IMG/VR virus record: IMGVR_UViG_3300028920_001457
Coordinates: 13,444-77,443 of that record
Length of the DNA stretch: 64,000 nt
Source: a virus
Direction: 5' to 3' (one strand)
Position numbers and translations under genes: made by a program. Positions 1-64,000 of this stretch are shown here, piece after piece. Positions within the stretch are counted from its first letter, which is position 1; the number at the start of each line of letters is the position of its first letter. Below the pieces are notes generated by a model. It did no database searches and was not told the origin of the DNA. It saw only the letters and a list, made by a program, of their open reading frames with translations.

Positions 1-118
1 GTGCGGTCATTAAATTTAATCTTAAACCAATCCATTATCTGACGTTGGGAAAAATTGAATCCACCTTCAGTATCCCATTCAATAAATTCTTTTTCTATTT
101 TTAACCATTCTGTTTTTT

Positions 119-337
119 TCATTTCTTTGAGTTTAAATAATCGTTAATGTATATTCTTTCTGCCTTTTTATATACATCTCTCTCTGTGTCTCCAATATTA
201 AATAAATGTGAATATTTATTATTATCATATCCGATACTCATTCCTGTTGTCAGTCCATTTGTTTTAGTTACGGAATAAATATGTATTTGACTCCTGCCTC
301 TTTTCCTAAGTTTTTTTAATAGCCTTGTTTTCATCAC
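119..337 (-). CDS. hypothetical phage protein
   Basis: ORF in a tightly packed minus-strand gene run. Confidence 0.6.
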   Translation of the reverse strand: MMKTRLLKKLRKRGRSQIHIYSVTKTNGLTTGMSIGYDNNKYSHLFNIGDTERDVYKKAERIYINDYLNSKK

Positions 338-355
338 TTTAGGTTTATATATTCG

Positions 356-706
356 TCAATCATCACCCTGCATCCGGGAACGTGCCCATTTAGCACCATG
401 TCTTGCTCCATGATTATAGTTATTAAGTAATCTCATATTGATTAATTCAGCTGAACCCTTATAAGCTGTAAATTCAGAAGATTGTATTAAAGAAAATTCC
501 TTCTCTATCTCCTCATCTGTCAGTCCTGCGGGTTCTGCTGGCTTGAGAGTATATTCAATATCGGTATCATTTATTTTGTCCTCGCACCATGTGACTTCAC
601 CATGATGGTTTAAATCCTTAAAATCTTCATCTTGCAATAATTCATCCTTATCAAATCCCAAATTAAGATATATCTTCTTTGGAATATTTTTTATCTGTGC
701 TTTCAT
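356..706 (-). CDS. hypothetical phage protein
   Basis: 116 aa; C-terminal TDEEIEK...GAKWAR motif resembles ORF 1782-2093. Confidence 0.7.
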   Translation of the reverse strand: MKAQIKNIPKKIYLNLGFDKDELLQDEDFKDLNHHGEVTWCEDKINDTDIEYTLKPAEPAGLTDEEIEKEFSLIQSSEFTAYKGSAELINMRLLNNYNHGARHGAKWARSRMQGDD

Positions 707-712
707 TGTGAG

Positions 713-1054
713 TTAGATTTTATATTTAGTTTTCAATAATTTAAGTATATCATCAAATTGCTTCTGTACCCATTTTTCAACTTGGTATTTAACTTCGGTT
801 TCGGTTTCAGCCTCAAAATCCTTACTTACTATTTCAACAAAATCACCTTTGGTATGAAGCAAAATATTACTTGTGGCACTTGGTTTAATATCATTATTGG
901 AATTTGTTTCAATAGATACTTTTCCGCTTTCGTTATGAGTTATTATTCCCATGCCACCTCCACGTGGCCAATACCGAGTACTAATAGTCAATATTTCACC
1001 ATCATAATCCTTTTTGCCCTGACAATCATCTGTCCATTCTGCTGTTGGTTCCAT
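713..1054 (-). CDS. hypothetical phage protein
   Basis: 113 aa ORF, co-directional packing. Confidence 0.7.
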   Translation of the reverse strand: MEPTAEWTDDCQGKKDYDGEILTISTRYWPRGGGMGIITHNESGKVSIETNSNNDIKPSATSNILLHTKGDFVEIVSKDFEAETETEVKYQVEKWVQKQFDDILKLLKTKYKI

Positions 1055-1064
1055 AATACACCTC

Positions 1065-1313
1065 CTATTTATTAGTTTCTTTTTCAGGATATTTTTTCAT
1101 ACCACCATACCACATTCTTTTGCAATTAGAGCAGCCTTCGTTAAGCATATTATCCAGCTCATCAAAAGACATCTCATAACCGCAATAAGGACAGGTACGG
1201 TTAAATACAAATGTTTCGGCATCGTCTTTATAAAGAAATGATGCCATCAGTTTGCCTTCATATCTCACAAACCAGTAATCGTTTGTTCCCTGTGTTATAG
1301 TATATTTTTTCAT
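1065..1313 (-). CDS. small zinc-ribbon protein
   Basis: CPYC...CSNC motif. Confidence 0.6.
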   Translation of the reverse strand: MKKYTITQGTNDYWFVRYEGKLMASFLYKDDAETFVFNRTCPYCGYEMSFDELDNMLNEGCSNCKRMWYGGMKKYPEKETNK

Positions 1314-1585
1314 TTCCCTTTGATTTCAGTTAGCCAGTAGTTGAATATGTCGCTAAATGTCACTTGATTTCCGTCCATATCAAAATATTCATTATCACCA
1401 TATATGTCTGTTCCTGCCTCAAAGTATTCAGAAAAGTCCATTACACACCATTCAGCAAACTCCATATACAGTTCATGGATTTCTTTGGCAAGAGAATTAA
1501 ATTGAGCCTCATGTATTACTATTCCAAACCCAAAGATATTTGATGCATCCGCATATCTGTTTAATATTTCAAGTATCTTTTCCAT
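1310..1585 (-). CDS. hypothetical phage protein
   Basis: stop overlaps the start of the next gene. Confidence 0.65.
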   Translation of the reverse strand: MEKILEILNRYADASNIFGFGIVIHEAQFNSLAKEIHELYMEFAEWCVMDFSEYFEAGTDIYGDNEYFDMDGNQVTFSDIFNYWLTEIKGK

Positions 1586-1587
1586 TG

Positions 1588-1770
1588 TTATTCGGGGTTA
1601 GTGATATTCATACATTGTTTTAATTGATGATATATTGCAAATTGCATTTCATATAATCTTAACGAATGCCATTTGTGGTTTTCATCTAAGCCAGATTCTT
1701 TTAGTATTCTTTTTGCATTTTTTAATGCTATTTCTCTTGCTTTTTGCATTTTTCCATAATCGCTATTCAT
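1588..1770 (-). CDS. hypothetical phage protein
   Basis: 60 aa ORF, packed. Confidence 0.55.
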   Translation of the reverse strand: MNSDYGKMQKAREIALKNAKRILKESGLDENHKWHSLRLYEMQFAIYHQLKQCMNITNPE

Positions 1771-1781
1771 ATCATTATATT

Positions 1782-2093
1782 TTAGTTAGTCTTTATCTTT
1801 CCGTCTCGCATGGCTTTAGGTATCTTATTATCTCTTATGGCAATAGCTCCATGTTTCCAGCCCAGCCAATAGCCCCTTTCAAAATCATTGGCATTATCAG
1901 GTAATATATTATCATTCGCTATTGTTGCCCATTTCTCAATATCTTCATCACTCACTTCATCCTTGTTTTGTGAGGCAAATTCAAGCATGGCTTCAATAAC
2001 TTCATCTCTGTAATAAAATTCACCTTGTTGTATTGGTTCTTTTATGTCGAGATTATCTAATACCTCTTCTGCTCTCTGTCTGTCTGTTTTCAT
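1782..2093 (-). CDS. hypothetical phage protein
   Basis: 103 aa; SDEDIEK...HGAIAIRD motif resembles ORF 356-706. Confidence 0.7.
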   Translation of the reverse strand: MKTDRQRAEEVLDNLDIKEPIQQGEFYYRDEVIEAMLEFASQNKDEVSDEDIEKWATIANDNILPDNANDFERGYWLGWKHGAIAIRDNKIPKAMRDGKIKTN

Positions 2094-2173
2094 ATCTGTA
2101 AGTTTAATTTAATATCCGGTAATATGTGGTAATAATATTTTCACTAATTCCTCTGTCTATAAGGCTATTATCA

Positions 2174-2443
2174 TTAATGTTCGGTAATATCCGGTAAATC
2201 TAAAAGCATCTTTATTTCTAATGGACAATATGGTAACCTTTCCCCCCTTGATATACTGGCAGTATCAAAATCTAAACCAGCATAAGTACACCACTTTCCT
2301 TCCACACCCACATATTTATATTTACAAGAATGACAGTCATGTGGCAAAGGTGATATATCACAACTCGCAATCTTTTTGAATATTTCATCACGCTGTTTCT
2401 TATTATAGCAATGTTCTTTTAATGCTTCTATATATTTCTCCAT
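2174..2443 (-). CDS. hypothetical Cys-rich protein
   Basis: CHSC, WC and YCPL motifs. Confidence 0.6.
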   Translation of the reverse strand: MEKYIEALKEHCYNKKQRDEIFKKIASCDISPLPHDCHSCKYKYVGVEGKWCTYAGLDFDTASISRGERLPYCPLEIKMLLDLPDITEH

Positions 2444-2523
2444 ATCTGTAGGCTTAATTTATTTGTTGTATCTCGCCAATATGGCGAGTATTTGGCGACT
2501 TATAATATTTCCTCATAATAACC

Positions 2524-2883
2524 TTATTGATTAAATAAAACAAACACAGTCAATAGGGCTAACAAAGCAATAATAAAGAATGCTCTGAAGATAAGTTCAG
2601 TAAGTGGTATTCTTTTTCTCTTATCTTTCAATATCCATGGATTTAGCCCCATACCACGCCTTGCAGTTTCATCGCTGACATATTCATTAATAAAATCCAT
2701 GACACGACCAAACCTGAACATAACAGCGAGTATATATATAACGGCAAACACTATCCCCGCAAGAGCATACATATTGTCAGCCCACCAATGATTAACAAAA
2801 CCCTTTATAAGCACTGCAACAAAAAACAGCCATAGGGTTAAATCAACAAAGTCTCTTCTTAAGTAATTAAATAGTTTTTTCAT
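2524..2883 (-). CDS. membrane protein, about 3 TM helices
   Basis: three hydrophobic segments. Confidence 0.7.
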   Translation of the reverse strand: MKKLFNYLRRDFVDLTLWLFFVAVLIKGFVNHWWADNMYALAGIVFAVIYILAVMFRFGRVMDFINEYVSDETARRGMGLNPWILKDKRKRIPLTELIFRAFFIIALLALLTVFVLFNQ

Positions 2884-3089
2884 GTCTCTTGGTCTTTAGC
2901 GGGCTCATGCGTTGTCTTAACAAGCATATAACCCATATTATCTAATTCTTTAGCTATATCAGTTAGTTTTTGATATAGTGTTAAGCGTTCATCGAAGACA
3001 ATTAATCCTCTTTGTAAATTAACACCACGCACCATCCTTAATGCGCATTTGTCCGCAGAATCAAATAATACATCTTTAGTCGTTTCCAT
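2880..3089 (-). CDS. hypothetical phage protein
   Basis: overlaps both neighbouring genes. Confidence 0.6.
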   Translation of the reverse strand: METTKDVLFDSADKCALRMVRGVNLQRGLIVFDERLTLYQKLTDIAKELDNMGYMLVKTTHEPAKDQET

Positions 3090-3828
3090 AAGTTAATTTA
3101 TTAATTTCTTTTTCCAAATATAAAATAGCTCTTTTAAATATGGTAGTATTTTCGCATGAAGCACCTAAAAGTCTATTACAATTATGGCACAAAACACCCC
3201 TGATAACCCCATTGCTATGGTCGTGGTCAATACATGCCCTTTTCTTACCATTCTTAACGGTTATGGGGTTATTGCAAATCAAACATTTATTATTTTGAAT
3301 TTTTAACAACATCTCAAGGTCGTCTTTACTAAGACCATATTGTAGGAGATAGCGAAATTCATCGTTATTTCTTTTCCTTAAACATTTCTTGCACCCACCC
3401 CTATATCCACATTTAGTGTTCTTACATTTATAAAATTCAGAAAGAGGTTTTATTTCGCCACAAATATTACACAGTTTTTTCCCGTCCTTTATCTTAGAGG
3501 ACGCCTCTCTCCTTAGAATAAACTCAGAAAAAGACGAATGTCTCCCACAGTCTCCACAAAAATAATACTGATAATTTCGTTTATAATTACGCTTCCTTAT
3601 ATTAAGACTTCCACAATGTCTGCACTCCAGCCGGTCGGGATTATTCCATCTCTCTTTACTCCTATCAACAGAGCAAAAAAAACGACCACAGCTACGACAT
3701 AAATAACGGCGATCTTCCCCCTGGGGGAGTCCCTTCAAATATGCATTCCTATTCCACCTCCCCTTAGATGTAATATTATTTCCCCCACAATAGGGGCAAG
3801 TTGTTCCTTTTATTATCACTCTCCGCAT
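3076..3828 (-). CDS. endonuclease VII-type HNH nuclease with N-terminal zinc ribbons
   Basis: C-terminal CLIC...IDHDH...RGVLCHNCNRLLG and repeated CxxC ribbons; start moved to ATG 3828 because a promoter and structured leader lie at 3829-3958. Confidence 0.8.
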   Translation of the reverse strand: MRRVIIKGTTCPYCGGNNITSKGRWNRNAYLKGLPQGEDRRYLCRSCGRFFCSVDRSKERWNNPDRLECRHCGSLNIRKRNYKRNYQYYFCGDCGRHSSFSEFILRREASSKIKDGKKLCNICGEIKPLSEFYKCKNTKCGYRGGCKKCLRKRNNDEFRYLLQYGLSKDDLEMLLKIQNNKCLICNNPITVKNGKKRACIDHDHSNGVIRGVLCHNCNRLLGASCENTTIFKRAILYLEKEINKLTYGND

Positions 3829-4206
3829 TGCGATTAATATAAAAGCCCCTCCAACAGACGGCCTATAACTCACATCGCAAGGATAGAATTCACCTATTTT
3901 CGGGGCAATGTTATTTTTAATTGTAAACACGATGTATGTTATAAGCGATACAAAGATAGTCATTTGTTTTGAGTTCGCTTTTTCCATAATGCTTTTTAAT
4001 CTTAATTTCTTGTCAAATGTAAAATGCTTTTTTGACATTTCCAAATATTTTAGCGATTATTTTTACTTTTGGCGGGATTTTTCTACCACCAGTAAACATT
4101 ATACCTTGTATTTTTTAATTTAAGCGTGTTTTTAGCGTGTTTAAGACATTTTCTTGCAAAAGTGGGTGTGTACCCCCACCAAAAGAACAAAGTCCTTTAA
4201 ATCGCT

Positions 4207-4494
4207 TTATTTTGCCTGTTCCTCGATTGTTTTGTCAATATTATCAACCAATGCTTGACAAAACCCCATTATAAACGGATCATTTGTTTGTCTTGATGGG
4301 GAATTTAAAACCACGGTCTTAATGCGCTGCCTAACGCGGTCTAATTCCCTTGCCAATAATAATTCTCGTTGTGTGTGAATTTGGGTTGCATAATCGTCCA
4401 TTATTTTGTGTAATAACGGATCATTTGTTCCACGTATAAAAGCCTTTGCTTTCGATGGATAGTCCTCACAAAACTCTCTTGAATTTTTCATCAT
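4207..4494 (-). CDS. hypothetical phage protein
   Basis: 95 aa ORF. Confidence 0.6.
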   Translation of the reverse strand: MMKNSREFCEDYPSKAKAFIRGTNDPLLHKIMDDYATQIHTQRELLLARELDRVRQRIKTVVLNSPSRQTNDPFIMGFCQALVDNIDKTIEEQAK

Positions 4495-4509
4495 TATAAA
4501 TTTTTATGG

Positions 4510-5004
4510 TTAAACAATACTTTTTAATTTACTTATATATCTTTTGTCGGTTGCATAGGGCAAGTCCTTAAGAAAAGTGTAATAATCCCTTAAATCATGC
4601 CCCTTTTTTATGTAGAAGTCCTGCCATAGCTTATAATCAATTACGCTATTTAGCCAATGGTCATATTTAGCATGGTGTTTATATATTCCCGTTGCTTTTG
4701 TCGGGCGTACCCTCGCATAGCGCATACCAAAACAATTAAACCCCTGTTTGAAAATATCACTACGGAAGTTACCCGTTTCGTGGACTGCTTGGCGAAACGC
4801 TATTTCGGGTGATCTTATTTCCAGGTAATAAATAGCCTCTTTCAAAAGTTCGGGTGAAAATGGTTTGGTGTAAATCTCTTCAAAAAATAAATGCTTTTTA
4901 AGGTTAAATACTCTTTTTTGATTTTCTTGTGTGGATGTCAGCGGGGGGCAACCCGCAAGTAGGGGAAGCCCCGCAAAAGCTATTAATAACAATAGTTTTT
5001 TCAT
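4510..5004 (-). CDS. glucosaminidase-family (GH73/FlgJ-like) peptidoglycan hydrolase with lipoprotein signal
   Basis: QAVHETG, NCFGM and YATD..YISKL motifs; N-terminal MKK-hydrophobic-LAGC lipobox. Confidence 0.8.
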   Translation of the reverse strand: MKKLLLLIAFAGLPLLAGCPPLTSTQENQKRVFNLKKHLFFEEIYTKPFSPELLKEAIYYLEIRSPEIAFRQAVHETGNFRSDIFKQGFNCFGMRYARVRPTKATGIYKHHAKYDHWLNSVIDYKLWQDFYIKKGHDLRDYYTFLKDLPYATDKRYISKLKSIV

Positions 5005-5038
5005 ATTATCCTAATTTTTAATGATTTGCAAAGATAGA

Positions 5039-5224
5039 CTATTCCCACAATAGTTCTTTTAGCTTAAGGATTGTAAGTTTTATTATCTCTTTTGCCGGAT
5101 CATCACAATCTGTTCTTATGTGTGGTATCATTTTTTCAACTTCTCTTTGCACAAGTCCTGTAATTATTTCTGATGCCAGGTTAAGAACGGAATGTTCATC
5201 TGTTTTTAGTTCTGTCTTATTCAT
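5039..5224 (-). CDS. hypothetical phage protein
   Basis: 61 aa ORF. Confidence 0.55.
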   Translation of the reverse strand: MNKTELKTDEHSVLNLASEIITGLVQREVEKMIPHIRTDCDDPAKEIIKLTILKLKELLWE

Positions 5225-5227
5225 GGT

Positions 5228-5422
5228 TTAATCTTTTAGCGGTGAATATTCCTTATATCCATTTGCGATTAATTCATTAATAAAGCCGTTCAGTTTATTT
5301 TTGTTTTTGAACGGTGCAATATCATAAAAATCGCTTCCGTCTTTGTGTTTTTTTATTCCGTTATGATAGCAAACCAGGTATTTTACCTTGCCAACATTGA
5401 ACATTAATCTATATGTTTTCAT
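5228..5422 (-). CDS. hypothetical phage protein
   Basis: 64 aa ORF with A-rich translation initiation region. Confidence 0.65.
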   Translation of the reverse strand: MKTYRLMFNVGKVKYLVCYHNGIKKHKDGSDFYDIAPFKNKNKLNGFINELIANGYKEYSPLKD

Positions 5423-5440
5423 TTTATTAAGTTTTAAAGA

Positions 5441-5752
5441 TTAATAACTATTTACATTTCTTAATTCATTGAGTTCTTTTAAATACCTGTCATAATTTCG
5501 TCTTTTGACTACTTTAAGATTATAGCCTAAAGATTCCAATTCGCTTTTTAAGTCAGCATATTCATTTTCTTTAGCCGGTTTTGCGTTTTTCATACAAGCC
5601 GAATATTCAGCCCCGCCATGTTGACCAATGTGCATATAACTACTGATCCCGCCCGTATAGTCCCATATATCATAAGGGAATAGGGCTATTATTTCGTTGT
5701 CTTCAGGAAATCGCCTAAAGATCACTTCTGTAATAAATTCATCTTTTTTCAT
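5441..5752 (-). CDS. hypothetical phage protein
   Basis: 103 aa; IIALFP...SYMHIGQHG segment. Confidence 0.7.
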   Translation of the reverse strand: MKKDEFITEVIFRRFPEDNEIIALFPYDIWDYTGGISSYMHIGQHGGAEYSACMKNAKPAKENEYADLKSELESLGYNLKVVKRRNYDRYLKELNELRNVNSY

Positions 5753-5770
5753 AATTTCTAATTTTAATAG

Positions 5771-5947
5771 TTAGTCATTTTCTCTTAACCATGCCTGAAA
5801 ATCACCAGGCATAGGATATGTTTTACTTATGACGCCCTCAATTTCAAGAACGAGTTTTCCTTTTTGTTCATATATAGAAAAGTCGGCGCCTAGAGGCTTA
5901 CTGAATTCCAAATAGAATTCCTGTATTAAGTCATTTGTTTTTGTCAT
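5771..5947 (-). CDS. hypothetical phage protein (58 aa, below ORF-track cutoff)
   Basis: MTKTNDLIQEFYLEFSKPLGADF... fills the gap between neighbours. Confidence 0.5.
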   Translation of the reverse strand: MTKTNDLIQEFYLEFSKPLGADFSIYEQKGKLVLEIEGVISKTYPMPGDFQAWLREND

Positions 5948-5958
5948 AAAAATAGTTT

Positions 5959-6150
5959 TTATTCAATAAATTCAATACCTGAATGAGTAAATTCAATACC
6001 TGAATGAGTTTGGCAATCCAAACACCAAGTATCTTCGTCTTCAATTTCCTCTAAATAATCAAGGGAATTTTCATCGGTAAGTAAGTTGTGCCAAATTTTG
6101 GCCTCAACATTTTCACTACCACATTTTTTGCATACAATTTTTGTCTTCAT
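5959..6150 (-). CDS. small zinc-ribbon protein
   Basis: CKKCGS...WCLDC; probable start MKTKIV at 6150; C-terminal THSGIEF is duplicated. Confidence 0.6.
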   Translation of the reverse strand: MKTKIVCKKCGSENVEAKIWHNLLTDENSLDYLEEIEDEDTWCLDCQTHSGIEFTHSGIEFIE

Positions 6151-6190
6151 AATAAAACGCTTTTTAATGGTTAATACTAATTTTATAATT

Positions 6191-6373
6191 TTATTCTTCG
6201 TTTGAATCAATTATTTTAGCTGACTGATAAGCCATTGGCAGGGTTAAATATCCGCGCCGCCTAAAGTTATTCCACATTTTATTTATAGCCTCTTCGCTGT
6301 TTTCCGCAAAGACTATTTCAGTACCTAAATAAGTACCATACTGATATTTGATAGTATATTTTTTCATCTGCAA
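6191..6373 (-). CDS. hypothetical phage protein
   Basis: packed ORF; start may be 6367. Confidence 0.55.
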   Translation of the reverse strand: MQMKKYTIKYQYGTYLGTEIVFAENSEEAINKMWNNFRRRGYLTLPMAYQSAKIIDSNEE

Positions 6374-6795
6374 TATTTGTTAAAAAATTCAAATTCCTTT
6401 TGCATATCTGCCTCAATTTCTTCGTTTGTGGCAATTCCCGCCCCTATTCTATTGGGTAAATCCATTTGTTCACCCCTTAATTCCATGCTTAAAAGCATAT
6501 CATTAAAATAATCATATTCTGCCCTTGTTATTTCAATAAACGAACCGTCTTTAAAATAAAGATTATAGCAAGGTATTTGTTCGGAACACTTTTTTTCGTA
6601 TTCTTCCTGTTCTTTGCCATTCATCCTGTTATATTTCGTTCTGTTAAATTCACAACGGTTTTTAGTTTCCCCTTTGGCGGTTGATCCTTTGGCAATTTGC
6701 AGTTTTATCCACTCTCTTCGGGTCATTATCCCTTCTTCGTACCCTATCAATTTGTTGAGGGTAAATTCTGCTTTTTGTTCTTTGATTGTTTTCAT
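6364..6795 (-). CDS. hypothetical phage protein
   Basis: 143 aa ORF. Confidence 0.7.
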   Translation of the reverse strand: MKTIKEQKAEFTLNKLIGYEEGIMTRREWIKLQIAKGSTAKGETKNRCEFNRTKYNRMNGKEQEEYEKKCSEQIPCYNLYFKDGSFIEITRAEYDYFNDMLLSMELRGEQMDLPNRIGAGIATNEEIEADMQKEFEFFNKYCR

Positions 6796-6823
6796 AACGC
6801 TTTTTAATTAAAGGTTAATATTC

Positions 6824-7006
6824 TTAAAATCTTATGTTCTTTTTGTGTACTCTTATTCTTTCGCCCGGTTTGTGATCCCTGCAAAAGCTTAATAACTCTA
6901 CTAAATATGCATTTTTATCATTTTTTATTATTTCAACTAATGACTTTCGCGGGATCAATAACCCGCTAGGGCTATCATATTCTTTATAGTAATATTGTGC
7001 TATCAT
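6824..7006 (-). CDS. hypothetical phage protein
   Basis: 60 aa ORF. Confidence 0.5.
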   Translation of the reverse strand: MIAQYYYKEYDSPSGLLIPRKSLVEIIKNDKNAYLVELLSFCRDHKPGERIRVHKKNIRF

Positions 7007-7261
7007 TTACTATTTATTCGTTTTATTACCTTAATAGATTTCCTTGCAATGTATTTATTATTTAGGCTTAAGCAAAGTTTACTTATTGCCTGGTTTTTAC
7101 TTTTAGCCGGAATTATCAATACCTGAGAATCCCGCACAAAAGGACTATTAAATTGTAGTTTGTATAACATAACTTAATATTTTAGTCAGTATATTTCTTT
7201 GATAGTGCAATACTACAATACAATATTAATATAACAACTGTCAGTATTATTTGTGTTATTG

Positions 7262-7483
7262 TCATTTGACTTTTTCTATTTCCTCAAATAACATTCTTGC
7301 CGGCTGATTTCTCCCTGGTGTCTCTTTCCAATAACCAAAAGCAAAATAATTGTATTTTGTATTGATTTTCCTTACAACCGGCGGGAGATGTTCTATAATA
7401 AATACCGATCCCGTGGGGACAAAACTATCGTTTGACTTATAGTCAACTAATGTTTTTACTTTGTCATTTACTTTAAATTTCAT
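7262..7483 (-). CDS. hypothetical protein, possibly SH3/KOW-like
   Basis: MKFKVNDKV start. Confidence 0.6.
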   Translation of the reverse strand: MKFKVNDKVKTLVDYKSNDSFVPTGSVFIIEHLPPVVRKINTKYNYFAFGYWKETPGRNQPARMLFEEIEKVK

Positions 7484-7573
7484 TGTTTTTTATTTTTAAG
7501 AGTTATTTTAAGCCGTTTTAAAGCACTTTCGCGGTTTAGTTGATATGTAACCCCGCTAGAGATCAAAAGTCCT

Positions 7574-7867
7574 TTAAATAGTGTTAAATTGATTCAAATC
7601 AGTCAAAATATATTCACCGCTTTTTATCTTTGCCTCAGTCTCTTTTTTTGTTTCATTTAAAAACTGATTACGATATTTACCGGTTGTTACTGAATAATCC
7701 CAGTAACTTTCATCAATCTGAATTTTACCGCTAAGTGGTTTGAATGCTATAATACTATTATAAGACTGAAAATAACATCCCTTGTCTGTAAATAACCTGA
7801 ATTGATTTCTAACAGGATCACCGTTAGTATTTACAAACTGTTCTACTTTACAATTAATTGATTTCAT
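7574..7867 (-). CDS. hypothetical phage protein
   Basis: FQSYNSIIA...WDYSVTTGKYRNQFL segment. Confidence 0.7.
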   Translation of the reverse strand: MKSINCKVEQFVNTNGDPVRNQFRLFTDKGCYFQSYNSIIAFKPLSGKIQIDESYWDYSVTTGKYRNQFLNETKKETEAKIKSGEYILTDLNQFNTI

Positions 7868-8053
7868 AACATTTGATTTTAGGTTAATACTAATTTATTA
7901 ATTCATTTGAGCCGTTGCGGGTAACGATCCCGCCAAAAGCTCCAGAGAACGGCTAATTTCCACTAAAGTTCTAAAAGACAGTTACAATAATACATACTAT
8001 TACCGCACCTATCAAATAGACTTTAATAATTAAGTTAACAATTTTAATACGTT

Positions 8054-8308
8054 TCATAATTTTATGGTTTTATAATGGTTTAAGTTCACTTCAAGCAAAT
8101 CACATTTGTCGCGCCTTGCTTTCATTTCTGCGTTAATAATGGCCCGTTGTTGATTATCTTCCATGAAAGATTCAACGCCGGGATCGGCCAATATCTCACA
8201 ACTCAAACAGTCAATATTATCAGTTAATTGAGCTATTTTAGTCATCTTACCGTTTTTCAATTCATTATAGTTTTTATAAATGCCATAATGATAAGTAACT
8301 GTTTTCAT
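8054..8308 (-). CDS. hypothetical phage protein
   Basis: 84 aa ORF. Confidence 0.6.
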   Translation of the reverse strand: MKTVTYHYGIYKNYNELKNGKMTKIAQLTDNIDCLSCEILADPGVESFMEDNQQRAIINAEMKARRDKCDLLEVNLNHYKTIKL

Positions 8309-8533
8309 ATCTTTAATTTTTTGGTTAATTTACACCCGCATAGTTTTGTAAATACGGGCGCTATCATTATTTACGCGGACTTTAGACCGCCAAAAGACTC
8401 CAAAGAACGGCTAAAGAATAGTAAAAACAACAGCCAGGATGCACGCTAAAGCTAAATACAAATAAACTGCATATTTAACTACATTTAAAAATACTTTTAT
8501 AACTTTCATAGTTTAATAAATTAATGGTTAATA

Positions 8534-8725
8534 TTATAATTTACTCGCATACTTTATTTCTTTTTCAAGTCTTAATAGTGTACGTTCATGCACAAGCCTA
8601 CATTCAAGATTTGATTCCCAACCCTCTTTCAAGGTAGCCCAATAACTTATCCCGTCGTCATCTTCCTTATGAATTTCAACAAGCCTGTCAGAATACTTAC
8701 CCATTAATCTTTGTATTGTCCTCAT
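8534..8725 (-). CDS. hypothetical phage protein
   Basis: 63 aa ORF. Confidence 0.6.
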   Translation of the reverse strand: MRTIQRLMGKYSDRLVEIHKEDDDGISYWATLKEGWESNLECRLVHERTLLRLEKEIKYASKL

Positions 8726-8775
8726 CTCTTTATTTTTTAGTTAATATTAAAACACGCTAAATTAATTATAAAGTG

Positions 8776-8991
8776 CTATTTAATATCAAATAATTGTTGT
8801 AATTCTGGAATTAATCCAGATTCGTCCCCCCATTGGTTAGTCCTGCTATCTTTAAACATCCTGCAGCCTAATATAATCGGGGTTAAGTCTTTATATTTTA
8901 GTGCATGATATACATAGCTCGCTAATGTCCCGGCTTGGTTGCGTGTAAAACCTAATGTCATAATTTTGGTACAGATTTCTACTAGTGTCAT
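8776..8991 (-). CDS. hypothetical phage protein
   Basis: 71 aa ORF, first gene of the small-gene run. Confidence 0.55.
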   Translation of the reverse strand: MTLVEICTKIMTLGFTRNQAGTLASYVYHALKYKDLTPIILGCRMFKDSRTNQWGDESGLIPELQQLFDIK

Positions 8992-9163
8992 ATCCTTGAT
9001 TTTTGGTTAATATTAATGTCTGCTAAAGTAATACTATACTGCAATATTAAAACTAATATTTGAATTGACAATACAAAAAATCAATTATTTTGTTAATAGA
9101 CTGAAATTTAGATTGATTCTAAATAATACCGATTGATTATCAGTACGTTAGCGTAAAAACCCG

Positions 9164-9529
9164 CTAGAGTTCAATATTATACTTCTCAGCAAATAAATAC
9201 AATTCCTTATTGTATGACTCTTCTATTTCTTTGACAATACCAGTAACCTGGTCTGATACATTGTAAAGAGTACGGCCGGCATAAGTCTTGCCAGAATCAA
9301 CAATAAAACCACGCTTAAGCAATACATTGAAATATACTATAATCTTATTATAATCAAAGTATGTAACGAATTTCATTATAGCCGTTTTGGTGAATCCTTC
9401 CTTAATCAACCTACTGTAAACATAACAACCATGTAGCACTAAAGAACAGTTAACAGACAGATTGTATTTAACCTTTAACACCTTCAGTATCCTGAATGAT
9501 AAAAGAATTATATAATGAAATGATTGCAT
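9164..9529 (-). CDS. hypothetical protein, possible winged helix
   Basis: LLKRGFIV...RTLYNVS wing-like pattern. Confidence 0.5.
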   Translation of the reverse strand: MQSFHYIILLSFRILKVLKVKYNLSVNCSLVLHGCYVYSRLIKEGFTKTAIMKFVTYFDYNKIIVYFNVLLKRGFIVDSGKTYAGRTLYNVSDQVTGIVKEIEESYNKELYLFAEKYNIEL

Positions 9530-10090
9530 AGTGATATCATTTTAATATCATTCATTTTATTAATTCCTTTGCGTTTGTTCGTGTTAGCCGCATAAAATCA
9601 GGCTATTAACCCCGCTTATTGAATTGGTATTCATGTATTGATAACTGTTATTATATTTTTCCTATAATACATATTATGTCAAATAGGATTTTATTAGTAA
9701 ATATTAAGACCCTGTTATTCAGCCCGTTAACTCTTGCCTTTTTATGGTGATCCTGGCACATTTGCATACATTTTAAACTGTTTTGTGTAAAAAAGAATTC
9801 TTATTTAGGGTGCGGGGGTTCGATTTTTTGCGATCTGAACAAAAAACAACACCCCTTATTTTTAACATAGACCTCCCCTGTATATCGTTGTTCAGTAGCA
9901 TAATATGTTTACATATATCCGTTCCCATATAGTCTTACCCATGTGCAGCAGCTAGCGAAATCTCCCCTAACACCCGTGGTTTCATATTCGTCTATACTTG
10001 GGTTTAATCTCAGGATTTCGTAATGATAGTTGTGATTGCCTGTATATCCGATAAATTGCACTTTGTATTCCATTTTCTATTAGATATGGT

Positions 10091-10279
10091 TTATTGTTCT
10101 GTTGTCAGTTTTACTATGTAGTTGTTTAGTGTTATTGCTTTAGCGGGTTGTATGTTAGACACTGTATTTCTGTGTGTATTGGTTATTTCTGCTACTTTGT
10201 TTTTACGGTTTGTGATGTAGATATCCATTGTGAGCATATTTATTATGACGTAGTATTGTCTGTAGTTTGTTTTCTTCAT
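10091..10279 (-). CDS. small possible DNA-binding protein
   Basis: KVAEITNTHRNTVS HTH-like segment. Confidence 0.5.
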   Translation of the reverse strand: MKKTNYRQYYVIINMLTMDIYITNRKNKVAEITNTHRNTVSNIQPAKAITLNNYIVKLTTEQ

Positions 10280-10367
10280 GGGTATAAAAAGTGTTTATTC
10301 GGATATATTCACTCTTTTTGTGCAAAGATAGGGGTTTTTGTTTTATATGGTAGCATGGGCGGGTTTG

Positions 10368-11612
10368 TTAGAATAGTCTTTGTTGTTTTGCAGTGTCTTT
10401 GGGTTTCTTTTCTTCTTCCCAATTATCAATCCTTGCCTGTGCTATCTCACAATATTCTTTTTCTAATTCTATGCCTATAAAATCAAATCCTTCGAGCTTT
10501 GCACCTATTCCTGTACTGCCACTGCCCATAAACGGATCGCAGATTGTTCCTTTCGGTGGTGTTATCAATCTGCATAGATAACGCATTAAAGCAATTGGTT
10601 TGACTGTTGGATGCCGATTTCCTTCACACCCCTTATTCCTTTCGCTCCTTGAAGCCTTTGCACAATAAAAGAATCGGGAAGCAGAACCTTCATCGCCCAA
10701 TCCCCCAAGATTTGATGCTCTTACATTTAAGGCATATTTACCGTATTTCCCATTTTTCCCCATGCCCCCCATAGATTTATCACCACTTCCTCCCGTACTT
10801 TTAGAATAAGGAAACTCTCTTACCACTTCATCACTACCATCGTGGATGACATTGGCAGGGAAACGACCTTGTGGATGGCTTTCTGTTACTATTTGATTAT
10901 AATGACCGTAACAATTCCCATCTGGCCCCTTTGGTCTGCCTCTATTTTCTACTGTTTCTATCCTACACCCGTCAATATTCAATCCCCCTGTTCCCCATTT
11001 GAGAACATTCTCTGCAATAGTCTTTTCTGATAAGGGTTTTCTTGCAAGACAGATAGGTTCGTTAGCAGGCTTAAGAGAACTGCCCCAGCCTTCCCATTCG
11101 GAAGTGCCTTTGGTTAAAACAGTCATATCCTCACAATGTTTATCGTCTTTTCTCCAAGGCCTGTCCCAACCTTCATTTATGTGTTTCCCGCTACCGCCCT
11201 TTGCTTGCTTGTAACTCATAGGCTTACCTGTACTTGTATCTATTTTTTTGCCAACCACTTCTCTTTCATTCCCCTGTAATTTATCAACCGCCTTACCGAC
11301 ATTCAGACTTTTCGGGAATCCAGAGCCGTATAACCATTGTATCTGATCTCTTATTTCAAAACCAGCATCTTCAATAGCACAAGCCATACGATGATAGGTA
11401 CGGGTACCGCCAAAAGCAAGTAAATGACCACCGGGTTTTAACACCCTCAAACACTCTTTCCACATATCAACATTATAAGCTATACCGGACTTATCCCATG
11501 CTTTACCCATAAACCCTAATTCATAAGGTGGATCGGTAACAATGGAATCGACACTATTATCCGGCATTGTCGGCAGATAATCCATGCAGTGGGTATTTAA
11601 GAGCTTTATCAT
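10368..11612 (-). CDS. site-specific DNA amino-methyltransferase (N6-adenine/N4-cytosine, beta class)
   Basis: N-terminal VTDPPY catalytic motif, HPTVKP, C-terminal DPFMGSGSTG SAM-binding motif. Confidence 0.92.
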   Translation of the reverse strand: MIKLLNTHCMDYLPTMPDNSVDSIVTDPPYELGFMGKAWDKSGIAYNVDMWKECLRVLKPGGHLLAFGGTRTYHRMACAIEDAGFEIRDQIQWLYGSGFPKSLNVGKAVDKLQGNEREVVGKKIDTSTGKPMSYKQAKGGSGKHINEGWDRPWRKDDKHCEDMTVLTKGTSEWEGWGSSLKPANEPICLARKPLSEKTIAENVLKWGTGGLNIDGCRIETVENRGRPKGPDGNCYGHYNQIVTESHPQGRFPANVIHDGSDEVVREFPYSKSTGGSGDKSMGGMGKNGKYGKYALNVRASNLGGLGDEGSASRFFYCAKASRSERNKGCEGNRHPTVKPIALMRYLCRLITPPKGTICDPFMGSGSTGIGAKLEGFDFIGIELEKEYCEIAQARIDNWEEEKKPKDTAKQQRLF

Positions 11613-11706
11613 CTGTTTTAAGAAGGGAATCCCCGATTTGAAGTATTAACCTAACCTGAAAAGATATGAAAACTATGAAAGTGTGTGTGGGGATTCCCTG
11701 TGTTTA

Positions 11707-11985
11707 TCATTGTATAAGTTCTTCTGGTTTTATGTTGTATTCCTCAAGCAGGCTGTCTATCTTGTATAGTGCCATGTCCAGTCCGTCGTAGGGTGACAGG
11801 GTTACTTTCTTATCCAGGGCGTCTTCTATCTGTGCTTCCAGTTCCCTGCGTACGTTGAAGACTATATCCCATAATACCTGTGCCATATCTGTTGCTTTTG
11901 TGCAGCGCAGGAATTCCTGGTATTCATCAGAGTTTTCTGTGTTGAATTTAAGTATTGCTTCCATGGTTGCTTTATTTAATATCAA
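11707..11985 (-). CDS. hypothetical phage protein
   Basis: overlaps the SSB stop; start uncertain. Confidence 0.6.
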   Translation of the reverse strand: MILNKATMEAILKFNTENSDEYQEFLRCTKATDMAQVLWDIVFNVRRELEAQIEDALDKKVTLSPYDGLDMALYKIDSLLEEYNIKPEELIQ

Positions 11986-12398
11986 AATGGGAGATCATCC
12001 GTATCCCCATCATTATCATAAGGGTTAACTGCTTCAAATGTGTCTTTTTCTTTAGCGGGCAGGCTGACATCCAAGCCATCATTACCGTTAATATCTGTAT
12101 GACGGATATATAATGCACGCAGGTACGTTTTGTGCCAATGATCGGATATCTTACGTCCACAGGGCTTATATGTTATCTCCACGTGGTCGCCCACCTCAAA
12201 CTGTTCAAGGTTTAGTCCCCGTCCTAATTCAAACTCGGGTAAGTCCGTAAATGTTTTACCACCATATTCTTCTTTTATCTCAAGTATTATAGAGGGGAAT
12301 TCAAATGTTTTACCTTCGTTCTTTGTTCCTTTTTTCCCATCGGCGGTTCTCACCGGCTTGGCATATATTACGCCTGTTGCTTTTGGTAGGTTACTCAT
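11982..12398 (-). CDS. single-stranded DNA-binding protein (DUF3127-like)
   Basis: OB-fold-like pattern and acidic tail ending DDLPF. Confidence 0.75.
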   Translation of the reverse strand: MSNLPKATGVIYAKPVRTADGKKGTKNEGKTFEFPSIILEIKEEYGGKTFTDLPEFELGRGLNLEQFEVGDHVEITYKPCGRKISDHWHKTYLRALYIRHTDINGNDGLDVSLPAKEKDTFEAVNPYDNDGDTDDLPF

Positions 12399-12550
12399 AT
12401 TTTTTTTATTAAATGTTTGATTTTTATATTTCTTTCGGCCTGGGTTTCACTTGCTTTTAGCGGCAAGTGATTTAATAAATACAACTCGTAGGCTATTGCT
12501 GATTTAATACCAAAATCCCTTATAAATGAATTTCTTTTTAATATTGCCAT

Positions 12551-12844
12551 TTATTTTTTATTTAATAATTTTGTATAATAGTTTTCTATTACTTTAGCGA
12601 GGTCGTTAACCGCTGATGGTGTAAAGTCATCTTTGGTGGCGTCCTTATCACCTATGGTAGTGTGTTTTACTATGTGGTCTGCAAGGCGGTGTGAATACAT
12701 AATCACATCATCCATACAGCTATCATACCCGCTATCGAATTTATTTGTATCATAACTGTCTATAAGGAATTCTATGGCGTCCATGAGGTCATCATGGTAG
12801 CCCCCCCTAATCCTTTCTATTGTTTCCTTTGTTATCTTATTCAT
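12551..12844 (-). CDS. hypothetical phage protein
   Basis: 97 aa ORF overlapping its neighbour. Confidence 0.65.
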   Translation of the reverse strand: MNKITKETIERIRGGYHDDLMDAIEFLIDSYDTNKFDSGYDSCMDDVIMYSHRLADHIVKHTTIGDKDATKDDFTPSAVNDLAKVIENYYTKLLNKK

Positions 12845-13052
12845 AGGGTAATGATTTAAGTTCTTTTACGAGTTTTTTAAGTAGGCGGTATTCTCCCCAT
12901 GTCAGCCTTATAAGGACACCCCTTGAACTTATGTCGGCGTCAAAGCCCTCGCCATTCTTCCACTCGGTAACTTCAATATAATCATTTTCATTTGCAAAAT
13001 GACAAAATTCTTTTGTGGTGGCATATACCGAATTTCTTTTATAGTTTTCCAT
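12837..13052 (-). CDS. hypothetical phage protein
   Basis: YIEVTEWKNGEGFD segment. Confidence 0.65.
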   Translation of the reverse strand: MENYKRNSVYATTKEFCHFANENDYIEVTEWKNGEGFDADISSRGVLIRLTWGEYRLLKKLVKELKSLPYE

Positions 13053-13057
13053 AATGT

Positions 13058-13546
13058 TTATGTTAAATAGTCATTGTTCCATGTTGATTTATTTGTAATA
13101 TAGTCAACCCATTCCCATGTTTTCCTGGCTTTTTTTATGTCTTTGTCTGAGTAATAAAGATACCATAGCACCATTTCCCAATATAGGTCTTCGTCGTCTA
13201 CGGAGGCCACCCACCACGAACAGAACTGCCATCCGAAAAACCATATCTGAAATGACGGCGACCACTCAAAACGCGGTGTGCCATACTTGTCTTTCCATCC
13301 CAAACCATACCTGACAACCGCCATAGGCCAGCCATAGCTTATATCATAACCAAACAACCTGATGTAACTACATCTTAAAAACTTTGGTCTTTTCTTGCGT
13401 ATTGTAAGTATAGTTCTGTTAAAGTTCCATGGGTCAAAATATGGTGTGCCATGTCTTATTCTACCGAAGTAATACCTCTTGCGGGGTAACACGAAAACCC
13501 CGTCAATCTGTTTCAGTATCTTTTTAAAGCTTTTCATCAGTCCCAT
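13058..13546 (-). CDS. hypothetical Trp-rich phage protein
   Basis: LGWKDKYGTPRFEWSP segment. Confidence 0.7.
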   Translation of the reverse strand: MGLMKSFKKILKQIDGVFVLPRKRYYFGRIRHGTPYFDPWNFNRTILTIRKKRPKFLRCSYIRLFGYDISYGWPMAVVRYGLGWKDKYGTPRFEWSPSFQIWFFGWQFCSWWVASVDDEDLYWEMVLWYLYYSDKDIKKARKTWEWVDYITNKSTWNNDYLT

Positions 13547-13782
13547 TCAAATGCTGTGGGGTCCCTGTTTTCCAGTCCGCACCTGAGTGCTAATTCCACA
13601 TCACAATGATAAATTATCATTTCATTATCTATCATCATACATGTTATTCCACGTAATGCATCGTGAAACTTTTCCATATTTATGTCAGGGTATTGCTTTA
13701 GCAGGGTTTGTATTTCCTTGCCGGTAAATCCTTCTTTGTTTTTTGTTGGAAAGTTATTCACTATGTCGGTTATTTTATTCAT
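13537..13782 (-). CDS. hypothetical phage protein
   Basis: 81 aa ORF. Confidence 0.65.
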   Translation of the reverse strand: MNKITDIVNNFPTKNKEGFTGKEIQTLLKQYPDINMEKFHDALRGITCMMIDNEMIIYHCDVELALRCGLENRDPTAFEWD

Positions 13783-13895
13783 CGCCCGCTAAAGTTTAAA
13801 CCACAAAAGTAAATAACAGAATTGATATTTCCAAATAAAAAGGTAATTATTTTCTTCTGATCCCCGCAAAAGATATTATTTACTTCCATTATGTA

Positions 13896-14117
13896 TTAAC
13901 TTTTGTCGGACTTTTGGCGTTCTTCTATTTTCTTAATAGCTTCTGTTAAGTCTGCCACAATATCCTTTGCATCGGCCAATGGTAAAACGATAAACCTATC
14001 ATAACCATCATTATCGCTAAGTATAACAAATAAATCATCATTTGCATTAAGGTAAATCTGAAGCTCAGAATAGTTATAATCTGTTTTTTCTGCTTTATAA
14101 ATTTTGTTGTGTGCCAT
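13896..14117 (-). CDS. hypothetical phage protein
   Basis: 73 aa ORF. Confidence 0.6.
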   Translation of the reverse strand: MAHNKIYKAEKTDYNYSELQIYLNANDDLFVILSDNDGYDRFIVLPLADAKDIVADLTEAIKKIEERQKSDKS

Positions 14118-14255
14118 TTTTTATAAGTTTTAAATTAGTATTATTACTTTTGTCGGCTCAAATATAAATAGTATTATTGGAAAAAACAAAAAATTCACTT
14201 AAATAATTTTCCCCCTAAATAAGAATATATTTCTTTCTTTTCTTTTCCTTTCCTT

Positions 14256-14320
14256 TGTTGACATGTGTTGACATGTGTTCAACAAGTGTTAACATGTGTT
14301 GACATTTGTTGACATTTGTT
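14256..14320. repeat. tandem 10-11 bp TGTTGACATG-like repeats, candidate replication iterons
   Basis: about six copies at the 3' end of the initiator gene, next to an AT-rich tract. Confidence 0.7.
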
Positions 14321-14732
14321 CCTTTTCTTTTGCTAATTTAGCAAGTTTTTTTTCTTCTTTACGGCGCTTTGCACTTTCTTTCCCCGCCTTAGACCTTTTC
14401 TTTGATAATTCCTCTCTAATAGCTATATTTCTCACCACCCTTTCTGACCAAAACATTTCACCATCTGCTGTAAAAAGCCGATATGGGTTTATACACTCAT
14501 AGATAATCTTTTCTACTTCCTCGGGTGTTAATTTCATTTGGATAGCCACCGACATATATATATATTTTTCAAATGGAAGGTGGTGGTTTCTATCCTCATG
14601 TAGCATTTCTATCAATCGCCAATACACGCCATAGCCAGTAGCGCCAAACTGACTTAAGAACGACTGCATCTTAGGATCATTGGTTGGATTGTAGTCGTGT
14701 GGAAAATAATAAGCGTCTTTCTGCTTGCTCAT
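14289..14732 (-). CDS. DUF4373/Lin1244-like phage replication initiator, N-terminal domain
   Basis: YFPHDYN..NDPKM...FGATGYGVYWRLIEML...SKKRSKAGK pattern. Confidence 0.8.
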   Translation of the reverse strand: MSKQKDAYYFPHDYNPTNDPKMQSFLSQFGATGYGVYWRLIEMLHEDRNHHLPFEKYIYMSVAIQMKLTPEEVEKIIYECINPYRLFTADGEMFWSERVVRNIAIREELSKKRSKAGKESAKRRKEEKKLAKLAKEKEQMSTNVNTC

Positions 14733-14786
14733 GTGACTTTATTTAATTAAGACCCCCACAAAGTAACAAACCCAATAAAGGGAAAG

Positions 14787-14867
14787 TCACGAACCTTTAA
14801 TGGGAATTATTACCTGCGAGGGTCTATTGTTATTCTTAAGTTTGCTGATTGTTGTGACTTTTACCAT
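14787..14867 (-). CDS. candidate leader peptide MVKVTTISKLKNNNRPSQVIIPIKGS upstream of the initiator
   Basis: starts just after a TATCTTTG box; its stop lies in the loop of a long hairpin. Confidence 0.45.
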   Translation of the reverse strand: MVKVTTISKLKNNNRPSQVIIPIKGS

Positions 14868-15017
14868 AGCGCAAAGATACAAATAATATTTTTATCATAA
14901 TCCCCGCAAAAGTAAAATTAATATATTTAAAAAGCAAGAAAAAGTTTGGAAATTTTAAAATTATGATTAACTTTGTGGGCAGAAGCAGTCAGTAGACATA
15001 GAAAGGAGAAACAGAAG

Positions 15018-15386
15018 ATGATGACAATTAAAATTGAATCAGCACGTAAATCTGAATTTGGTTGGGTTGAGGAAACCCGACTTATCGAAACAAAACCAAA
15101 TGAAATATATCTAAGAAAAATTGGGTATGTTACATTTGATGACTTCCTGAAATCTCAGTCTGAATACGCAAGTAATACTAATCATGCCGTACCCACTGCG
15201 GAGTTCGGTGATTCACCAAAACCCGAAACTAAAGATAGGGAACGGTGGTATTTGGTTGGTAATTATTATGTGGACGAGAGAATAATACACGGGTTTATCG
15301 TTTTTAATGGTATGGTTTATATAATGCAAGACGGCAAAACCGTTGATAAGATTGCCATAGGCGACCAAAACGACGAAAAACTTTAA
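15018..15386 (+). CDS. hypothetical phage protein
   Basis: follows promoter TTTG 14945 / TAACTTTG 14968. Confidence 0.65.
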   Translation: MMTIKIESARKSEFGWVEETRLIETKPNEIYLRKIGYVTFDDFLKSQSEYASNTNHAVPTAEFGDSPKPETKDRERWYLVGNYYVDERIIHGFIVFNGMVYIMQDGKTVDKIAIGDQNDEKL

Positions 15387-15605
15387 TTTAACAAATAAAA
15401 AGACTGCTTCTTTTTTCAATAAAAAATTTGCATTTTAAAAAACTATTATTAACTTTGCATTTGGTTTATTTCAAGCATGCCCGCCAGGGAAATAACAGAA
15501 TATTCCTGATAATAATATGGTTAGACAACCTGGCGGGTTTCGGAAGTTCTTTTAAACAACATAAAAAGGAGGTAGCCATGACGTAAGAACCAATAAATTA
15601 CGACA

Positions 15606-15752
15606 GTGGCACAAAGAAAAAAAGAAAAGTCCAAAAGCGGAAATAAGAAACACGGACGTAACAAACGTCCTGTTAATTCCGCGATGAGTGCGTATGTTCG
15701 GGGCAAAATCAGCCTCGATAGCTATTTGAAACAGACGAAAAAGTCTGAATGA
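15606..15752 (+). CDS. small basic protein (48 aa, GTG start)
   Basis: VAQRKKEKSKSGNKKHGRNKRPVNSAMSAYVRGKISLDSYLKQTKKSE. Confidence 0.5.
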   Translation: MAQRKKEKSKSGNKKHGRNKRPVNSAMSAYVRGKISLDSYLKQTKKSE

Positions 15753-15834
15753 CATGATGGCGAAGGCAGAGGTGGTAAGGGTGGTAAGGACGAATGTGAA
15801 CTGAAAGTTCTGTAAAGAAGCCTTCGCCTGACAT

Positions 15835-15913
15835 AGCGGTGGAGTGAAACGGATAAATAAATCATTCGAGTCTCATAATCTCGAGATAGTGGGTTCAACT
15901 CCCACGACCGCAA
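15835..15913 (+). tRNA. tRNA-Met(CAT), possibly initiator-type
   Basis: anticodon loop CTCATAA, T-arm GTGGG-TTCAACT-CCCAC, 1:72 A:A mismatch. Confidence 0.75.
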
Positions 15914-15936
15914 CAAGATTAAACAATGATAAAAAT

Positions 15937-16203
15937 ATGGCTTTATTAAGATTCCCTATTTTATTTACTGAAGAAGAGTATGAGAAGGCAGAAAACCTTG
16001 GTCTTGATCCCAAAACAAAGAAAGGGTGGGTGGTGATAAACACTGTTACTATCTGTGCCTATAATGAAATGGATAACGGTAATGTCCTTGTACGTATGGC
16101 AAATGGGGAATGTTATGAAATCCCGCTATTGGTAAAAGATTTTGAAAAGATATTAAAAGATATAGAATCTATGGTGGAACTCACTACCATAGGTGGTAAT
16201 TAG
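15937..16203 (+). CDS. hypothetical phage protein
   Basis: start MALLRFP; the longer ORF-track start overlaps the tRNA. Confidence 0.65.
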   Translation: MALLRFPILFTEEEYEKAENLGLDPKTKKGWVVINTVTICAYNEMDNGNVLVRMANGECYEIPLLVKDFEKILKDIESMVELTTIGGN

Positions 16204-16420
16204 TTCTTTCTTTGTTTTGTTCTGGCAGATGGGTCTGCATGGGAACGCCGGGGTTAGTCCCCGCGCCATTCATTTATAAAAGACATTAACAGGCGTGGGG
16301 GAAGTCCTCATTCATTAACCATTGTCGTTGTTCGGCGTGCGTGGCGACATAATTTGTGATACCCCTATCGGATATGGGGCGCTGTAAGGTGATACACAAT
16401 GGAACAGGCAAAATTAAAAT

Positions 16421-16447
16421 ACCCGCCTTTTCGGGGCGGGTTTCTTT
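16421..16447. terminator. intrinsic terminator between convergent units
   Basis: ACCCGCCT-TTTC-GGGGCGGGT followed by a T-rich tract. Confidence 0.75.
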
Positions 16448-16462
16448 ATTTACGGGTTTTGA

Positions 16463-17386
16463 TTATCGGGCATCCGAACGCAAGAGCAGGTTTTTTCTTG
16501 CGGGTGTTATTTCGGTACTTCGCTTATGGCTGACAGCGCCACAGTCCTTACACCTTACTGTTTCATATCTGTTCATTGGTGTGTAATAATAAGAATCGGT
16601 TTCTTCGATATTAAATGAACCACAATTAGGGCATGCGGGTGCCTTGGCTTGCATGATAAGTGGTAGGTTGGGATGTGATTTTATCCATGGTCTGAGCTCT
16701 ATATAAACTTCCTCAAGAAGTGTTACGTCTTGTTCACAGTATTTTTCCATATATTTCAATTGTTTGGCATCGCCTTCCTCGCAATCTATCCAAAGCTGAT
16801 AATTTGTTTCTAACTTTTCTTTTCTTATCATTAGTTTGCCAAGGTAGTTAAGCGAATTAGAAGAAAACCGGAAGTGTTTTCTGCCTACCTTACAAGTGTC
16901 TATTGCCTGATAGGGTAATGGTGGCTTTAGTCCGTTTAATATGAAGCGTGTGTTCGCCTTGGGTAGATCGAAGGCATTGCCGTTGTGTGTAATTATAATG
17001 TCAGAATCATTTATTAAGTTCCATAATGACTTACATATCCTACTGTCATTGCGTTCCCTGGCTTCTTTGGAAGTAACGAAATCAGACATTATTTCCTGGT
17101 CGAAAAGCCATTTGGCACTCCACCCCAATATAAACCAATCCTTAATTATCTGTTGGTGTGTTATGTATTGTTTGCCAAGTTGCCAAAAACCCCCTATTAT
17201 CCTTGCTGTTTCTATATCTAATAACAATACCTTCGGCTGTTGGGTTTCGTAGAAACTTTTTGCCCGAAGGTATCTGTTTAGTGTTTCTTCTTTTATCTTA
17301 AAATGCTCTATTGTTTTGGTGAGGCCATGTTCATTCATAAAAGTAACTACTTCGTCAATACGGTCGGGTGTTGTGGAAAATGCCAT
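16463..17386 (-). CDS. RNase H-like (DnaQ/DEDD) 3'-5' exonuclease with C-terminal zinc ribbon
   Basis: LLDIET, HNGNAFDLP, YCEQDV motifs; CPNCG...CKDCG. Confidence 0.85.
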   Translation of the reverse strand: MAFSTTPDRIDEVVTFMNEHGLTKTIEHFKIKEETLNRYLRAKSFYETQQPKVLLLDIETARIIGGFWQLGKQYITHQQIIKDWFILGWSAKWLFDQEIMSDFVTSKEARERNDSRICKSLWNLINDSDIIITHNGNAFDLPKANTRFILNGLKPPLPYQAIDTCKVGRKHFRFSSNSLNYLGKLMIRKEKLETNYQLWIDCEEGDAKQLKYMEKYCEQDVTLLEEVYIELRPWIKSHPNLPLIMQAKAPACPNCGSFNIEETDSYYYTPMNRYETVRCKDCGAVSHKRSTEITPARKNLLLRSDAR

Positions 17387-17392
17387 AATTTC

Positions 17393-17659
17393 TTATTTAG
17401 TATGAATTAAGTTATCTGTATTTTCTATAAATGTATCGAATGATTTCTTACGGTGTTTTTCTTTTTTCTCTTTGAAGATTTTTGCGTCGCTTATTCTTCT
17501 TTGGTAGCCATAGTCGGCGCCATTAGCCCATATTTCCTTTAAGTTATTAAGTATTGTTTCTCTTGGCGGCTGTATCTTGTGTATCTTATCAGCCACGCTA
17601 AAGAGATAGTCCATGGGATATTTAGGGCTACTTCTTTTGGTCTGTTTCTTTTTCGCCAT
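17393..17659 (-). CDS. hypothetical basic protein
   Basis: 88 aa ORF upstream of the exonuclease. Confidence 0.6.
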   Translation of the reverse strand: MAKKKQTKRSSPKYPMDYLFSVADKIHKIQPPRETILNNLKEIWANGADYGYQRRISDAKIFKEKKEKHRKKSFDTFIENTDNLIHTK

Positions 17660-17886
17660 AGTTATTGATTTTTGATAATGATTGCAAAAGTAAGTATAAC
17701 AATCGAATATTCAAAATAAAAAGACGAATATTTTCTATAAGACCATTATTTTCGTAGAAAGTCTGCCATAGAAAACCCGCAAGAGGTAAAATATTTCTAT
17801 TTATCATCAAAAACAAAGAAAAATGGAAATATATTTGGAAATTACAAAAACTGTTTTTATCTTTGCAAAAAGACAAAATATCGTCC

Positions 17887-18219
17887 ATGGACAACACGGT
17901 TCAGAGAGAACAGAATTTCACAGAGACACTTTCAACCATACATGAGAAGCTGACACTAATGTTTCTGAGTATAAAGGAAAAGAGAGAGTTGGTAGATAGT
18001 GAGGAAATGCGAACCATCTTAGAACCCATACACAGGGCTTGGTATGATGGTGAATATAGTTTTCACACGCAGGAATTGGATTTACCGACAGAAAGTCCTG
18101 TCCAACAGGGATTGTTCAGTCAGGTCGTCAGCGCTATAACACAGGAAAAGGAAAATGTGGCAGATAAAAATACTGGCACGGAAGTTGACAATGGGGAAGA
18201 AAAAAGGAAAGATGAATAG
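17887..18219 (+). CDS. hypothetical phage protein
   Basis: follows a TATCTTTG box; start MDNTVQ. Confidence 0.6.
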   Translation: MDNTVQREQNFTETLSTIHEKLTLMFLSIKEKRELVDSEEMRTILEPIHRAWYDGEYSFHTQELDLPTESPVQQGLFSQVVSAITQEKENVADKNTGTEVDNGEEKRKDE

Positions 18220-18463
18220 AGTAAGATTATTAACACAGTTGTTTAGTGATGCTTTTGGCGACATTTATTGTCCTGAAGTAACAAGTTGGACTGCACGGGG
18301 TATGTGGGTTGACCCCGATAAATATGAAATCCGCCCAAAGAAAGAATACTATGAAACCCTCGTAAAGCACAAGGAAGAAGAAATAAAGCGTGTAGAGGAA
18401 AGGTTGTCCACGCTAAAGGAAGAAAAGGAAACCTTGCAAAAGGAAAGAAAAGCATTAGAATAG
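18155..18463 (+). CDS. hypothetical coiled-coil protein
   Basis: C-terminal coiled coil; start probably 18191 or 18212. Confidence 0.55.
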   Translation: MWQIKILARKLTMGKKKGKMNRVRLLTQLFSDAFGDIYCPEVTSWTARGMWVDPDKYEIRPKKEYYETLVKHKEEEIKRVEERLSTLKEEKETLQKERKALE

Positions 18464-18588
18464 ACAATACCTTAAAAACAAGAATTGGTTGTTGACAGAT
18501 CAACTTGGAAGGTGAAGGGAAATTAGTTTTTCCCTTTTTTATTTGGATTTTTCAAAAGAATGATATATCTTTGGCGGAAAATAAATTT

Positions 18589-18813
18589 ATGAAGAAGAAA
18601 AAACTGCGAAAGAGAATAAGACGATTGGAACAAGAAAATCAGCGTTTACATGATGATATTGTTGTTCTTATATCCGAAGATAAAGACGCAATAAGTGTCA
18701 CAAAAGCCCGTTATTTACTTAACAAGAGGTTTGATGATGCCCTTTGGGACGGGAACATTGTTGGGGGCATTAACGTGAAATACAAACATCCTTTTAATAT
18801 TAATTATTTATGA
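18589..18813 (+). CDS. hypothetical phage protein
   Basis: start MKKKKL after a promoter box. Confidence 0.55.
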   Translation: MKKKKLRKRIRRLEQENQRLHDDIVVLISEDKDAISVTKARYLLNKRFDDALWDGNIVGGINVKYKHPFNINYL

Positions 18814-19034
18814 AACGCAAAGATTTTTTAAGAAAGATAGGACTGGGTGCGATTGGTGTTGCTGTTGCACCAATGCTTATTTTAGAAAACAAAAGAAAAA
18901 CCTCTGGGGAGCGCCATCTTAAAAAAACAGGGTTTTATAGAAAATATCCGCTCACATATAGGCAATGTTGGTCGCCCGGGGAAATATTAAAAATATATAA
19001 GCAAACGGGAGGATTAATCATGTGTTCCGTATAA
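18810..19034 (+). CDS. small protein with Tat-like signal
   Basis: MKRKDFLRKIGLGAIGVAVAP. Confidence 0.55.
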   Translation: MKRKDFLRKIGLGAIGVAVAPMLILENKRKTSGERHLKKTGFYRKYPLTYRQCWSPGEILKIYKQTGGLIMCSV

Positions 19035-19037
19035 ATA

Positions 19038-20036
19038 ATGATTTCAGTCCTCATTCCAACCATAAATGATACCGAGCTTGGCGACACACTAAAGCTATTA
19101 AGAGAAACTACCGAGTATTCCTCGGATGTTGAGATAATAATAATCAATGACGGCGGCGATATACCAAATTGTGATTTACAAAATGGTAAACTGATAAACA
19201 ATGGCAAGAATTGGGGTGTCGGTTATTCTTTCGACAGGGGGGCAAAACACGCAAAGGGTGATATTATTATCATTATGGGTTCTGATGTACGCCCAAGGCA
19301 CGGATGGCACAAAAAGGTGTTCAACACCGTCTCAAACAACCCCGGTATTTTGGGTTGTGCTGTCAGCGTAGGGCTGAACCCCAAAAGAATGAATATGGAA
19401 GATAAGGGGTGTTTTAGGCGATATGGGGCAGACTTATTATTTACGGTGTCTGAGGACGACCTGCCAGAGAAGTCCGCTCTAAGGGGAAAAGAAGGCGGTT
19501 ATACGGCATTATTTAAAGGTAAGTGGAAACACGGTAAAGAAAACGATAGTCCCTATGAAATACCATGTCTTATGGGTGCATTTTATTTCACAAGCAAGGA
19601 TTATTATTTTAAACTTCATGGCTGGGACACAGAAGAAGGTAATCCCTGGTGCGGACATAGATATTGGTCGGGTCTTGAACCCCACATAAGCCTTAAATCA
19701 TGGTTACATGGTGGTGGCTGTATGCTATACCCCGACATAGAGGCAGGACATGTTTTTGCAAGGCTAAGAAGATCACGCAGATACAGGCATGGGTTGCGTA
19801 GTGCTGAATGGATGTGGTGGAATTCGCTGTGGACACTTGAGACAATGATACTAGATGCCGACTTGAGAAAAAAACTATATGACTTTCCTATTCCTGAACT
19901 GAACCTCGGCAAAGCTAAAAAAATGATAAAAGATCATTATTCAGAAGTAGAGAGAATCAGAGAAAGAAACCGCCAAGAGTTCAAATACGACCACACAATA
20001 TTTACAGATAGGTTTGGGTATGAGTTTAATTTTTAG
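19038..20036 (+). CDS. glycosyltransferase family 2
   Basis: ISVLIPT...EIIIINDGG...N.GVG...GAKHAKGDIII pattern. Confidence 0.85.
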   Translation: MISVLIPTINDTELGDTLKLLRETTEYSSDVEIIIINDGGDIPNCDLQNGKLINNGKNWGVGYSFDRGAKHAKGDIIIIMGSDVRPRHGWHKKVFNTVSNNPGILGCAVSVGLNPKRMNMEDKGCFRRYGADLLFTVSEDDLPEKSALRGKEGGYTALFKGKWKHGKENDSPYEIPCLMGAFYFTSKDYYFKLHGWDTEEGNPWCGHRYWSGLEPHISLKSWLHGGGCMLYPDIEAGHVFARLRRSRRYRHGLRSAEWMWWNSLWTLETMILDADLRKKLYDFPIPELNLGKAKKMIKDHYSEVERIRERNRQEFKYDHTIFTDRFGYEFNF

Positions 20037-20173
20037 AATAATAAAGAATTTCTTTTTCTTATTGTGGGTATCGCATAAGTTGAAATTCAAAAAAACAGAA
20101 TGCCATCCCAATCGTATGTCATATTATCGCCATGCATGGAGGCTCGCTAAAGAAATATCTGTTAATTAAATTA

Positions 20174-20476
20174 ATGGCATACTATAAAGTTACAACATAT
20201 AAATTAAAATCCTTGGGTTTAAGAAGAAATCCCAATATTATGCAATTTGGCAAATATTGGGTTATTGAACCACATCCAACATACGACAACAAAGATAACG
20301 GGGGAATATGGGTAACAAACTCATTATCGAATGCCCGCAAACTTAAAAAATATTATGAAGAAAGATACGGTATGGCAAGAATATTTGAATGTCAAATAGG
20401 AGATATACTATATCAAAATAGTTATCGCACCAAAACAGACAAGGTGAAACTCGCCAAAGAAATACTTGTTAATTAA
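20174..20476 (+). CDS. hypothetical phage protein
   Basis: start MAYYKV. Confidence 0.6.
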   Translation: MAYYKVTTYKLKSLGLRRNPNIMQFGKYWVIEPHPTYDNKDNGGIWVTNSLSNARKLKKYYEERYGMARIFECQIGDILYQNSYRTKTDKVKLAKEILVN

Positions 20477-20485
20477 ATTATAACT

Positions 20486-20665
20486 ATGGATAAACAGGAA
20501 AGAAAACTCATTGGGGATATTTTCAAAGAAGAATTAGACAGATTAAATGTCTTATGCGAGAGGGATGTGTATATTGATGATTATTATAGTACGGTAGAAG
20601 AAGCCGTCATAAGAACCGTCCAAAGATATCTTATAAGAGATCATCTAAAACCTGTGTCAAAATAA
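20486..20665 (+). CDS. hypothetical protein (59 aa)
   Basis: MDKQERKLIGDIFKEEL... fills an intergenic gap. Confidence 0.5.
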   Translation: MDKQERKLIGDIFKEELDRLNVLCERDVYIDDYYSTVEEAVIRTVQRYLIRDHLKPVSK

Positions 20666-20780
20666 AGTGTTACCTTTACATGGTAGATAGGCGGAGATGA
20701 TCTCCCGCCGACAAGAGGGTTGTCTTCGGTTATCCTTCTTCTACCATTTTCAAAACCGAATTAATTAAAAACGAAGGGAA

Positions 20781-21500
20781 ATGCCAAAATCAAAGACAAA
20801 AGACTGCCAGGGGATAAGTCTTAACAAAAGACGCAACAGGTGGGAGGTTACTATTATCTATAAAAGGAAGCGCTATTATTTGGGTTCTTATCACAACAAA
20901 AAGATTGCACGGGCTGTATGGGAGTCCAAGAGAGATGAATTTTATGGGACAGAATCAGTACTCGACTTGCGTGGCGAGGTTTGGATTAAAATGGATAAAC
21001 ATAAGGGGGAATATTATGTTAGCAATAAGGGGCGAGTAAAAAACCTAAATTTTAAGGGCATGGGCTACGAAAGATTGTGTGGTATCATACCTTCGCATGG
21101 CTATAATCAAGTAAAGATAAATAGGGAGAGTTATTCTATACATCGGTTAGTTTTACAATATTTTAAGGGAGAATCCGACCTTCCGGTTAATCACAAGGAC
21201 GGAAATGGAACAAATAATATTTTAGAAAACCTAGAGTATGTTAGTCAGCGGATTAATGGTTGCCATGGTTATTTTGTTGTGAACAAAAGAAATGTCCTAA
21301 CGGGGGCACATTGGGATAAGTGGAATAATAGTTGGCGGTCTGAAATAAACATTAATGGTAGATTGGTATATTTAGGGTCTTTTAATACATCCATAGAGGC
21401 ATGCGATAGATACTTACGGGCATTATTGGATTATGGCCTTCAGGATGATTATGATTATATTGTCGAAATGATTGGACATAAACCCCATGTCGGAAATTAG
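20781..21500 (+). CDS. HNH homing endonuclease (NUMOD4, HNH and AP2-like domains)
   Basis: GEVW...YYVSNKGRVK, HRLV...VNHKDGN..NN..ENLEYV, YLGSF. Confidence 0.88.
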   Translation: MPKSKTKDCQGISLNKRRNRWEVTIIYKRKRYYLGSYHNKKIARAVWESKRDEFYGTESVLDLRGEVWIKMDKHKGEYYVSNKGRVKNLNFKGMGYERLCGIIPSHGYNQVKINRESYSIHRLVLQYFKGESDLPVNHKDGNGTNNILENLEYVSQRINGCHGYFVVNKRNVLTGAHWDKWNNSWRSEININGRLVYLGSFNTSIEACDRYLRALLDYGLQDDYDYIVEMIGHKPHVGN

Positions 21501-21580
21501 TATTATCTTTGCACTCGTATCATTAACTTTGATACCGTTGAAACAACGACCAGAGTGTTAAATTTAAAACAGTTTTTGAC

Positions 21581-22117
21581 ATGTTAGCATTAATTCAAGC
21601 AACCCGGTGGGAAGATCGTAGGGATAGTTCATTCCGAGTTCACCCACTTGATTTACACAAGGATTCGTATAGATATTTTCTTATCAATCCGAATCGAATT
21701 ACAGAGATGAAGGTTGATGCCGCCACGGGGGGCAGCTACTTCAAATTTTCTGATAATCACCGAGATCGCCGTGAAGGAAATTCCGTTGTATGGTGTAATA
21801 GCACTGTAAGTGAGCTACAAGTCGCGCACGACACGGCCTATGCGTCTAATTTTGTGACACTTCCGTTCTTTCCGAAAAACGACCCAAACAGGACGCCCGT
21901 AGATACGACTATTGATGTTTCAGACATAGCCTATTTTTGTGAATACAACCCCGATCCAGATAATTATGTGTGGTTGGTGCACAATTCTAAGGCTTTTAAA
22001 AGAAAAGAGCAATTAGTCAACCTTAATCTTGATGAGGCAGAGGATATTGTAGAGACAGGTACTACAAGTACGACCACTACTTCTGAGGCAGAGACCACAA
22101 CTACACAACACCTGTAA
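21581..22117 (+). CDS. hypothetical protein, paralog of 22136-22600 and of the N-terminus of 62756-63835
   Basis: FLINPNRITEM...AHD...FVTLP..PKND shared pattern. Confidence 0.75.
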   Translation: MLALIQATRWEDRRDSSFRVHPLDLHKDSYRYFLINPNRITEMKVDAATGGSYFKFSDNHRDRREGNSVVWCNSTVSELQVAHDTAYASNFVTLPFFPKNDPNRTPVDTTIDVSDIAYFCEYNPDPDNYVWLVHNSKAFKRKEQLVNLNLDEAEDIVETGTTSTTTTSEAETTTTQHL

Positions 22118-22135
22118 CATTAAAAGCTATTTGAT

Positions 22136-22600
22136 ATGTTATTTGTTACGAGCGTAGATATATGGACGAGCAAAAAGCCCGCTAAGTTACTTAAGGATGC
22201 TTGGGGGACTTATTTCCTGTTAAACACTAATAGGATAATTGAGATGAGGGTCAAGGGTACTGATGATACTAAGTTTTGGTATGCACAAGACCCTGACGAT
22301 GCACGGGATAGCCCCGACTATCTGGAGTGTGGTGCTTCGAGGGCTGTCATCACGGCATGGCATGATGCTACCGCAGACAGCAAGTTTGTTTCTTTGGACA
22401 TATTTCCCAATATGGATATAACGCAAACGGCTGTGGCGACGACAATAGAATGGGCGGACATTGCCTATATTTATCAGACCTACAGGGATGTGTTGGATAA
22501 TGTAGCCCACATGACATATTATGCCAATGCTTTTCAGAGGGTTGAGTGTATTATAGAACACAACCTGCTTGGGATATTGGCGTTACAGAACGCACATTAA
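22136..22600 (+). CDS. hypothetical protein, paralog of 21581-22117
   Basis: FLLNTNRIIEM...WHD...FVSLD..PNMD. Confidence 0.75.
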   Translation: MLFVTSVDIWTSKKPAKLLKDAWGTYFLLNTNRIIEMRVKGTDDTKFWYAQDPDDARDSPDYLECGASRAVITAWHDATADSKFVSLDIFPNMDITQTAVATTIEWADIAYIYQTYRDVLDNVAHMTYYANAFQRVECIIEHNLLGILALQNAH

Positions 22601-22630
22601 TACCATTACGAAATTCTATCATAAGAAACG

Positions 22631-22656
22631 ACCCGTCAGTGATGGCGGGTTTTTTA
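22631..22656 (+). terminator. intrinsic terminator
   Basis: ACCCGTCA-GTGA-TGGCGGGT followed by a T run. Confidence 0.8.
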
Positions 22657-22690
22657 TTGTGTATTGTAATATAAAATAATTGCGAAAATA

Positions 22691-22722
22691 TTTGGTGGAT
22701 TCAAAAACATGTTTTATATTTG
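22691..22722 (+). promoter_or_regulatory. Bacteroidota primary-sigma promoter
   Basis: TTTG, 20 nt spacer, TATATTTG. Confidence 0.75.
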
Positions 22723-22743
22723 CAGAAGTTCTTTGAAGGTATA

Positions 22744-22943
22744 ACCGACAAATGGGGTTCCTATAAAAATACAATTGGATGTAAATTACCCCCCGCCGGT
22801 TTTCGATACGAGACAAAGAGAGTTCCTATAGACCCTGTAAAGGGTCAGCCTCTTAAGCTGATATTTACTCTCCGTCTTTTTATTTTTAATAGGTAAAGGG
22901 TGTTCCTATACAAATCAATGCTTATGATAAATACACCCCACTT
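22744..22943 (+). ncRNA. three tandem copies of a structured RNA motif with invariant GUUCCUAUA
   Basis: covarying stems; see findings. Confidence 0.65.
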
Positions 22944-22957
22944 TTAAAATAAATAAC

Positions 22958-24712
22958 ATGAATACTTTAAGGTTATTCAATGCGGTAATCGCAAAAGAAT
23001 CTACAGAAAAACCCTTCGTTTCAGAAGAGGGATTTATCATTGAATCAAATGCTCTTTGGGCAAAAAATAGGATATTGGAATTCTATCTCAAGGAAAAGTT
23101 AAGTGGTAACGATCTTAACAAAACATTTCACAAATCATGGGCTAAAATTAAAAACAGCTCTCGGTTTGAATTGTTTGTTGAGCAGATATTTCATTATATT
23201 TCTACATACGGAAGTGATTTTCAGGACGAAATATATATTCCCGATGAAGTATTAAATGTACCTGACGTAAAGTTGTCATACAAGGTTGTCCGTGCATATT
23301 CCAAGGAGGAAATGACGGATAAGTGTTTATCACTATTAAAATCAGGTATAGCATTAAAGGAGGAAACAATTAATGAGGTGTTATCGGTGCTTGTTGAAGA
23401 ACTGGATTATTCCTTTACGGGAAATGAGAAAATCAGAAACAAAGAGGCTGTTATAAAAATAGCAGATATTTATGGCGTTCTGCCCAATGACACCATGGAG
23501 TTTTTCAGATATATTATATATCGGGCTACGGGGCAGTCTCTTCTTATTAAGAGCAATGATTTGATAATGAAAATTAAAGAAGGGAATTATAATCCGTCGG
23601 TTCAGTTTAATAAATTCGGATTAGAAAAATTGGCAACGATATTTAATCGTTTTAAGCCATTATTCTTGGCATTTAAACCCAAGTGCGGAAAAACGATCAA
23701 TAAAATTGCGAAGTTGTCTAAAAAGTTTCATAAACCTCTCGTTGTCAACCCCCTTAATACCGCAACAAGTGAGCTGATGGGGGATGATGATAGACATTGG
23801 TTGGATAATGCTACGCCGTACGCTTTATTTAAAGTATTATCGGCATGTTATACGAGAGCGAGCGGCCAAGAGTCTTTCGTTTATCGGATTAGAAACGGGA
23901 AATCCTGGGTCAAGGAAAAGGAAACTATTTTGAGGGTGAACAAGTTAAATTTTGATTTCATTATAAAGTATCTGAAAGAAAGATATGATTTATCAGAAAA
24001 GAAATTCTTTTTGCCTGCTGATATAAAATATGCCCTTCCTACATCAGAAAAAATGTTTGTTGGCAATATTCCCACAGGAACGAGATTTTATGGCAGGAAG
24101 TTGGCGGTTGGGATATATTGGGAGGACGCATGGGGGGCAAGAGACCTCGATCTTTCGGGGTTGACGCTTTCAGGGCATAAGGTTGGTTGGAATGCAGAAT
24201 ATGATTATGGCGAAGGACAATTAATGTATTCTGGCGATATTACATCCGCCCCCAATGGTGCGGTAGAGTACCTGTATGCCAACAAAGGGCTTCGGGAATC
24301 GGTTTTAATAAAAAACAATGTTTATTCGGGAAGTAATGAATGTGATTATAAAATCGTTATTGGGTTGGGGGATAAGATTTCTGTGGATTATATGATGAAC
24401 CCAAATAATCTTTTTATAGAAGTCAAATGTAAGTCCGTACAAAAACAGACCATATTGGGGATTCTTACTCCAAAGAAAATGGGGCAGTGCTTTGTATTGC
24501 TTAATTTTGGGGCGGGACATGTAAGGGTGTCGGGCAACAGTAAGATATCTAATATCGCCCTTAAGTCACTATATGAACAATGGAACAAACCGTTTTCATT
24601 TAATAAATTGATTAAATTATTGGGGGCGCAGATTGTTGAAAACAAAGAGGATGCAGATTATGATTTCTCGTCTGATAATTTAGAAAAAGATTCTTTTATT
24701 AAGATATTTTAA
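22958..24712 (+). CDS. large hypothetical protein with C-terminal TerD-like domain
   Basis: GIYW...RDLDLS...YSGDITSAPNGAVEY motif; helical N-terminal half. Confidence 0.7.
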   Translation: MNTLRLFNAVIAKESTEKPFVSEEGFIIESNALWAKNRILEFYLKEKLSGNDLNKTFHKSWAKIKNSSRFELFVEQIFHYISTYGSDFQDEIYIPDEVLNVPDVKLSYKVVRAYSKEEMTDKCLSLLKSGIALKEETINEVLSVLVEELDYSFTGNEKIRNKEAVIKIADIYGVLPNDTMEFFRYIIYRATGQSLLIKSNDLIMKIKEGNYNPSVQFNKFGLEKLATIFNRFKPLFLAFKPKCGKTINKIAKLSKKFHKPLVVNPLNTATSELMGDDDRHWLDNATPYALFKVLSACYTRASGQESFVYRIRNGKSWVKEKETILRVNKLNFDFIIKYLKERYDLSEKKFFLPADIKYALPTSEKMFVGNIPTGTRFYGRKLAVGIYWEDAWGARDLDLSGLTLSGHKVGWNAEYDYGEGQLMYSGDITSAPNGAVEYLYANKGLRESVLIKNNVYSGSNECDYKIVIGLGDKISVDYMMNPNNLFIEVKCKSVQKQTILGILTPKKMGQCFVLLNFGAGHVRVSGNSKISNIALKSLYEQWNKPFSFNKLIKLLGAQIVENKEDADYDFSSDNLEKDSFIKIF

Positions 24713-24713
24713 T

Positions 24714-24721
24714 TATCTTTG
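24714..24721 (+). promoter_or_regulatory. -7 promoter box for tRNA operon 1
   Basis: TATCTTTG, 4 nt before the leader ATG; no clear -33 box. Confidence 0.7.
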
Positions 24722-24725
24722 CACC

Positions 24726-24788
24726 ATGATTAGAATACAGCATATAGAGCAACCGCAACAGCCAAGAGCCGATATTGGGTCTGGATAG
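24726..24788 (+). CDS. attenuator leader peptide 1, MIRIQHIEQPQQPRADIGSG
   Basis: codons 4-13 are only Ile(ATA), Gln, His, Glu and Pro, the tRNAs of operon 1. Confidence 0.85.
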   Translation: MIRIQHIEQPQQPRADIGSG

Positions 24789-24811
24789 GTGTTCTATGTG
24801 TTTATAATACA

Positions 24812-24844
24812 GAGCCTTCTGGACTATTTCAGAGGGCTTTTTTT
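24812..24844 (+). terminator. attenuator terminator 1
   Basis: GAGCCTTCTGGA-CTAT-TTCAGAGGGCTT plus T run, ending 4 nt before tRNA-Pro. Confidence 0.85.
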
Positions 24845-24848
24845 ATTT

Positions 24849-24921
24849 CGGAAGTATGGTGTAATCAGGTAGCATACGTGCCTTGGGCGCACGGGGAGTA
24901 GTTCGAATCTAATATTTCCGA
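24849..24921 (+). tRNA. tRNA-Pro(TGG)
   Basis: CGTGC-CTTGGGC-GCACG anticodon arm; acceptor CGGAAGT/ATTTCCG. Confidence 0.9.
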
Positions 24922-24927
24922 CAATAT

Positions 24928-24999
24928 TGGCACATAGGTTAATGGTAAGACCTCTCGGCTTATACCCCAGCAGTCCAAGTTCGATTCTTGGTGTGCCAA
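24928..24999 (+). tRNA. tRNA-Ile(TAT)
   Basis: loop CTTATAC; acceptor TGGCACA/TGTGCCA resembles tRNA-Ile(GAT). Confidence 0.85.
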
Positions 25000-25000
25000 C

Positions 25001-25075
25001 GGTGGTTATGGTGTAATGGCAACATAACTGTTTGTGGAGCAGTGGTTATCAGTTCGAGCCTGATTAATCACCCCA
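25001..25075 (+). tRNA. tRNA-His(GTG)
   Basis: loop TTGTGGA, G-1:C73 pair, encoded CCA. Confidence 0.92.
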
Positions 25076-25076
25076 T

Positions 25077-25147
25077 GCTCGGTTCTTCTAACGGCAGGAA
25101 ATCGGGTTTTCACCCCGGCAATAGCGGTTCAATTCCGCTACCGAGTA
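25077..25147 (+). tRNA. tRNA-Glu(TTC)
   Basis: TCGGG-TTTTCAC-CCCGG. Confidence 0.9.
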
Positions 25148-25153
25148 CGATAA

Positions 25154-25224
25154 TGCCTTGTGGTGTAATAGTAACACATAACACTTTGGATGTTATGTTT
25201 TCGGTGCGAATCCGAACAAGGCAT
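25154..25224 (+). tRNA. tRNA-Gln(TTG)
   Basis: TAACA-CTTTGGA-TGTTA; U1:A72. Confidence 0.9.
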
Positions 25225-25233
25225 CAAAATAAA

Positions 25234-25264
25234 TTTGGAAATTTAAAAATATGTATTATCTTTG
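25234..25264 (+). promoter_or_regulatory. promoter for tRNA operon 2
   Basis: TTTG, 19 nt spacer, TATCTTTG. Confidence 0.8.
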
Positions 25265-25283
25265 TACCAATAAAAAACAAAAA

Positions 25284-25358
25284 ATGCAGTTAGTCAGAAA
25301 GAATATGGTGAATATTGACCGCACAGGCGCAACCTTGCGAGGGGGTATTCCTATATGA
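25284..25358 (+). CDS. attenuator leader peptide 2, MQLVRKNMVNIDRTGATLRGGIPI
   Basis: codons 4-17 cover all 11 tRNAs of operon 2 and nothing else. Confidence 0.88.
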   Translation: MQLVRKNMVNIDRTGATLRGGIPI

Positions 25359-25379
25359 TTTCTGTAAGAAACAACAGGG

Positions 25380-25408
25380 ATGCCCTCAAGAGATTGGGGG
25401 CATTTTTT
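25380..25408 (+). terminator. attenuator terminator 2
   Basis: ATGCCCTCAA-GAGA-TTGGGGGCAT plus T run, ending 2 nt before tRNA-Ile. Confidence 0.88.
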
Positions 25409-25410
25409 AT

Positions 25411-25481
25411 TGGCTCATAGTTTAATAGTAGAACGCATCTCTGATACGGATGTAGCCTAAGTGCGATTCTTAGTGAGCCAA
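25411..25481 (+). tRNA. tRNA-Ile(GAT)
   Basis: CATCT-CTGATAC-GGATG. Confidence 0.88.
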
Positions 25482-25485
25482 CAAT

Positions 25486-25558
25486 AGCGGGTTGTGTAGA
25501 AATAGTATCTCGTCAGTCTCATAAGCTGAAGTTATGGGTGCAATCCCCATACCCGCTA
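25486..25558 (+). tRNA. tRNA-Met(CAT), elongator-type
   Basis: TCAGT-CTCATAA-GCTGA; paired 1:72; Ile2 identity not excluded. Confidence 0.8.
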
Positions 25559-25562
25559 CAAT

Positions 25563-25634
25563 GGGAATATGGTGAAATGGGTATCACGATGGACTGTTAA
25601 TCCTTCGTTATAGGTTCAAGTCCTATTGTTCCCG
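25563..25634 (+). tRNA. tRNA-Asn(GTT)
   Basis: loop CTGTTAA, G73. Confidence 0.9.
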
Positions 25635-25638
25635 CAAA

Positions 25639-25710
25639 GTCCTTGTGGTGTAATGGAGAGCACAAGTGTCTTCTAAGCATTTAGTCAGGGTTCGACTCCT
25701 TGCGGGGACA
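25639..25710 (+). tRNA. tRNA-Arg(TCT)
   Basis: AGTGT-CTTCTAA-GCATT. Confidence 0.9.
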
Positions 25711-25716
25711 CTAAAT

Positions 25717-25791
25717 ACCCTTGTAGGCTCCTTGGTGGAGAACCAGATTGTCACTCTGGTAAAACAGACGGATCGTAACCGTTCAGGGGTG
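25717..25791 (+). tRNA. tRNA-Asp(GTC)
   Basis: CCAGA-TTGTCAC-TCTGG, G73. Confidence 0.85.
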
Positions 25792-25796
25792 CAAGC

Positions 25797-25869
25797 GGGT
25801 TGCAATGTACCAAGGCTGGCGAGAGACCCTTGCAAGGTTTTTGGCTCGGTTCGATTCCGAGGCGATCCA
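25797..25869 (+). tRNA. tRNA-Ala(TGC)
   Basis: loop CTTGCAA; G3:U70 identity pair. Confidence 0.88.
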
Positions 25870-25872
25870 CAA

Positions 25873-25944
25873 GCAGGATAGGTGTTGATGGTTGCATAAG
25901 AGCCTTCCAAGCTCAAGGAGTGAATTCGAATTTCACATCCTGCT
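25873..25944 (+). tRNA. tRNA-Gly(TCC)
   Basis: loop CTTCCAA, U73. Confidence 0.88.
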
Positions 25945-25948
25945 CAAT

Positions 25949-26023
25949 GGGCGATTAGTTTAATGGACAGAATATATCGCTACGGACGATATGGTGAGGA
26001 TTCGATTTCTTCATCGCCCACCA
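25949..26023 (+). tRNA. tRNA-Arg(ACG)
   Basis: TATCG-CTACGGA-CGATA, encoded CCA. Confidence 0.9.
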
Positions 26024-26025
26024 AT

Positions 26026-26097
26026 GACCCTATAATTTCAACAGTAGAATCCCATCCTTTTAAGATGGTTGTCTTGGGGCGGAACCAAGTGGGGTCA
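26026..26097 (+). tRNA. tRNA-Lys(TTT), atypical T-loop
   Basis: CCATC-CTTTTAA-GATGG; T-loop GGCGGAA. Confidence 0.8.
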
Positions 26098-26101
26098 CAA
26101 A

Positions 26102-26173
26102 GGCAGGTTAGTTTAAGCGGCAAAACACGTGATTTGTAACCATGAGATACGGCTTCGATCGCTGTACTTGCCT
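26102..26173 (+). tRNA. tRNA-Thr(TGT)
   Basis: loop TTTGTAA; acceptor GGCAGGT/ACTTGCC. Confidence 0.82.
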
Positions 26174-26178
26174 CAAAT

Positions 26179-26251
26179 AGCCCGATAGTGTAGCGGTTAA
26201 GCACGGCACCCTTACAAGATGTCAGCCACAGTTCGAGTCTGTGTTGGGCTA
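26179..26251 (+). tRNA. tRNA-Val(TAC)
   Basis: loop CTTACAA; canonical D and T arms. Confidence 0.88.
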
Positions 26252-26269
26252 CAAAAAAACATAAATATA

Positions 26270-26300
26270 TTTGTTTATTTAAAAATTATTATTAATTTTG
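26270..26300 (+). promoter_or_regulatory. promoter for tRNA operon 3
   Basis: TTTG, 19 nt spacer, TAATTTTG. Confidence 0.8.
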
Positions 26301-26306
26301 CAGATT

Positions 26307-26369
26307 ATGAAAAATCTATGGTGTTCATATAGTTTATTTTCACTCTTGCTCTTGAGGCGAGGCGGATAA
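26307..26369 (+). CDS. attenuator leader peptide 3, MKNLWCSYSLFSLLLLRRGG
   Basis: codons 4-16 cover all 9 tRNAs of operon 3 and use only those amino acids. Confidence 0.9.
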   Translation: MKNLWCSYSLFSLLLLRRGG

Positions 26370-26393
26370 ACTATATCTACCAAAGATATATTG

Positions 26394-26421
26394 AAGCCTC
26401 GCTTATAAAGCGGGGTTTTTT
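26394..26421 (+). terminator. attenuator terminator 3
   Basis: AAGCCTCGCTT-ATA-AAGCGGGGTTT plus T run, ending 5 nt before tRNA-Leu. Confidence 0.88.
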
Positions 26422-26426
26422 GTTAT

Positions 26427-26499
26427 GGGGAATTGACGTAAATGGCAACCGTATTGGGTTTAAGCCCCAAGTTTGAGAGTTCGAATCTCTTGTTCCCCA
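26427..26499 (+). tRNA. tRNA-Leu(TAA), short variable loop
   Basis: TTGGG-TTTAAGC-CCCAA, A73. Confidence 0.85.
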
Positions 26500-26502
26500 C
26501 AT

Positions 26503-26575
26503 GGTCGAGTGACGTAACAGGCAACCGTATCCGTCTCAAAAGCGGAGTTTATGGGTTCGAATCCCATCTTGACCA
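26503..26575 (+). tRNA. tRNA-Leu(CAA), short variable loop
   Basis: TCCGT-CTCAAAA-GCGGA, A73. Confidence 0.85.
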
Positions 26576-26579
26576 CAAA

Positions 26580-26652
26580 GCTCAGGTAGTAAATTGGCAA
26601 AGCAACTTGACTTAGGATCAAGGATTTGTGAGTTCGAGTCTCACCCTGAGTA
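26580..26652 (+). tRNA. tRNA-Leu(TAG), short variable loop
   Basis: CTTGA-CTTAGGA-TCAAG, A73. Confidence 0.85.
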
Positions 26653-26656
26653 CTAT

Positions 26657-26748
26657 GGATGGCTAAACCACAGTAGGTCTAAGTGGGACGGTCTTGAAAA
26701 CCGTAGGTCGCTCAACACGGCGTGTAAGTTCGAGTCTTACGCCATCCG
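26657..26748 (+). tRNA. tRNA-Ser(TGA)
   Basis: ACGGT-CTTGAAA-ACCGT, long variable arm, G73. Confidence 0.9.
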
Positions 26749-26752
26749 CGAA

Positions 26753-26835
26753 GGGACGGCTTGGCATTAGTGAGCCTAAGAGTCTGTAAAACTCCCGCTT
26801 CGGCTGTGGTGGTGCAAATCCATCTCGTCCCACCA
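26753..26835 (+). tRNA. tRNA-Tyr(GTA)
   Basis: loop CTGTAAA, variable arm, encoded CCA. Confidence 0.88.
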
Positions 26836-26836
26836 A

Positions 26837-26919
26837 GGAGAGTAAATCATCAAGGCGATGACTACGCCCGCTAAGCGATAGGTTCTGAAAGGAATGGGAC
26901 TCGGGTTCTCTGCTCTCCG
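26837..26919 (+). tRNA. tRNA-Ser(GCT), divergent
   Basis: acceptor GGAGAGT/GCTCTCC, G73, loop CCGCTAA, variable arm; irregular T arm. Confidence 0.7.
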
Positions 26920-26924
26920 CAAAC

Positions 26925-26994
26925 AGGGATACCCATTGGAGTGGTAAGCGGTCTCCAAAACCGTGATTTGAATGTTCGACCCGTTCTATCCCTG
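26925..26994 (+). tRNA. tRNA-Trp(CCA), reduced D arm
   Basis: GCGGT-CTCCAAA-ACCGT, G73. Confidence 0.82.
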
Positions 26995-26998
26995 CTAT

Positions 26999-27075
26999 GG
27001 AGAAGTAGCTGAGTCGGTTCAAGCGTCGGACTGAAAATCCGAAGTAGATGAGTTCAATTCTCATATTCTCCACCA
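26999..27075 (+). tRNA. tRNA-Phe(GAA)
   Basis: TCGGA-CTGAAAA-TCCGA, encoded CCA. Confidence 0.92.
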
Positions 27076-27076
27076 A

Positions 27077-27143
27077 GACCCAATAAAAGCACAAAACGTG
27101 GTTTGCAAAACCATGGGGGACGGTGCGATTCCGTCTTGGGTCT
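27077..27143 (+). tRNA. tRNA-Cys(GCA), apparently lacking a D arm
   Basis: GTGGT-TTGCAAA-ACCAT, perfect acceptor and T stems, U73. Confidence 0.78.
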
Positions 27144-27181
27144 CTAATATATTTCTTACCTTTGCATAAAACAAGAATAGT

Positions 27182-29692
27182 ATGGGCAAGAAACAACCGC
27201 CAAAGGCAGAAAAGAAACTTTCCTTTGAAACAGACTTTGAGTTACAGGAAGAAACCCGCCTAAAGCTACGTCCCGAAGATATAGTAAAGATAAAAGAGGA
27301 AGCAGGCAAACTACCCGATGACTTTAATCCTTATGGGAACTATATGCCCGAAAAACTCAGATTTCTGGGCGACGAACCACCCCCAAACACCAAAAGATTT
27401 GTTGGAATAAATGTGGATGATGATGATCTGACACCGATTTATGTAAGCACACCCGCCCCCCCGCCGAAAGAATTAATAGATTATCACGACCTACCACCCA
27501 CAGAACAATATTGGCGGCGTATGGAAGTACCCAAACGACTGCATAAATTAGAAGAGAGAGCCTTCCTTGCGCTATTTGAGGTAGAAAGAAGAAACAGGCA
27601 GGAAACAGTACAGGGCTATAGGATTTATCAGAAATATTGGGAAATATTAGAAGCAGAACAGGATAAATATGCGGAAGAGATAGCATGGATAAAAAAGATG
27701 TGGTGGTACAGGACTAACGGCTATTGGTTCTATAATGATGGCGAACCCGCCTATTGTACTGGTGAATATTTTGATTATCTTAACTTTTGGTATATAAAGG
27801 ATGGTGAGACACATGTGGAATTCAGGGAAGAGGATCGGGTTATTTCTATTTTTTCACATTATCTAAGAACAACAACCGAGTCTTTCGCCAACATAAACCC
27901 CACCACGGGTAGGGCAATGAAAAATAAAGATGGCAAGTATGATATGGTGGATGTCGGTGCAAGAGTATTTTTCGGTGACATGAAACCGAAATTCAGGAGG
28001 TGTGGGGAAACGCAATGGGCGTGTCACGGGATATGGCTTGGTGCGAGTACGACACCCGCCGCTTATGGTACTATCATATCCATGGATGGTGAAAACGCAC
28101 AAAAGCACTATTACAAAAAGCTAATACCCGCATGGAATAAATATCCTATGTTTCTCAAGCCAATATGGATGGGTACGAAACGTCCCACAAATATTAAGTT
28201 GATAGAACCACCCAATGTATTTAATCCCAATATGGAGGGATTGGGTTCTAATATTGATTATACAGAAAGCTCCGGGGTGTCGAAGAATGATGGTGATACA
28301 TTACATTTTTGTCTCTCAGACGAGGAGGGAAAAAGTAAGTCACCTATAGCCGAAAGGTGGAGTGTAAATAAGATAGCTATGTCAACGGGTGGTGGGTCTA
28401 ACATCCTTAATAACGCTTATGCGTGGCATCCGAGTACCGTTGAGGATATTGGTGACGGTGCGCCAGAGTATTTTAAAATGTGGCAACTATCTAATTTTTA
28501 TGAAAGGATACCCATACTTGGGCAGACACACTCGGGGTTGGCAAGGATTTTCATTCCCGCATATAAGAAACTCGAGGGTTTTATTGACAGGTGGGGTAAG
28601 TCGGTATCGGATACACCAACGAAACGACAGATAAAATACAGTCCACGAGCCAAATTTGCACTCACGGGCAAGGGTGCAAGGGAAACACTACAGGCAGTTC
28701 TTGATTCCTTGTTAGCCAAGGGGACACCCGAGGCACTTGAGGCATACAGGTCAAGGCGCAGAAAGTTCCCGATGAAGTCGGCAGATGCATGGTTGGGGAG
28801 TTCGGGTAATGTGGGTTTCAACCTTGAGATAATAGACAAGCGTATAGAGGAACTCAATAGGATAAAGTCTTTTGGCAAGATGAATTATAAAACCGGGTAT
28901 TTTTACAGGGAAAACAATCATCCACAGGGCGATGTGTTGTGGCGTACAGACCTCGACAACCCCAAGTTTATCATGTCCAAGGACTTACCACAGGAATTAA
29001 CCAACAGAAGGAGTGTGGTCGACTTTTACGATGGTCTCAGGCAACAGTGGAAGAAATCATGGACACCAGTAGACGGATATAAATTCACCCTTGGGGTGGA
29101 TATGTTCAGAAATCTATCGCCCGTAGAGGCAAAACAGGCATCTAAATTTGGGGGATTTACCAATAACTCCCGCCAGAGTAATGGTGGTATAGCTATTCTA
29201 TGGGAATATGATTCAGAATATCCCGATAGTGGCAGGTGTGTATTGTCGTATAATTATCGTCCATCGACACAAAAAGAGTTTATGGATGATGTTCTTATGG
29301 CGGCACAGTATTTCGGGGCAATGATATATCCCGAACAAAACGTAGAGCGGTTTATTGAGTATATGTTTGATGAGGGCTATGGCGGGTATGGGCTTTATGA
29401 TATTGATTTGGTAACTGGTAATATAAAGAAACTACCAGGGCGATATACTACAAAAGAAAGCCTGCAAGAGATGTTCAGGGAATATAAGGACTATATAGAA
29501 CGTAAGGGTGCGGAAGAAGAACACGATGATTTGCTAATGCAGATGAAAAACATACGTGGGGTAGAAGATGCTACACGTAATGACCTTTTCGTTGCTTTCG
29601 GTATGTGTCTTCTTGGAAGTAAGTCCCGTGTCAGGGAAATTATAAAGCGTGAAGACTTTGGTGAGGCAATAGCAATAGACGATATTTTTTAA
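27182..29692 (+). CDS. terL: terminase large subunit (crAss-like type)
   Basis: KFRRCGET Walker-A variant, LSDEEGK Walker B, LGVD nuclease motif, RND near the C-terminus; directly upstream of portal. Confidence 0.88.
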   Translation: MGKKQPPKAEKKLSFETDFELQEETRLKLRPEDIVKIKEEAGKLPDDFNPYGNYMPEKLRFLGDEPPPNTKRFVGINVDDDDLTPIYVSTPAPPPKELIDYHDLPPTEQYWRRMEVPKRLHKLEERAFLALFEVERRNRQETVQGYRIYQKYWEILEAEQDKYAEEIAWIKKMWWYRTNGYWFYNDGEPAYCTGEYFDYLNFWYIKDGETHVEFREEDRVISIFSHYLRTTTESFANINPTTGRAMKNKDGKYDMVDVGARVFFGDMKPKFRRCGETQWACHGIWLGASTTPAAYGTIISMDGENAQKHYYKKLIPAWNKYPMFLKPIWMGTKRPTNIKLIEPPNVFNPNMEGLGSNIDYTESSGVSKNDGDTLHFCLSDEEGKSKSPIAERWSVNKIAMSTGGGSNILNNAYAWHPSTVEDIGDGAPEYFKMWQLSNFYERIPILGQTHSGLARIFIPAYKKLEGFIDRWGKSVSDTPTKRQIKYSPRAKFALTGKGARETLQAVLDSLLAKGTPEALEAYRSRRRKFPMKSADAWLGSSGNVGFNLEIIDKRIEELNRIKSFGKMNYKTGYFYRENNHPQGDVLWRTDLDNPKFIMSKDLPQELTNRRSVVDFYDGLRQQWKKSWTPVDGYKFTLGVDMFRNLSPVEAKQASKFGGFTNNSRQSNGGIAILWEYDSEYPDSGRCVLSYNYRPSTQKEFMDDVLMAAQYFGAMIYPEQNVERFIEYMFDEGYGGYGLYDIDLVTGNIKKLPGRYTTKESLQEMFREYKDYIERKGAEEEHDDLLMQMKNIRGVEDATRNDLFVAFGMCLLGSKSRVREIIKREDFGEAIAIDDIF

Positions 29693-29723
29693 ATTAGTAA
29701 CTTTGCATCAAATTTAGTTACGA

Positions 29724-32075
29724 ATGAATCTTGCACAGAAGAATTATGTTGAGGGTGAGTATAGTTTCCCCCGACAAGACATAAATCCGAAAGAGAAAGA
29801 CGAATCCTACCATAGACGTAATACCGAAGCTATATATTCCCTATTTTGTAAAGGAAAAACAGCCTGGGGTGTCAATGCCTATGATTACTTTCAGACATTA
29901 AGGGATTACTCATGCGGCAATCAGTCTACAGACCGCTATAAATCATGGTTATTATCAGACCAGTCCGAGGGTGCTACAGAGACAGTGGCGACGGATTCTT
30001 TTGATAGCATACCCCTGTCGAGGGTCAGCAAAAAAGAGGGATGGTATGCCATGATGTGGCAGAACATAAGTCCTGCGCCGACGATACTTGAAGCCCTGCA
30101 TGGGCAATTTGATAAGTTAGATCACGACCTGTATGTTAATGCCATTGATTCCAACTCCAAAGACATAGAAGAAAATGAGGCGTTCCTTAAATATTTTGAA
30201 GGGAAGAACCTTGCATGGCAGACAGAGTATAAGCAAAAGGCGGGCATACCTATAGACGAAGAGGTTTATTATCCCAAGTCACAACAGGAATTTGAGATGT
30301 TTAAGGCTCAAGACGGCTTTAAACTTGGTGTGGCACGCAGTATGCAAAAACTACTTCGTTATTCCTTTGGTGTAAGTAAGTGGGATACGGTGGCACGCAA
30401 GAAGGTGATAGATGATATTATATGTCTGCGTTATGGTGCTTTGAGAGATTATTATGATAGTGAGGATCATAAGTTCAAGACCAAGTGGGCAGACCCCGCA
30501 AGGACGGTAATACAATTTTCCAATGAATCCGACTATAGTGATAGTGAATATGGCGGGTATTTTGAATTCTGGACTATATCCAACCTAAAGAGGAAAAGAC
30601 CCGATGTGGATGAAAGTAAATGGAAGGCTCTTGCACGCTCATCGAATGCCATGGGATTTCTTGATAACCCACGCACATGGAACGACAAATACAGCGCATT
30701 AGACCCATCTACACATCTATATGGCTATGATAGCTTCAAAGTACCAGTATTCTGGGGTGTGTGGATAGATATGGATGCACAGAAAAGACAGTATTATACG
30801 TCTTATGGACGTAGGCTTGTGCGGGATTTGGAATATGACGAAGAAGGCAAAAACACCGAAAACAAAGAAGTAAAGACAGTCCATATAAGAAAGGTAAGGG
30901 AATGTTATTGGGTGATAGGCACAGAGATAACTTTTGATTCAGGTGTTGTTAAGATGGCATCCCGCAAGGGATATAGCAAACCGCAACTACCCATACATGT
31001 AGAACAGCTATTACAGCCTTCGATAGTAGAAAGGCTTATCCCTATCTTAGATCAGATAGAACTGACATTCTTACGATACCAGAACTCTCTTGCACAGATG
31101 GTAGAAAACGGTTATGCCCTGAACACCTCTATGCTTGGTAATGTGACCTATGGCGGGAAGAAACTAAAACCCGCAGAGGTGGTTAAGTTATTCAGGCAGA
31201 CAGGATTCCTGTTGTATCAGTATGCGGCAGGAACAGGGTTATATACAGGTGGTGTAGCCACACCCATCACAGAGATAGAGGGGGGTATGAAGAAACGTGT
31301 CGAAGAGACATTACAGACTTTAGATATGTGGTTTGGCGTTATAAAGTCCATGACGGGGATAGATGTTGTCGCATTGGCGACGACCCCCGTAGCCACAGAC
31401 CCCAAAGAGCTACCGGCAGGACAGGTGCAGATAACACAAAACGTGCTAAAGACTATCATGTACGCTACCTCTGAATTAAAGCAGAGTGTGGGTGAGTGTA
31501 TGATGCGCAGGATACAGACGGGCATAAGAACGAACAAATCTATACGCAAGGCTTATGCGGGTGTTATAAGTAATGCCGACATGGAGGCTATTGTGAGGAT
31601 GGAAGCCGAGGGTACGCAGTATGGGCTGACACTCAAACCGAAACCCGACAAGATAGCCAAGGCAAGGTTCGAGAAATGGATTGACATAGCCCTACAAAAC
31701 ACGAGAGAACAGCGTCCGGGCATAGACCTTAATGATGCTATATACTTCATGTCACAACTTGAGAACGGTGCTGACCTGACCGAATTAGAGAAACAGCTTG
31801 AATATGCTATTGAGAAGAATAAGCAAGAGGCACAGGCTAATTCTGAAAGGATGATGCAGGTACAGGCAGAGGAAAACCGCAAGAGTGAGGAACAAAAACA
31901 GCAAGGCGAACTTGCTAATATAAAAGCAGAGGCAGAAGTTAAGCTACAGGAAGAACTTGTACGGGGACAGATTAAAGATAGAGAGTCGAACAAAGAGATA
32001 GCGGCAGACCTTTATAAGTCATTAAGGGAGGAAGCTGCGGCTGAAGAAGGCGTTAATATTAGCGGAGGACGATAA
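29724..32075 (+). CDS. portal protein
   Basis: 783 aa after TerL, C-terminal Q/E-rich coiled coil; podovirus gene order. Confidence 0.85.
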   Translation: MNLAQKNYVEGEYSFPRQDINPKEKDESYHRRNTEAIYSLFCKGKTAWGVNAYDYFQTLRDYSCGNQSTDRYKSWLLSDQSEGATETVATDSFDSIPLSRVSKKEGWYAMMWQNISPAPTILEALHGQFDKLDHDLYVNAIDSNSKDIEENEAFLKYFEGKNLAWQTEYKQKAGIPIDEEVYYPKSQQEFEMFKAQDGFKLGVARSMQKLLRYSFGVSKWDTVARKKVIDDIICLRYGALRDYYDSEDHKFKTKWADPARTVIQFSNESDYSDSEYGGYFEFWTISNLKRKRPDVDESKWKALARSSNAMGFLDNPRTWNDKYSALDPSTHLYGYDSFKVPVFWGVWIDMDAQKRQYYTSYGRRLVRDLEYDEEGKNTENKEVKTVHIRKVRECYWVIGTEITFDSGVVKMASRKGYSKPQLPIHVEQLLQPSIVERLIPILDQIELTFLRYQNSLAQMVENGYALNTSMLGNVTYGGKKLKPAEVVKLFRQTGFLLYQYAAGTGLYTGGVATPITEIEGGMKKRVEETLQTLDMWFGVIKSMTGIDVVALATTPVATDPKELPAGQVQITQNVLKTIMYATSELKQSVGECMMRRIQTGIRTNKSIRKAYAGVISNADMEAIVRMEAEGTQYGLTLKPKPDKIAKARFEKWIDIALQNTREQRPGIDLNDAIYFMSQLENGADLTELEKQLEYAIEKNKQEAQANSERMMQVQAEENRKSEEQKQQGELANIKAEAEVKLQEELVRGQIKDRESNKEIAADLYKSLREEAAAEEGVNISGGR

Positions 32076-32077
32076 TC

Positions 32078-32323
32078 ATGGCAACAGGAAGAGATAAATT
32101 AAGAATATTTGAAAATGTAGTGGCGAGAGTAGGGTTTAGTGGTGATGTCGTAGGTGAGTTTGCCAAGGCACTATCAGCACTGAATGGTATACAGGCGTAT
32201 AATGATGCAATTGAGCCAACTATGAGCCAACTGCCCCCACAGGGACAAAACTTACCACCAGAACAGTCAAATAATACGGGTTTCATGTCCCCCGCTAATG
32301 AAATGGGGCAAAATATCGTCTAA
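32078..32323 (+). CDS. hypothetical protein
   Basis: starts 2 nt after the portal stop. Confidence 0.65.
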   Translation: MATGRDKLRIFENVVARVGFSGDVVGEFAKALSALNGIQAYNDAIEPTMSQLPPQGQNLPPEQSNNTGFMSPANEMGQNIV

Positions 32324-32418
32324 ACGGTAAAATAATCAGGGAATTTAGTACATAAAAATAGTATTAAAAATATTATTACTAATTTTGCAAACGAAAAACA
32401 AGATAAAAAACAGAAACC

Positions 32419-33621
32419 ATGGCAGATTTTCCAAACATGAGTCAATCGCCGCCAGAAGAAACCCAACAGGCGGAAACAACTACGGAAGAGGTTAAGGAAC
32501 AGAGTCAGGGACAGACCACACAGACCGAAGCCTCTACCGAAACAACAACAGAAGAAAAGCCACAAAGCGAGGCTACAGAAGAAAGGATTTTGGGACAGAC
32601 GACTACCGAAGGAACGGAACAGTCAGAGCAACCCGCAGAGACAGAAGGAGGACCCGCCGAAGTGGATAAGTTCATTGAAACTTTTAATAAGCGTTTTAAC
32701 ACTACTTATGAAAATGAGGACGCAATTAAGGACTTATTTGACCGATCAGGGAAGGTTGGTGAATATGAGGAAAAATTGAAAGAATTTGATAGCCTCAAAA
32801 GCAGTGTTGATACGTATAAAGAACAACTGGAAGAAGTACGAGCCAACGGGTTATCAGACCTTATGGGCAAACCCCTTATTCGTGGTGCGTATATTGCAGA
32901 CCAGCTTCTTGCCAAATATCCCGACAAAGACCCATTCATACTACAGGAAGTAGCCATGCTGGACTTAAACAAAATGACGGACTTAGAGGTATTGGCGAGA
33001 GAAGCAAAGATTAATAATCCGAACCTAAACCTTGAGGATATAAAACAGGTTATCCTGGATGATATAAAACCTGAAACACCCGTAGAGGATTGGACAAGTA
33101 CGGACAAGACAAAACTTGCTGTCAGGGCTGGTAATGCAAGGGCAAATCTTAAAAGCCTGTTACAGGGCATAGATGTACCAAAGACCGTCACGAAAGAGGA
33201 AAGAGAGGCTGCTGCACAACAGGCTTTAGAGGACAAGAAAAAAGCCGCACAGCCCTTCAAAGAGGTTTTCACAAAGTTTGATACCTACGAAAACGAAGAT
33301 TTTTCTTTTACTGTGCCTGATGAATACAAGAACGGATTGGGGCAAACATTCGACGATGTGTTTATTGAGGCCGGCGTTGAGATAAACAAGGACAATATAG
33401 GTCTATTGGAAGCCTTTAAAAGAGGTTTGTTTTTAGATGAGTATTTTCCACAAATAAAAGCGGTGATAGAGAAACAAGCCAAAGCATCTGTACAGGAAAA
33501 GACAGATGAAGAGCTTGATAACACAGAGCCGCCCAATACAGCGACAGCGGCAGAACAGCCGACGACAGAAGAAAAACTACCGGGAATAGGCGACTTCTTT
33601 CAAACAAATAAAAGAAGATAA
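32419..33621 (+). CDS. putative scaffolding protein
   Basis: acidic, disordered N-terminus, between portal and capsid. Confidence 0.7.
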   Translation: MADFPNMSQSPPEETQQAETTTEEVKEQSQGQTTQTEASTETTTEEKPQSEATEERILGQTTTEGTEQSEQPAETEGGPAEVDKFIETFNKRFNTTYENEDAIKDLFDRSGKVGEYEEKLKEFDSLKSSVDTYKEQLEEVRANGLSDLMGKPLIRGAYIADQLLAKYPDKDPFILQEVAMLDLNKMTDLEVLAREAKINNPNLNLEDIKQVILDDIKPETPVEDWTSTDKTKLAVRAGNARANLKSLLQGIDVPKTVTKEEREAAAQQALEDKKKAAQPFKEVFTKFDTYENEDFSFTVPDEYKNGLGQTFDDVFIEAGVEINKDNIGLLEAFKRGLFLDEYFPQIKAVIEKQAKASVQEKTDEELDNTEPPNTATAAEQPTTEEKLPGIGDFFQTNKRR

Positions 33622-33644
33622 TAAAACCTAAACTTTTACAATAA

Positions 33645-35099
33645 ATGTCAACAACCACACTAGGAACAATTAGTTCCAACACAAAGAACGTGCGTTATGG
33701 ATATCAATTTGATTCTATCTATAACACCATGCTCAAACCCCAAATCTATGGGGACTATTTAAGATACTACGGCAAGGGCGTGGGTCTGTTGGAGTTTCTG
33801 TATATAAACGGACAGACAACCAACATAAAAGGTAATACGACCACTTATTGGGCTGAAGGCTCACTCACAAAACTTGTCGAGATTGAAGGTGCTATTGCTA
33901 TAGCCGCCGAAGGTGCTGATATAACATTTGCGCTTGCCGCAGGTGAATATGATGCCAACGGTAACTGCTATCTTAATACCAACGATATAATTGTCATTCC
34001 CGCATATTACATTGAAGAACCCACGGGTACTCAATCCATTATGCCTGCCGAATATCAGATAACAGGGAATGACGGTGCGGCTGCACCAGCAACCGTATAT
34101 ACAGCAAGACCCAAACTTGTCACCACACATCTCAATATAGCTGTTCCTGACGGAACAAAGCTGATGGTAACTGGTGGAAACTACTCACTTGAGTCAGCAG
34201 GTGGTGGCGTTAGGTCTTCGGGATGGTACTCAGATACCTTTGTCAACTCAATCAAAAAAGCTGATTGGGGTATCGGCCGGGGTACACAGAGTAACGAGAG
34301 ATACTACGAAACATTGCGTGGTGGCGGAACAGGTATTCTTACCAAGAACACCATGGAAGCCGACTATTGGCTTGACAAGTACATCAACGATGAGATATGG
34401 CTGTCACAGGGTCTCACCAATACCCTTAACATGAATAACCGTAATGGTGTTGCCATACCAGCAACAGCCACGGTAGGCGTGCTAAAGCACTTGGTAGACT
34501 CAGCTATGAAGCAGTATTACACTGCCGCATATCAGCTAACAGACTTTGACGACCTCAAAGACCTGCTTATGTCTCAGGGTATCACAGAAAGAAACCTTGC
34601 CTTCTTTATGGGTTCAAATCTCTACCAACAGATAGAAAACACAGGACTTGATACTATCAAGGAATTCTCTGGCGGGACAGACCTTATGAGAAAGCTCGAT
34701 GAGATACATGTAGCCTTCAAAGCTATCAACAAGAACGGTGTCTACACAATATTTAAAGAACTGCCGTCCTTGAGTGATCCAACTGCTTACGGTGCAACAG
34801 CCTTCAATGATTACTTCAAAGACTTAGGATTTATACTTCCTGATGTCGATGTAACGGTTATGAGAGGTGACTTTGAAGCCGCAGGTGCCTTCAAAATTAA
34901 GAACCTGACACTGGGCTTCAAAAACTACAATGGCGAGAACCGTACAAGGGTAGTTAAAGACATACCGAGTATGGCAGGACAGGGTAGCATCGCAGTCGAT
35001 AATTATGATGATAGCCGCGGATCAATGCTTAGCGAATTCAGTGTCCAGTTCGTGCTTCCGAACCAGGCAATACTTGTCTTAAACGACAATATCTTATAA
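33645..35099 (+). CDS. major capsid protein
   Basis: 484 aa, position after the scaffold, TVGVLKHL segment, followed by a terminator. Confidence 0.82.
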   Translation: MSTTTLGTISSNTKNVRYGYQFDSIYNTMLKPQIYGDYLRYYGKGVGLLEFLYINGQTTNIKGNTTTYWAEGSLTKLVEIEGAIAIAAEGADITFALAAGEYDANGNCYLNTNDIIVIPAYYIEEPTGTQSIMPAEYQITGNDGAAAPATVYTARPKLVTTHLNIAVPDGTKLMVTGGNYSLESAGGGVRSSGWYSDTFVNSIKKADWGIGRGTQSNERYYETLRGGGTGILTKNTMEADYWLDKYINDEIWLSQGLTNTLNMNNRNGVAIPATATVGVLKHLVDSAMKQYYTAAYQLTDFDDLKDLLMSQGITERNLAFFMGSNLYQQIENTGLDTIKEFSGGTDLMRKLDEIHVAFKAINKNGVYTIFKELPSLSDPTAYGATAFNDYFKDLGFILPDVDVTVMRGDFEAAGAFKIKNLTLGFKNYNGENRTRVVKDIPSMAGQGSIAVDNYDDSRGSMLSEFSVQFVLPNQAILVLNDNIL

Positions 35100-35120
35100 T
35101 TCAGATTTACAGATGATTAT

Positions 35121-35149
35121 AGAGAGGGTGCGAGAGTTCCCTCTTTTTT
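35121..35149 (+). terminator. intrinsic terminator after the capsid gene
   Basis: AGAGAGGG...CCCTCTTT plus T run. Confidence 0.75.
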
Positions 35150-35282
35150 ATTTGTATATTTGAAAAATTCATTTTATCTTCGTACCTTTGTGGTCAGATA
35201 GTCGGGGGTGGCCTCCCGATGAAAGTGGAAACCCGAACTCCATTTCTGGCCTTTTTGTTCGGGATAATTAAACAAACGGGTT

Positions 35283-36032
35283 ATGGAAACTAAAATTTGT
35301 ATAAGGTGCAAGAGAAATTTATCTGTAAATGATTTTCATAAAAACAAAAACACCAAAGATGGTTATCAGGGATATTGTAAGGAATGCCGAGTGGAAATGC
35401 GTAATGCTGAATTAGGTGAACAAAGAAAATTATTAAAGAGAGGACTGAGAATGTGTAGGAGATGTGGGGAAATAAAAAAACTCACGGAATTTGTAAAAAA
35501 CAAAGAATGTACTCTTGGTTATAGTTATACTTGTCTAGCATGCAGTAGGGCAGATTGGGTTAAATACAGAAGAAAGCAAAGTTATAAAGAATATTATAGG
35601 AACTATCATATTGAATATAATAAAAAAAACAGAGCAATCCTAAGTGAGAAGGCGGTAAAATATTATCAAAACAGGTATTATGATGATTTGAATTATAGAA
35701 TAAGGCTTTTATTAAAGGGTAGGCTTAACCATGCACTTTATGGAAACAACAAAAATTCCAAAAGTAAATTTTTGGATATATTAGGATGTAGTATAGAGGA
35801 TTTAAAATCATATATAGAAAAGCAATGGAAAGACGGTATGTCTTGGGACAATTGGCGACATGATGGTTGGCATATAGATCATATTAAACCATGTGCGAGT
35901 TTTGATTTAACCGATTATAAACAACAAAAAGAATGTTTTCATTATACAAATCTACGTCCAATGTGGGCACGGGATAATTTTTTGAAGAGTAGTATTTATA
36001 ATGGCGTGCATCATAGAAAAAAGAATAATTAA
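35283..36032 (+). CDS. HNH homing endonuclease with zinc fingers
   Basis: CIRC/CKEC fingers; LGCS..DLKSYIEKQ..DGMSWDN...WHIDHIKPCASFDL...CFHYTNLRPMWA.DN. Confidence 0.88.
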   Translation: METKICIRCKRNLSVNDFHKNKNTKDGYQGYCKECRVEMRNAELGEQRKLLKRGLRMCRRCGEIKKLTEFVKNKECTLGYSYTCLACSRADWVKYRRKQSYKEYYRNYHIEYNKKNRAILSEKAVKYYQNRYYDDLNYRIRLLLKGRLNHALYGNNKNSKSKFLDILGCSIEDLKSYIEKQWKDGMSWDNWRHDGWHIDHIKPCASFDLTDYKQQKECFHYTNLRPMWARDNFLKSSIYNGVHHRKKNN

Positions 36033-36080
36033 AAAAGTATTATCTTTGTAGGCGAATAACAAGAATTAAAAACAGAAACC

Positions 36081-37142
36081 ATGATCTTAGTCAATAAGGA
36101 AAGATTGATGATGGATGCTTTGCAAGACCCAAAGCATAAGCATCACGAATTTGCAAAATTTTACAATAACACATTGGAGTTTTTGCAAAAGAGATACAAA
36201 AACTACATGAGGTATACGCGACCAGGGTATCCCAAGACGACAAAGGGTAGGGACTCACGCGGGTTTGACATACCACACATGAAGAAGCCCACACCGCCAA
36301 TGGCAATTCCATTGAAAGCAAATGTTAATGTAGAAGGTAAGTTAGGCAAGAACCTATGGGCGTGTTGCCTTGACGACCCCACATTACTACCGGGTAATCT
36401 GTGGGACTTGGGACGCAGACGTTCCATAACCATAGAAGAAGAACTTATCGTGGATATAGAGAAAGAACCCGATTTGGCTTTCTTCCTTTATGCCATAAGT
36501 CCTTTTAAGAAAAAGAACATTATCAGACTGCATGACCCCGAGGGTATCGATGCCGAGATAGGGGCAGAACAGGAGCTTATCACCAAGCGTAAGACAGCAG
36601 TATGGACATCGCTTACTGACGAGAAAAAACTGCGTACAGTGGCGAGTGCATATAATGTAGCTATGGTAGATAGGAAACAGCCCAATGCTATCCGTCAGGA
36701 ACTTGAGAAGATACTTGAATACAATGACAGGCATAAAGGCATACAGCCATATCTTAAAGGTACGGATGAACTGCTTGAGGAATTACATCTTACCGATGCC
36801 CTTATCATGCGTGCTTATGTACAGAAAACCATTGATGACAAGAAATTAGCATATCGTCCTGATGGCAGGTGGAAGATAGGTGATAAGATAATAGTACAGG
36901 TACCGCAGAATGAGACGAAGACAAGAACGGAATATCTATGTTCTTATCTTTTGGCGGGTAACAATGCCGAAAAGCTCAAGGAGTTCATACATGACACACT
37001 CACAAAGGAATATCTTGACAACTTAGAACTTGAGAAAGAATGGTCTTGGTTGTTTAAGGTAGCCACGGGACAGGCACCCAACTTCAAGAAGAAAGAGGAA
37101 ATCAAGACAAGAGTTAGAGAGACATTCTGCCCGATTGGGTAG
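36081..37142 (+). CDS. hypothetical protein in the head module
   Basis: 353 aa with its own promoter box at 36041. Confidence 0.75.
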   Translation: MILVNKERLMMDALQDPKHKHHEFAKFYNNTLEFLQKRYKNYMRYTRPGYPKTTKGRDSRGFDIPHMKKPTPPMAIPLKANVNVEGKLGKNLWACCLDDPTLLPGNLWDLGRRRSITIEEELIVDIEKEPDLAFFLYAISPFKKKNIIRLHDPEGIDAEIGAEQELITKRKTAVWTSLTDEKKLRTVASAYNVAMVDRKQPNAIRQELEKILEYNDRHKGIQPYLKGTDELLEELHLTDALIMRAYVQKTIDDKKLAYRPDGRWKIGDKIIVQVPQNETKTRTEYLCSYLLAGNNAEKLKEFIHDTLTKEYLDNLELEKEWSWLFKVATGQAPNFKKKEEIKTRVRETFCPIG

Positions 37143-37208
37143 GTTTCTGGGTTGTCTGTCGGATTTGTGATTTGCGAATTGCGATTCGTATGACTTCCAA
37201 TTCTTGTT

Positions 37209-37232
37209 CCAGCCCTTCGGGGCTGGTTTCTT
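37209..37232 (+). terminator. intrinsic terminator
   Basis: CCAGCCC-TTCG-GGGCTGG plus T-rich tract. Confidence 0.75.
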
Positions 37233-37307
37233 CTGAAATAATTATCAATTTATTTGGATTTCTCGTTTATGTGTTTTATCTTTGGTGAAAATTAAAAACA
37301 AGAAGAC

Positions 37308-37541
37308 ATGAATCATATTGATTTTTGGACAGAAAAAAAAATGGACTTAATTAAAAAGGGGAATCTTGCATTTGATATCCACATGGTTGATATATCAAAA
37401 GAAGAATTTAAGCAAATAAAAGAAACCGACTTTTTAATTTCTACTCGTAATTTACCAATATCGCAAAAAACATTAAAGCGTCTCGGGATTAATAAAGTTT
37501 TAAAATATAGCGGAATATTTTGGCTCTTACGAGTTTATTAA
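37308..37541 (+). CDS. hypothetical AT-rich insert protein
   Basis: follows a TATCTTTG box. Confidence 0.55.
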   Translation: MNHIDFWTEKKMDLIKKGNLAFDIHMVDISKEEFKQIKETDFLISTRNLPISQKTLKRLGINKVLKYSGIFWLLRVY

Positions 37542-37566
37542 ATCAAAAATAAACAGGAGGTATATT

Positions 37567-37773
37567 ATGATAAGGATTAAACAACCTAAAATTAAGAAAG
37601 GAACAGAGTTTACGGGGTGGGCTACTTTTAATTGGGGGATATGTCATCAGAGAGTTTTCAGAACCCGGAAAGAAGCAAAAGCTTTTTGTATTGGCATGGG
37701 AAAAGAAGGTTTGACTTGGGATGATGTTAAAGATCATTTCAGAATAGAAAAAGTTAAATGTATTGTTATTTAA
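37567..37773 (+). CDS. hypothetical protein
   Basis: 68 aa ORF. Confidence 0.55.
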   Translation: MIRIKQPKIKKGTEFTGWATFNWGICHQRVFRTRKEAKAFCIGMGKEGLTWDDVKDHFRIEKVKCIVI

Positions 37774-37862
37774 ACTTAATTCACAATGAAAGAAGAACAC
37801 TACACAGATATTGATAATTATCTAAATTTAAAGAAATAAAATAACAAAACAAACAATAGTCC

Positions 37863-37887
37863 AGCCCGTATTTCTACGGGTTTTTTT
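37863..37887 (+). terminator. intrinsic terminator
   Basis: AGCCCGTA-TTTC-TACGGGTT plus T run. Confidence 0.75.
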
Positions 37888-37918
37888 ATTTTAACTAACT
37901 TTGCAGAAAAGTTAGCAA

Positions 37919-38674
37919 ATGCTGTTAGTTGAAGAAATTTATAATCTCTTATTAGACGAGTTAAGGGTTGATGAACGTGGTCTTTCTTGTGATGTAGATA
38001 CCTTCAATAGGCTGGCAAGACTTGTCAATCAGGAGGTATACAATGATTTGGTAAGGCGGTTTGAGGCGGATCAGTCCAATATCAATGCCCTTGGCTCATT
38101 AAAGATTCATAACTATAACATAGCCCTCACTGCGGGGGTGGGGACATTGCCCATAAACTATGGTAGGCTTATAGGTAAGCCGAGGATAGTAGACGATGAT
38201 GGTGTCACCCGATATGTTGATTTAGCCACGTCTTTTGAACATGGTAGCCGTAGTGAGGATTATCTCACACAACCCACAACCACACACCCTACATGTCGGA
38301 TAGGCGGTGTGGATGCTGATGGTTATATGCAGATAAGGGTGTCGCCAACGACAATAACCAATATCTATATAGACTACCTAAAAGAACTTAGCGTACCCTT
38401 TCTTGATTATTATGTTTCAGATACCACGTTACGTTATACATATTTTGACGAGACGGGTGATTTACAGACTGTGCCCGTAGGCTCAACTTATCGTGATGAT
38501 ACACCAGGGGCGGGGACAGCAACAACAGTATCGCTAACAAATAACTTTGACTGGACAGAAGATGAACTCCCCCTTATACTTACCAAACTTGTCAATAGAG
38601 TAGCCAAGCAGTTACCTGATGAATTATTATTACAGGCTACAAACAGAGAACAGGATAAAAGTGATGCTCAATGA
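37919..38674 (+). CDS. putative tail ring/adaptor protein
   Basis: size, position and IYIDYLK motif; first of three similar-sized genes. Confidence 0.65.
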   Translation: MLLVEEIYNLLLDELRVDERGLSCDVDTFNRLARLVNQEVYNDLVRRFEADQSNINALGSLKIHNYNIALTAGVGTLPINYGRLIGKPRIVDDDGVTRYVDLATSFEHGSRSEDYLTQPTTTHPTCRIGGVDADGYMQIRVSPTTITNIYIDYLKELSVPFLDYYVSDTTLRYTYFDETGDLQTVPVGSTYRDDTPGAGTATTVSLTNNFDWTEDELPLILTKLVNRVAKQLPDELLLQATNREQDKSDAQ

Positions 38675-39300
38675 TAAAATCAGAACTACGGTCAGCAGTT
38701 TTAAATTCTTTGCTTAAGTGGGACTCTACGGCGAAATACCACCCAAGGTTTTTGGATGCTGTGATAGAGAAGACACGTAATGAAGTCCTGACAGAGATAT
38801 GGCAGGCAGACCCCCTTGCCCTGCAAAGGTTTACCAAAGGATATGGATATACCACGGCGCTGACAATATCCACAGAACCCACATCGGGGGTATATTACAC
38901 CACATTACCAGAGAATATAGTACCTTTCCCCGATAAAGCATCGGGTGTCAGGCGTGTGGCGTATGCTACGCAAACAGGCATAGGCTTTTATCCAATGGAT
39001 CAGAGGGAATGGGACTTGGTGATGGGCGGTAGCTATACCAACTATGTCAAGAATAAGGTGGGATATATCGTAACGCCAACAAGAGTTGAATACTATGGTA
39101 TGACGGGTGCTGTTATTACGGCGGGTGTAAGGATGGATATTATCATCCCATTTTCAAAATACAGTGATACAGATGTGGTGTTGGTACCCGAACACATAGA
39201 TGGACAGGGGCGTGGTCTTATAGACAGATGTGTGGCAAAACTGATGCAGATACCGCCACAGGTAGATTTAGTTGATGATAACGCAGATATGGTACAATAA
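38671..39300 (+). CDS. putative tail ring protein
   Basis: overlapping start and stop, position before the muzzle gene. Confidence 0.62.
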   Translation: MIKSELRSAVLNSLLKWDSTAKYHPRFLDAVIEKTRNEVLTEIWQADPLALQRFTKGYGYTTALTISTEPTSGVYYTTLPENIVPFPDKASGVRRVAYATQTGIGFYPMDQREWDLVMGGSYTNYVKNKVGYIVTPTRVEYYGMTGAVITAGVRMDIIIPFSKYSDTDVVLVPEHIDGQGRGLIDRCVAKLMQIPPQVDLVDDNADMVQ

Positions 39301-40013
39301 TGGCAGCGACAAATTCTTTAATAGATATTAATCAGGCAGTAAGCAGATTTTTACTGAAATATAAACTATCAACAGAAGACGCATTTATCTTCACAGAACA
39401 TGCATGTGATTGTATCAGGGACTTTAGCCTGTTCGATTCAGGGGACGTTGTCTCGGAAAAGGTAACAATAAGTGCATTGGGCATTATTGAGATGCCTGAT
39501 AGCATGGTGGGTTTTAATGGTTTGTTTATACCTATTAATGGTGAGCTTTGGCCGTTTACAGAAGTGGATACAATCGTCAATACAACAACGACTACGGCGG
39601 GTGTGGAAGGACAGGATAGCGACTTTGGTGAGGGTGTGGCAATATATGACTATGCAAGTGAGGGTTATGGCGGACGACCAGGGGTCAATGATTATAAATA
39701 CACTTTAGACTGGCAAGCAAGACGTATTTTCTGTGAGGGAATAACGAGCGATACAGTGCTGTTGAGGTATGTAACAAGCGGGGTAGAGATAACGGGGACA
39801 ACCTATGTGCCCGAATTTGTTCTGCCTATGATAGATACCTATCTGTTATGGAAAAGTTCTTATTGGCGTCCTGATTTAAAAAGAGAAAGACCATTACTTG
39901 AACGGGACTATACCAATGCAGAGCTAAAGGTCAGGAACTTTATCAATAGCATGTCGTATGACCAATGGCGGGATGTCTTACTTTCAACAAGTGTACTTGC
40001 ACCTATAAGATAA
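39300..40013 (+). CDS. putative tail ring protein
   Basis: VLLRY...G...VPE....IDTYLLWK pattern. Confidence 0.65.
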   Translation: MAATNSLIDINQAVSRFLLKYKLSTEDAFIFTEHACDCIRDFSLFDSGDVVSEKVTISALGIIEMPDSMVGFNGLFIPINGELWPFTEVDTIVNTTTTTAGVEGQDSDFGEGVAIYDYASEGYGGRPGVNDYKYTLDWQARRIFCEGITSDTVLLRYVTSGVEITGTTYVPEFVLPMIDTYLLWKSSYWRPDLKRERPLLERDYTNAELKVRNFINSMSYDQWRDVLLSTSVLAPIR

Positions 40014-40014
40014 T

Positions 40015-43000
40015 ATGGCAAAGATAAAAGATGAAATCATATTTACAGATTTTGGGCTGAACCAGGATGATGACCTGCGGTATGTCGGCAAGGGCAGTAC
40101 GCCTTACGCTATGAATATATTGAAGGGCGAAGATGGTGCCTCGGGTGTGATAACCAACATGAAGGGCAACAAACTTGTCAGTTATCAGCTTGGCGATTCC
40201 AACACTTATTTTGTCCTTGGCAGTTGCTATGATACTCTCACAAGAAATGTATATTACTTCATATTTTCACAGCCTTATGACACCACGGGTAGCGGTGATT
40301 ATGAATACGACAATAGGTTACTACAGTTTAATGAGGATGATGAGGAGATAACCCTTATTTTCAGGGATACCAGAAATTACTTCGGCTTAGACCCTGCCCG
40401 TCCTATGAAAGACCCGTTTGTTTTGGGTGAATGGCTGTATTTCAATCCCATAACATCCGAGCCCAAGATGATACATCTCACCATGGCATATTATTATACT
40501 GCCTGTACCTATAGGACAGTACCGGGATATTATGTATATGATGCCACAGATACTTATTTATATGGTGATAAGGTGTCTTACTTTGGTGGTTTGTTTCTTG
40601 CTTTGGCGGCTGTGGCTGTTGGTGAAACACCTGTTACGACACCCGCCAAATGGGATAGGATAGGTAGTGTTTATCAGGACGAATCATTCCTACAATTTGA
40701 TTCTGAATTCCGCTATGCTTTTAATGTTATAAAACAACCGCCTGCCCATAGACCTATTTGTAATTACGCCACAGACGCAGAGAGGTCTTTTAATAACGTC
40801 AAGGGGAAAGTATTCAGATTCACGCACAGATATAAGTATTTTGATAATACATATTCTGTATGGGGGGCATATTCAGATGTGATGTTGCCACCCGATGATG
40901 AGAGTTATAATGGGGAGATAACAGGGAATGATATATCTAATAATTATATAGAAGTCAGAATACCTTTGTTTTCTGCTGCCTTAATCAAGGAAATAGAACT
41001 TGTATTTCAGGAGGTGGATGGCAATTGGCGGTGTGCTAAAGTTATTAACAGAAGGGATTTAGATATAATAACAGACATCTATTACACACATGATTTTTAT
41101 AATGATGAATCTTATCCCGAGATAGATGATACATATATCAATACATCCCACGATAGTGTTCCACGAACAGCCAATTGTCAGGAAATAATCAACAAGAATA
41201 TTCTCACCTATGCTTATTGTAAGGAGGGGTTTAATAATCTCGATAAAGAAGACATAGATGTAAGTCTGACACCTGAACCAGTAGAATTTGAGGTTGGTGC
41301 GGCGGTGCAAGCTTATGGTGCTTTTATATATGATGCCGTGGGGGATATAGTTTATGGATGGGAAGACGATCCGCTTAACGCCGATATTGTTTTATATGCC
41401 TATGCTTTAATTGGTCTTAATAACGCCTTCCTTGCAGGTATTAGTGTGGGAGATGTGTTCAGGATAACAGTTGATGGTACACAGTATCATTATGTGTTAC
41501 TTGATGCCGATGATGATAGTGTACAGGACTTAGTTGTGGGCATTGTGGCTTTCTTGAATACCATAGCACCGAATTATAATGCTATAGTCGACCCACTAGA
41601 TGACACTTATGTTAGGTTAGAGGCTGGTTATGGTGTGGAGGAAATAAGTGTCAGCCAAGCGTCATTTCACAACACTGGGGTTGGTGAAGATGCGGCCTAT
41701 CTCATAAAACAAAGAGGATTTAAGACAGGGGCATGGCATCCATTCTGTATTTTTTATTATGACGAAGCATTGCGTAGGTGGGATGCACAAACAGCAAAAG
41801 ATAAAACCGATGGTGCTGTGGCATGGGAAATAGATGGCACGGTGGTTTATGTTCCATTACTTGCAGAATATTCACCCACACCTACAGGTTTAAATGTTAA
41901 ATGGGTTGTTAATTGGGAGGTAAACCATCTTCCGCCCGAAGGTGCTAAATATTGGCGATGGGGTTATGCGGGCAATACTCTTTGTTCATATTTTATACGT
42001 TATATTATTGATGATGACGACCCGATAGGTGATGTCGCCGTGGGTAGTGCAGAAGAACCCATTAACACTACTTATATAAATATCAAACCATTACAGACGC
42101 TTACCAATACAGCGGAAAATGACTGGAATAAATTTCCCAACTCAAATATAAGATCATATTCATGGGAATCAGGTGATAGGATTAGGTTTATTACCGAAGC
42201 TGCTGGGGCGAATGACATAGGTGCGCCACTTGACACCATCTATGATTATGAGATTATTATGCAGGATGAAGCTAATCATAAAATTTATATAAGAGAATTT
42301 GATTGGGCTGCCGCTGGAATTGGTGCGCAAACTCTTGTGGAGATATATTGTCCGCTTAAGGGTGGTACGGAAACTGTTTATTATGAGTTTGGCGAAATAA
42401 TGCCTATTATTGAAGATTCAGCGGGCAATCTTGTTCATGGTGCGCCGATAGTTGCCAATAGCCAGGACTATGATTTAAGTATTGCCGCAACAGGGGTTTT
42501 TACAACGGGTGATGTTTACCATATATTAAGAACGCCAAGCTGTCCTATAGAAGATATAGAAGCGTATGTCCATGAATCTATGTGGTATTCAGACTTTTAT
42601 GATAGTGATGATTGGGATAAGGGCAAGACAGGGATGGAAACTATATTTAATGAACGCTATCTTAATATAGTAAGATATTCATATCCTTATTTACAGAACA
42701 CACAAATTAATGGGTTAAGCACCTTTGATGGCGATAATTACAAGCCATTAAATGATGTCTACGGCGAAATACTGCGTATCATAGAAATAGGTGACACGCT
42801 AAAGGTATATCAAAGAAAGAAACCAAGCTCTATACTTATCGGACGTACAGAATATACAGATGCCGAGGGTAATACTACTGTGGCTATCAGTGAAAGGGTG
42901 CTTGGCGCACTAAGATATTCTACCACTAACTATGGTACGGAATTTCCCGAAAGCATAGAAAGAAATAACCGTTATGTCTATGGGTTTGATGTTTATAATG

Positions 43001-45087
43001 GTGTCCTTTGGCGGGATTCGCCCAACGGTATCTTCCCTGTAAGTGGACGTTACGAATCTATGGACGGTGGCAGTGACTATAAGATGGAAACCTATTTCAA
43101 GGAAAAAGCCAAGGAACTGCTTGTATCGGGAACAGACCATGTACAGGTGCCTATCGTATGGGATGAGCGCCATAAGAACTTATATGTGATATTCAAAGAT
43201 ACTGTACTTGAAGAAAACAATGAGAATATTGTATTTCACGAAGCAAGTAACCGTTGGATATGTTTCACTGATATGGACAGGACTTATGACGAGGGGTGGA
43301 ATCAGATACTTGAATTGGATTGGTGGGTATTATGGGGTTTTGATGGTGGTCTTGGCTATAGCTTTGATGAGGACACACGTTTTGCTGTGTTCGATATAGG
43401 TGACGGTCTGGGTACGCCAGAAACAGTCAGGGCGTTTGGTTCATTAACTGAATTAACGCTGACGGCACTTGCACCCGATATTATTATTGACTCCACACCC
43501 GTACCACCGCTTGCGGTAATGCATGTAGAACCACTAGTTCCCGTTCCTATTTCCTCGTGGATAGATTCGAGCAACGAGAACCCTGCCATAGCCTACGATT
43601 GTGACACCATAGGTGAGGTAACAGCAACTGGACAGGCAACAATAACAGCCTATGCCAAGAGTTCTGAATTACAGACTATCTTAATAAAGATAAACCACAT
43701 TACCGAATCGTGGTTGCATGTAACAAAAGCCGATGGTGTGTATCTTAGTATCGGACAAACATTGGTTTCAGGAACGGATGCTTTGCATGATCCGCCATAT
43801 AAGGATGTTGATTTGTATTTCTTTTCAACAACAGGGGGTAACACTGGGGCAGCACGTACCGCACAGGTTATCTTTGAAGATGGTTTTGGTAATTATGAAA
43901 TTGTAACAGTACATCAGGCTGTCAATCCCACACCCCCGGATGTCACCGTTGGCGTATTGGGTGGTGATATATGGCTTACCCTAACAGGAGAGGAAGGGAT
44001 AGCCACACTTGGCAGTAATAACATAACTGTTAATTTCACCCCCGACCATGGTGATAAGATAGCAGGACAGTATTATACTGTTTACTGGTCTGCATTTATA
44101 ACAAGGGATGGTATTTATTCAAATGAATCATGTGGAACGGGTTATTGGTCTAATATAGAAGATGAGGTGGCTACAAGTGAAACTGCATCTGTTAGTATTC
44201 CCGATGCCTCTGTGCCAAGAGTTGGTGACACATTTTATATTTATTTATCGGTTAATTATGTTAATATTGAGGATGTGACAATAGACACCCTGTCATTATT
44301 AACCATCACACCATTAGTACCCCAAGCCATAGTATCGAACTGCACAATAACAGGAAGTCCGATATCCTTTACCCATGATGAACTATATGATGCCCCTCTG
44401 AACGACGCACAACCATTTGTTGTGCTTAAAGCCCCGGCCACGGCAACCTGTAAGATAATCTACATAGAATCATGGCTTAGATTATTCAATTCTCTGGGGG
44501 TTGAGTTATTTAACGGGATGACACCCGATTCTGTTGATGCTACTGGCGTGGGTGAAACCCTGCGTGTTGTACCCAGAACAGCCAATACGGGCGGTGATAG
44601 GGAAGGTACTTATGATGGTGATGGGACGGCAGTGGTATTTCATGTTCAGGAATATGGCGACATAGGTAAGCTGGTTGTATATCAAGCCCACGCTCCAACC
44701 ACATTTGAACATGACACCATATATATAAGTTCTACGGGAAGTGCATATCTGAGTTTTAAATATGGCAGCGTTCAGAGAATTGTCGGAACGGATGTTAGTA
44801 ATGAGCTAAGTATGTCGTTTTGTATTGAATCGACATTACACGGATGGAACGAACCCTATACTTTATATTATAAGGTATTTGTTAAGAAAGCAGCGAGTTC
44901 CACTTATTATTACACATGGCTCGCAGAGGGTTCATTTACCTATTATGATGAGATGGGCATCAGTCTTATTTCCTCGCCCCCCAATAACATATATTTATAT
45001 GATGATGGTGGTGCGGCTTATCTTGTAACAGACGCAGATACCATTGAAGTATGGGTATCGCATGTTAATTTTTGGAGCAGGGCGTAA
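40015..45087 (+). CDS. tail stabilisation/muzzle protein (P22 gp10-like), N-terminal part plus acidic beta-rich extension
   Basis: GLNQDDD...AMNI...G..GVITNMKGN start; FRFTHRYKY.DN..S; INGLSTF; YGTEFPES; FHEASNRW. Confidence 0.8.
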   Translation: MAKIKDEIIFTDFGLNQDDDLRYVGKGSTPYAMNILKGEDGASGVITNMKGNKLVSYQLGDSNTYFVLGSCYDTLTRNVYYFIFSQPYDTTGSGDYEYDNRLLQFNEDDEEITLIFRDTRNYFGLDPARPMKDPFVLGEWLYFNPITSEPKMIHLTMAYYYTACTYRTVPGYYVYDATDTYLYGDKVSYFGGLFLALAAVAVGETPVTTPAKWDRIGSVYQDESFLQFDSEFRYAFNVIKQPPAHRPICNYATDAERSFNNVKGKVFRFTHRYKYFDNTYSVWGAYSDVMLPPDDESYNGEITGNDISNNYIEVRIPLFSAALIKEIELVFQEVDGNWRCAKVINRRDLDIITDIYYTHDFYNDESYPEIDDTYINTSHDSVPRTANCQEIINKNILTYAYCKEGFNNLDKEDIDVSLTPEPVEFEVGAAVQAYGAFIYDAVGDIVYGWEDDPLNADIVLYAYALIGLNNAFLAGISVGDVFRITVDGTQYHYVLLDADDDSVQDLVVGIVAFLNTIAPNYNAIVDPLDDTYVRLEAGYGVEEISVSQASFHNTGVGEDAAYLIKQRGFKTGAWHPFCIFYYDEALRRWDAQTAKDKTDGAVAWEIDGTVVYVPLLAEYSPTPTGLNVKWVVNWEVNHLPPEGAKYWRWGYAGNTLCSYFIRYIIDDDDPIGDVAVGSAEEPINTTYINIKPLQTLTNTAENDWNKFPNSNIRSYSWESGDRIRFITEAAGANDIGAPLDTIYDYEIIMQDEANHKIYIREFDWAAAGIGAQTLVEIYCPLKGGTETVYYEFGEIMPIIEDSAGNLVHGAPIVANSQDYDLSIAATGVFTTGDVYHILRTPSCPIEDIEAYVHESMWYSDFYDSDDWDKGKTGMETIFNERYLNIVRYSYPYLQNTQINGLSTFDGDNYKPLNDVYGEILRIIEIGDTLKVYQRKKPSSILIGRTEYTDAEGNTTVAISERVLGALRYSTTNYGTEFPESIERNNRYVYGFDVYNGVLWRDSPNGIFPVSGRYESMDGGSDYKMETYFKEKAKELLVSGTDHVQVPIVWDERHKNLYVIFKDTVLEENNENIVFHEASNRWICFTDMDRTYDEGWNQILELDWWVLWGFDGGLGYSFDEDTRFAVFDIGDGLGTPETVRAFGSLTELTLTALAPDIIIDSTPVPPLAVMHVEPLVPVPISSWIDSSNENPAIAYDCDTIGEVTATGQATITAYAKSSELQTILIKINHITESWLHVTKADGVYLSIGQTLVSGTDALHDPPYKDVDLYFFSTTGGNTGAARTAQVIFEDGFGNYEIVTVHQAVNPTPPDVTVGVLGGDIWLTLTGEEGIATLGSNNITVNFTPDHGDKIAGQYYTVYWSAFITRDGIYSNESCGTGYWSNIEDEVATSETASVSIPDASVPRVGDTFYIYLSVNYVNIEDVTIDTLSLLTITPLVPQAIVSNCTITGSPISFTHDELYDAPLNDAQPFVVLKAPATATCKIIYIESWLRLFNSLGVELFNGMTPDSVDATGVGETLRVVPRTANTGGDREGTYDGDGTAVVFHVQEYGDIGKLVVYQAHAPTTFEHDTIYISSTGSAYLSFKYGSVQRIVGTDVSNELSMSFCIESTLHGWNEPYTLYYKVFVKKAASSTYYYTWLAEGSFTYYDEMGISLISSPPNNIYLYDDGGAAYLVTDADTIEVWVSHVNFWSRA

Positions 45088-45126
45088 ATTTTTAGTAATT
45101 TTGCAAAAACTTAATAATAACATAAA

Positions 45127-45546
45127 ATGGCAGTAACAGGAACAATACCGAAACAGGTTAAGAGAGAAATTGTAGACGCATGGTTGCCAGCCGCAGAAAC
45201 CACATGGAAGGTTGCATTGCTTGATGATACCTTTGTGTATGACCACACCACACATGTCACCTATGCTGATGTTAGTGGAGATGAGATTGCTGGGATAGGA
45301 TATACGGCGGGGGGGGCAACACTTGCAGGTAGGGTTGTGGGTTATGTGGACACGGATGACACATACATAGACGCCACGGATACCCAATGGACTACTGCTA
45401 CATTTGCCAATGTGCAGTATGTGGTAGTCTATGAAACATCCGGCGGGTTAATACGTGTTATCTATGACCTCGGCACGACACATGATGTAACAGCAGGTAC
45501 TTTCACTATTCAGTGGAATACTGGGGGGTTAATTAAGGTAGTCTAA
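45127..45546 (+). CDS. virion structural protein
   Basis: KVALL...EIAG.GYTAGGATL...GTFTIQWN pattern typical of phage structural proteins. Confidence 0.7.
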   Translation: MAVTGTIPKQVKREIVDAWLPAAETTWKVALLDDTFVYDHTTHVTYADVSGDEIAGIGYTAGGATLAGRVVGYVDTDDTYIDATDTQWTTATFANVQYVVVYETSGGLIRVIYDLGTTHDVTAGTFTIQWNTGGLIKVV

Positions 45547-45559
45547 AAATTATTCGGTT

Positions 45560-46597
45560 ATGCAGAAGGACAATATCTGTAGATCATCAGAATTCCATAT
45601 GGATGAAGGTGATGTTTTACACCTCAGATTCCTCGATGAAACCTTTCAGCCAATAGAGTTTATGTTGGCTTCAAGCGGGGATAATGATAATATTGATGAA
45701 GTACCTGATGCGCCTACTGCATTAGCCGCAAGTGATATAACAGATAGTAGCTTTTATGCTAACTGGAATTATCAGGAAAACACGCTTGGGTTCTATCTTG
45801 ATGTTTCAACAGCAAGTGATTTCAGTTCTTTTGTTGTGGGATACGAGGATTTGGATGTCGGGTTGGTTAATGAATATAGTGTTGTGGGATTGGGTGATGC
45901 TATTCCATATTATTATCGTTTAAGAGCATATAATGATATAGGCACAAGCGTGAATTCTAATATAATCACCCTGACAACTGCATGTGAGGTAATAACTGAT
46001 TTCGATGGTAATGTATATACTTATGTGACAATAGGAACACAACAGTGGTTGGTTGAAAATCTACAGACAACACATTATAATGATGGCACGGCAATTCCAA
46101 ATTTGACATTAAACGCTGATTGGATCGCAGAAGACGGTACACCGGGACATGATGGTGCATATTGTTGGTATGATAATGATGCTGTTACCTATGCTGATTA
46201 TGGGTGTTTATATAATTGGTATGCGGTAGATAATGCACATGGGTTTGCGGTGGTAGGTTGGCGAATTCCCACTAATGCAGATATGACAACATTATCTGAT
46301 TATTTGGGGGGATTGTTGGGTACTGGGGGTGAATTAAAAGAAACTGGCACGGTGCATTGGAACAGTCCGAATACAGGAGCAACTAACGAAACGGGGTTTA
46401 CGGCTCTTCCAGGTGGCTTGCGGGCGGTGGCTGGTGCATTCTCTAACATTGGAGTTAGTGGACATTGGTGGTCGTCCACGGAAGTTGATGCTGGAAATGC
46501 ATGGCTTCGTTATTTGACTGCTCCTGATGATGATATTATTGTTAATAGTGTTGCTAAATATGCTGGTTATTCGGTTAAATGTATGAGAGATGTATAA
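45560..46597 (+). CDS. fibronectin type III plus FISUMP (Fib_succ_major) domain protein
   Basis: YYYRLRAYN FN3 motif; DFDGNVY..VTIGTQQWL.ENL, YG.LYNWYAV, TGFTALPGG, GYSVKC. Confidence 0.88.
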   Translation: MQKDNICRSSEFHMDEGDVLHLRFLDETFQPIEFMLASSGDNDNIDEVPDAPTALAASDITDSSFYANWNYQENTLGFYLDVSTASDFSSFVVGYEDLDVGLVNEYSVVGLGDAIPYYYRLRAYNDIGTSVNSNIITLTTACEVITDFDGNVYTYVTIGTQQWLVENLQTTHYNDGTAIPNLTLNADWIAEDGTPGHDGAYCWYDNDAVTYADYGCLYNWYAVDNAHGFAVVGWRIPTNADMTTLSDYLGGLLGTGGELKETGTVHWNSPNTGATNETGFTALPGGLRAVAGAFSNIGVSGHWWSSTEVDAGNAWLRYLTAPDDDIIVNSVAKYAGYSVKCMRDV

Positions 46598-46633
46598 AAC
46601 ATTAATATATGGCAAGAGAGTATCAAATAATGA

Positions 46634-47311
46634 ATGAGAATTATGGGACGACCCAATAGTGGATTAAATATTGGTGGTATTTATAAAATACAATCTATAA
46701 TAAAGCCCGATAGGGTTTATATTGGTAGTGCTGTTAATTTCAGGCATAGAAGGAATATACATTTCAGAACTCTAAGAAAAAACAAGCATAAAAATCCCAA
46801 GTTACAGGCTCATTATAATAAGTATGGGGGAAAAGACTTGGTGTTTTCAATTCTTGTTGTTTGTGATATAAAATATATTACTCCCGAAGGTGGGGTTATT
46901 TGGCTTGAACAATTTTTTCTTGATGCCTATAAACCCTGGTTCAATATTGCCAAAATTGCAGGGAGTAGTTTGGGCGTTAAGAGATCGGATAAAACCAAGG
47001 CGCTGCTTAGTAGAATAAAGGGGAATAAGACCGATGAAGAAAAAAGGAAATGTGGGGAACATAATATAGGACGAATACCGTGGAATAAGGGGATGAAATT
47101 TGGGAAGCAAAGTCCTGAATTAGTGGAAAAACGAGTAGCCCCGATGCGGGGGAGGAAAAGACCACCTTTTTCGCAGGAATGGAGAGATAATTTAAGTAAA
47201 TCCCACATGGGGCACAAACAACCCCAAGGGGTATTAGATAAAAGATCAAAGGCGATGAAATTAGTTTGGGCAAAAAAGAAAGAATTAGAGAATAAGGAGG
47301 CTGTGGCATGA
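46634..47311 (+). CDS. GIY-YIG homing endonuclease with NUMOD3-like repeats
   Basis: GIYKI...VYIGS...R...H; IAGSSLGVKRS; PWNKG. Confidence 0.88.
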   Translation: MRIMGRPNSGLNIGGIYKIQSIIKPDRVYIGSAVNFRHRRNIHFRTLRKNKHKNPKLQAHYNKYGGKDLVFSILVVCDIKYITPEGGVIWLEQFFLDAYKPWFNIAKIAGSSLGVKRSDKTKALLSRIKGNKTDEEKRKCGEHNIGRIPWNKGMKFGKQSPELVEKRVAPMRGRKRPPFSQEWRDNLSKSHMGHKQPQGVLDKRSKAMKLVWAKKKELENKEAVA

Positions 47312-47898
47312 GAGAGTACGAACTTGTCGCTACAAAAACCGGCTCGCACTACCTATTACTGGGGCTCGACAATTCAGAATTATGCGGGTTTCGCCTCCAG
47401 ATGTGGATTACCCACTACAACCCAAGAGCCGTGGACTGGGCACAAAAAATGGGACTCAATTTTTGTTCATTTCTTGGAGGCGATGTGTGGGTGCATAATG
47501 ATGAAACAGCAGACAGGTGTAATCTTTTTGGTGAGAAGCGGGATTGTATCATTGGCGTGGTGTCTAATGAACAGCCATTGACTATTAAGTTATATGATTC
47601 CTTGGGCGTTCATAGTGATGATTCATGGGAGGTCACTTCTATAACCATACCTGCCACATCCAACTATCCTGATGGCATGAGTTCAAGGATACCATTAGAG
47701 CAGTTTAAGAAGCGCAAGGGTGTTTGGGAGGCTAAGTTTCTGAGGAACATGAAAAGTACCGACAGCACATCAAGGGTTTTGGATGCTTTACGGGGGGAGC
47801 CGCTCAAGGGCTATGAGCTATATATGACATTAAAAAACACTAATACAGAACAGGTAAAGCTGTTTAAGGTAACAACAAATATGACAGTAGCACGATAA
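47308..47898 (+). CDS. probable C-terminal part of the tail stabilisation protein
   Basis: FCSFLGGDVWVHN...NLFGE...KGVWEAKFLRN...GEPLKG pattern. Confidence 0.7.
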   Translation: MREYELVATKTGSHYLLLGLDNSELCGFRLQMWITHYNPRAVDWAQKMGLNFCSFLGGDVWVHNDETADRCNLFGEKRDCIIGVVSNEQPLTIKLYDSLGVHSDDSWEVTSITIPATSNYPDGMSSRIPLEQFKKRKGVWEAKFLRNMKSTDSTSRVLDALRGEPLKGYELYMTLKNTNTEQVKLFKVTTNMTVAR

Positions 47899-47927
47899 TG
47901 ATTAACTTTGTAAATTAAAATATAACG

Positions 47928-48641
47928 ATGGCAGGTGAAAAAACAGGTATATTGAGTTCATTACTTGGCGGGTTGAGTCCATTGGGAGTAATAGCGGGTT
48001 TAGCGCCGAGTGTTTTGCAGGGCATCTTCAGTGGTATTGGGTTGGGAAGAACATCAGCACAATTCAATAGACAAAAAGCCAATCGTCCCGGATACGAAAT
48101 TCCTGAAGAACTCTATCAAAACTTAGAGGCCGCAAAACTATTGGGTGCACAGAAGGCACCTGGTTATGCATCACAGTTATCTGAGATACGACAGGCGAGT
48201 GCGAGGGAATATGGTAGGAGAGAGCGTGGTGCTATAAGTTCCAATGCCCTTATGGCAGGTGACATTTATCAAAAAGAACTTGATGCTATACAGGGACTTG
48301 CACGTATGAATGAAGAATGGGCGGCAAAACAAGCACAAAACATAAATTTGGCAAGGGGGGCTATTGGCGAACAGAAATTACAAAAACAGTCATGGGAGAG
48401 TCTTATTCCATGGCAGACAGAGATGAACAGACTTGGTGAACAGAAAGCGTCCTATATGCAGGGTTTGATGGGTGCGTTACAGGGACTTGGACAGAATGTC
48501 ACGGATTTGTATGGAACAAAGTCTTTCACGGATTTTTATAAGGGTTTGTATCCACAGGGCGGTGCGGGTGGCTCAGGTGACATTACGAAAAATTTTGCTG
48601 ACATATTGAGTTTGGCACAAAGATTTGGAAATTTTAGATAA
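47928..48641 (+). CDS. putative ejection/pilot protein
   Basis: Gly/Ala-rich hydrophobic ends, Gln-rich helical core. Confidence 0.65.
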   Translation: MAGEKTGILSSLLGGLSPLGVIAGLAPSVLQGIFSGIGLGRTSAQFNRQKANRPGYEIPEELYQNLEAAKLLGAQKAPGYASQLSEIRQASAREYGRRERGAISSNALMAGDIYQKELDAIQGLARMNEEWAAKQAQNINLARGAIGEQKLQKQSWESLIPWQTEMNRLGEQKASYMQGLMGALQGLGQNVTDLYGTKSFTDFYKGLYPQGGAGGSGDITKNFADILSLAQRFGNFR

Positions 48642-48642
48642 T

Positions 48643-49992
48643 ATGGCAGACACACCGATTTTATATACGGGAAAGGGCATATCAACACAGTTTCCACAGG
48701 ACACAGGACAGACAACGAAAAGACTGTCTGACTTTATTACCCGTGCCGAGAAGATACGGTATGATACTTTCCGTCAGAAAAAACAAGAATTTTTAGAAAA
48801 TCTGCAAGTAGAACCCGCCTTTTTTATATCCCAAGCGGCACAGGAGGCACAAGCTAAAACACTAAAAGAATATAATGATAAGTGGTCACAAAGATATAAA
48901 GAGTCGGGATATAATCTATCCCCAGATGAAGAAATGCAGATGATAGCAGATAAAAATTATCTTCAATTACAACAAAATGATCTATTGGCACATCAGGAAA
49001 GATGGATGGAACATGCGAAATTAGTGGAGGCTGACAGGCGCAATTATTATAACGGAAATGCTTTCTGGGAAAAAAACACAAATGATTTTTTTGATACAGG
49101 ACGATATGAGGCGACCCACATACCAATAAAACCTAAAGACTTTGCTGGTTTCTTACAAAAAGAAAGTGCGGCACGGGAGACAAAATACCCCATGGGAACA
49201 AAACGAATAGAGGGGAAAGATTGGCCTATTTATACTAATTTGATAGATGAAGGCTATGGTGAAAACGGGTTGGTGAATAATCCCAATGACGGTGTGTCTG
49301 AGCTTATAAGACAGAGTGCTTTTAAAGATGAACAAGCTACGTTGGGTATGTTAGAAGATTGGGCTGAACTTGATGATACAGAGAAAGCACGGTGGTTTGT
49401 TGATGAAGACAAAAGTGGTGATATAAGCAGGACAGAAAAAGAAAATGGTATTGTGCGTTGGGCAATAAACAATCCGCGCTATCGTGAACAGGCACGTATA
49501 GAGAGTAGTTATGCACCAAGGAATGTATCGCAACCAAAGACAGCCAAACGCACACCAATGGTTATTCATGGCAAACAAGTCACTGTATATCCCGCCAAAA
49601 AAAGAACAGAACCAATAAGGTATGTGGATGGTGAAAATAAGAGGACAGGACTTTATTCTTTTGGGGGTTCTACTGTACTGACTGACATTCCCACCGATGG
49701 TGCTATTCTATTAAGAGGGTCTGCGGGGGTTAAATTACGTGGTGGCGGTAATATAACTGGTCAGTTAGTGGATTATGATATTAACAATAACACACTAATA
49801 GTAAGGACGACAACTGGTATTCCTTCACAAAACATAGACCCCAAACAACTTGTGGAAATACCACTGGCTAATGTTTTGGATAGTGAGAACCTACCTATAT
49901 TAGATGAAAATGGAAGGGAAATAACGATAGCTGAACTAAGGGGGAAGGAAAAACCCGCCGAGAGAATGAGAAGATTGGCAGAAGGTAAATAA
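48643..49992 (+). CDS. putative internal virion/ejection protein
   Basis: lies between the pilot and the giant protein; probable start MADTP. Confidence 0.6.
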   Translation: MADTPILYTGKGISTQFPQDTGQTTKRLSDFITRAEKIRYDTFRQKKQEFLENLQVEPAFFISQAAQEAQAKTLKEYNDKWSQRYKESGYNLSPDEEMQMIADKNYLQLQQNDLLAHQERWMEHAKLVEADRRNYYNGNAFWEKNTNDFFDTGRYEATHIPIKPKDFAGFLQKESAARETKYPMGTKRIEGKDWPIYTNLIDEGYGENGLVNNPNDGVSELIRQSAFKDEQATLGMLEDWAELDDTEKARWFVDEDKSGDISRTEKENGIVRWAINNPRYREQARIESSYAPRNVSQPKTAKRTPMVIHGKQVTVYPAKKRTEPIRYVDGENKRTGLYSFGGSTVLTDIPTDGAILLRGSAGVKLRGGGNITGQLVDYDINNNTLIVRTTTGIPSQNIDPKQLVEIPLANVLDSENLPILDENGREITIAELRGKEKPAERMRRLAEGK

Positions 49993-49993
49993 C

Positions 49994-52900
49994 ATGGAAG
50001 ATAAAATTACTGAACTATATAATATTTTAAATGATTCCAAGGAATTTGGTGGCATATACAAAACCCCCGAAGAACTTCGCAATATACTTTCTGATGAAAC
50101 AAAAGTAGGTGAATTCTATAATATTTTAAATGATTCAGAAGAATTTGGTGGTATATTTCCTGATTTAGAAACATTCAAGAGTGCTTTCCCCGTAAAAAAA
50201 AAAGAACTTTCTTTCTTGGATATTGTTACGACTGCATCAGGCAAAGAACCACTTCCATTTTTAGGACAATCAAAAGCATCATCAAATCAACCACAACCAT
50301 CACCATTAACCGATAAGGGGTCTTATGGCGGTGATATTCTTGAGCGCATAGGGGCGGGTGCTATTGATATAGCAACATCAGCACCAAGTCAGTTAAGTTT
50401 TGCAAAGAGAATATTGGATATACCCAAGAAGATAGCTGTCAAGGAACTCGAAATGCTTGGACTATCCAAGGAAAATGCAGAAAAAGTATCTGGTTTCATT
50501 CCCTATCTCAAGCCACCCGCCATTAGTGCGGGGGTGAATATATCTAACGAAGCATGGAACGCCATAGCCAAAACCGATGAGTTTAAAAACTTGGAAGAAA
50601 AAGCCGTTGAACTCAGGGAATCTTCTGCCCGTTATGATAAGACTATAAAGAATTATATACAAAATAAAGAATATAACAAAGCTGTTGGTGCGGCTTTCCT
50701 GAATGCCGCCGAATCATTTCCCCTTACCCTTGCCGCTATGTTTGGTGGTGGCATCGGACTGGGTGCAATAGGTTCTTATTCTGCTTCCGCCCAATATGAT
50801 GAACTGTCATCTATTCCTGACATGACAGAGGCACAAAAAATAACAAACGCCCTTATTAATGGTGGGTTGGAGATAGCCACCGAAAGACTTGGTTCTGCTA
50901 ATTATGGTAGATTGATTAAAGACTTATACAAGTCTGTGGGTATGGAAATGGCAGAAGAATCTGTGAAAAAAGGGTTAAAGACATGGTTTATTAATCTTTT
51001 TAAGAAAGTAGGACTTTTCACCGCACCACTTGGCGAGGGCATGGAAGAAGCCATTAATCAATATGGAAGTAACATTACCGCAAGAATAACAGGTGAAGAC
51101 CCCGACAGACCATTGGATTATGGTGTTGTGGACAGTTGGGCGTCAGGTACGGCAGGTGGTACTACCTTTATTGCTATGGGACTGCCGGGGCAGTTACGAC
51201 AACAACAATACGAAAAACAACAGAAAGAAAAAGAAAAAGCCGAAACAAAGGCGAAGCCCAAAGAGGGTGTGCCAATAACTGATAAGGGGACTGCGACGGA
51301 AGAAATTGGTGAATTAAAAGTTCCCGAGGAAGTAAAAGAACAAAAAGAATCGGAATTAAGACTTGGTGATAAAGTATTTGAAACCAAAGAAGAATTATTC
51401 AAACATCTTGATGAAACCGCTATTACCGAAGAAGGGGAGATGACCTATGGTATTCCTAATCTTGGTGAGTACCCAAGCACGGCTACAATAAGGGCGGTAC
51501 AGGAGTGGACAGATAAGAAGAATAAAGAAATAGAACTTAAAACAAAGGAGGAAACAGAAGATGCCGAAAGAATTAGAGAGGAAGATAAAGAAGTCGTTGA
51601 AAAAGGCGCACCCGAACTGGTCGAACAAGAGGCTGACGAGCGTGGTGTTCGCGACCATGAACAAACTGGGGAAATTGCACCAGAAGAAGTAGATGAATTT
51701 AAAGAATTTGCCGATATTGTAAGGGAAAGCAAAACGGTTGACGAAGCCTTTGAAAAGACACAAGAAATCAAGAATGTTCCTGCTGAAATAAGTGAGGCAT
51801 TTAGGAATAAATATGACCCAAAAAAGAAATTGACTCCCAAACAGGCATTTGAGGTCTTTTATAATGAGATAAAGGCAAAAAAGAAGCCCGTTCAAAAACC
51901 AGAAGGGTTCACGAAACGTGAACGAGAAGAGAAGACCGAACAATCTGAAACAACACCACCAACCAAGGATATAATATCGGGCAAAGTTTCTGTGTATCAT
52001 GGAACAAGTGTCGATTTTACTGAATTTTCAGATAAAAATATAGGTAAAACTGATGAAGGATGGTGGGGGCGTGGTGTTTATTTTCATACCGACAAAAATC
52101 GTGGTGGATATGGTAATATTATAAAGGAAGTAAAACCCAATCTTAAAAACCCACTAATTATTCCTTTTGATAAAAACATAGTCTATGATTTATTGGTTGA
52201 CGAATTTAATTTACCAAAAGAACTGAAGGGAAAGTCAGATCAAGCGATAATAAAAGAAATAGGCACAGATAAATTTACCGAGGCATTAAAAAAGCGTGGT
52301 TATGATGGTGTAATTGTAGAGTATGCAGAGGGGACTAAGGAGGTTGTTGTTTTTAATCCTAATCAAGTAACAATCATTAACCAAAATATTAATAAACCCA
52401 CAGGGAAGCCAAAAGAAGCGATTTCCGAGGAGATACCCGAAAGTGAGGGTGAAGTACCACCCGTACCCCCAAAACCCGTTAAAACGCCTGAAAAACCTCC
52501 TAAAGGACAAAAGAGGGCTGGATTTGAGAAAAGAGAGACCGCTAAGGGTACTCGTGGCTCTATAGAGATGCGAAAAGATGAAATAGGGAAGATAGTTAAA
52601 CGCATAATAGATGATAACCCACATTTCTATGAGGCCACAACGAGAAAAGAGGAGATAGACAAGGCGAAGGATTTTATTTCTTCCTTTTCAAGTTTTGATA
52701 ATGCTTATAGTAATCTTGTAAAGAAAACAAAAAGTCTTGATGAGTTAACGGTACGCCATGTGGCACGTCAAGTTATGTTACAGAAGCTTGGTGAGGACTT
52801 GCGTGATTCCATGAAGGCGGGGGATGATGCATTGAGTGATGCTATATCTGACAAGATAGTAAATCTCACTGATATAACACAAAAAGAGATACGCAGGTCT

Positions 52901-55900
52901 GCAACCACCCTTTCCATGACCATGTGGGCATATCTCACACCCGAGGCTACTGTCTTTATGGTCAATAAGGTCATAAATGAAGCCAATAAAACCAAACTTG
53001 GATTTGAGGCAAAACAAGCAGAGGAATTTATTAATGAATGGGGTAAGGAAGCACCCGAATCTGTTAAGAGGCTTATAGAAGAAAATCCCGAATTGAGGGA
53101 TTTTATTAAGAAAGTAAGGGCGAAGATTGGCACAACAACCACCTCACGCAGGGTGACAAAAACCAAGGCAAAAGCCATGGCAGATAAGGTGCGCTCACTA
53201 AAGACAGATAATCTTGGTCTGACGTTTGCTGATCCGATAGGCGCCACAGTTGTATGGAATGGTGCATTAGAGGTTACGGCAAAGACTATAGAGACAACGG
53301 GTAATGTACTACAGGCTATTCAGGATGGTATCGCCGAAATAAAAAAATCCAAATGGTATAAGACATTAACCCGTCAACAACAAAAGGATATTGAGAAAAA
53401 ATATACCGATGATATAAGGGGAAAGGTTGATTTTGATGCCTCTGAATATATTGAGGGACAATCGTGGTACAAAGAGGCACAGAAAGAAGAAATAAAGGAG
53501 GGGAAAGAGACAAGGGAGAAAGAAGAGCAATTACGCAAAGAGAAAACAGAGGCGGACAGGAAGTTACGCGAACACATATATGATGTTATCACATCACATT
53601 GGCTTGTGGAAAAAACAAGTGATAAGACTTTAGTTGATAAGTTGGTGGAAGAAGTGGGGCTCACCAAAGGAGAGGCAGGGAGGATAGCCAAGATATCTGA
53701 AGAAGCGGTAAGGCGTGATTCACAAAAAGTGTTTGAAAGAACATTGGGACGTAAGATAATAAACACCCAAACCCGTAATGGTGCCTTCGATAAATTTTTC
53801 AATTTAATAAAAAGAGGTGTTCTTACTAATGAGAATTATTATGAGGTATTTGCTAAAAAACATAAGTTGCGTGAGGGTCTAACCGAAGATGAAAAGATAC
53901 AATTACAGAAACTTGCCATCAATGTACAGCAAATGACACCGTATGGTTATTTCGGTGATTTGGTATTTAATGAATTTCTGCAATATTTAGACAAAATTAC
54001 CAAGCAGGAATCATGGTTTGAGAGACAAGGGAAACTCATGGTAGCGGTTAATTATGCGGCCATACTTATGGGACTTACCACACATAAGGTGAATCTTTCT
54101 TCGGCAGGCATGAATCTTCTTATAAGACCTTTCTTCGGTGTGGCTAATCCTGTTAAGTGGGCTGATGAGGGTCTTAAATTATTGCAGGGCAAGACAAAAG
54201 AAGCACATTTGAATAATCCATTAGCAGCACTGACTTATGCTATGGAGGCATATAGACGTGGACTTATGATAGGGGTGACAAATGCGTGGAATATTATACG
54301 ACACGGGAATATCAAAGAGGCATCCAAATATATGGAGACCGTAAAGAATTTAAGCGGGGAAGAGATACCACCACTTGAAAAGAACACATTTGGTGTTGGC
54401 AAGAAATTCCGTCCATGGGGAATGTTTAGGTTTAAGTTGGGCAATAAAACATTTTTAAGTGATATCAACCCGTGGAATGCGTTTAAATATTCTGGTCGTA
54501 CGCTTCTTGGGGAAGATGCGACTATGTTCAATACCATATTTGCACTTGAGCTCGGCTTGGCTGCCAGACGTAAGGCTATTCTTGAAAATACCAAACTTTC
54601 GCCCAAGGAACTAAGAAAGAAAATACTTAATGAAATAGCAGGACTACACTTAACACCCGAACAGACAGAAGCGGTAGAAAAACAACTGGAAGAACAAGTA
54701 CAGATGTTACGGGCAACGGGGATAGAGCCCACGCCCACACAGATTAAGCAAAGACGATTCGAGATAACAAGGTCACTGCTTGATTTATCTGTGGAGGAAG
54801 AAGAAGAATTAACGGAGGTTAGCAGAGAGGAAATATTTACGGGTAAACAACGTGGCGGTATCTTTTCTGTTATAGGTGATGCACTTGGCAGATTCTTTGG
54901 CAAACATATCTTGATAAAGATGTTCACTATGCCTAAAATACCTTTTACTGGTGTGCTTGGGCGTATAGCCGACTATAGTGTGGATATGTATCCGGGATAT
55001 GGATTATTGAGGCAGAAGGGATGGTCTCCCACAGGTATTATAGCAAGGATGAGGCAGTGGAATAGGACTGGTAACTTCAAGGATTTCTGGACTGCACCCG
55101 CTAAATATGGTATGTTTAAGTCGGCACAGATGGGGGTTAAAGGCACACCGCTTGGTGAAAGACAGCTTGCAAGACATTATTTCGGATTATTTACCCTTGG
55201 AATAGTTGCTGCTGTATTTTTGAGAGATGATGACGATATACCAAAGGACGAGAATGGACATCCTATAATAGATATTACGGGCGGATTGTATTATAATACA
55301 TGGGATGAAAGAGAACATCATTATCTTGGGGCATATACGGCACGTATAGGGAGGTTTAAACTAAGGTATCTTAACTATCCTATAATTAATGTAGCCTTTG
55401 CTATAGTAGGCAACTATAAAGATGCTGTAAGGGCTGGTGAGGATGATGAGAATTTATGGGGTAGATTGGGTATATTAACGAATGCATGGTTCAGGTCATT
55501 TGCTCTTATTAAAGATACATGGCTTGCCAAAGGAATAAATGATTTAATAGAGCTTCTCGGTGGACTTATGAGTAGTGGGGATATAAGCCGTAAGCGTGTT
55601 AAGGCAGAGACAGGAGAGATTACCGATATTGTCGATATAGATGGTCGTGTACAACGACAATTAGAAAACATACGTGATGATTACACCAAACTACCGATAA
55701 CTTATGTAGACCCGCTAAAATCCAATCTTATACAACAGGCTATTAAATTTACCACACCAGAAAGTCGTCTCAAGGGAACTGGATTACAGTTATGGGCATA
55801 TAATGTCGGTCTGCAATGGTGGAATGATAAGAGGACAGATATATTCGGACAGACAGTTAAAACACTACCGGGCGATCAGGGTACGGCATGGCCACGTAAG

Positions 55901-56557
55901 ACAGATAAGCGTTGGGAGAAGATGTGGCAGTATAATATCCATGTACGTGATGTGTCTTCAAGAGATAGGATAACCATTAAGGGTGTGCCACAAACACTTG
56001 AATGGGAACAATACATAGAGAGAAAAGGTCTGACACAGAATTTATTCAGAGAAAGGTTTGATGAATATTTTGAAAAGACACCACAGGCAACAATAACACG
56101 TAGGGCTAATACTGAAATAGTAGAAGGTGAATACAAAACCAATAAGATAGACAAAGACATCAGGGATATATGGTCTGATACCAAAGCCGATGTACACAAG
56201 TATATGTTTACATGGGATAAATACCATGATAAATACGATAAGACACTTAAGTTTCTTATGGAAGAAGGGCTGATACCTGATTTTTATAAACCAGACATGA
56301 AAGACGACAACGGCGAGAAGATTATCTTTCCCTATGATAAGTTAGAAAAGCTAAATGATGATATAATGAAATTATTTCTACCCGAAGTAACATCTTTTCT
56401 TGATGGCTATTCTGAAAAACAGAAAGAAGCAATGATGAATTATGTTATTGATACTGAAACAGGGGAAACCCAGTTAGAAGAATGGATTAATCATTATTAT
56501 GATCAGGCGAGATCGGACGTAAGATATAATTTAGAGACGGAACTTATGGGTTGGTAA
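49994..56557 (+). CDS. large polyvalent/ejection protein with internal ADP-ribosyltransferase-like domain
   Basis: 2187 aa; VYHGT..DF.EF...G.GVYF...LKNPL...GYDGVI motif at about 51990-52380. Confidence 0.75.
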   Translation: MEDKITELYNILNDSKEFGGIYKTPEELRNILSDETKVGEFYNILNDSEEFGGIFPDLETFKSAFPVKKKELSFLDIVTTASGKEPLPFLGQSKASSNQPQPSPLTDKGSYGGDILERIGAGAIDIATSAPSQLSFAKRILDIPKKIAVKELEMLGLSKENAEKVSGFIPYLKPPAISAGVNISNEAWNAIAKTDEFKNLEEKAVELRESSARYDKTIKNYIQNKEYNKAVGAAFLNAAESFPLTLAAMFGGGIGLGAIGSYSASAQYDELSSIPDMTEAQKITNALINGGLEIATERLGSANYGRLIKDLYKSVGMEMAEESVKKGLKTWFINLFKKVGLFTAPLGEGMEEAINQYGSNITARITGEDPDRPLDYGVVDSWASGTAGGTTFIAMGLPGQLRQQQYEKQQKEKEKAETKAKPKEGVPITDKGTATEEIGELKVPEEVKEQKESELRLGDKVFETKEELFKHLDETAITEEGEMTYGIPNLGEYPSTATIRAVQEWTDKKNKEIELKTKEETEDAERIREEDKEVVEKGAPELVEQEADERGVRDHEQTGEIAPEEVDEFKEFADIVRESKTVDEAFEKTQEIKNVPAEISEAFRNKYDPKKKLTPKQAFEVFYNEIKAKKKPVQKPEGFTKREREEKTEQSETTPPTKDIISGKVSVYHGTSVDFTEFSDKNIGKTDEGWWGRGVYFHTDKNRGGYGNIIKEVKPNLKNPLIIPFDKNIVYDLLVDEFNLPKELKGKSDQAIIKEIGTDKFTEALKKRGYDGVIVEYAEGTKEVVVFNPNQVTIINQNINKPTGKPKEAISEEIPESEGEVPPVPPKPVKTPEKPPKGQKRAGFEKRETAKGTRGSIEMRKDEIGKIVKRIIDDNPHFYEATTRKEEIDKAKDFISSFSSFDNAYSNLVKKTKSLDELTVRHVARQVMLQKLGEDLRDSMKAGDDALSDAISDKIVNLTDITQKEIRRSATTLSMTMWAYLTPEATVFMVNKVINEANKTKLGFEAKQAEEFINEWGKEAPESVKRLIEENPELRDFIKKVRAKIGTTTTSRRVTKTKAKAMADKVRSLKTDNLGLTFADPIGATVVWNGALEVTAKTIETTGNVLQAIQDGIAEIKKSKWYKTLTRQQQKDIEKKYTDDIRGKVDFDASEYIEGQSWYKEAQKEEIKEGKETREKEEQLRKEKTEADRKLREHIYDVITSHWLVEKTSDKTLVDKLVEEVGLTKGEAGRIAKISEEAVRRDSQKVFERTLGRKIINTQTRNGAFDKFFNLIKRGVLTNENYYEVFAKKHKLREGLTEDEKIQLQKLAINVQQMTPYGYFGDLVFNEFLQYLDKITKQESWFERQGKLMVAVNYAAILMGLTTHKVNLSSAGMNLLIRPFFGVANPVKWADEGLKLLQGKTKEAHLNNPLAALTYAMEAYRRGLMIGVTNAWNIIRHGNIKEASKYMETVKNLSGEEIPPLEKNTFGVGKKFRPWGMFRFKLGNKTFLSDINPWNAFKYSGRTLLGEDATMFNTIFALELGLAARRKAILENTKLSPKELRKKILNEIAGLHLTPEQTEAVEKQLEEQVQMLRATGIEPTPTQIKQRRFEITRSLLDLSVEEEEELTEVSREEIFTGKQRGGIFSVIGDALGRFFGKHILIKMFTMPKIPFTGVLGRIADYSVDMYPGYGLLRQKGWSPTGIIARMRQWNRTGNFKDFWTAPAKYGMFKSAQMGVKGTPLGERQLARHYFGLFTLGIVAAVFLRDDDDIPKDENGHPIIDITGGLYYNTWDEREHHYLGAYTARIGRFKLRYLNYPIINVAFAIVGNYKDAVRAGEDDENLWGRLGILTNAWFRSFALIKDTWLAKGINDLIELLGGLMSSGDISRKRVKAETGEITDIVDIDGRVQRQLENIRDDYTKLPITYVDPLKSNLIQQAIKFTTPESRLKGTGLQLWAYNVGLQWWNDKRTDIFGQTVKTLPGDQGTAWPRKTDKRWEKMWQYNIHVRDVSSRDRITIKGVPQTLEWEQYIERKGLTQNLFRERFDEYFEKTPQATITRRANTEIVEGEYKTNKIDKDIRDIWSDTKADVHKYMFTWDKYHDKYDKTLKFLMEEGLIPDFYKPDMKDDNGEKIIFPYDKLEKLNDDIMKLFLPEVTSFLDGYSEKQKEAMMNYVIDTETGETQLEEWINHYYDQARSDVRYNLETELMGW

Positions 56558-56598
56558 TAATTAATTAACTTTGCAGTAATTTTAAAAACTATATAAAA

Positions 56599-57180
56599 AT
56601 GGCACAGAAAAGTTTTCAGTTTGCCGATGGTAATATGACCGTGATAGACGGTAACGGATGGGTGGAAACACATTCCGCAGATTATCGGGCAAGGGTGATA
56701 ACACCGGGGGCGAGTAAATATGAGATAGTTATCTTCCCCATAAATTATGATCCCGAACAACCCGAGAGTTTCAAGGCATACTTCTTAAAAAGCTATGCTG
56801 ATGCGTCATTAAGCATTGACGGTGCTTCGGCATCTTTCTCCACAAGTGATGAGTTTGTGGCGTTGTTTAATGCTGCCGCGGGGACGAACATAGGATACAA
56901 CACCCAATATCCACAACACATCATATCGGATTTAATATCACCCGATACGTCTATTGCCACACAACTTGTGACGGCGGAGAAAGCGGGTTATCTTACTATC
57001 CTTGCACCATCGACCAATACGGGATGGGTTCATGTGGGTGACGAAGATGTGGACTGGACAGACGGTTATCTTGAGGCAGGCGACAAGGTGTTTATGGAAC
57101 TCGATGACCTTAGCAAAATCTACGTCTATGCAAATACGGCGGGTGATGATGTGAGTATCATCGGCGCTTTCAAATGGTAA
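56599..57180 (+). CDS. putative structural protein
   Basis: APSTNTGWVHVG...LEAGD...DDLSKIYV pattern. Confidence 0.65.
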   Translation: MAQKSFQFADGNMTVIDGNGWVETHSADYRARVITPGASKYEIVIFPINYDPEQPESFKAYFLKSYADASLSIDGASASFSTSDEFVALFNAAAGTNIGYNTQYPQHIISDLISPDTSIATQLVTAEKAGYLTILAPSTNTGWVHVGDEDVDWTDGYLEAGDKVFMELDDLSKIYVYANTAGDDVSIIGAFKW

Positions 57181-57199
57181 TTCCCCTAAAGATTAGACT

Positions 57200-58444
57200 A
57201 TGCAAATAGGACTAAGACACACCATGCGGGGTGAACCCGTGACAAAAATTAGCCAGGGCATCTCCTGGGATGCTTACTGGGCTTCACGACTTGATTTTTG
57301 GTATAAGGCTCGATCAGGTAATGAGTTTACAGAGTTTTATACTGATAATGCTTTTCCTGCAAAGATACTTCCGAGAGTTGCACAGATAACAGCAACACAA
57401 TATTTAAAATTAGATATTGCTGATTTTGCATCAACTATTACAAGCGGTTATGTTACTATTCGTTTTTGGTATGATGGATCAAGCACAACTCAGATATTCT
57501 TTGCTTCAGCAGATACGGCACTTACAACTAAATATTTTCAGCTTGGTATAATAGGAGGTAAATTAAGAGCTTCTGTAATTAATGCAGCTCCCGCAATCAG
57601 TAATCATTGTGCATCAGATGATGGGCTTGCAGAAGGATGGCATATTGTCAAATTTGAGAGTATAGGAGGACATTATCAGATAACAGTGGATGGTTCTGTT
57701 TTAACAGTGGGGTTGGGGTTGTCAATGCTAACTGGGTCTGATGATGGGAAATGGATAGGTGATGTACTTGATAGAGATAATATTACTGTTGGTGCTATAA
57801 AACGAACAGGCATTGGTTATAGCAATGGTGATTTTTATATTGATTATATTGATTTTAACAATACTAATAAATGGCATTTTGCCGAGACTAAAACAATAGA
57901 GATAGACATAATTGGTGATTTATTACTTACCTACCAAAATACAATAGGTGTATTTTGTGATGAAGGTGGTGGTTTTCATTATTTGAATGTTGGATTTTCT
58001 GTTTGGAAGAAAGATGGCTCATCAGATTGGATATTGCCATACACTTCCGCAGGTGTCCCTTATGATGATGGCGCAGGTTATCTTGCTGGACAGGGATATG
58101 CTAAAGATGCGGATTATGATGGTATAACAGATGGTATAATATATGGTTATGCTGCTCCAGCTTTAATTGGATTTAATGAGTCGGGCGATGCAGATTCAAG
58201 GCTTGAAATATTTGATAGGTCAAACACTACAAGACAAGAAGATATATCTCGATCTTCAGGCTATTACGATTCTACCTCCCTGGCAACTAAAAGTCGTTAT
58301 GCTTTAATAGAATGTCTATATATAGAAGATTTAAAAACATTATTCAAAACAGGATATAAAAACAGAATTTTCCCTGTTAATGATAATTTGGATAATCCAA
58401 CTAAAGTAACGGGATTCATGGTTGCAAAAACTGATTTAACATGA
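57200..58444 (+). CDS. tail-associated protein with LamG/concanavalin-like region
   Basis: DGLAEGWHIV...YQITVDG...ITVGA. Confidence 0.6.
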   Translation: MQIGLRHTMRGEPVTKISQGISWDAYWASRLDFWYKARSGNEFTEFYTDNAFPAKILPRVAQITATQYLKLDIADFASTITSGYVTIRFWYDGSSTTQIFFASADTALTTKYFQLGIIGGKLRASVINAAPAISNHCASDDGLAEGWHIVKFESIGGHYQITVDGSVLTVGLGLSMLTGSDDGKWIGDVLDRDNITVGAIKRTGIGYSNGDFYIDYIDFNNTNKWHFAETKTIEIDIIGDLLLTYQNTIGVFCDEGGGFHYLNVGFSVWKKDGSSDWILPYTSAGVPYDDGAGYLAGQGYAKDADYDGITDGIIYGYAAPALIGFNESGDADSRLEIFDRSNTTRQEDISRSSGYYDSTSLATKSRYALIECLYIEDLKTLFKTGYKNRIFPVNDNLDNPTKVTGFMVAKTDLT

Positions 58445-59526
58445 GTGACCTTTACAACATATTAACTGAATCAAAGAATCCCACGAATGTGATTCAATAT
58501 TCCACACAATATAATATCAGAAATCAACAGGGTTCTGTTATTAGATTAAATAATGGAAACTTATTGTGTGCGTGGACTTATTTTTTTGAAGAGGAAGAAG
58601 ACCCAAGTGAATCAGAAATATGGGCAAAAATATCAACTAATAATGGATTATCATGGGGCAACGCTTATCAGATTATAGCGATAGAAGTAGGAACAAATGG
58701 TGTCAGACATCCTTCTTTATTCCTAAAATCTAATGGGGATATTTTATTGGTTTGTACTTTAGAGGCTGATGATGGGTTATCAGCACAGGTAGTTCAATAT
58801 ATATCTTCTGATAATGGGGCTACATTTGGGGGTAAAACATCTATTTATTCAAGCTCTGACTATGAGGCTCCTGATTGTATTGTTTCAGCAAGTCATCGTA
58901 TTCTTGAAACAACAACAGGAAGATTAATTTATCCATTTCATATTCCAACAACAGCAACTCATGCTTCCGCTACCGGGATAATGGTTGTGAGGTTTATTTA
59001 TTCAGATAATCAGGGTGTATCATGGTCAATAAGTGCATCTATATTGGGAATAGCAAACCCCGTAGATGAACAATTATTGGCAGAACCATGTATCACACAA
59101 TTGCCGAATGGTAATCTATTGTGTTTAATGCGAACAAGAAGCGGATATGGAAGGATAAGTACATCAACAGATAACGGAGCAACATGGAGTAATCCACCGA
59201 CAAAATCTGGTACGCTTATAGAATCAAATGCTTCGGTTTGGATAAGTTATACAAATAATAAACTTATAGCAATAGTCAATAGGCCAGAAGGTGGAGTAGT
59301 TAATGGTGCAGCAGCGAGAATACGCATGGATTTATGGCAATCTGAGGATAACGGTGCAACGTGGTCATTTATTAAAAATCTACTTTATAAAGATGATGAT
59401 TATAACTTTTGTGAGCCAATAGTTTATGATAAAGGAACTGGGATATTAATGTTTTATTCATATTATCCCTACGGAACATCATATCAGGATTTAAGATTTG
59501 AACGATATAACTATTCTGAATTATAA
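58441..59526 (+). CDS. sialidase-like BNR/Asp-box beta-propeller
   Basis: five Asp-box-like repeats: STNNGLSW, SSDNGATF, SDNQGVSW, STDNGATW, SEDNGATW. Confidence 0.85.
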   Translation: MSDLYNILTESKNPTNVIQYSTQYNIRNQQGSVIRLNNGNLLCAWTYFFEEEEDPSESEIWAKISTNNGLSWGNAYQIIAIEVGTNGVRHPSLFLKSNGDILLVCTLEADDGLSAQVVQYISSDNGATFGGKTSIYSSSDYEAPDCIVSASHRILETTTGRLIYPFHIPTTATHASATGIMVVRFIYSDNQGVSWSISASILGIANPVDEQLLAEPCITQLPNGNLLCLMRTRSGYGRISTSTDNGATWSNPPTKSGTLIESNASVWISYTNNKLIAIVNRPEGGVVNGAAARIRMDLWQSEDNGATWSFIKNLLYKDDDYNFCEPIVYDKGTGILMFYSYYPYGTSYQDLRFERYNYSEL

Positions 59527-59566
59527 CACATGACAAACAAAGAAGTACACGAATAACAAACAAGCT

Positions 59567-60019
59567 ATGACACAAAGCGGAGACTACCGGAAATATCTTG
59601 AGTCGCAATTTGAAGGCTTGGCAAAGCATATAAACGCTGAATTTAAAAATGTACATGATAAGCTTGATGATATAGAGAAACAAACGAGGAAGACAAATAG
59701 CAGAGTTGATAATCTGGAAGCATGGAGGGATGAATTTGAAGGTGGACGCAAAGCTCGCAAAGCAATACTCACAACAGTATGGACGGTAGTGATTATAGCA
59801 TCTTCTCTTATGGCTATCTGGGGTGTTATGAAGGGTACGGATAATGAAAGAGAGATACAGACTATTGACAATAAGCTACGGGACAAACAGGACAAAGAGC
59901 CCGACAGCACAACCCGTGCGTTTAATCCTGAAGATTATGGATTTATGCCTATCACAGAAGATACACTATGGCTGAATCAGTTATATAAAGATACAGATAG
60001 ATTACTTAACAGAGACTAA
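59567..60019 (+). CDS. coiled-coil single-TM protein in the lysis region
   Basis: [15 protein letters not shown] followed by a TM helix. Confidence 0.6.
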
Positions 60020-60021
60020 TT

Positions 60022-60210
60022 ATGTGGCAAAAGATAAAAGATTGGTTTAAGAAGATTAACTGGTGGGCTGTCATAGATAGTCCTATTATGTTATATTTCT
60101 TTCCTTTGGCGGTCTTTACGGGACTTGTGTTTACATATCCCGATAGTGTCTTTGCGTGGCTGGCACTTATTTTGTGGATTACCGTCTTTGTAAGGAATTA
60201 TGGAAAATGA
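60022..60210 (+). CDS. small membrane protein
   Basis: two hydrophobic segments. Confidence 0.55.
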   Translation: MWQKIKDWFKKINWWAVIDSPIMLYFFPLAVFTGLVFTYPDSVFAWLALILWITVFVRNYGK

Positions 60211-60406
60211 ATATCCATATAAGCAGTGTGAGGTATGCAGGACTATCGCAGATTGTCCACACCCGTCTATAGCAGACGATATGATGGGCACCCCGATACC
60301 ACCACCCGAATGCCCCAAACCCATGGATGTAATAAAGGCAACAGCTAATCTAAGAAAGAAATGGCGGAATTTAAGATTGTTATATGGCGAAAGTACAAAG
60401 AATTAG
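60200..60406 (+). CDS. small Cys-containing protein
   Basis: CEVC...CP...CP. Confidence 0.5.
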   Translation: MENEYPYKQCEVCRTIADCPHPSIADDMMGTPIPPPECPKPMDVIKATANLRKKWRNLRLLYGESTKN

Positions 60407-60795
60407 AAACCGTTGGCTGTGCCATGGTTTTGGAAGATGACAAGGCGATATTCAAGTTCAACACCCTTGAGTTGCCCATGTTTACCATACCGCTGAATCT
60501 CAATACTGTGTGTACCAACTGTATCCCCGCCGGCACATACAAGACCACCAAGAGATATTCACCGACAAAAGGACAATGCTTTAAGATACATGATGTGGAG
60601 GGTAGGACGGACATTCTTATACATAAAGGAAATTATGCCGCAGGACGGCGAAGTGATACACAGGGCTGTATCCTGGTCGGGCGTGAGGTCGGTGATATTA
60701 ACCGTGACGGAAACCTTGATGTGGTGCGAAGTACAGAAACAATGGATATATTACTTGATATCCTGCCCGATGAATTTAAAATTATACTGATATGA
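60361..60795 (+). CDS. DUF5675-family putative endolysin (L,D-transpeptidase-like)
   Basis: TLELP...CIPAG.Y...GRTDILIHKGN...DT.GCILVG. Confidence 0.8.
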   Translation: MAEFKIVIWRKYKELETVGCAMVLEDDKAIFKFNTLELPMFTIPLNLNTVCTNCIPAGTYKTTKRYSPTKGQCFKIHDVEGRTDILIHKGNYAAGRRSDTQGCILVGREVGDINRDGNLDVVRSTETMDILLDILPDEFKIILI

Positions 60796-61001
60796 ATATT
60801 TCAACAAAGAACCTAAATAAGCCAAGTAGCAGGAAATGGAAGAAGGTGGCAGACATATTGCTTTATACACTTCCCTTATATCTTACGACGATATTAGCAT
60901 TACCCCTTTCCGAAAATGCAACACTATGGATTAACTTTGGTGTTACAATGACAATCGTGACACTCAAGGCATTTACAAAATTTACAAGCGATGAAACTTA
61001 A
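60792..61001 (+). CDS. putative holin
   Basis: basic N-terminus plus two TM helices, after the endolysin. Confidence 0.6.
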   Translation: MNISTKNLNKPSSRKWKKVADILLYTLPLYLTTILALPLSENATLWINFGVTMTIVTLKAFTKFTSDET

Positions 61002-61716
61002 CATTCCGACCAAATACGTCATATTAGCTATTTTAAGCGTGTTTACGGTACTTTTTGGTGTTGGGTGGTATGTAGGGTACAAAATAATGAAAAATCGCTT
61101 ACAGGCTACAGAAACACTCTTAAATCAAGAAATACTAAATCAGCGTATAGAAATAGACAAAAAAACCCTTTATCTATCAAGGACGGTACAGGAGCTCACC
61201 ACAGAGAAGAAACTACGCAAAGAACTTGAAATCACAAATCGTGATCTCAAGAAGATAAATATAAGTCAAGCCAACGAGATAACACAGCTTAAATTAAGAG
61301 TTGATACCCTTCTGGAGGGTATAACACATACCGGAGAAGTTATTGTCATACATGATACCGTAGCTGTACGGGACGTAAACTGTATTGTCCTACCCTTTGA
61401 ATTTGAAAAGAATGACGAGTGGTTGAGGCTCAAGGGTAAGTTTGATAGTCAGGGGGGGCTCGATGTAGACCTCGGTATGGATGTGTCGATAGATGTATTG
61501 ACGGGGCTGGATGAAAACAAACAGCCGTCATGTGTCCTGAAAACAGGAAATCCTTATATTGAAACCTTAAGTATTAATTCCTACAAGACCGATACGCCCA
61601 AGAAGAAAAAATTCGGTGTGGGCTTGCAAGCTGGCTATGGGCTTACATTGGATAAGTCACCACATTTCGCACCATATATTGGATTGGGATTGAGTGTTAA
61701 TCTTATACGTTTTTGA
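60991..61716 (+). CDS. putative spanin-like lysis protein
   Basis: N-terminal TM, coiled coil, C-terminal GVGLQAGYG...PYIGLGLSVNLIRF beta hairpin. Confidence 0.6.
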   Translation: MKLNIPTKYVILAILSVFTVLFGVGWYVGYKIMKNRLQATETLLNQEILNQRIEIDKKTLYLSRTVQELTTEKKLRKELEITNRDLKKINISQANEITQLKLRVDTLLEGITHTGEVIVIHDTVAVRDVNCIVLPFEFEKNDEWLRLKGKFDSQGGLDVDLGMDVSIDVLTGLDENKQPSCVLKTGNPYIETLSINSYKTDTPKKKKFGVGLQAGYGLTLDKSPHFAPYIGLGLSVNLIRF

Positions 61717-61719
61717 TGT

Positions 61720-62763
61720 TTATTCTAATTTAATAATCATTAATAGGTTTTCATCATCATTTATTTCCCCGCCATTTGTTGAGAGAGTATATGTTGAATC
61801 TGTATCTTCAATCCTTGTGCCGACTTCTATATAATCACCTTCTGATAATTCCATTATGCAATCAAGCCCCGGGGAAAGATTACCATACCCCGAACCCCTC
61901 GAATAATCTCTTACGGAACCAAGTCTTTGCGTAGAGCCACCATTAACCCTTATAATCCCATGTAGTGTGCTTCTCGCACCCCCACCCTGTTGAACATTCC
62001 CAACAAACCTTATTTGATACCAACCATTAGAATTTACTGTCACCCTTTCTGAGTTACTTGATGTACTATGTGTGAAATCAGAATCTTTCCTTGTCTCACC
62101 ATCCCATGTCCAATAAACCTCAGTACCATTACTACCCCCGACATTTTGATTTACCGAACTTGATTTAGTACATATTATACATGATAACGACCCGCCACCC
62201 ACGGCATGAGAGTGGCTGCTAATCTCGCCTGTTAATTTGGCTTCTATTTCTTCCTTTGTTATATCTGAATTTTTTTGTGCATCAGGAGGGGCATGTGCTG
62301 ATGCTACATGTGTCTGTATGTTCTCATTAGCTGGTTCGTAACCATGAGCATGGTCGTCAGGGGGGAATACCGTCGGCTTTCCATTAAGGGTATCCCACGA
62401 AGTGACATAACCCCACTGCAATAACACCCTGACCAATCCTCTTCCTGATTCAAGTGCTATACCGACTTTCAGATAGGGTGCATCGCCCGCCCTGGCAACC
62501 TTACAACCGCCAGCTGTTATGTTCTCTGATTTTTGTGTGCGTATTATATCGTTCCTTTTGACATAACTATTAACATACACATACGCCTCCCCCTGTGTTA
62601 TTATTTCTGCATATTTACGGTATGGTACTGCCTCGGCTATCACACCAAGGGCAGATGTGGCGTTGTTGCCTACATACACAAAAGAATCGGGTTTGTTGGC
62701 ATCTGTTTTACAGATATAACCCTTACGACTAACACTCTTTGTATTGTTTTTGTATTTAGACAT
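61720..62763 (-). CDS. fibre or decoration protein with C-terminal C1q/TNF-like domain
   Basis: HAH/HSH fibre motifs; VTVN..GWYQI...ELSEGDYIEV. Confidence 0.65.
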   Translation of the reverse strand: MSKYKNNTKSVSRKGYICKTDANKPDSFVYVGNNATSALGVIAEAVPYRKYAEIITQGEAYVYVNSYVKRNDIIRTQKSENITAGGCKVARAGDAPYLKVGIALESGRGLVRVLLQWGYVTSWDTLNGKPTVFPPDDHAHGYEPANENIQTHVASAHAPPDAQKNSDITKEEIEAKLTGEISSHSHAVGGGSLSCIICTKSSSVNQNVGGSNGTEVYWTWDGETRKDSDFTHSTSSNSERVTVNSNGWYQIRFVGNVQQGGGARSTLHGIIRVNGGSTQRLGSVRDYSRGSGYGNLSPGLDCIMELSEGDYIEVGTRIEDTDSTYTLSTNGGEINDDENLLMIIKLE

Positions 62764-63835
62764 CCCTTACAAGGCGTACATTAAGACCACAGTAGAAAAG
62801 ACAGGTATAAGGATATGTGAGCCATGCATCATCATTAGAAGCATATACTGAATAGCCCTCGTCGGCATCAAACGGTGTAGAAGTCCATAAATCACCATAA
62901 ACCCCCTGCATAGAAAAACCATGACCCGCGGGATTATCTATAAACCTGTTCCCACCGGAAATCCATTTAAAGCCATAGGTATCCGTTGCCCCAACATTAG
63001 GTGCAAGCCAGTGTACCGTACCTGTTTCCTTAAGGTGTCCGCCCATGGTTGTTATATCACCACCAAGAGCTAAGATAAGTGCAGACCAATCGGCAAGTGT
63101 TGATACACGCCAGCCTACTTCCTGTACGCCATTACGTTCAAGATATGGAAATCCATGTATATTACCAAGTGCATAGAAGTTATACAAACATCCAAGATGA
63201 CCATAGTTGGCTTCATCATTATTATAGTAAACATAAGCACCTGTGGTATCTGCCTGCCATAACCCAGGATCATCAATAAGAGCTATATCAGTACCATCCG
63301 CATAGTGTGTGACACGGTAATTCTCTACTATCCATTCCTGTGAGCCTATGGTGACGGTGGTATATGGATTGCCGTCATAGTCAAGGAGTGTAGAACCAAG
63401 GCTGAGTATTGCTTCTGCCGACAAAGCCACAAGGGTCTTTTTCGCCTGTACCTTAAAGGAATTTTCCTCAAGCATAACCCATGATGTGTCAAGGGGTGAG
63501 CCATTATAACGTGTGGCATATACCAATGAATCTGTTGGCACAACTATGTTTTCTGTTGCCGCCGTAGGGTCATTATTAATATATACAGGCAGTGTTATTG
63601 TCTTGGATACTGCGATATCATGTGCGGCTTTTATCGTTGCCACCGATTCATCACATTCCACATACGAGGGTTTGTCAATCCTGCTTAAGCTATAATCACC
63701 AAGATAAAACTTACTTCCTGTTCCTCTGACTGTCAGTTCTATGATTTTCGAGGGGTTGACAATAAATTCCCTGCCCCCTATGTCGGATGCACCTACGTGG
63801 TTCTTCCACTTTGTGATATTCAGACTTATGTACAT
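62756..63835 (-). CDS. FISUMP domain protein with N-terminal domain shared with 21581 and 22136
   Basis: DYDGNPY.TVTIGSQEW..EN, LKETGTVHW..PN.GAT, GLNVRLVRD. Confidence 0.85.
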   Translation of the reverse strand: MYISLNITKWKNHVGASDIGGREFIVNPSKIIELTVRGTGSKFYLGDYSLSRIDKPSYVECDESVATIKAAHDIAVSKTITLPVYINNDPTAATENIVVPTDSLVYATRYNGSPLDTSWVMLEENSFKVQAKKTLVALSAEAILSLGSTLLDYDGNPYTTVTIGSQEWIVENYRVTHYADGTDIALIDDPGLWQADTTGAYVYYNNDEANYGHLGCLYNFYALGNIHGFPYLERNGVQEVGWRVSTLADWSALILALGGDITTMGGHLKETGTVHWLAPNVGATDTYGFKWISGGNRFIDNPAGHGFSMQGVYGDLWTSTPFDADEGYSVYASNDDAWLTYPYTCLFYCGLNVRLVRDV

Positions 63836-64000
63836 ATTATAATCTTTTTTGCAAAGTTAAGGAATTTTGATGACAGGGCATAGTACCCCCTTGTGTGAAG
63901 TTTTGAATGACGTTTGATGTTCTTATTATTTCTTAATCGTTCTTTTCTTTAGCGAAATTCCTACTCACAAGCTCGAATCAGGGGTAGTAGGGGCGGGGGC

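Follow-up and report, generated by a model that had tools for sequence, protein, structure and literature searches.

Leader units within the tRNA array

The window analysed here, a stretch of viral DNA of 64,000 nucleotides (64 kb), contains a tRNA gene array in which three blocks of genes are each preceded by a short unit bearing an open reading frame (ORF) and a terminator (Table 1). The present analysis concerns unit 2, the self-contained unit of ∼175 nt ahead of block 2, within which promoter, ORF and switch are all found. All sequencing runs listed as containing the stretch are of DNA, sampled from marine sediment and salt marsh; none is an RNA run.

An earlier sequence-only reading of this locus had placed 11 tRNA genes downstream of leader 2. 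All 11 were recovered, eight by ARAGORN at its default setting and those for Met, Gly and Lys at relaxed settings. Taken together, and with full four-way wobble granted to U34 and I34, the whole set of 25 tRNAs in the array would read every one of the 61 sense codons.

Table 1. Features of unit 2, its tRNA block and the sister units (positions in the window).
Feature	Position	Strand	Remarks
Sister unit 1	24714-24848	+	-7 box 24714-24721; ORF 24726-24788 (MIRIQHIEQPQQPRADIGSG), probably leaderless; terminator 24811-24840
Bacteroidota-type sigma-A promoter (predicted)	25234-25264	+	-33 TTTG 25234-25237; -7 box TATCTTTG 25257-25264
Predicted 5' UTR	25269-25283	+	15 nt, A-rich, AAUAAAAAACAAAAA; without Shine-Dalgarno sequence
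Leader ORF	25284-25358	+	24 codons and stop; ATG 25284, TGA 25356-25358; encodes MQLVRKNMVNIDRTGATLRGGIPI
Control codons 4-17	25293-25334	+	GTC AGA AAG AAT ATG GTG AAT ATT GAC CGC ACA GGC GCA ACC
Region 1, 5' arm of anti-antiterminator helix 1:2	25295-25316	+	RNAfold, RNAalifold; within control codons 4-11
Small inner hairpin between regions 1 and 2	25319-25339	+	spans codons 12-19
Region 2	25341-25364	+	pairs with region 1, or with region 3 via 25341-25352 (GGGGGTATTCCT); holds the stop codon
Small apical hairpin in antiterminator loop	25359-25373	+	UUUCU/AGAAA in the window; RNAfold
Region 3	25376-25387	+	AGGGATGCCCTC; common to antiterminator (with region 2) and terminator (with region 4)
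Region 4 (terminator 3' arm) and T-run 25403-25408	25394-25410	+	directly before tRNA-Ile
Block 2, 11 tRNA genes	25411-26252	+	ARAGORN, Rfam tRNA model
tRNA Ile-GAT	25411-25482	+	
tRNA Met-CAT	25486-25559	+	relaxed ARAGORN threshold; above Rfam tRNA cut-off
tRNA Asn	25563-25635	+	
tRNA Arg-TCT	25639-25711	+	
tRNA Asp	25717-25792	+	
tRNA Ala	25797-25870	+	
tRNA Gly-TCC	25873-25945	+	relaxed ARAGORN threshold; above Rfam tRNA cut-off
tRNA Arg-ACG	25949-26023	+	
tRNA Lys-TTT	26026-26098	+	relaxed ARAGORN settings only; called in relatives
tRNA Thr	26102-26174	+	
tRNA Val	26179-26252	+	
Sister unit 3	26270-26426	+	promoter 26270-26300; ORF 26307-26369 (MKNLWCSYSLFSLLLLRRGG); terminator 26393-26419

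The predicted promoter of unit 2 matches the -33 TTTG / -7 TAnnTTTG motif with proper spacing, and is one of 17 sites in the window that fit the pattern TTTG-N17-21-TAnnTTTG, compared with 2.9 ± 1.7 expected. It is kept in all relatives. The promoter motif and its position have been described for flavobacteria, in which the -7 box spans -12 to -5 (PMC9723704), and this geometry places the putative transcription start at ∼25269. An A-rich initiation region lacking a Shine-Dalgarno sequence, as predicted here, is established as usual in Bacteroidota (PMC9723704). Pfam searches of the neighbouring genes returned nothing tied to tRNA repair or defence.

Control codons and conservation of leader 2

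The sequence-only reading was confirmed throughout, the one correction being that the leader ORF spans 25284-25358. Codons 4-17 are as it quoted them, and they cover exactly the downstream cluster: 14 of 14 consecutive codons are decoded by block-2 tRNAs, and all 11 block-2 tRNAs are represented. The probability is 1.3 × 10^-3 for 14 or more consecutive in-block codons and 1.7 × 10^-3 for coverage of 11 of 11 tRNAs, given 14 in-block codons, which gives a combined chance of ∼2 × 10^-6 per ORF. Among the 909 small ORFs of the window this one ranks first for its block. A chance origin of the leader 2 ORF was rejected in view of these codon-match statistics. The phage tRNAs can decode the control codons GTC, GGC and ACC only through four-way wobble at U34. 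The panel covers 10 amino acids (11 tRNAs), mostly by a single codon each, and sensitivity to a mild shortage may therefore be low.

The sister units follow the same rule. In unit 1, codons 4-13 (10/10) match Pro, Ile-TAT, His, Glu and Gln, the five tRNAs of 24849-25225, and in unit 3 codons 4-16 (13/13) match Leu (three tRNAs), Ser (two), Tyr, Trp, Phe and Cys, the tRNAs of 26427-27150. Leaders 1 and 3 fit their own tRNA blocks and not the other blocks. Across the three leaders the codon sets do not overlap, and each coincides with the block that follows it.

The pattern used to find relatives of leader 2 prescribes codons 8-16; the part of the comparison free of this bias consists of codons 2-7 and 17-24 and of two arrays on viral contigs (G006 and L045) that were reached through leaders 1 and 3. 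Besides that of the window, 20 distinct sequence versions of unit 2 were recovered on 25 viral and metagenome contigs, with pairwise identity as low as 60%. The full unit is present in 23 of 23 metagenome matches and in both viral-contig arrays. An alignment of 19 versions, the window included, shows no insertion or deletion in the leader ORF. The start codon is ATG in 18 versions and TTG in one, and the stop codon falls at one alignment column while its type changes (TGA in nine, TAG in six, TAA in four). Codons 5-17 are 100% in-block, and 11/11 tRNA coverage is retained in 19 of 19 versions. Moreover, the AGR and AAR codons, which lie outside the search pattern, are retained while their positions shuffle. 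A function for the small peptide itself is unlikely, because residues 2-6 and 20 vary freely within the codon set.

Rearranged arrays give further information on how leaders and blocks travel. Inverted tRNA blocks carry their own leader along (L023). The match of leader to block is not strict in every array: block 3 of G006 lacks the Trp, Phe, Cys and Leu-CAA tRNAs, and those codons are still found in its leader. A deletion in two arrays (L055 and L082) puts leader 1 ahead of Pro/Trp/Phe/Cys, and the QHIEQP core of leader 1 is retained in relatives with the exception of one degenerate copy (L033).

Relatives identified through TerL and a 584-aa upstream protein (L001-L003, L007-L009 and G001-G005) are without the array; L009 carries a differently built tRNA array, in one inspected stretch of which no such leader was seen. 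When the 2.6-kb array was compared with 50,697 phage records by distant blastn, single tRNA fragments were the only matches. The leader-2 pattern had no match in cellular genome contigs, the leader-3 pattern had eight there, all chance matches with no tRNAs nearby, and searching IMG/VR with the leader-3 pattern gave no further leader-2 version. The crAss-like phage cr111_1 (MT774387), which has a promoter and a 13-codon ORF before tRNA-Gln, was considered and rejected, as it lacks both a T-run terminator and a clear match of codons.

Alternative RNA folds of unit 2

The RNA of unit 2 can be divided into four regions. According to RNAfold, the terminator hairpin (25376-25407) has a stability of -18.4 kcal/mol. 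The 12 bp antiterminator put forward by the sequence-only reading is real: 25341-25352 pairs with 25376-25387 through nine Watson-Crick and three G-U pairs, giving a hairpin of -21.4 kcal/mol, and its 3' strand is, as claimed, shared with the 5' arm of the terminator. Of 1000 dinucleotide shuffles, 995 have a weaker antiterminator complement (P = 0.005). The alternative partner proposed for the same strand in the control codons, comprising CAGAAA, ATATGG and GAATATT, was also borne out, since the best fold of the naked RNA combines helix 1:2 (25295-25316 with 25344-25364, -27.5 kcal/mol) with terminator 3:4. When region 1 and the control codons are masked, antiterminator 2:3 becomes the best fold, and when a ribosome is placed at the stop codon the fold computation yields the terminator. 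The stop codon lies inside region 2, and region 3 begins 18 nt downstream of it; masking of region 2, but not of region 3, by a terminating ribosome was judged from this geometry and the textbook size of the ribosome footprint.

The 19 aligned versions bear on these helices to different degrees. RNAalifold gives helix 1:2 as the consensus; 95.3% of its cells are paired, and double changes occur in 17 cells compared with 9.6 ± 2.0 in shuffles. The terminator is paired in 98% of cells. Both helices covary, with double changes exceeding all 500 shuffles. The antiterminator is conserved with one-sided wobble-type changes only; it shows no double compensatory change and does not exceed shuffles. 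In all 19 versions helix 3:4 is less stable than helix 2:3, and in four of the 19 the naked RNA prefers the antiterminator over helix 1:2. Within the inner hairpin, substitutions at two synonymous sites turn the pair at columns 58/73 from C-G into U-A in four versions; in five versions this pair is mismatched. In the apical hairpin, where the alignment is gappy, relatives examined by eye carry other complementary pairs (CTTGA/TCAAG, TATCT/AGATA and TTCTTT/AAAGAA).

The synonymous sites of leader 2 codons 7-11 are invariant, as is expected under structural constraint. This invariance, together with the conservation of helix 1:2 and the terminator as RNA structures, would also suit an RNA element that works independently of any protein, that is, a constitutive partial terminator or insulator, or a signal for RNA processing between tRNA operons, in which the ORF is untranslated. 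Such an element would leave unaccounted for a codon pattern of such low chance probability, occurring three times with block-specific sets, and the conservation of start, frame and stop while the stop codon type changes. Moreover, a plain terminator needs no antiterminator that exceeds it in stability in all versions, and we regard this explanation as very improbable.

A codon series that matches exactly the downstream tRNAs might in principle also provide specifiers that pair directly with anticodons, with no ribosome involved, as in T-box sensing. An Rfam search of 25234-25410, however, gave no cis-regulator or leader family at E ≤ 1, the T-box model gave no match within 24500-27400 at the same threshold, and unit 2 has no T-box-like bulge for the acceptor end. 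The conserved start codon, frame and stop codon point instead to translation, which makes direct RNA-tRNA sensing extremely improbable.

The sister units differ in how clearly the switch is seen. The antiterminator of unit 1 is weak (P = 0.1 versus shuffles). In unit 3, masking of the control codons switches the fold to the antiterminator (P = 0.009 versus shuffles), and this unit has a sub-threshold similarity to the Rfam Trp_leader model (30 bits, E = 0.002, against a gathering threshold of 41 bits); its match to Phe_leader is also sub-threshold.

Proposed attenuation mechanism and comparison with known systems

The promoter, ORF, four regions and T-run of unit 2 are all correctly placed for the attenuator that the sequence-only reading had proposed, and the analysis supports that interpretation. 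We consider it probable (about 70%) that unit 2 is a ribosome-mediated, leader-peptide transcription attenuator that would give demand-driven tRNA synthesis in a phage of Bacteroidota-type hosts. The match between control codons and block, together with a switchable stop before the 11 tRNAs, suggests that these tRNAs are probably made only when ribosomes lack one of them. For Flavobacterium, leader-peptide attenuation has been indicated in amino-acid operons (PMC9723704).

In the proposed mechanism, for which transcription start, ORF translation, stalling and termination or read-through at unit 2 are all predicted from the DNA, host RNA polymerase would initiate at ∼25269 and a ribosome would load onto the leader ORF. 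If all tRNAs are plentiful, the ribosome would reach the stop codon in region 2, regions 3 and 4 would pair, and transcription would end at the T-run, two bases before tRNA-Ile. If a tRNA is scarce or uncharged, the ribosome would stall at one of control codons 4 to ∼14 and cover region 1; region 2 would then pair with region 3 over 12 bp, the terminator would be blocked and the 11 tRNAs would be transcribed. With no ribosome on the RNA, helix 1:2 would form and the terminator would act. Units 1 and 3 may act likewise on their own tRNA blocks. Because its products are the very tRNAs that are sensed, the loop would be self-limiting and would supply the tRNA block on demand.

The sequence-only reading described this arrangement as an OR gate over ten amino acids. 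Such behaviour follows from the geometry, except at codons 15-17, which lie very close to region 2; a ribosome halted on them would overlap that region in part, and a stall at these positions may not give read-through.

Since the structure alone ties read-through to ribosome position, whatever slows the ribosome, unit 2 might be a general sensor of translation capacity or an infection timer, responding to any slowing or lack of ribosomes (host shut-off or late ribosome competition) with codon content being secondary. The weak specificity offered by a single codon per tRNA is compatible with this idea. It is nevertheless improbable, as it leaves unexplained both the three disjoint, block-equal codon sets and the 11/11 coverage that persists despite shuffling codon positions, and as the ribosome-free fold predicts termination, not read-through.

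A hungry codon cannot distinguish a missing tRNA from an uncharged one, as is established for the trp and his attenuators, and the leader could accordingly report uncharged tRNA during amino-acid starvation, in the manner of biosynthetic operons, with tRNA output merely coupled to host nutrition. Extra tRNA does not relieve amino-acid starvation, however, and the codon grouping tracks tRNA gene blocks and not biosynthetic families, so that this alternative appears decidedly improbable.

We suggest tentatively, and as an unlikely rather than a favoured extension, that the three attenuators form an inducible counter-defence, in which a stalled ribosome would report the loss of any host tRNA of a block, for instance through anticodon nucleases or host shut-off, and induce the matching replacement tRNAs. 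The result would be a phage-borne circuit that senses and repairs shortages across the whole decoding set, limits itself, and is carried on a mobile cassette. That tRNA loss by anticodon nucleases triggers the attenuators is speculation.

Phage tRNA genes are usually treated as constitutive passengers. Full-text literature searches found no description of leader-peptide attenuation of phage or other tRNA genes. If the proposed attenuator is correct, it would be the first example known to us of tRNA genes under ribosome-sensed tRNA supply, and attenuation would extend to a new class of target and to a single leader that samples 10 amino acids. It makes testable whether phages supply tRNAs on demand, for example after cleavage by defence nucleases or decay during host shut-off, and unit 2 might find use in Bacteroidota as a natural biosensor for codon-specific translation stress.

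The closest parallels in design are the enterobacterial multivalent leader-peptide attenuators thrL (Thr and Ile) and ilvL/ivbL (Ile, Val and Leu), and their prototypes trpL and hisL. Unit 2 shares with them a short leader ORF whose control codons lie in region 1, a four-region RNA with mutually exclusive 1:2, 2:3 and 3:4 helices, an intrinsic terminator ahead of the first gene, a stop codon at which a terminating ribosome would block region 2, and a logic in which stalling would lead to read-through. In contrast to thrL and ilvL/ivbL, which use runs of codons for one to three amino acids and control biosynthetic enzymes, unit 2 would sample 10 amino acids, mostly by single codons, and regulate tRNAs. 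It is also phage-borne and has Bacteroidota-type promoters, and the lack of an Rfam family match suggests that unit 2 is an analogue, not a sequence relative, of the enterobacterial systems.

Control of a component of the translation apparatus by the charging or supply of its cognate tRNA has textbook precedents. The pheM leader of the Escherichia coli pheST attenuator senses one amino acid and controls a synthetase, and in the T-box riboswitches of aminoacyl-tRNA synthetase genes the RNA itself binds tRNA, with no ribosome taking part. Unit 2 would differ from both in that a ribosome reads a codon panel and the output is the tRNAs themselves.

The long, cryptic tRNA array of Anabaena PCC 7120 (the trn operon) is induced under translational stress (PMC8421152) and is controlled by the repressor TrcR (PMC10272220). 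Like the phage array, it is an accessory, near-complete tRNA array, silent until translation is impaired, as is proposed for the phage blocks, and homing-endonuclease genes lie beside or inside the arrays. Unlike the phage unit, it is located on a cellular megaplasmid and is under the control of a protein; the two papers on the trn operon (PMC8421152, PMC10272220) make no mention of a leader peptide, attenuation or a terminator. Finally, phage tRNAs have been described as counter-defence against tRNA-cleaving systems, including PARIS, retrons and PrrC-type nucleases (PMC11464382, PMC11555353, PMC10264068). The common ground is that phage tRNAs take the place of host tRNAs that run short in the course of infection; whereas those studies appear to concern what the tRNAs do, unit 2 would concern how the tRNA genes are controlled.

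Codon content of the leader and the tRNA array

The window belongs to a 77-kb IMG/VR virus record with the gene content of a phage, and the large terminase gene lies directly downstream of the tRNA array. The bipartite promoter TTTG-N17-21-TAnnTTTG occurs at 17 sites in the window versus 2.9 ± 1.7 expected, an excess that points to a probable host among the Bacteroidota; one match stands upstream of a 584-aa gene. The 25 tRNA genes of the array were located with ARAGORN and the Rfam tRNA model. Four are weaker calls, among them Lys (called by ARAGORN under relaxed settings only), Ser-GCT, and Cys, which no program called and which was folded by eye. Provided that U34 reads four-codon boxes and that Arg-ACG (I34) also reads CGG, the set reads all 61 sense codons. 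A search of the whole record with the Rfam model gave no clear tRNA outside the array; one borderline match (29.4 bits), far from the array, was not called by ARAGORN. At the Ser(GCT) position stands a class-II tRNA whose anticodon arm is irregular, with a weak stem and with C, not U, at position 33. Its loop is unclear and its anticodon could not be named by ARAGORN; C33 is also present in the homologue on the IMG/VR contig G006. The tRNA may be an anticodon-loop variant like those discussed in connection with nuclease evasion.

The array comprises three blocks, with intervening gaps of 174-185 nt that each contain a promoter, a short ORF and a hairpin with a T-run. Each amino acid is confined to one block with the sole exception of Ile, for which ATA falls to block 1 and ATT/ATC to block 2. 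Leader ORF 2, in the second gap (between blocks 1 and 2), precedes 11 tRNAs: Ile-GAT, Met, Asn, Arg-TCT, Asp, Ala, Gly-TCC, Arg-ACG, Lys, Thr and Val. The sequence-only reading had claimed that codons 4-17 of this leader match the cluster; indeed, all 14 are read by block-2 tRNAs and all 11 tRNAs are represented. Under the phage's own codon usage, of which block 2 takes 55% of codons, an ORF of 23 codons would contain 14 or more in-block codons in a row with P = 1.3e-3, and coverage of all 11 tRNAs, given 14 in-block codons, has P = 1.7e-3.

The window contains 909 ATG-ORFs of 12-40 codons when all six frames are read. Leader 2 ranks first among them for block 2, in run length as well as coverage; for block 1 it is leader 1 that ranks first, and for block 3 leader 3. 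In leader 1, 10 codons in a row belong to block 1 and cover 5/5 tRNAs; two of them are ATA codons, which call for the rare tRNA-Ile(TAT). In leader 3 the run is 13 block-3 codons long and covers 9/9. Matches to the other blocks' codons are at background level. All three leaders share the layout M-x-x, control run, 4-7 other codons, stop. If transcription starts at the customary distance from the -7 box, leaders 1 and 3 would be leaderless or have a 5' UTR of 0-2 nt, unlike leader 2 with its A-rich 15-nt 5' UTR; these spacings are maintained in relatives.

Features of the tRNA array and of related sequence (window positions unless a contig is named)
Feature	Position	Strand	Detail
tRNA array	24849 to ~27150		25 tRNA genes
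Leader ORF 2	ATG 25284 to TGA 25356-25358	+	MQLVRKNMVNIDRTGATLRGGIPI
Folded stretch, unit 2	25272-25410
Helix 1:2	25295-25316 : 25344-25364		-27.5 kcal/mol
Antiterminator, 2:3	25341-25352 : 25376-25387		12 bp; -21.4 kcal/mol
Terminator, 3:4	25376-25407		-18.4 kcal/mol
Leader 1, -7 box through start codon	24714-24728
Leader 3, -7 box through start codon	26293-26309
Ser(GCT)-position tRNA	26837-26920
Borderline tRNA match	15835-15913	+
Promoter match at 584-aa gene	22691-22722
HNH/AP2 endonuclease gene	20781-21500		Pfam match
Cys/His-rich ORF	L018 4686-5098
Small ORF	L045 5273-5700

The predicted RNA switch

Ribosome positions were mimicked by masking the RNA before folding. In the unmasked fold the control codons form a long helix (1:2) with the antiterminator strand, and once they are masked the 12-bp antiterminator becomes the best fold; both pairings had been proposed from sequence and were reproduced. 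The terminator is followed by TTTTTT, two bases ahead of tRNA-Ile. It is absent from the fold when the RNA is masked through the end of the control codons, as by a stalled ribosome, and it alone is left when masking extends to 12 nt beyond the stop codon. The stop codon lies within region 2, and region 3 starts 18 nt downstream of it, the same geometry as in the trp attenuator. Control codons 15-17 are within one ribosome footprint of region 2. Past the control run the codons are often out-of-block (Leu 18, position 20, Pro 23, Ile-ATA 24), and a stall there, in region 2, would give no read-through. The complement of the terminator 5' arm beats 995/1000 dinucleotide shuffles of the upstream RNA. 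Unit 3 shows the same fold switch (shuffle P = 0.009); in unit 1, helix 1:2 and the terminator are accompanied by only a weak antiterminator (P = 0.1).

Conservation, modularity and exceptions

Close relatives by phage backbone have no such array, and isolated phages gave nothing similar to it. A degenerate leader-core pattern identified G006 and 23 metagenome contigs, all with the full unit 2 (promoter, ORF and switch, then tRNA-Ile-GAT), and the three-block array is shared wherever the contig is long enough. Leader-1 and leader-3 patterns, which place no constraint on leader 2, led back to G006 and to a further complete array, L045; both share the leader-2 core. In an alignment of 19 distinct versions, 60-90% identical, leader ORF 2 has no indels, starts with ATG in 18 and TTG in one, and stops at a single column (TGA 9, TAG 6, TAA 4). 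Codons 5-17 are in-block and 11/11 tRNAs are covered in every version. Because the search pattern fixes the codons of nine of the eleven tRNAs, Arg-TCT and Lys are the informative cases: their codons are never missing and appear as R-K, K-R or R-K-K, or in L025 as K-K with AGA relocated to codon 17.

The RNAalifold consensus consists of helix 1:2 and the terminator, with 95.3% of cells paired (at most 56% in slid controls) and both-side changes in 17 cells versus 9.6 ± 2.0 in shuffles, 0/500 of which reach 17. The antiterminator core, the key helix, is paired in 94% of cells with one-sided, wobble-mediated changes only, not above shuffles, and so lacks covariation proof; one-sidedness is expected of a strand that has two pairing partners and a coding role besides. 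Taken singly, helix 2:3 exceeds 3:4 in stability in 19/19 versions, and naked RNA folds into 1:2 plus terminator in 15/19.

Block 3 of L023 and L025 is on the opposite strand, divergent from unit 2, and has a promoter, leader and terminator of its own, which argues that the units are independent transcription units. The terminase gene follows the array in the window and precedes it in G006; this gene and the next one share only 41% and 46% identity between window and G006. By analogy, the extra sequence in several relatives' arrays may represent homing-endonuclease-like genes. ORFs occur in such sequence in or near the arrays of L018 and L045, gaps of 651 nt interrupt those of L019, L027 and L039, and the window has an HNH/AP2 gene 3.3 kb upstream of its array. 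In L022, L031 and L041 a different, CAT-anticodon tRNA, possibly a lysidine-type Ile2, replaces tRNA-Ile(TAT) between tRNA-Pro and tRNA-His, with an HNH-like gene beside it in L031 and L041; leader 1, readable among these three only in L041, retains an ATA codon.

Block 3 of G006 is without Trp, Phe, Cys and Leu-CAA tRNAs, and its leader 3 retains those codons. In the IMG/VR contigs L055 and L082 a deletion has brought the Trp/Phe/Cys end of block 3 right behind leader 1 and tRNA-Pro, and leader 1 no longer matches the tRNAs that follow it; leader 1 of L033 has lost its start and frame. These exceptions look like recent decay, and the match between leader and block is thus not enforced at all times.

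Comparison with known systems

The observation first made on unit 2 from sequence is confirmed, and the reading that finds most support is a leader-peptide attenuator controlling a tRNA operon, with a probability of roughly 0.7. Rfam has no family for unit 2, and full-text literature searches found no description of leader-peptide, attenuation or antiterminator control of tRNA genes, operons or arrays in phage. Functionally, the Anabaena trn operon comes closest; translational stress induces it, but the repressor TrcR controls it, and neither a leader nor an attenuator is mentioned. Mechanistically, the multivalent thr and ilv leaders are closest, and unit 2 would be a variant of that known mechanism, leader-peptide attenuation.

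Follow-up and report, generated by a model that had tools for sequence, protein, structure and literature searches.

A putative leader-peptide attenuator in front of nine tRNA genes of an uncultured marine-sediment phage

Organization of the third tRNA block

The window analysed here, a stretch of 64,000 nucleotides of viral DNA, carries a leader and tRNA array from an uncultured marine-sediment phage. The array totals 25 tRNAs, with all 20 amino acids represented, and its three blocks each have a leader of their own. We are concerned with the third block, whose parts are read directly from the sequence as follows.

26270-26300, + strand: Bacteroidota-type promoter, with a -33 element TTTG at 26270-26273, a 19-nt spacer and the -7 element TAATTTTG at 26293-26300
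26307-26369, + strand: leader ORF MKNLWCSYSLFSLLLLRRGG, 20 sense codons followed by TAA (ATG at 26307, stop codon at 26367-26369)
26316-26354, + strand: regulatory run, codons 4-16 of the leader (CTA TGG TGT TCA TAT AGT TTA TTT TCA CTC TTG CTC TTG), all read by tRNAs of block 3
26393-26421, + strand: intrinsic terminator, with a 12-bp stem (26393-26404 / 26408-26419), a 3-nt loop and a T-run of six T's at 26416-26421
26427-26500, + strand: tRNA-Leu(UAA), canonical ARAGORN call, beginning 5 nt past the T-run
26503-26576, + strand: tRNA-Leu(CAA), canonical ARAGORN call
26580-26653, + strand: tRNA-Leu(UAG), canonical ARAGORN call
26657-26747, + strand: tRNA-Ser(UGA), long variable arm, relaxed ARAGORN call; scored by Rfam as tRNA-Sec of the same clan (39 bits)
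26748-26835, + strand: tRNA-Tyr(GUA), canonical ARAGORN call
26837-26920, + strand: tRNA-Ser(GCU), non-canonical anticodon stem, ARAGORN mitochondrial mode only
26925-26995, + strand: tRNA-Trp(CCA), relaxed ARAGORN threshold
26999-27075, + strand: tRNA-Phe(GAA), canonical ARAGORN call
about 27076-27146, + strand: tRNA-Cys(GCA), no Watson-Crick D stem, ARAGORN mitochondrial mode only

The module therefore reads promoter, leader ORF, strong terminator, tRNAs, and the 5-nt gap between terminator and first tRNA is too small to accommodate a second promoter. ARAGORN recovers seven of the nine tRNAs, either in its standard mode or at a relaxed threshold. The other two, Ser(GCU) and Cys(GCA), gave no match to the Rfam tRNA model; homologues of both genes are called in standard mode in some related phages (that of Ser(GCU) in L012 and L019), and in the Cys(GCA) gene 13 of 19 pairs are retained via two-sided compensatory changes across 5 homologues. 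ORFs that run antisense across the tRNAs on the minus strand (26663-27196 and 26377-26502) were discarded, neither of them matching Pfam.

The promoter was recognized with a consensus taken from PMC6847099, together with the 4-5 nt that separate the start site from the -7 element. In the window, 17 copies of the pattern TTTG-N17-21-TAnnTTTG are present where 2.9 would be expected (none of 100 shuffles reaches 17), and the site at 26270-26300 is one of these matches; a scan for sigma-70 promoters gave a site count no higher than in shuffles. By the 4-5 nt rule transcription would start at about 26305-26306, leaving only 1-2 nt 5' of the AUG, and thus we infer, as regards both the start site and translation, that the mRNA of leader 3 is near-leaderless. 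In Flavobacteria this promoter type is in use, 5.5% of mRNAs are leaderless, and there are clues of leader-peptide attenuation in amino-acid operons (PMC9723704, PMC6847099).

Codon content of the leader ORF

It had been claimed in the earlier note that codons 4-11 (CTA through TTT in the run above) are read by eight different tRNAs of the downstream block, and that TTG at codon 14 serves the ninth, Leu(CAA). Both points hold when the sequence is checked at these coordinates, and TTG recurs at codon 16. Strictly cognate leader codons are observed for all nine tRNAs (9/9), and the run of block-3 codons is unbroken for 13 positions (codons 4-16). For random ORFs generated with the codon usage of the phage, the probability of covering 9/9 tRNAs is 2.5e-5, and a run of 13 block codons was obtained in 0 of 200,000 draws. 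Among 390 short ATG-initiated ORFs in the window the leader ORF ranks first (run of 13, next best 8); the match is confined to the ATG frame, the longest runs in the other two frames being 3 and 1. The remaining two blocks are likewise covered by their own leaders (5/5 and 11/11 tRNAs), a leader covering 0-5 tRNAs of any block other than its own, and the diagonal pairing of each leader with its own block is also dominant in the relatives L012 and L019.

Chance is excluded as the cause of this codon match. The proposal that the leader is a chance ORF in a structured spacer has nothing to draw upon except the general abundance of short ORFs, of which the 390 in the window are a measure; it is confronted by the codon statistics, by the three-fold replication of the arrangement in the genome and by its conservation in relatives, and we regard it as practically excluded.

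Each tRNA is represented in leader 3 by one to three codons only, and on this account the switch should have a lower sensitivity than classical leaders, in which regulatory codons come in runs. The two TTG codons specific for Leu(CAA) (14 and 16) lie at or beyond the edge of the stall window modelled below.

Conservation in related phages

Conservation was studied in 7 sequences, comprising this phage and six relatives with TerL proteins 73-78% identical where measured; these relatives all belong to one lineage, and thus are not independent replicates. All 7 sequences retain the ATG start, an uninterrupted frame and the stop position in the leader ORF. Identity to the relatives is 78-88% for the leader ORF and 72-95% for the terminator segment, with values of 51-74% for the tRNAs and 57-70% for the upstream spacer.

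Among the distinct codon replacements observed in the leaders, 12 of 13 remain within the block-3 set (P = 0.008 with a conservative neighbour-codon null). Codons are also permuted: TGG TGT becomes TGT TGG, and TTA TTT TCA becomes TTT TCG CTA or TCG TTT TTA. We read these patterns as an indication that codon composition, and not the peptide, is under conservation.

Alternative structures of the leader RNA

The leader RNA folds with an energy of -40.6 kcal/mol (z = -5.2), which none of 200 shuffles equals. Besides the terminator, the elements that take part in its alternative structures are the following.

26327-26339, + strand: first strand of a 13-bp helix, within the regulatory codons; 95.6% of cells paired in 7 sequences
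26344-26350, + strand: extension of the antiterminator state, pairing with 26409-26415 in the 3' arm of the terminator; 98% of cells paired, nearly invariant
26355-26363, + strand: 5' arm of the antiterminator, AGGCGAGGC, comprising codons 17-19 and the last base of codon 16; its partner is 26396-26404
26364-26376, + strand: second strand of the 13-bp helix, which includes the stop codon (26367-26369)

The 13-bp helix, the antiterminator and the terminator had all been postulated in the earlier note, and each is present: the first with 11 Watson-Crick and 2 G-U pairs, the second with 9 bp including one G-U, the third with its 12-bp stem running from 26393 to 26419 and its T-run ending at 26421. 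Antiterminator and terminator share 26396-26404, so that the two helices are mutually exclusive. The terminator is one of the two strongest terminator-like sites on the + strand between 20 and 32 kb. Both alternative states are observed to be conserved across the 7 sequences, with 94.8% of cells paired in the terminated state and 97.3% in the antiterminated state, versus 33-57% in slid controls; taken individually, the terminator has 93.9% and the 9-bp antiterminator helix 96.8% of cells paired. Compensatory changes are few: one pair of the 13-bp helix goes from U-A to C-G in 3 sequences, and a single antiterminator pair from C-G to U-A in 2.

When a ribosome is masked out of the folding, the antiterminator is the minimum-energy fold whenever one of codons 6-13 occupies the A site, and the terminator is the minimum-energy fold at other positions; switching of this kind is also predicted for L010, L012 and L017. 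In co-transcriptional snapshots, all four sequences tested form the antiterminator for ribosome positions through codon 13; from codon 15 onward its formation is blocked.

These data also bear on whether there is a switch at all. The hairpin and T-run could be a constitutive partial terminator, an insulator or a processing site, and the short ORF could encode, for example, a micropeptide or serve a translation-dependent stabilization of the RNA. Such an explanation would accommodate the weak covariation of the antiterminator (most pairs are invariant, and comparison with shuffles gave no significant difference), the absence of an antiterminator from every equilibrium fold of leader 1, and the behaviour of L019, in which the terminator is favoured at equilibrium for all stall positions. 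It is difficult to reconcile with an unconditional 12-bp terminator placed 5 nt before the tRNAs and ~100 nt past the promoter, which would mostly silence them. The permutation of codons within the peptide speaks against a functional peptide, the 9-nt arm at 26355-26363 is near-invariant though it does not consist of block-3 codons, a property best explained by RNA pairing, and the regulatory codons are where the stall window falls. We therefore hold the absence of a switch to be quite improbable, and retain the attenuator as our working interpretation. Of what this class of element calls for, leader 3 has the features that can be read from sequence and predicted structure: an ORF with start and stop following a promoter, codons tied to the regulated genes, a terminator, a conserved antiterminator and, in silico only and with L019 as an exception at equilibrium, the geometry of stalling.

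A model for the control of the tRNA block

The attenuator proposed in the earlier note has been supported by all the computational tests that were run (frame specificity of the codons, switching in silico, conservation), in the absence of any RNA or bench data; no RNA run was listed as containing the stretch, and the host is uncultured. We consider it likely that the element is a leader-peptide (ribosome-mediated) transcription attenuator, which gates the third tRNA block in a phage of a Bacteroidota host.

According to the mechanism that we infer, transcription would start 1-2 nt before the AUG, and a ribosome could load once the 5' end emerges. A ribosome travelling unhindered through codons 4-16 toward the stop at 26367 would cover the 5' arm of the antiterminator (26355-26363); with the arm covered, the terminator (26393-26419 and the T-run) would form, and RNA polymerase would halt 5 nt short of tRNA-Leu. 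If instead the ribosome were slowed at any block-specific codon from 4 to 13, the arm would be free to pair with 26396-26404, no terminator would form, and the nine tRNA genes would be transcribed. Translation of the leader, termination, and with them the direction of the switch and a read-through response specific to codons, are inferred here from the arrangement of the parts.

Since the nine tRNAs read the sensing codons, the loop would close on tRNA supply: scarcity of usable Leu, Ser, Tyr, Trp, Phe or Cys tRNA would turn the block on, and its products would turn it off. Given that the leader ORF is written in exactly the codons of the nine tRNAs, their production is probably limited to times when ribosomes read those codons slowly. 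The physiological trigger is also a matter of inference; depletion of host tRNAs in infection and tRNA-cleaving defence nucleases are possible candidates. We lean, without strong conviction, toward the view that the phages of this lineage possess a closed-loop tRNA homeostat, in which each block has its own ribosome-read sensor, spelled out in the codons that its tRNAs read; with these the phage would recognise which portion of the host tRNA pool is depleted or cleaved (e.g., by anticodon nucleases) and transcribe only the matching replacements.

The same attenuator hardware might also answer to a general signal, such as translation capacity, amino-acid starvation or the stage of infection, and operate as a switch of timing or growth state. 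A stalled ribosome is blind to the difference between a missing tRNA and a missing amino acid, and so few codons per tRNA imply a weak sensitivity to any single species. In addition, the leader of L036 (record G001, 86%-complete) retains TGT, TGG and TTT, and no Trp, Phe or Cys tRNA was found there. A general signal would not need three leaders written in the codons of their own blocks with a near-clean partition, nor codon replacements restricted to the set of the block, and we judge it unlikely without discarding it. It counts against our own model that leader codons fail to track tRNA losses in two relatives: besides the case of L036, leader 1 of L021 and L022 precedes a deletion-fused Pro/Trp-Phe-Cys remnant. 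L012, moreover, has lost the CTA codon and kept Leu(UAG). An attenuator responding to the codons of its own block remains the interpretation that we compare below with known systems.

Relationship to known regulatory systems

The multivalent leader-peptide attenuators of enterobacterial amino-acid operons include the ilvGMEDA leader (Ile, Leu and Val) and thrL (Thr and Ile). These share with the phage element a short leader that addresses several amino acids, mutually exclusive terminator and antiterminator hairpins, and a logic in which stalling leads to read-through and free translation to termination. They differ in the regulated genes, which are biosynthetic enzymes there and tRNAs here, and in having codon runs, whereas the phage leader has one to three codons for each of its nine tRNA species, which span six amino acids; furthermore the phage element has a near-leaderless mRNA and a Bacteroidota promoter, is phage-encoded, and has no sequence homology to either. 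The top three sub-threshold Rfam matches all belong to leader-peptide families: Trp_leader RF00513 (30 bits, gathering threshold 41), Leu_leader RF00512 (25.5, threshold 50) and Phe_leader RF01859 (25.2, threshold 55). The phage leader is not a member of these families; it is the 1:2 helix and the terminator that align with the models, and the likeness is architectural.

Among synthetase genes, pheST has the attenuator leader pheM. Leader-peptide attenuation of an aminoacyl-tRNA synthetase gene is also described for hisS leaders (PMC2965389). In pheM and hisS leaders, as in the phage, a leader peptide gauges the supply of charged tRNA and adjusts a component of the translation apparatus; what they regulate is a synthetase protein, whereas the product of the phage element is the sensed tRNA itself, which makes for a direct closed loop.

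T-box riboswitches also attenuate transcription according to tRNA status through codon-anticodon reading; they bind uncharged tRNA without a ribosome, have one specifier codon and carry conserved T-box motifs. These hallmarks (direct binding of uncharged tRNA, a single specifier, the motifs) are not present in the phage element, and neither 24000-28000 nor 26260-26440 matches the T-box covariance model (RF00230) at E <= 1. One may nevertheless conceive of an RNA sensor independent of translation, in which the codon string is presented to anticodons in the manner of a T-box and tRNA binding sets the choice between terminator and antiterminator. The codon string does match the regulated tRNAs, and T-boxes prove that direct sensing of tRNA exists; set against this are the lack of a T-box match, the strict frame specificity, the conserved ATG and in-frame stop inside strand 2 of the helix, and the lack of precedent for thirteen adjacent specifiers, and we deem a sensor of this type highly improbable relative to a translated leader.

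Phage tRNAs are reported to counter tRNA-cleaving defences (PMC10264068, PMC11555353), and the arrays of those studies resemble the present one in being phage-borne and in providing a near-complete set of tRNAs. Those papers, in the parts available to us, treat tRNA function, and demand-sensing transcriptional control of the arrays is not described in those parts. More generally, the literature searched yielded no account of tRNA genes controlled by a leader peptide; most subscription journals were outside the search, so that absence is unproven. To our knowledge, the textbook examples of leader-peptide attenuation concern the biosynthesis of amino acids and a small number of synthetase genes, and do not extend to tRNA genes. 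On this evidence we regard tRNA genes as a new target class for leader-peptide attenuation, with the proviso that this rests on our having found no paper that describes it.

If our interpretation is true, the element would be the first among ribosome-mediated attenuators to regulate the very tRNA that it senses, and an unrecognised regulatory layer in the conflict between phage and host over tRNAs. With the sensed molecule as the regulated product, feedback on tRNA supply would be direct, and divided among three independently gated codon families. Phage tRNA arrays could then be demand-driven instead of constitutive. The signature of promoter, codon-matched short ORF, terminator and tRNAs could be used in searches, and the element would be a naturally occurring reporter of decoding speed at several codons, with which one could test directly why phages carry tRNAs.

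Distribution in other phages

Of the other phages found via TerL, nine (L001-L003, L011, L013-L016, L018) have no array beside TerL. Relatives of the upstream 584-aa protein (L007-L009) are without comparable leaders, the array of L009 being built differently, and codon-matched leader and terminator modules are not clearly present in the array of the crAss-like phage cr111_1 (L005). Contigs of four salt-marsh runs contained only short mosaic unitigs of related arrays, with no usable full leader, and looser pattern scans of viral and genome contigs returned only chance matches without tRNAs. The nearest cultured relative by TerL is Cellulophaga phage phi19:3 (24% identity); the 42 kb of it that were examined have just one annotated tRNA. 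The tRNA-repair ligase RtcB was not found in the record to which the window belongs (77%-complete); in one relative it is encoded within the tRNA array.

Codon content of the tRNA leaders

The array contains 25 tRNA genes at 24849-27146, covering all 20 amino acids, and is cut into three blocks by three modules, each made of a promoter, a short ORF (leaders 1, 2 and 3) and a hairpin with a T-run:

Block 1: Pro, Ile(UAU), His, Glu, Gln
Block 2: Ile(GAU), Met, Asn, Arg(UCU), Asp, Ala, Gly, Arg(ACG), Lys, Thr, Val
Block 3: Leu(UAA), Leu(CAA), Leu(UAG), Ser(UGA), Tyr, Ser(GCU), Trp, Phe, Cys

If four-way U34 wobble is allowed the 25 tRNAs decode every sense codon except CGG (60 of 61), and the code is roughly partitioned among the blocks: TNN, CTN and AGY in block 3, CCN, CAN, GAR and ATA in block 1, and the rest in block 2. 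Two ATA codons in leader 1 match tRNA-Ile(UAU) at 24928-25000.

Every coordinate and pairing that the earlier note gives for leader 3 proved correct; its parts are as follows:

26307-26369, + strand: leader 3 ORF (20 codons; ATG at 26307, TAA at 26367)
26327-26339 with 26364-26376: 13-bp helix (1:2 helix)
26355-26363 with 26396-26404: 9-bp antiterminator
26393-26419: terminator stem, followed by a T-run up to 26421
26427: beginning of the first tRNA

The leader RNA folds with an energy of -40.6 kcal/mol (z = -5.2 relative to dinucleotide shuffles). The claim that leader 3 holds a cognate codon for each of the nine block-3 tRNAs also stands under strict wobble rules (9/9), and codons 4-16 form an uninterrupted run of 13 block-3 codons. 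When ORFs are sampled at random with the codon usage of the phage itself, the probability of 9/9 coverage is 2.5e-5, and 0 of 200,000 such ORFs had a run of 13. The window has 390 ATG-ORFs that are 15-30 codons long, and of these leader 3 ranks first on both coverage and run, the next best run being 8; the run is 13 in the ATG frame versus 3 and 1 in the other two.

The other two leaders follow the same rule, with 5/5 block-1 tRNAs covered by leader 1 (run of 10) and 11/11 block-2 tRNAs by leader 2 (run of 14), and the cross-matrix of leaders and blocks has a clear diagonal in the window and likewise in two relatives, L012 and L019.

24726-24848: leader 1, peptide MIRIQHIEQPQQPRADIGSG (stop)
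25284-25410: leader 2, peptide MQLVRKNMVNIDRTGATLRGGIPI (stop)

The core QHIEQP of leader 1 is conserved in its carriers L012, L019, L020 and L021/L022, as is the core NM(V/M)NIDR of leader 2 in L010, L012, L019 and L020.

Two block-3 genes, Ser(GCU) at 26837-26920 and Cys(GCA) at 27076-27146, are non-canonical, and in the window were detected only by the mitochondrial mode of ARAGORN; homologues of both are called by its standard mode in some relatives. In five homologues of tRNA-Cys, 13 of 19 pairs are kept via compensatory changes and the GCA anticodon is invariant. Both genes are missed by standard detectors. The D region of tRNA-Cys, ATAAAAGCACAAAAC, lacks a Watson-Crick stem while the other helices covary (by eye, it is similar in L006 and L019), and the anticodon stem of tRNA-Ser(GCU) is weak and bulged.

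Conservation of leader 3

Pattern and protein searches yielded six homologous leader-3 regions:

L006, L019: from IMG/VR
L010, L012, L017: from metagenomes, TerL 73-78% identical
L036: from the record behind L020

In all six the promoter, the ATG, the position of the stop and the terminator are preserved, the frame is open for 19-20 codons, and tRNAs follow immediately 3'. In the alignment of these regions with the window (7 sequences), 94.8% of cells are paired in the terminated state and 97.3% in the antiterminated state, against 33-57% when the partners are shifted by 1-3 columns as a control. Only a few compensatory changes are seen (U-A to C-G in 3 sequences in the 1:2 helix, A-U to G-C in 1 in the terminator, C-G to U-A in 2 in the antiterminator), and most antiterminator pairs are invariant, hence uninformative either way.

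Identity is 78-88% in the leader ORF and 72-95% in the terminator segment, versus 51-74% in the tRNA genes and 57-70% in the upstream spacer. Codon order is shuffled in the relatives and the peptide is not kept: TGG TGT becomes TGT TGG, and TTA TTT TCA becomes TTT TCG CTA or TCG TTT TTA. At positions 4-16, 12 of 13 distinct codon replacements remain in the block-3 set (P = 0.008, even granting that through code structure 57% of single-base neighbours are in the set). This contrast in conservation and the codon permutation carry more weight than the compensatory changes. Because the codons are permuted and the replacements stay almost entirely within the block-3 set, selection acts on the set of tRNAs that read leader 3, not on its peptide.

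The match with tRNA content is mixed. Sequences with Leu(CAA) have two TTG codons (4 sequences) and those without have one (3 sequences); since they form two clades, this association represents a single evolutionary event. L012 has lost CTA and kept Leu(UAG). In L036 (1614-2032; record G001) block 3 is cut to five tRNAs, ending after Ser(GCU); no Trp, Phe or Cys tRNA was found anywhere in that record (86% complete), and TGT, TGG and TTT remain in the unchanged leader of L036. In two further relatives, L021/L022, leader 1 precedes a deletion remnant that it does not match (truncated Pro joined to Trp, followed by Phe and Cys). These mismatches look like recent losses not yet followed by the leader; given that they exist, these sequences do not demonstrate that leaders closely co-vary with the content of their blocks.

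Predicted switching

To mimic the ribosome, we folded each leader after masking it as far as 10 nt beyond the A-site codon. For leader 3, A-site positions at codons 2-5 give the 1:2 helix together with the terminator; at codons 6-13 the antiterminator is the minimum-energy structure (26355-26363 with 26396-26404, plus an extension pairing 26344-26350 with 26409-26415). Once the A site reaches codon 14, and up to the stop, the mask hides the arm and the fold reverts to the terminator. L010, L012 and L017 switch in the same manner, while L019, which has a longer terminator, gives no switch at equilibrium. In co-transcriptional snapshots, with the RNA 3' end set just past the 5' arm of the terminator, the antiterminator forms in 4/4 tested sequences while the A site has not passed codon 13 and in 0/4 from codon 15 onward. 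In these models, then, the stall-sensitive part of the leader coincides with the block-specific codons, with TTG codons 14 and 16 at its edge. Strand 2 of the 1:2 helix contains the stop codon, which is 4 nt 3' of the antiterminator arm, so that a terminating ribosome would mask the arm.

The leader 2 antiterminator appears in masked folds at codons 6-11 and 14-15, and that of leader 1 never formed in such folds; a leader 1 switch, if there is any, would be beyond what simple folding captures.

As far as sequence analysis reaches, the attenuator reading of leader 3 proposed in the earlier note is supported, and we consider it probable that leader 3 is a ribosome-mediated attenuator gating the block-3 tRNAs by the competition between antiterminator and terminator. 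It is experimentally tractable.

Source virus, host and translation

The source record (77 kb, IMG/VR) is 77% complete according to CheckV; nearly all of the window is present in one marine-sediment run, and related sequence occurs in salt-marsh metagenomes. The large terminase (27182-29692, PHROG terminase match) has only distant cultured relatives, all from phages that infect Flavobacteriia; Cellulophaga phage phi19:3 (Pachyviridae) gives the best match, at 24% identity. The Bacteroidota promoter consensus TTTG-N17-21-TAnnTTTG occurs at 17 sites in the window versus 2.9 expected. Because of these terminase relatives and this excess, the host is very probably a member of Bacteroidota.

The -7 element of Flavobacterium johnsoniae promoters occupies -12 to -5, leaving 4-5 nt to the start site (PMC6847099). 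Since the leader 3 element ends at 26300, this spacing would put the transcription start at 26305-26306, 1-2 nt ahead of the AUG; the relatives have 4-7 nt between the element and the ATG. The leader mRNA is thus leaderless or nearly so, with a start site inferred from the F. johnsoniae spacing. In Flavobacterium psychrophilum about 5.5% of transcripts are leaderless, and its amino-acid operons are reported to show strong signs of attenuation by upstream leader peptides (PMC9723704). The presumed host machinery is compatible with the attenuator model; translation of the leader 3 ORF itself is inferred.

No terminator was found after the last tRNA in the gap before the terminase (27157-27181), and therefore block-3 read-through would enter the packaging and structural genes. 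A TAnnTTTG element lies at 27157-27164, 17 nt upstream of the terminase ATG. Elsewhere (22691-22957), about 230 nt separate a promoter match at 22691-22722 from a downstream 584-aa ORF with no Pfam or PHROG family, and a terminator-like hairpin lies at 22630-22651.

Related systems and possible triggers

The best three Rfam matches to leader 3 are Trp_leader (30 bits), Leu_leader (25.5) and Phe_leader (25.2); since all are under the gathering scores, leader 3 resembles these families in architecture and is a member of none. There was no Rfam match to a T-box. In function leader 3 is closest to the multivalent leaders of ilv and thr, and to the synthetase-gene attenuators that work through a leader peptide (pheST; hisS, PMC2965389). 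It differs from those in that the tRNA being sensed is also the product being regulated, single codons serve to sense nine tRNA species, the mRNA is near-leaderless and the element is phage-owned. No description of leader-peptide control of tRNA genes was found in the literature searched, which left most subscription journals outside its coverage.

Phage tRNAs counter tRNA-cleaving defences, according to PMC10264068 and PMC11555353. The array of L010 holds, between blocks 1 and 2, a full-length gene for the tRNA-repair ligase RtcB (519-1688; PF01139, E = 5.6e-115) with its own TAnnTTTG promoter; RtcB is absent from the window's own record. On these two grounds, tRNA cleavage by defences is a plausible trigger of the putative switch.

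Endonuclease genes occur in or near the arrays:

L019, 5315-5710: PD-(D/E)XK, in block 3
L017, 571-1023: HNH, in block 2
Window, 20781-21500: HNH, upstream of the array

Their position inside or beside the arrays suggests that homing elements reshuffle them.
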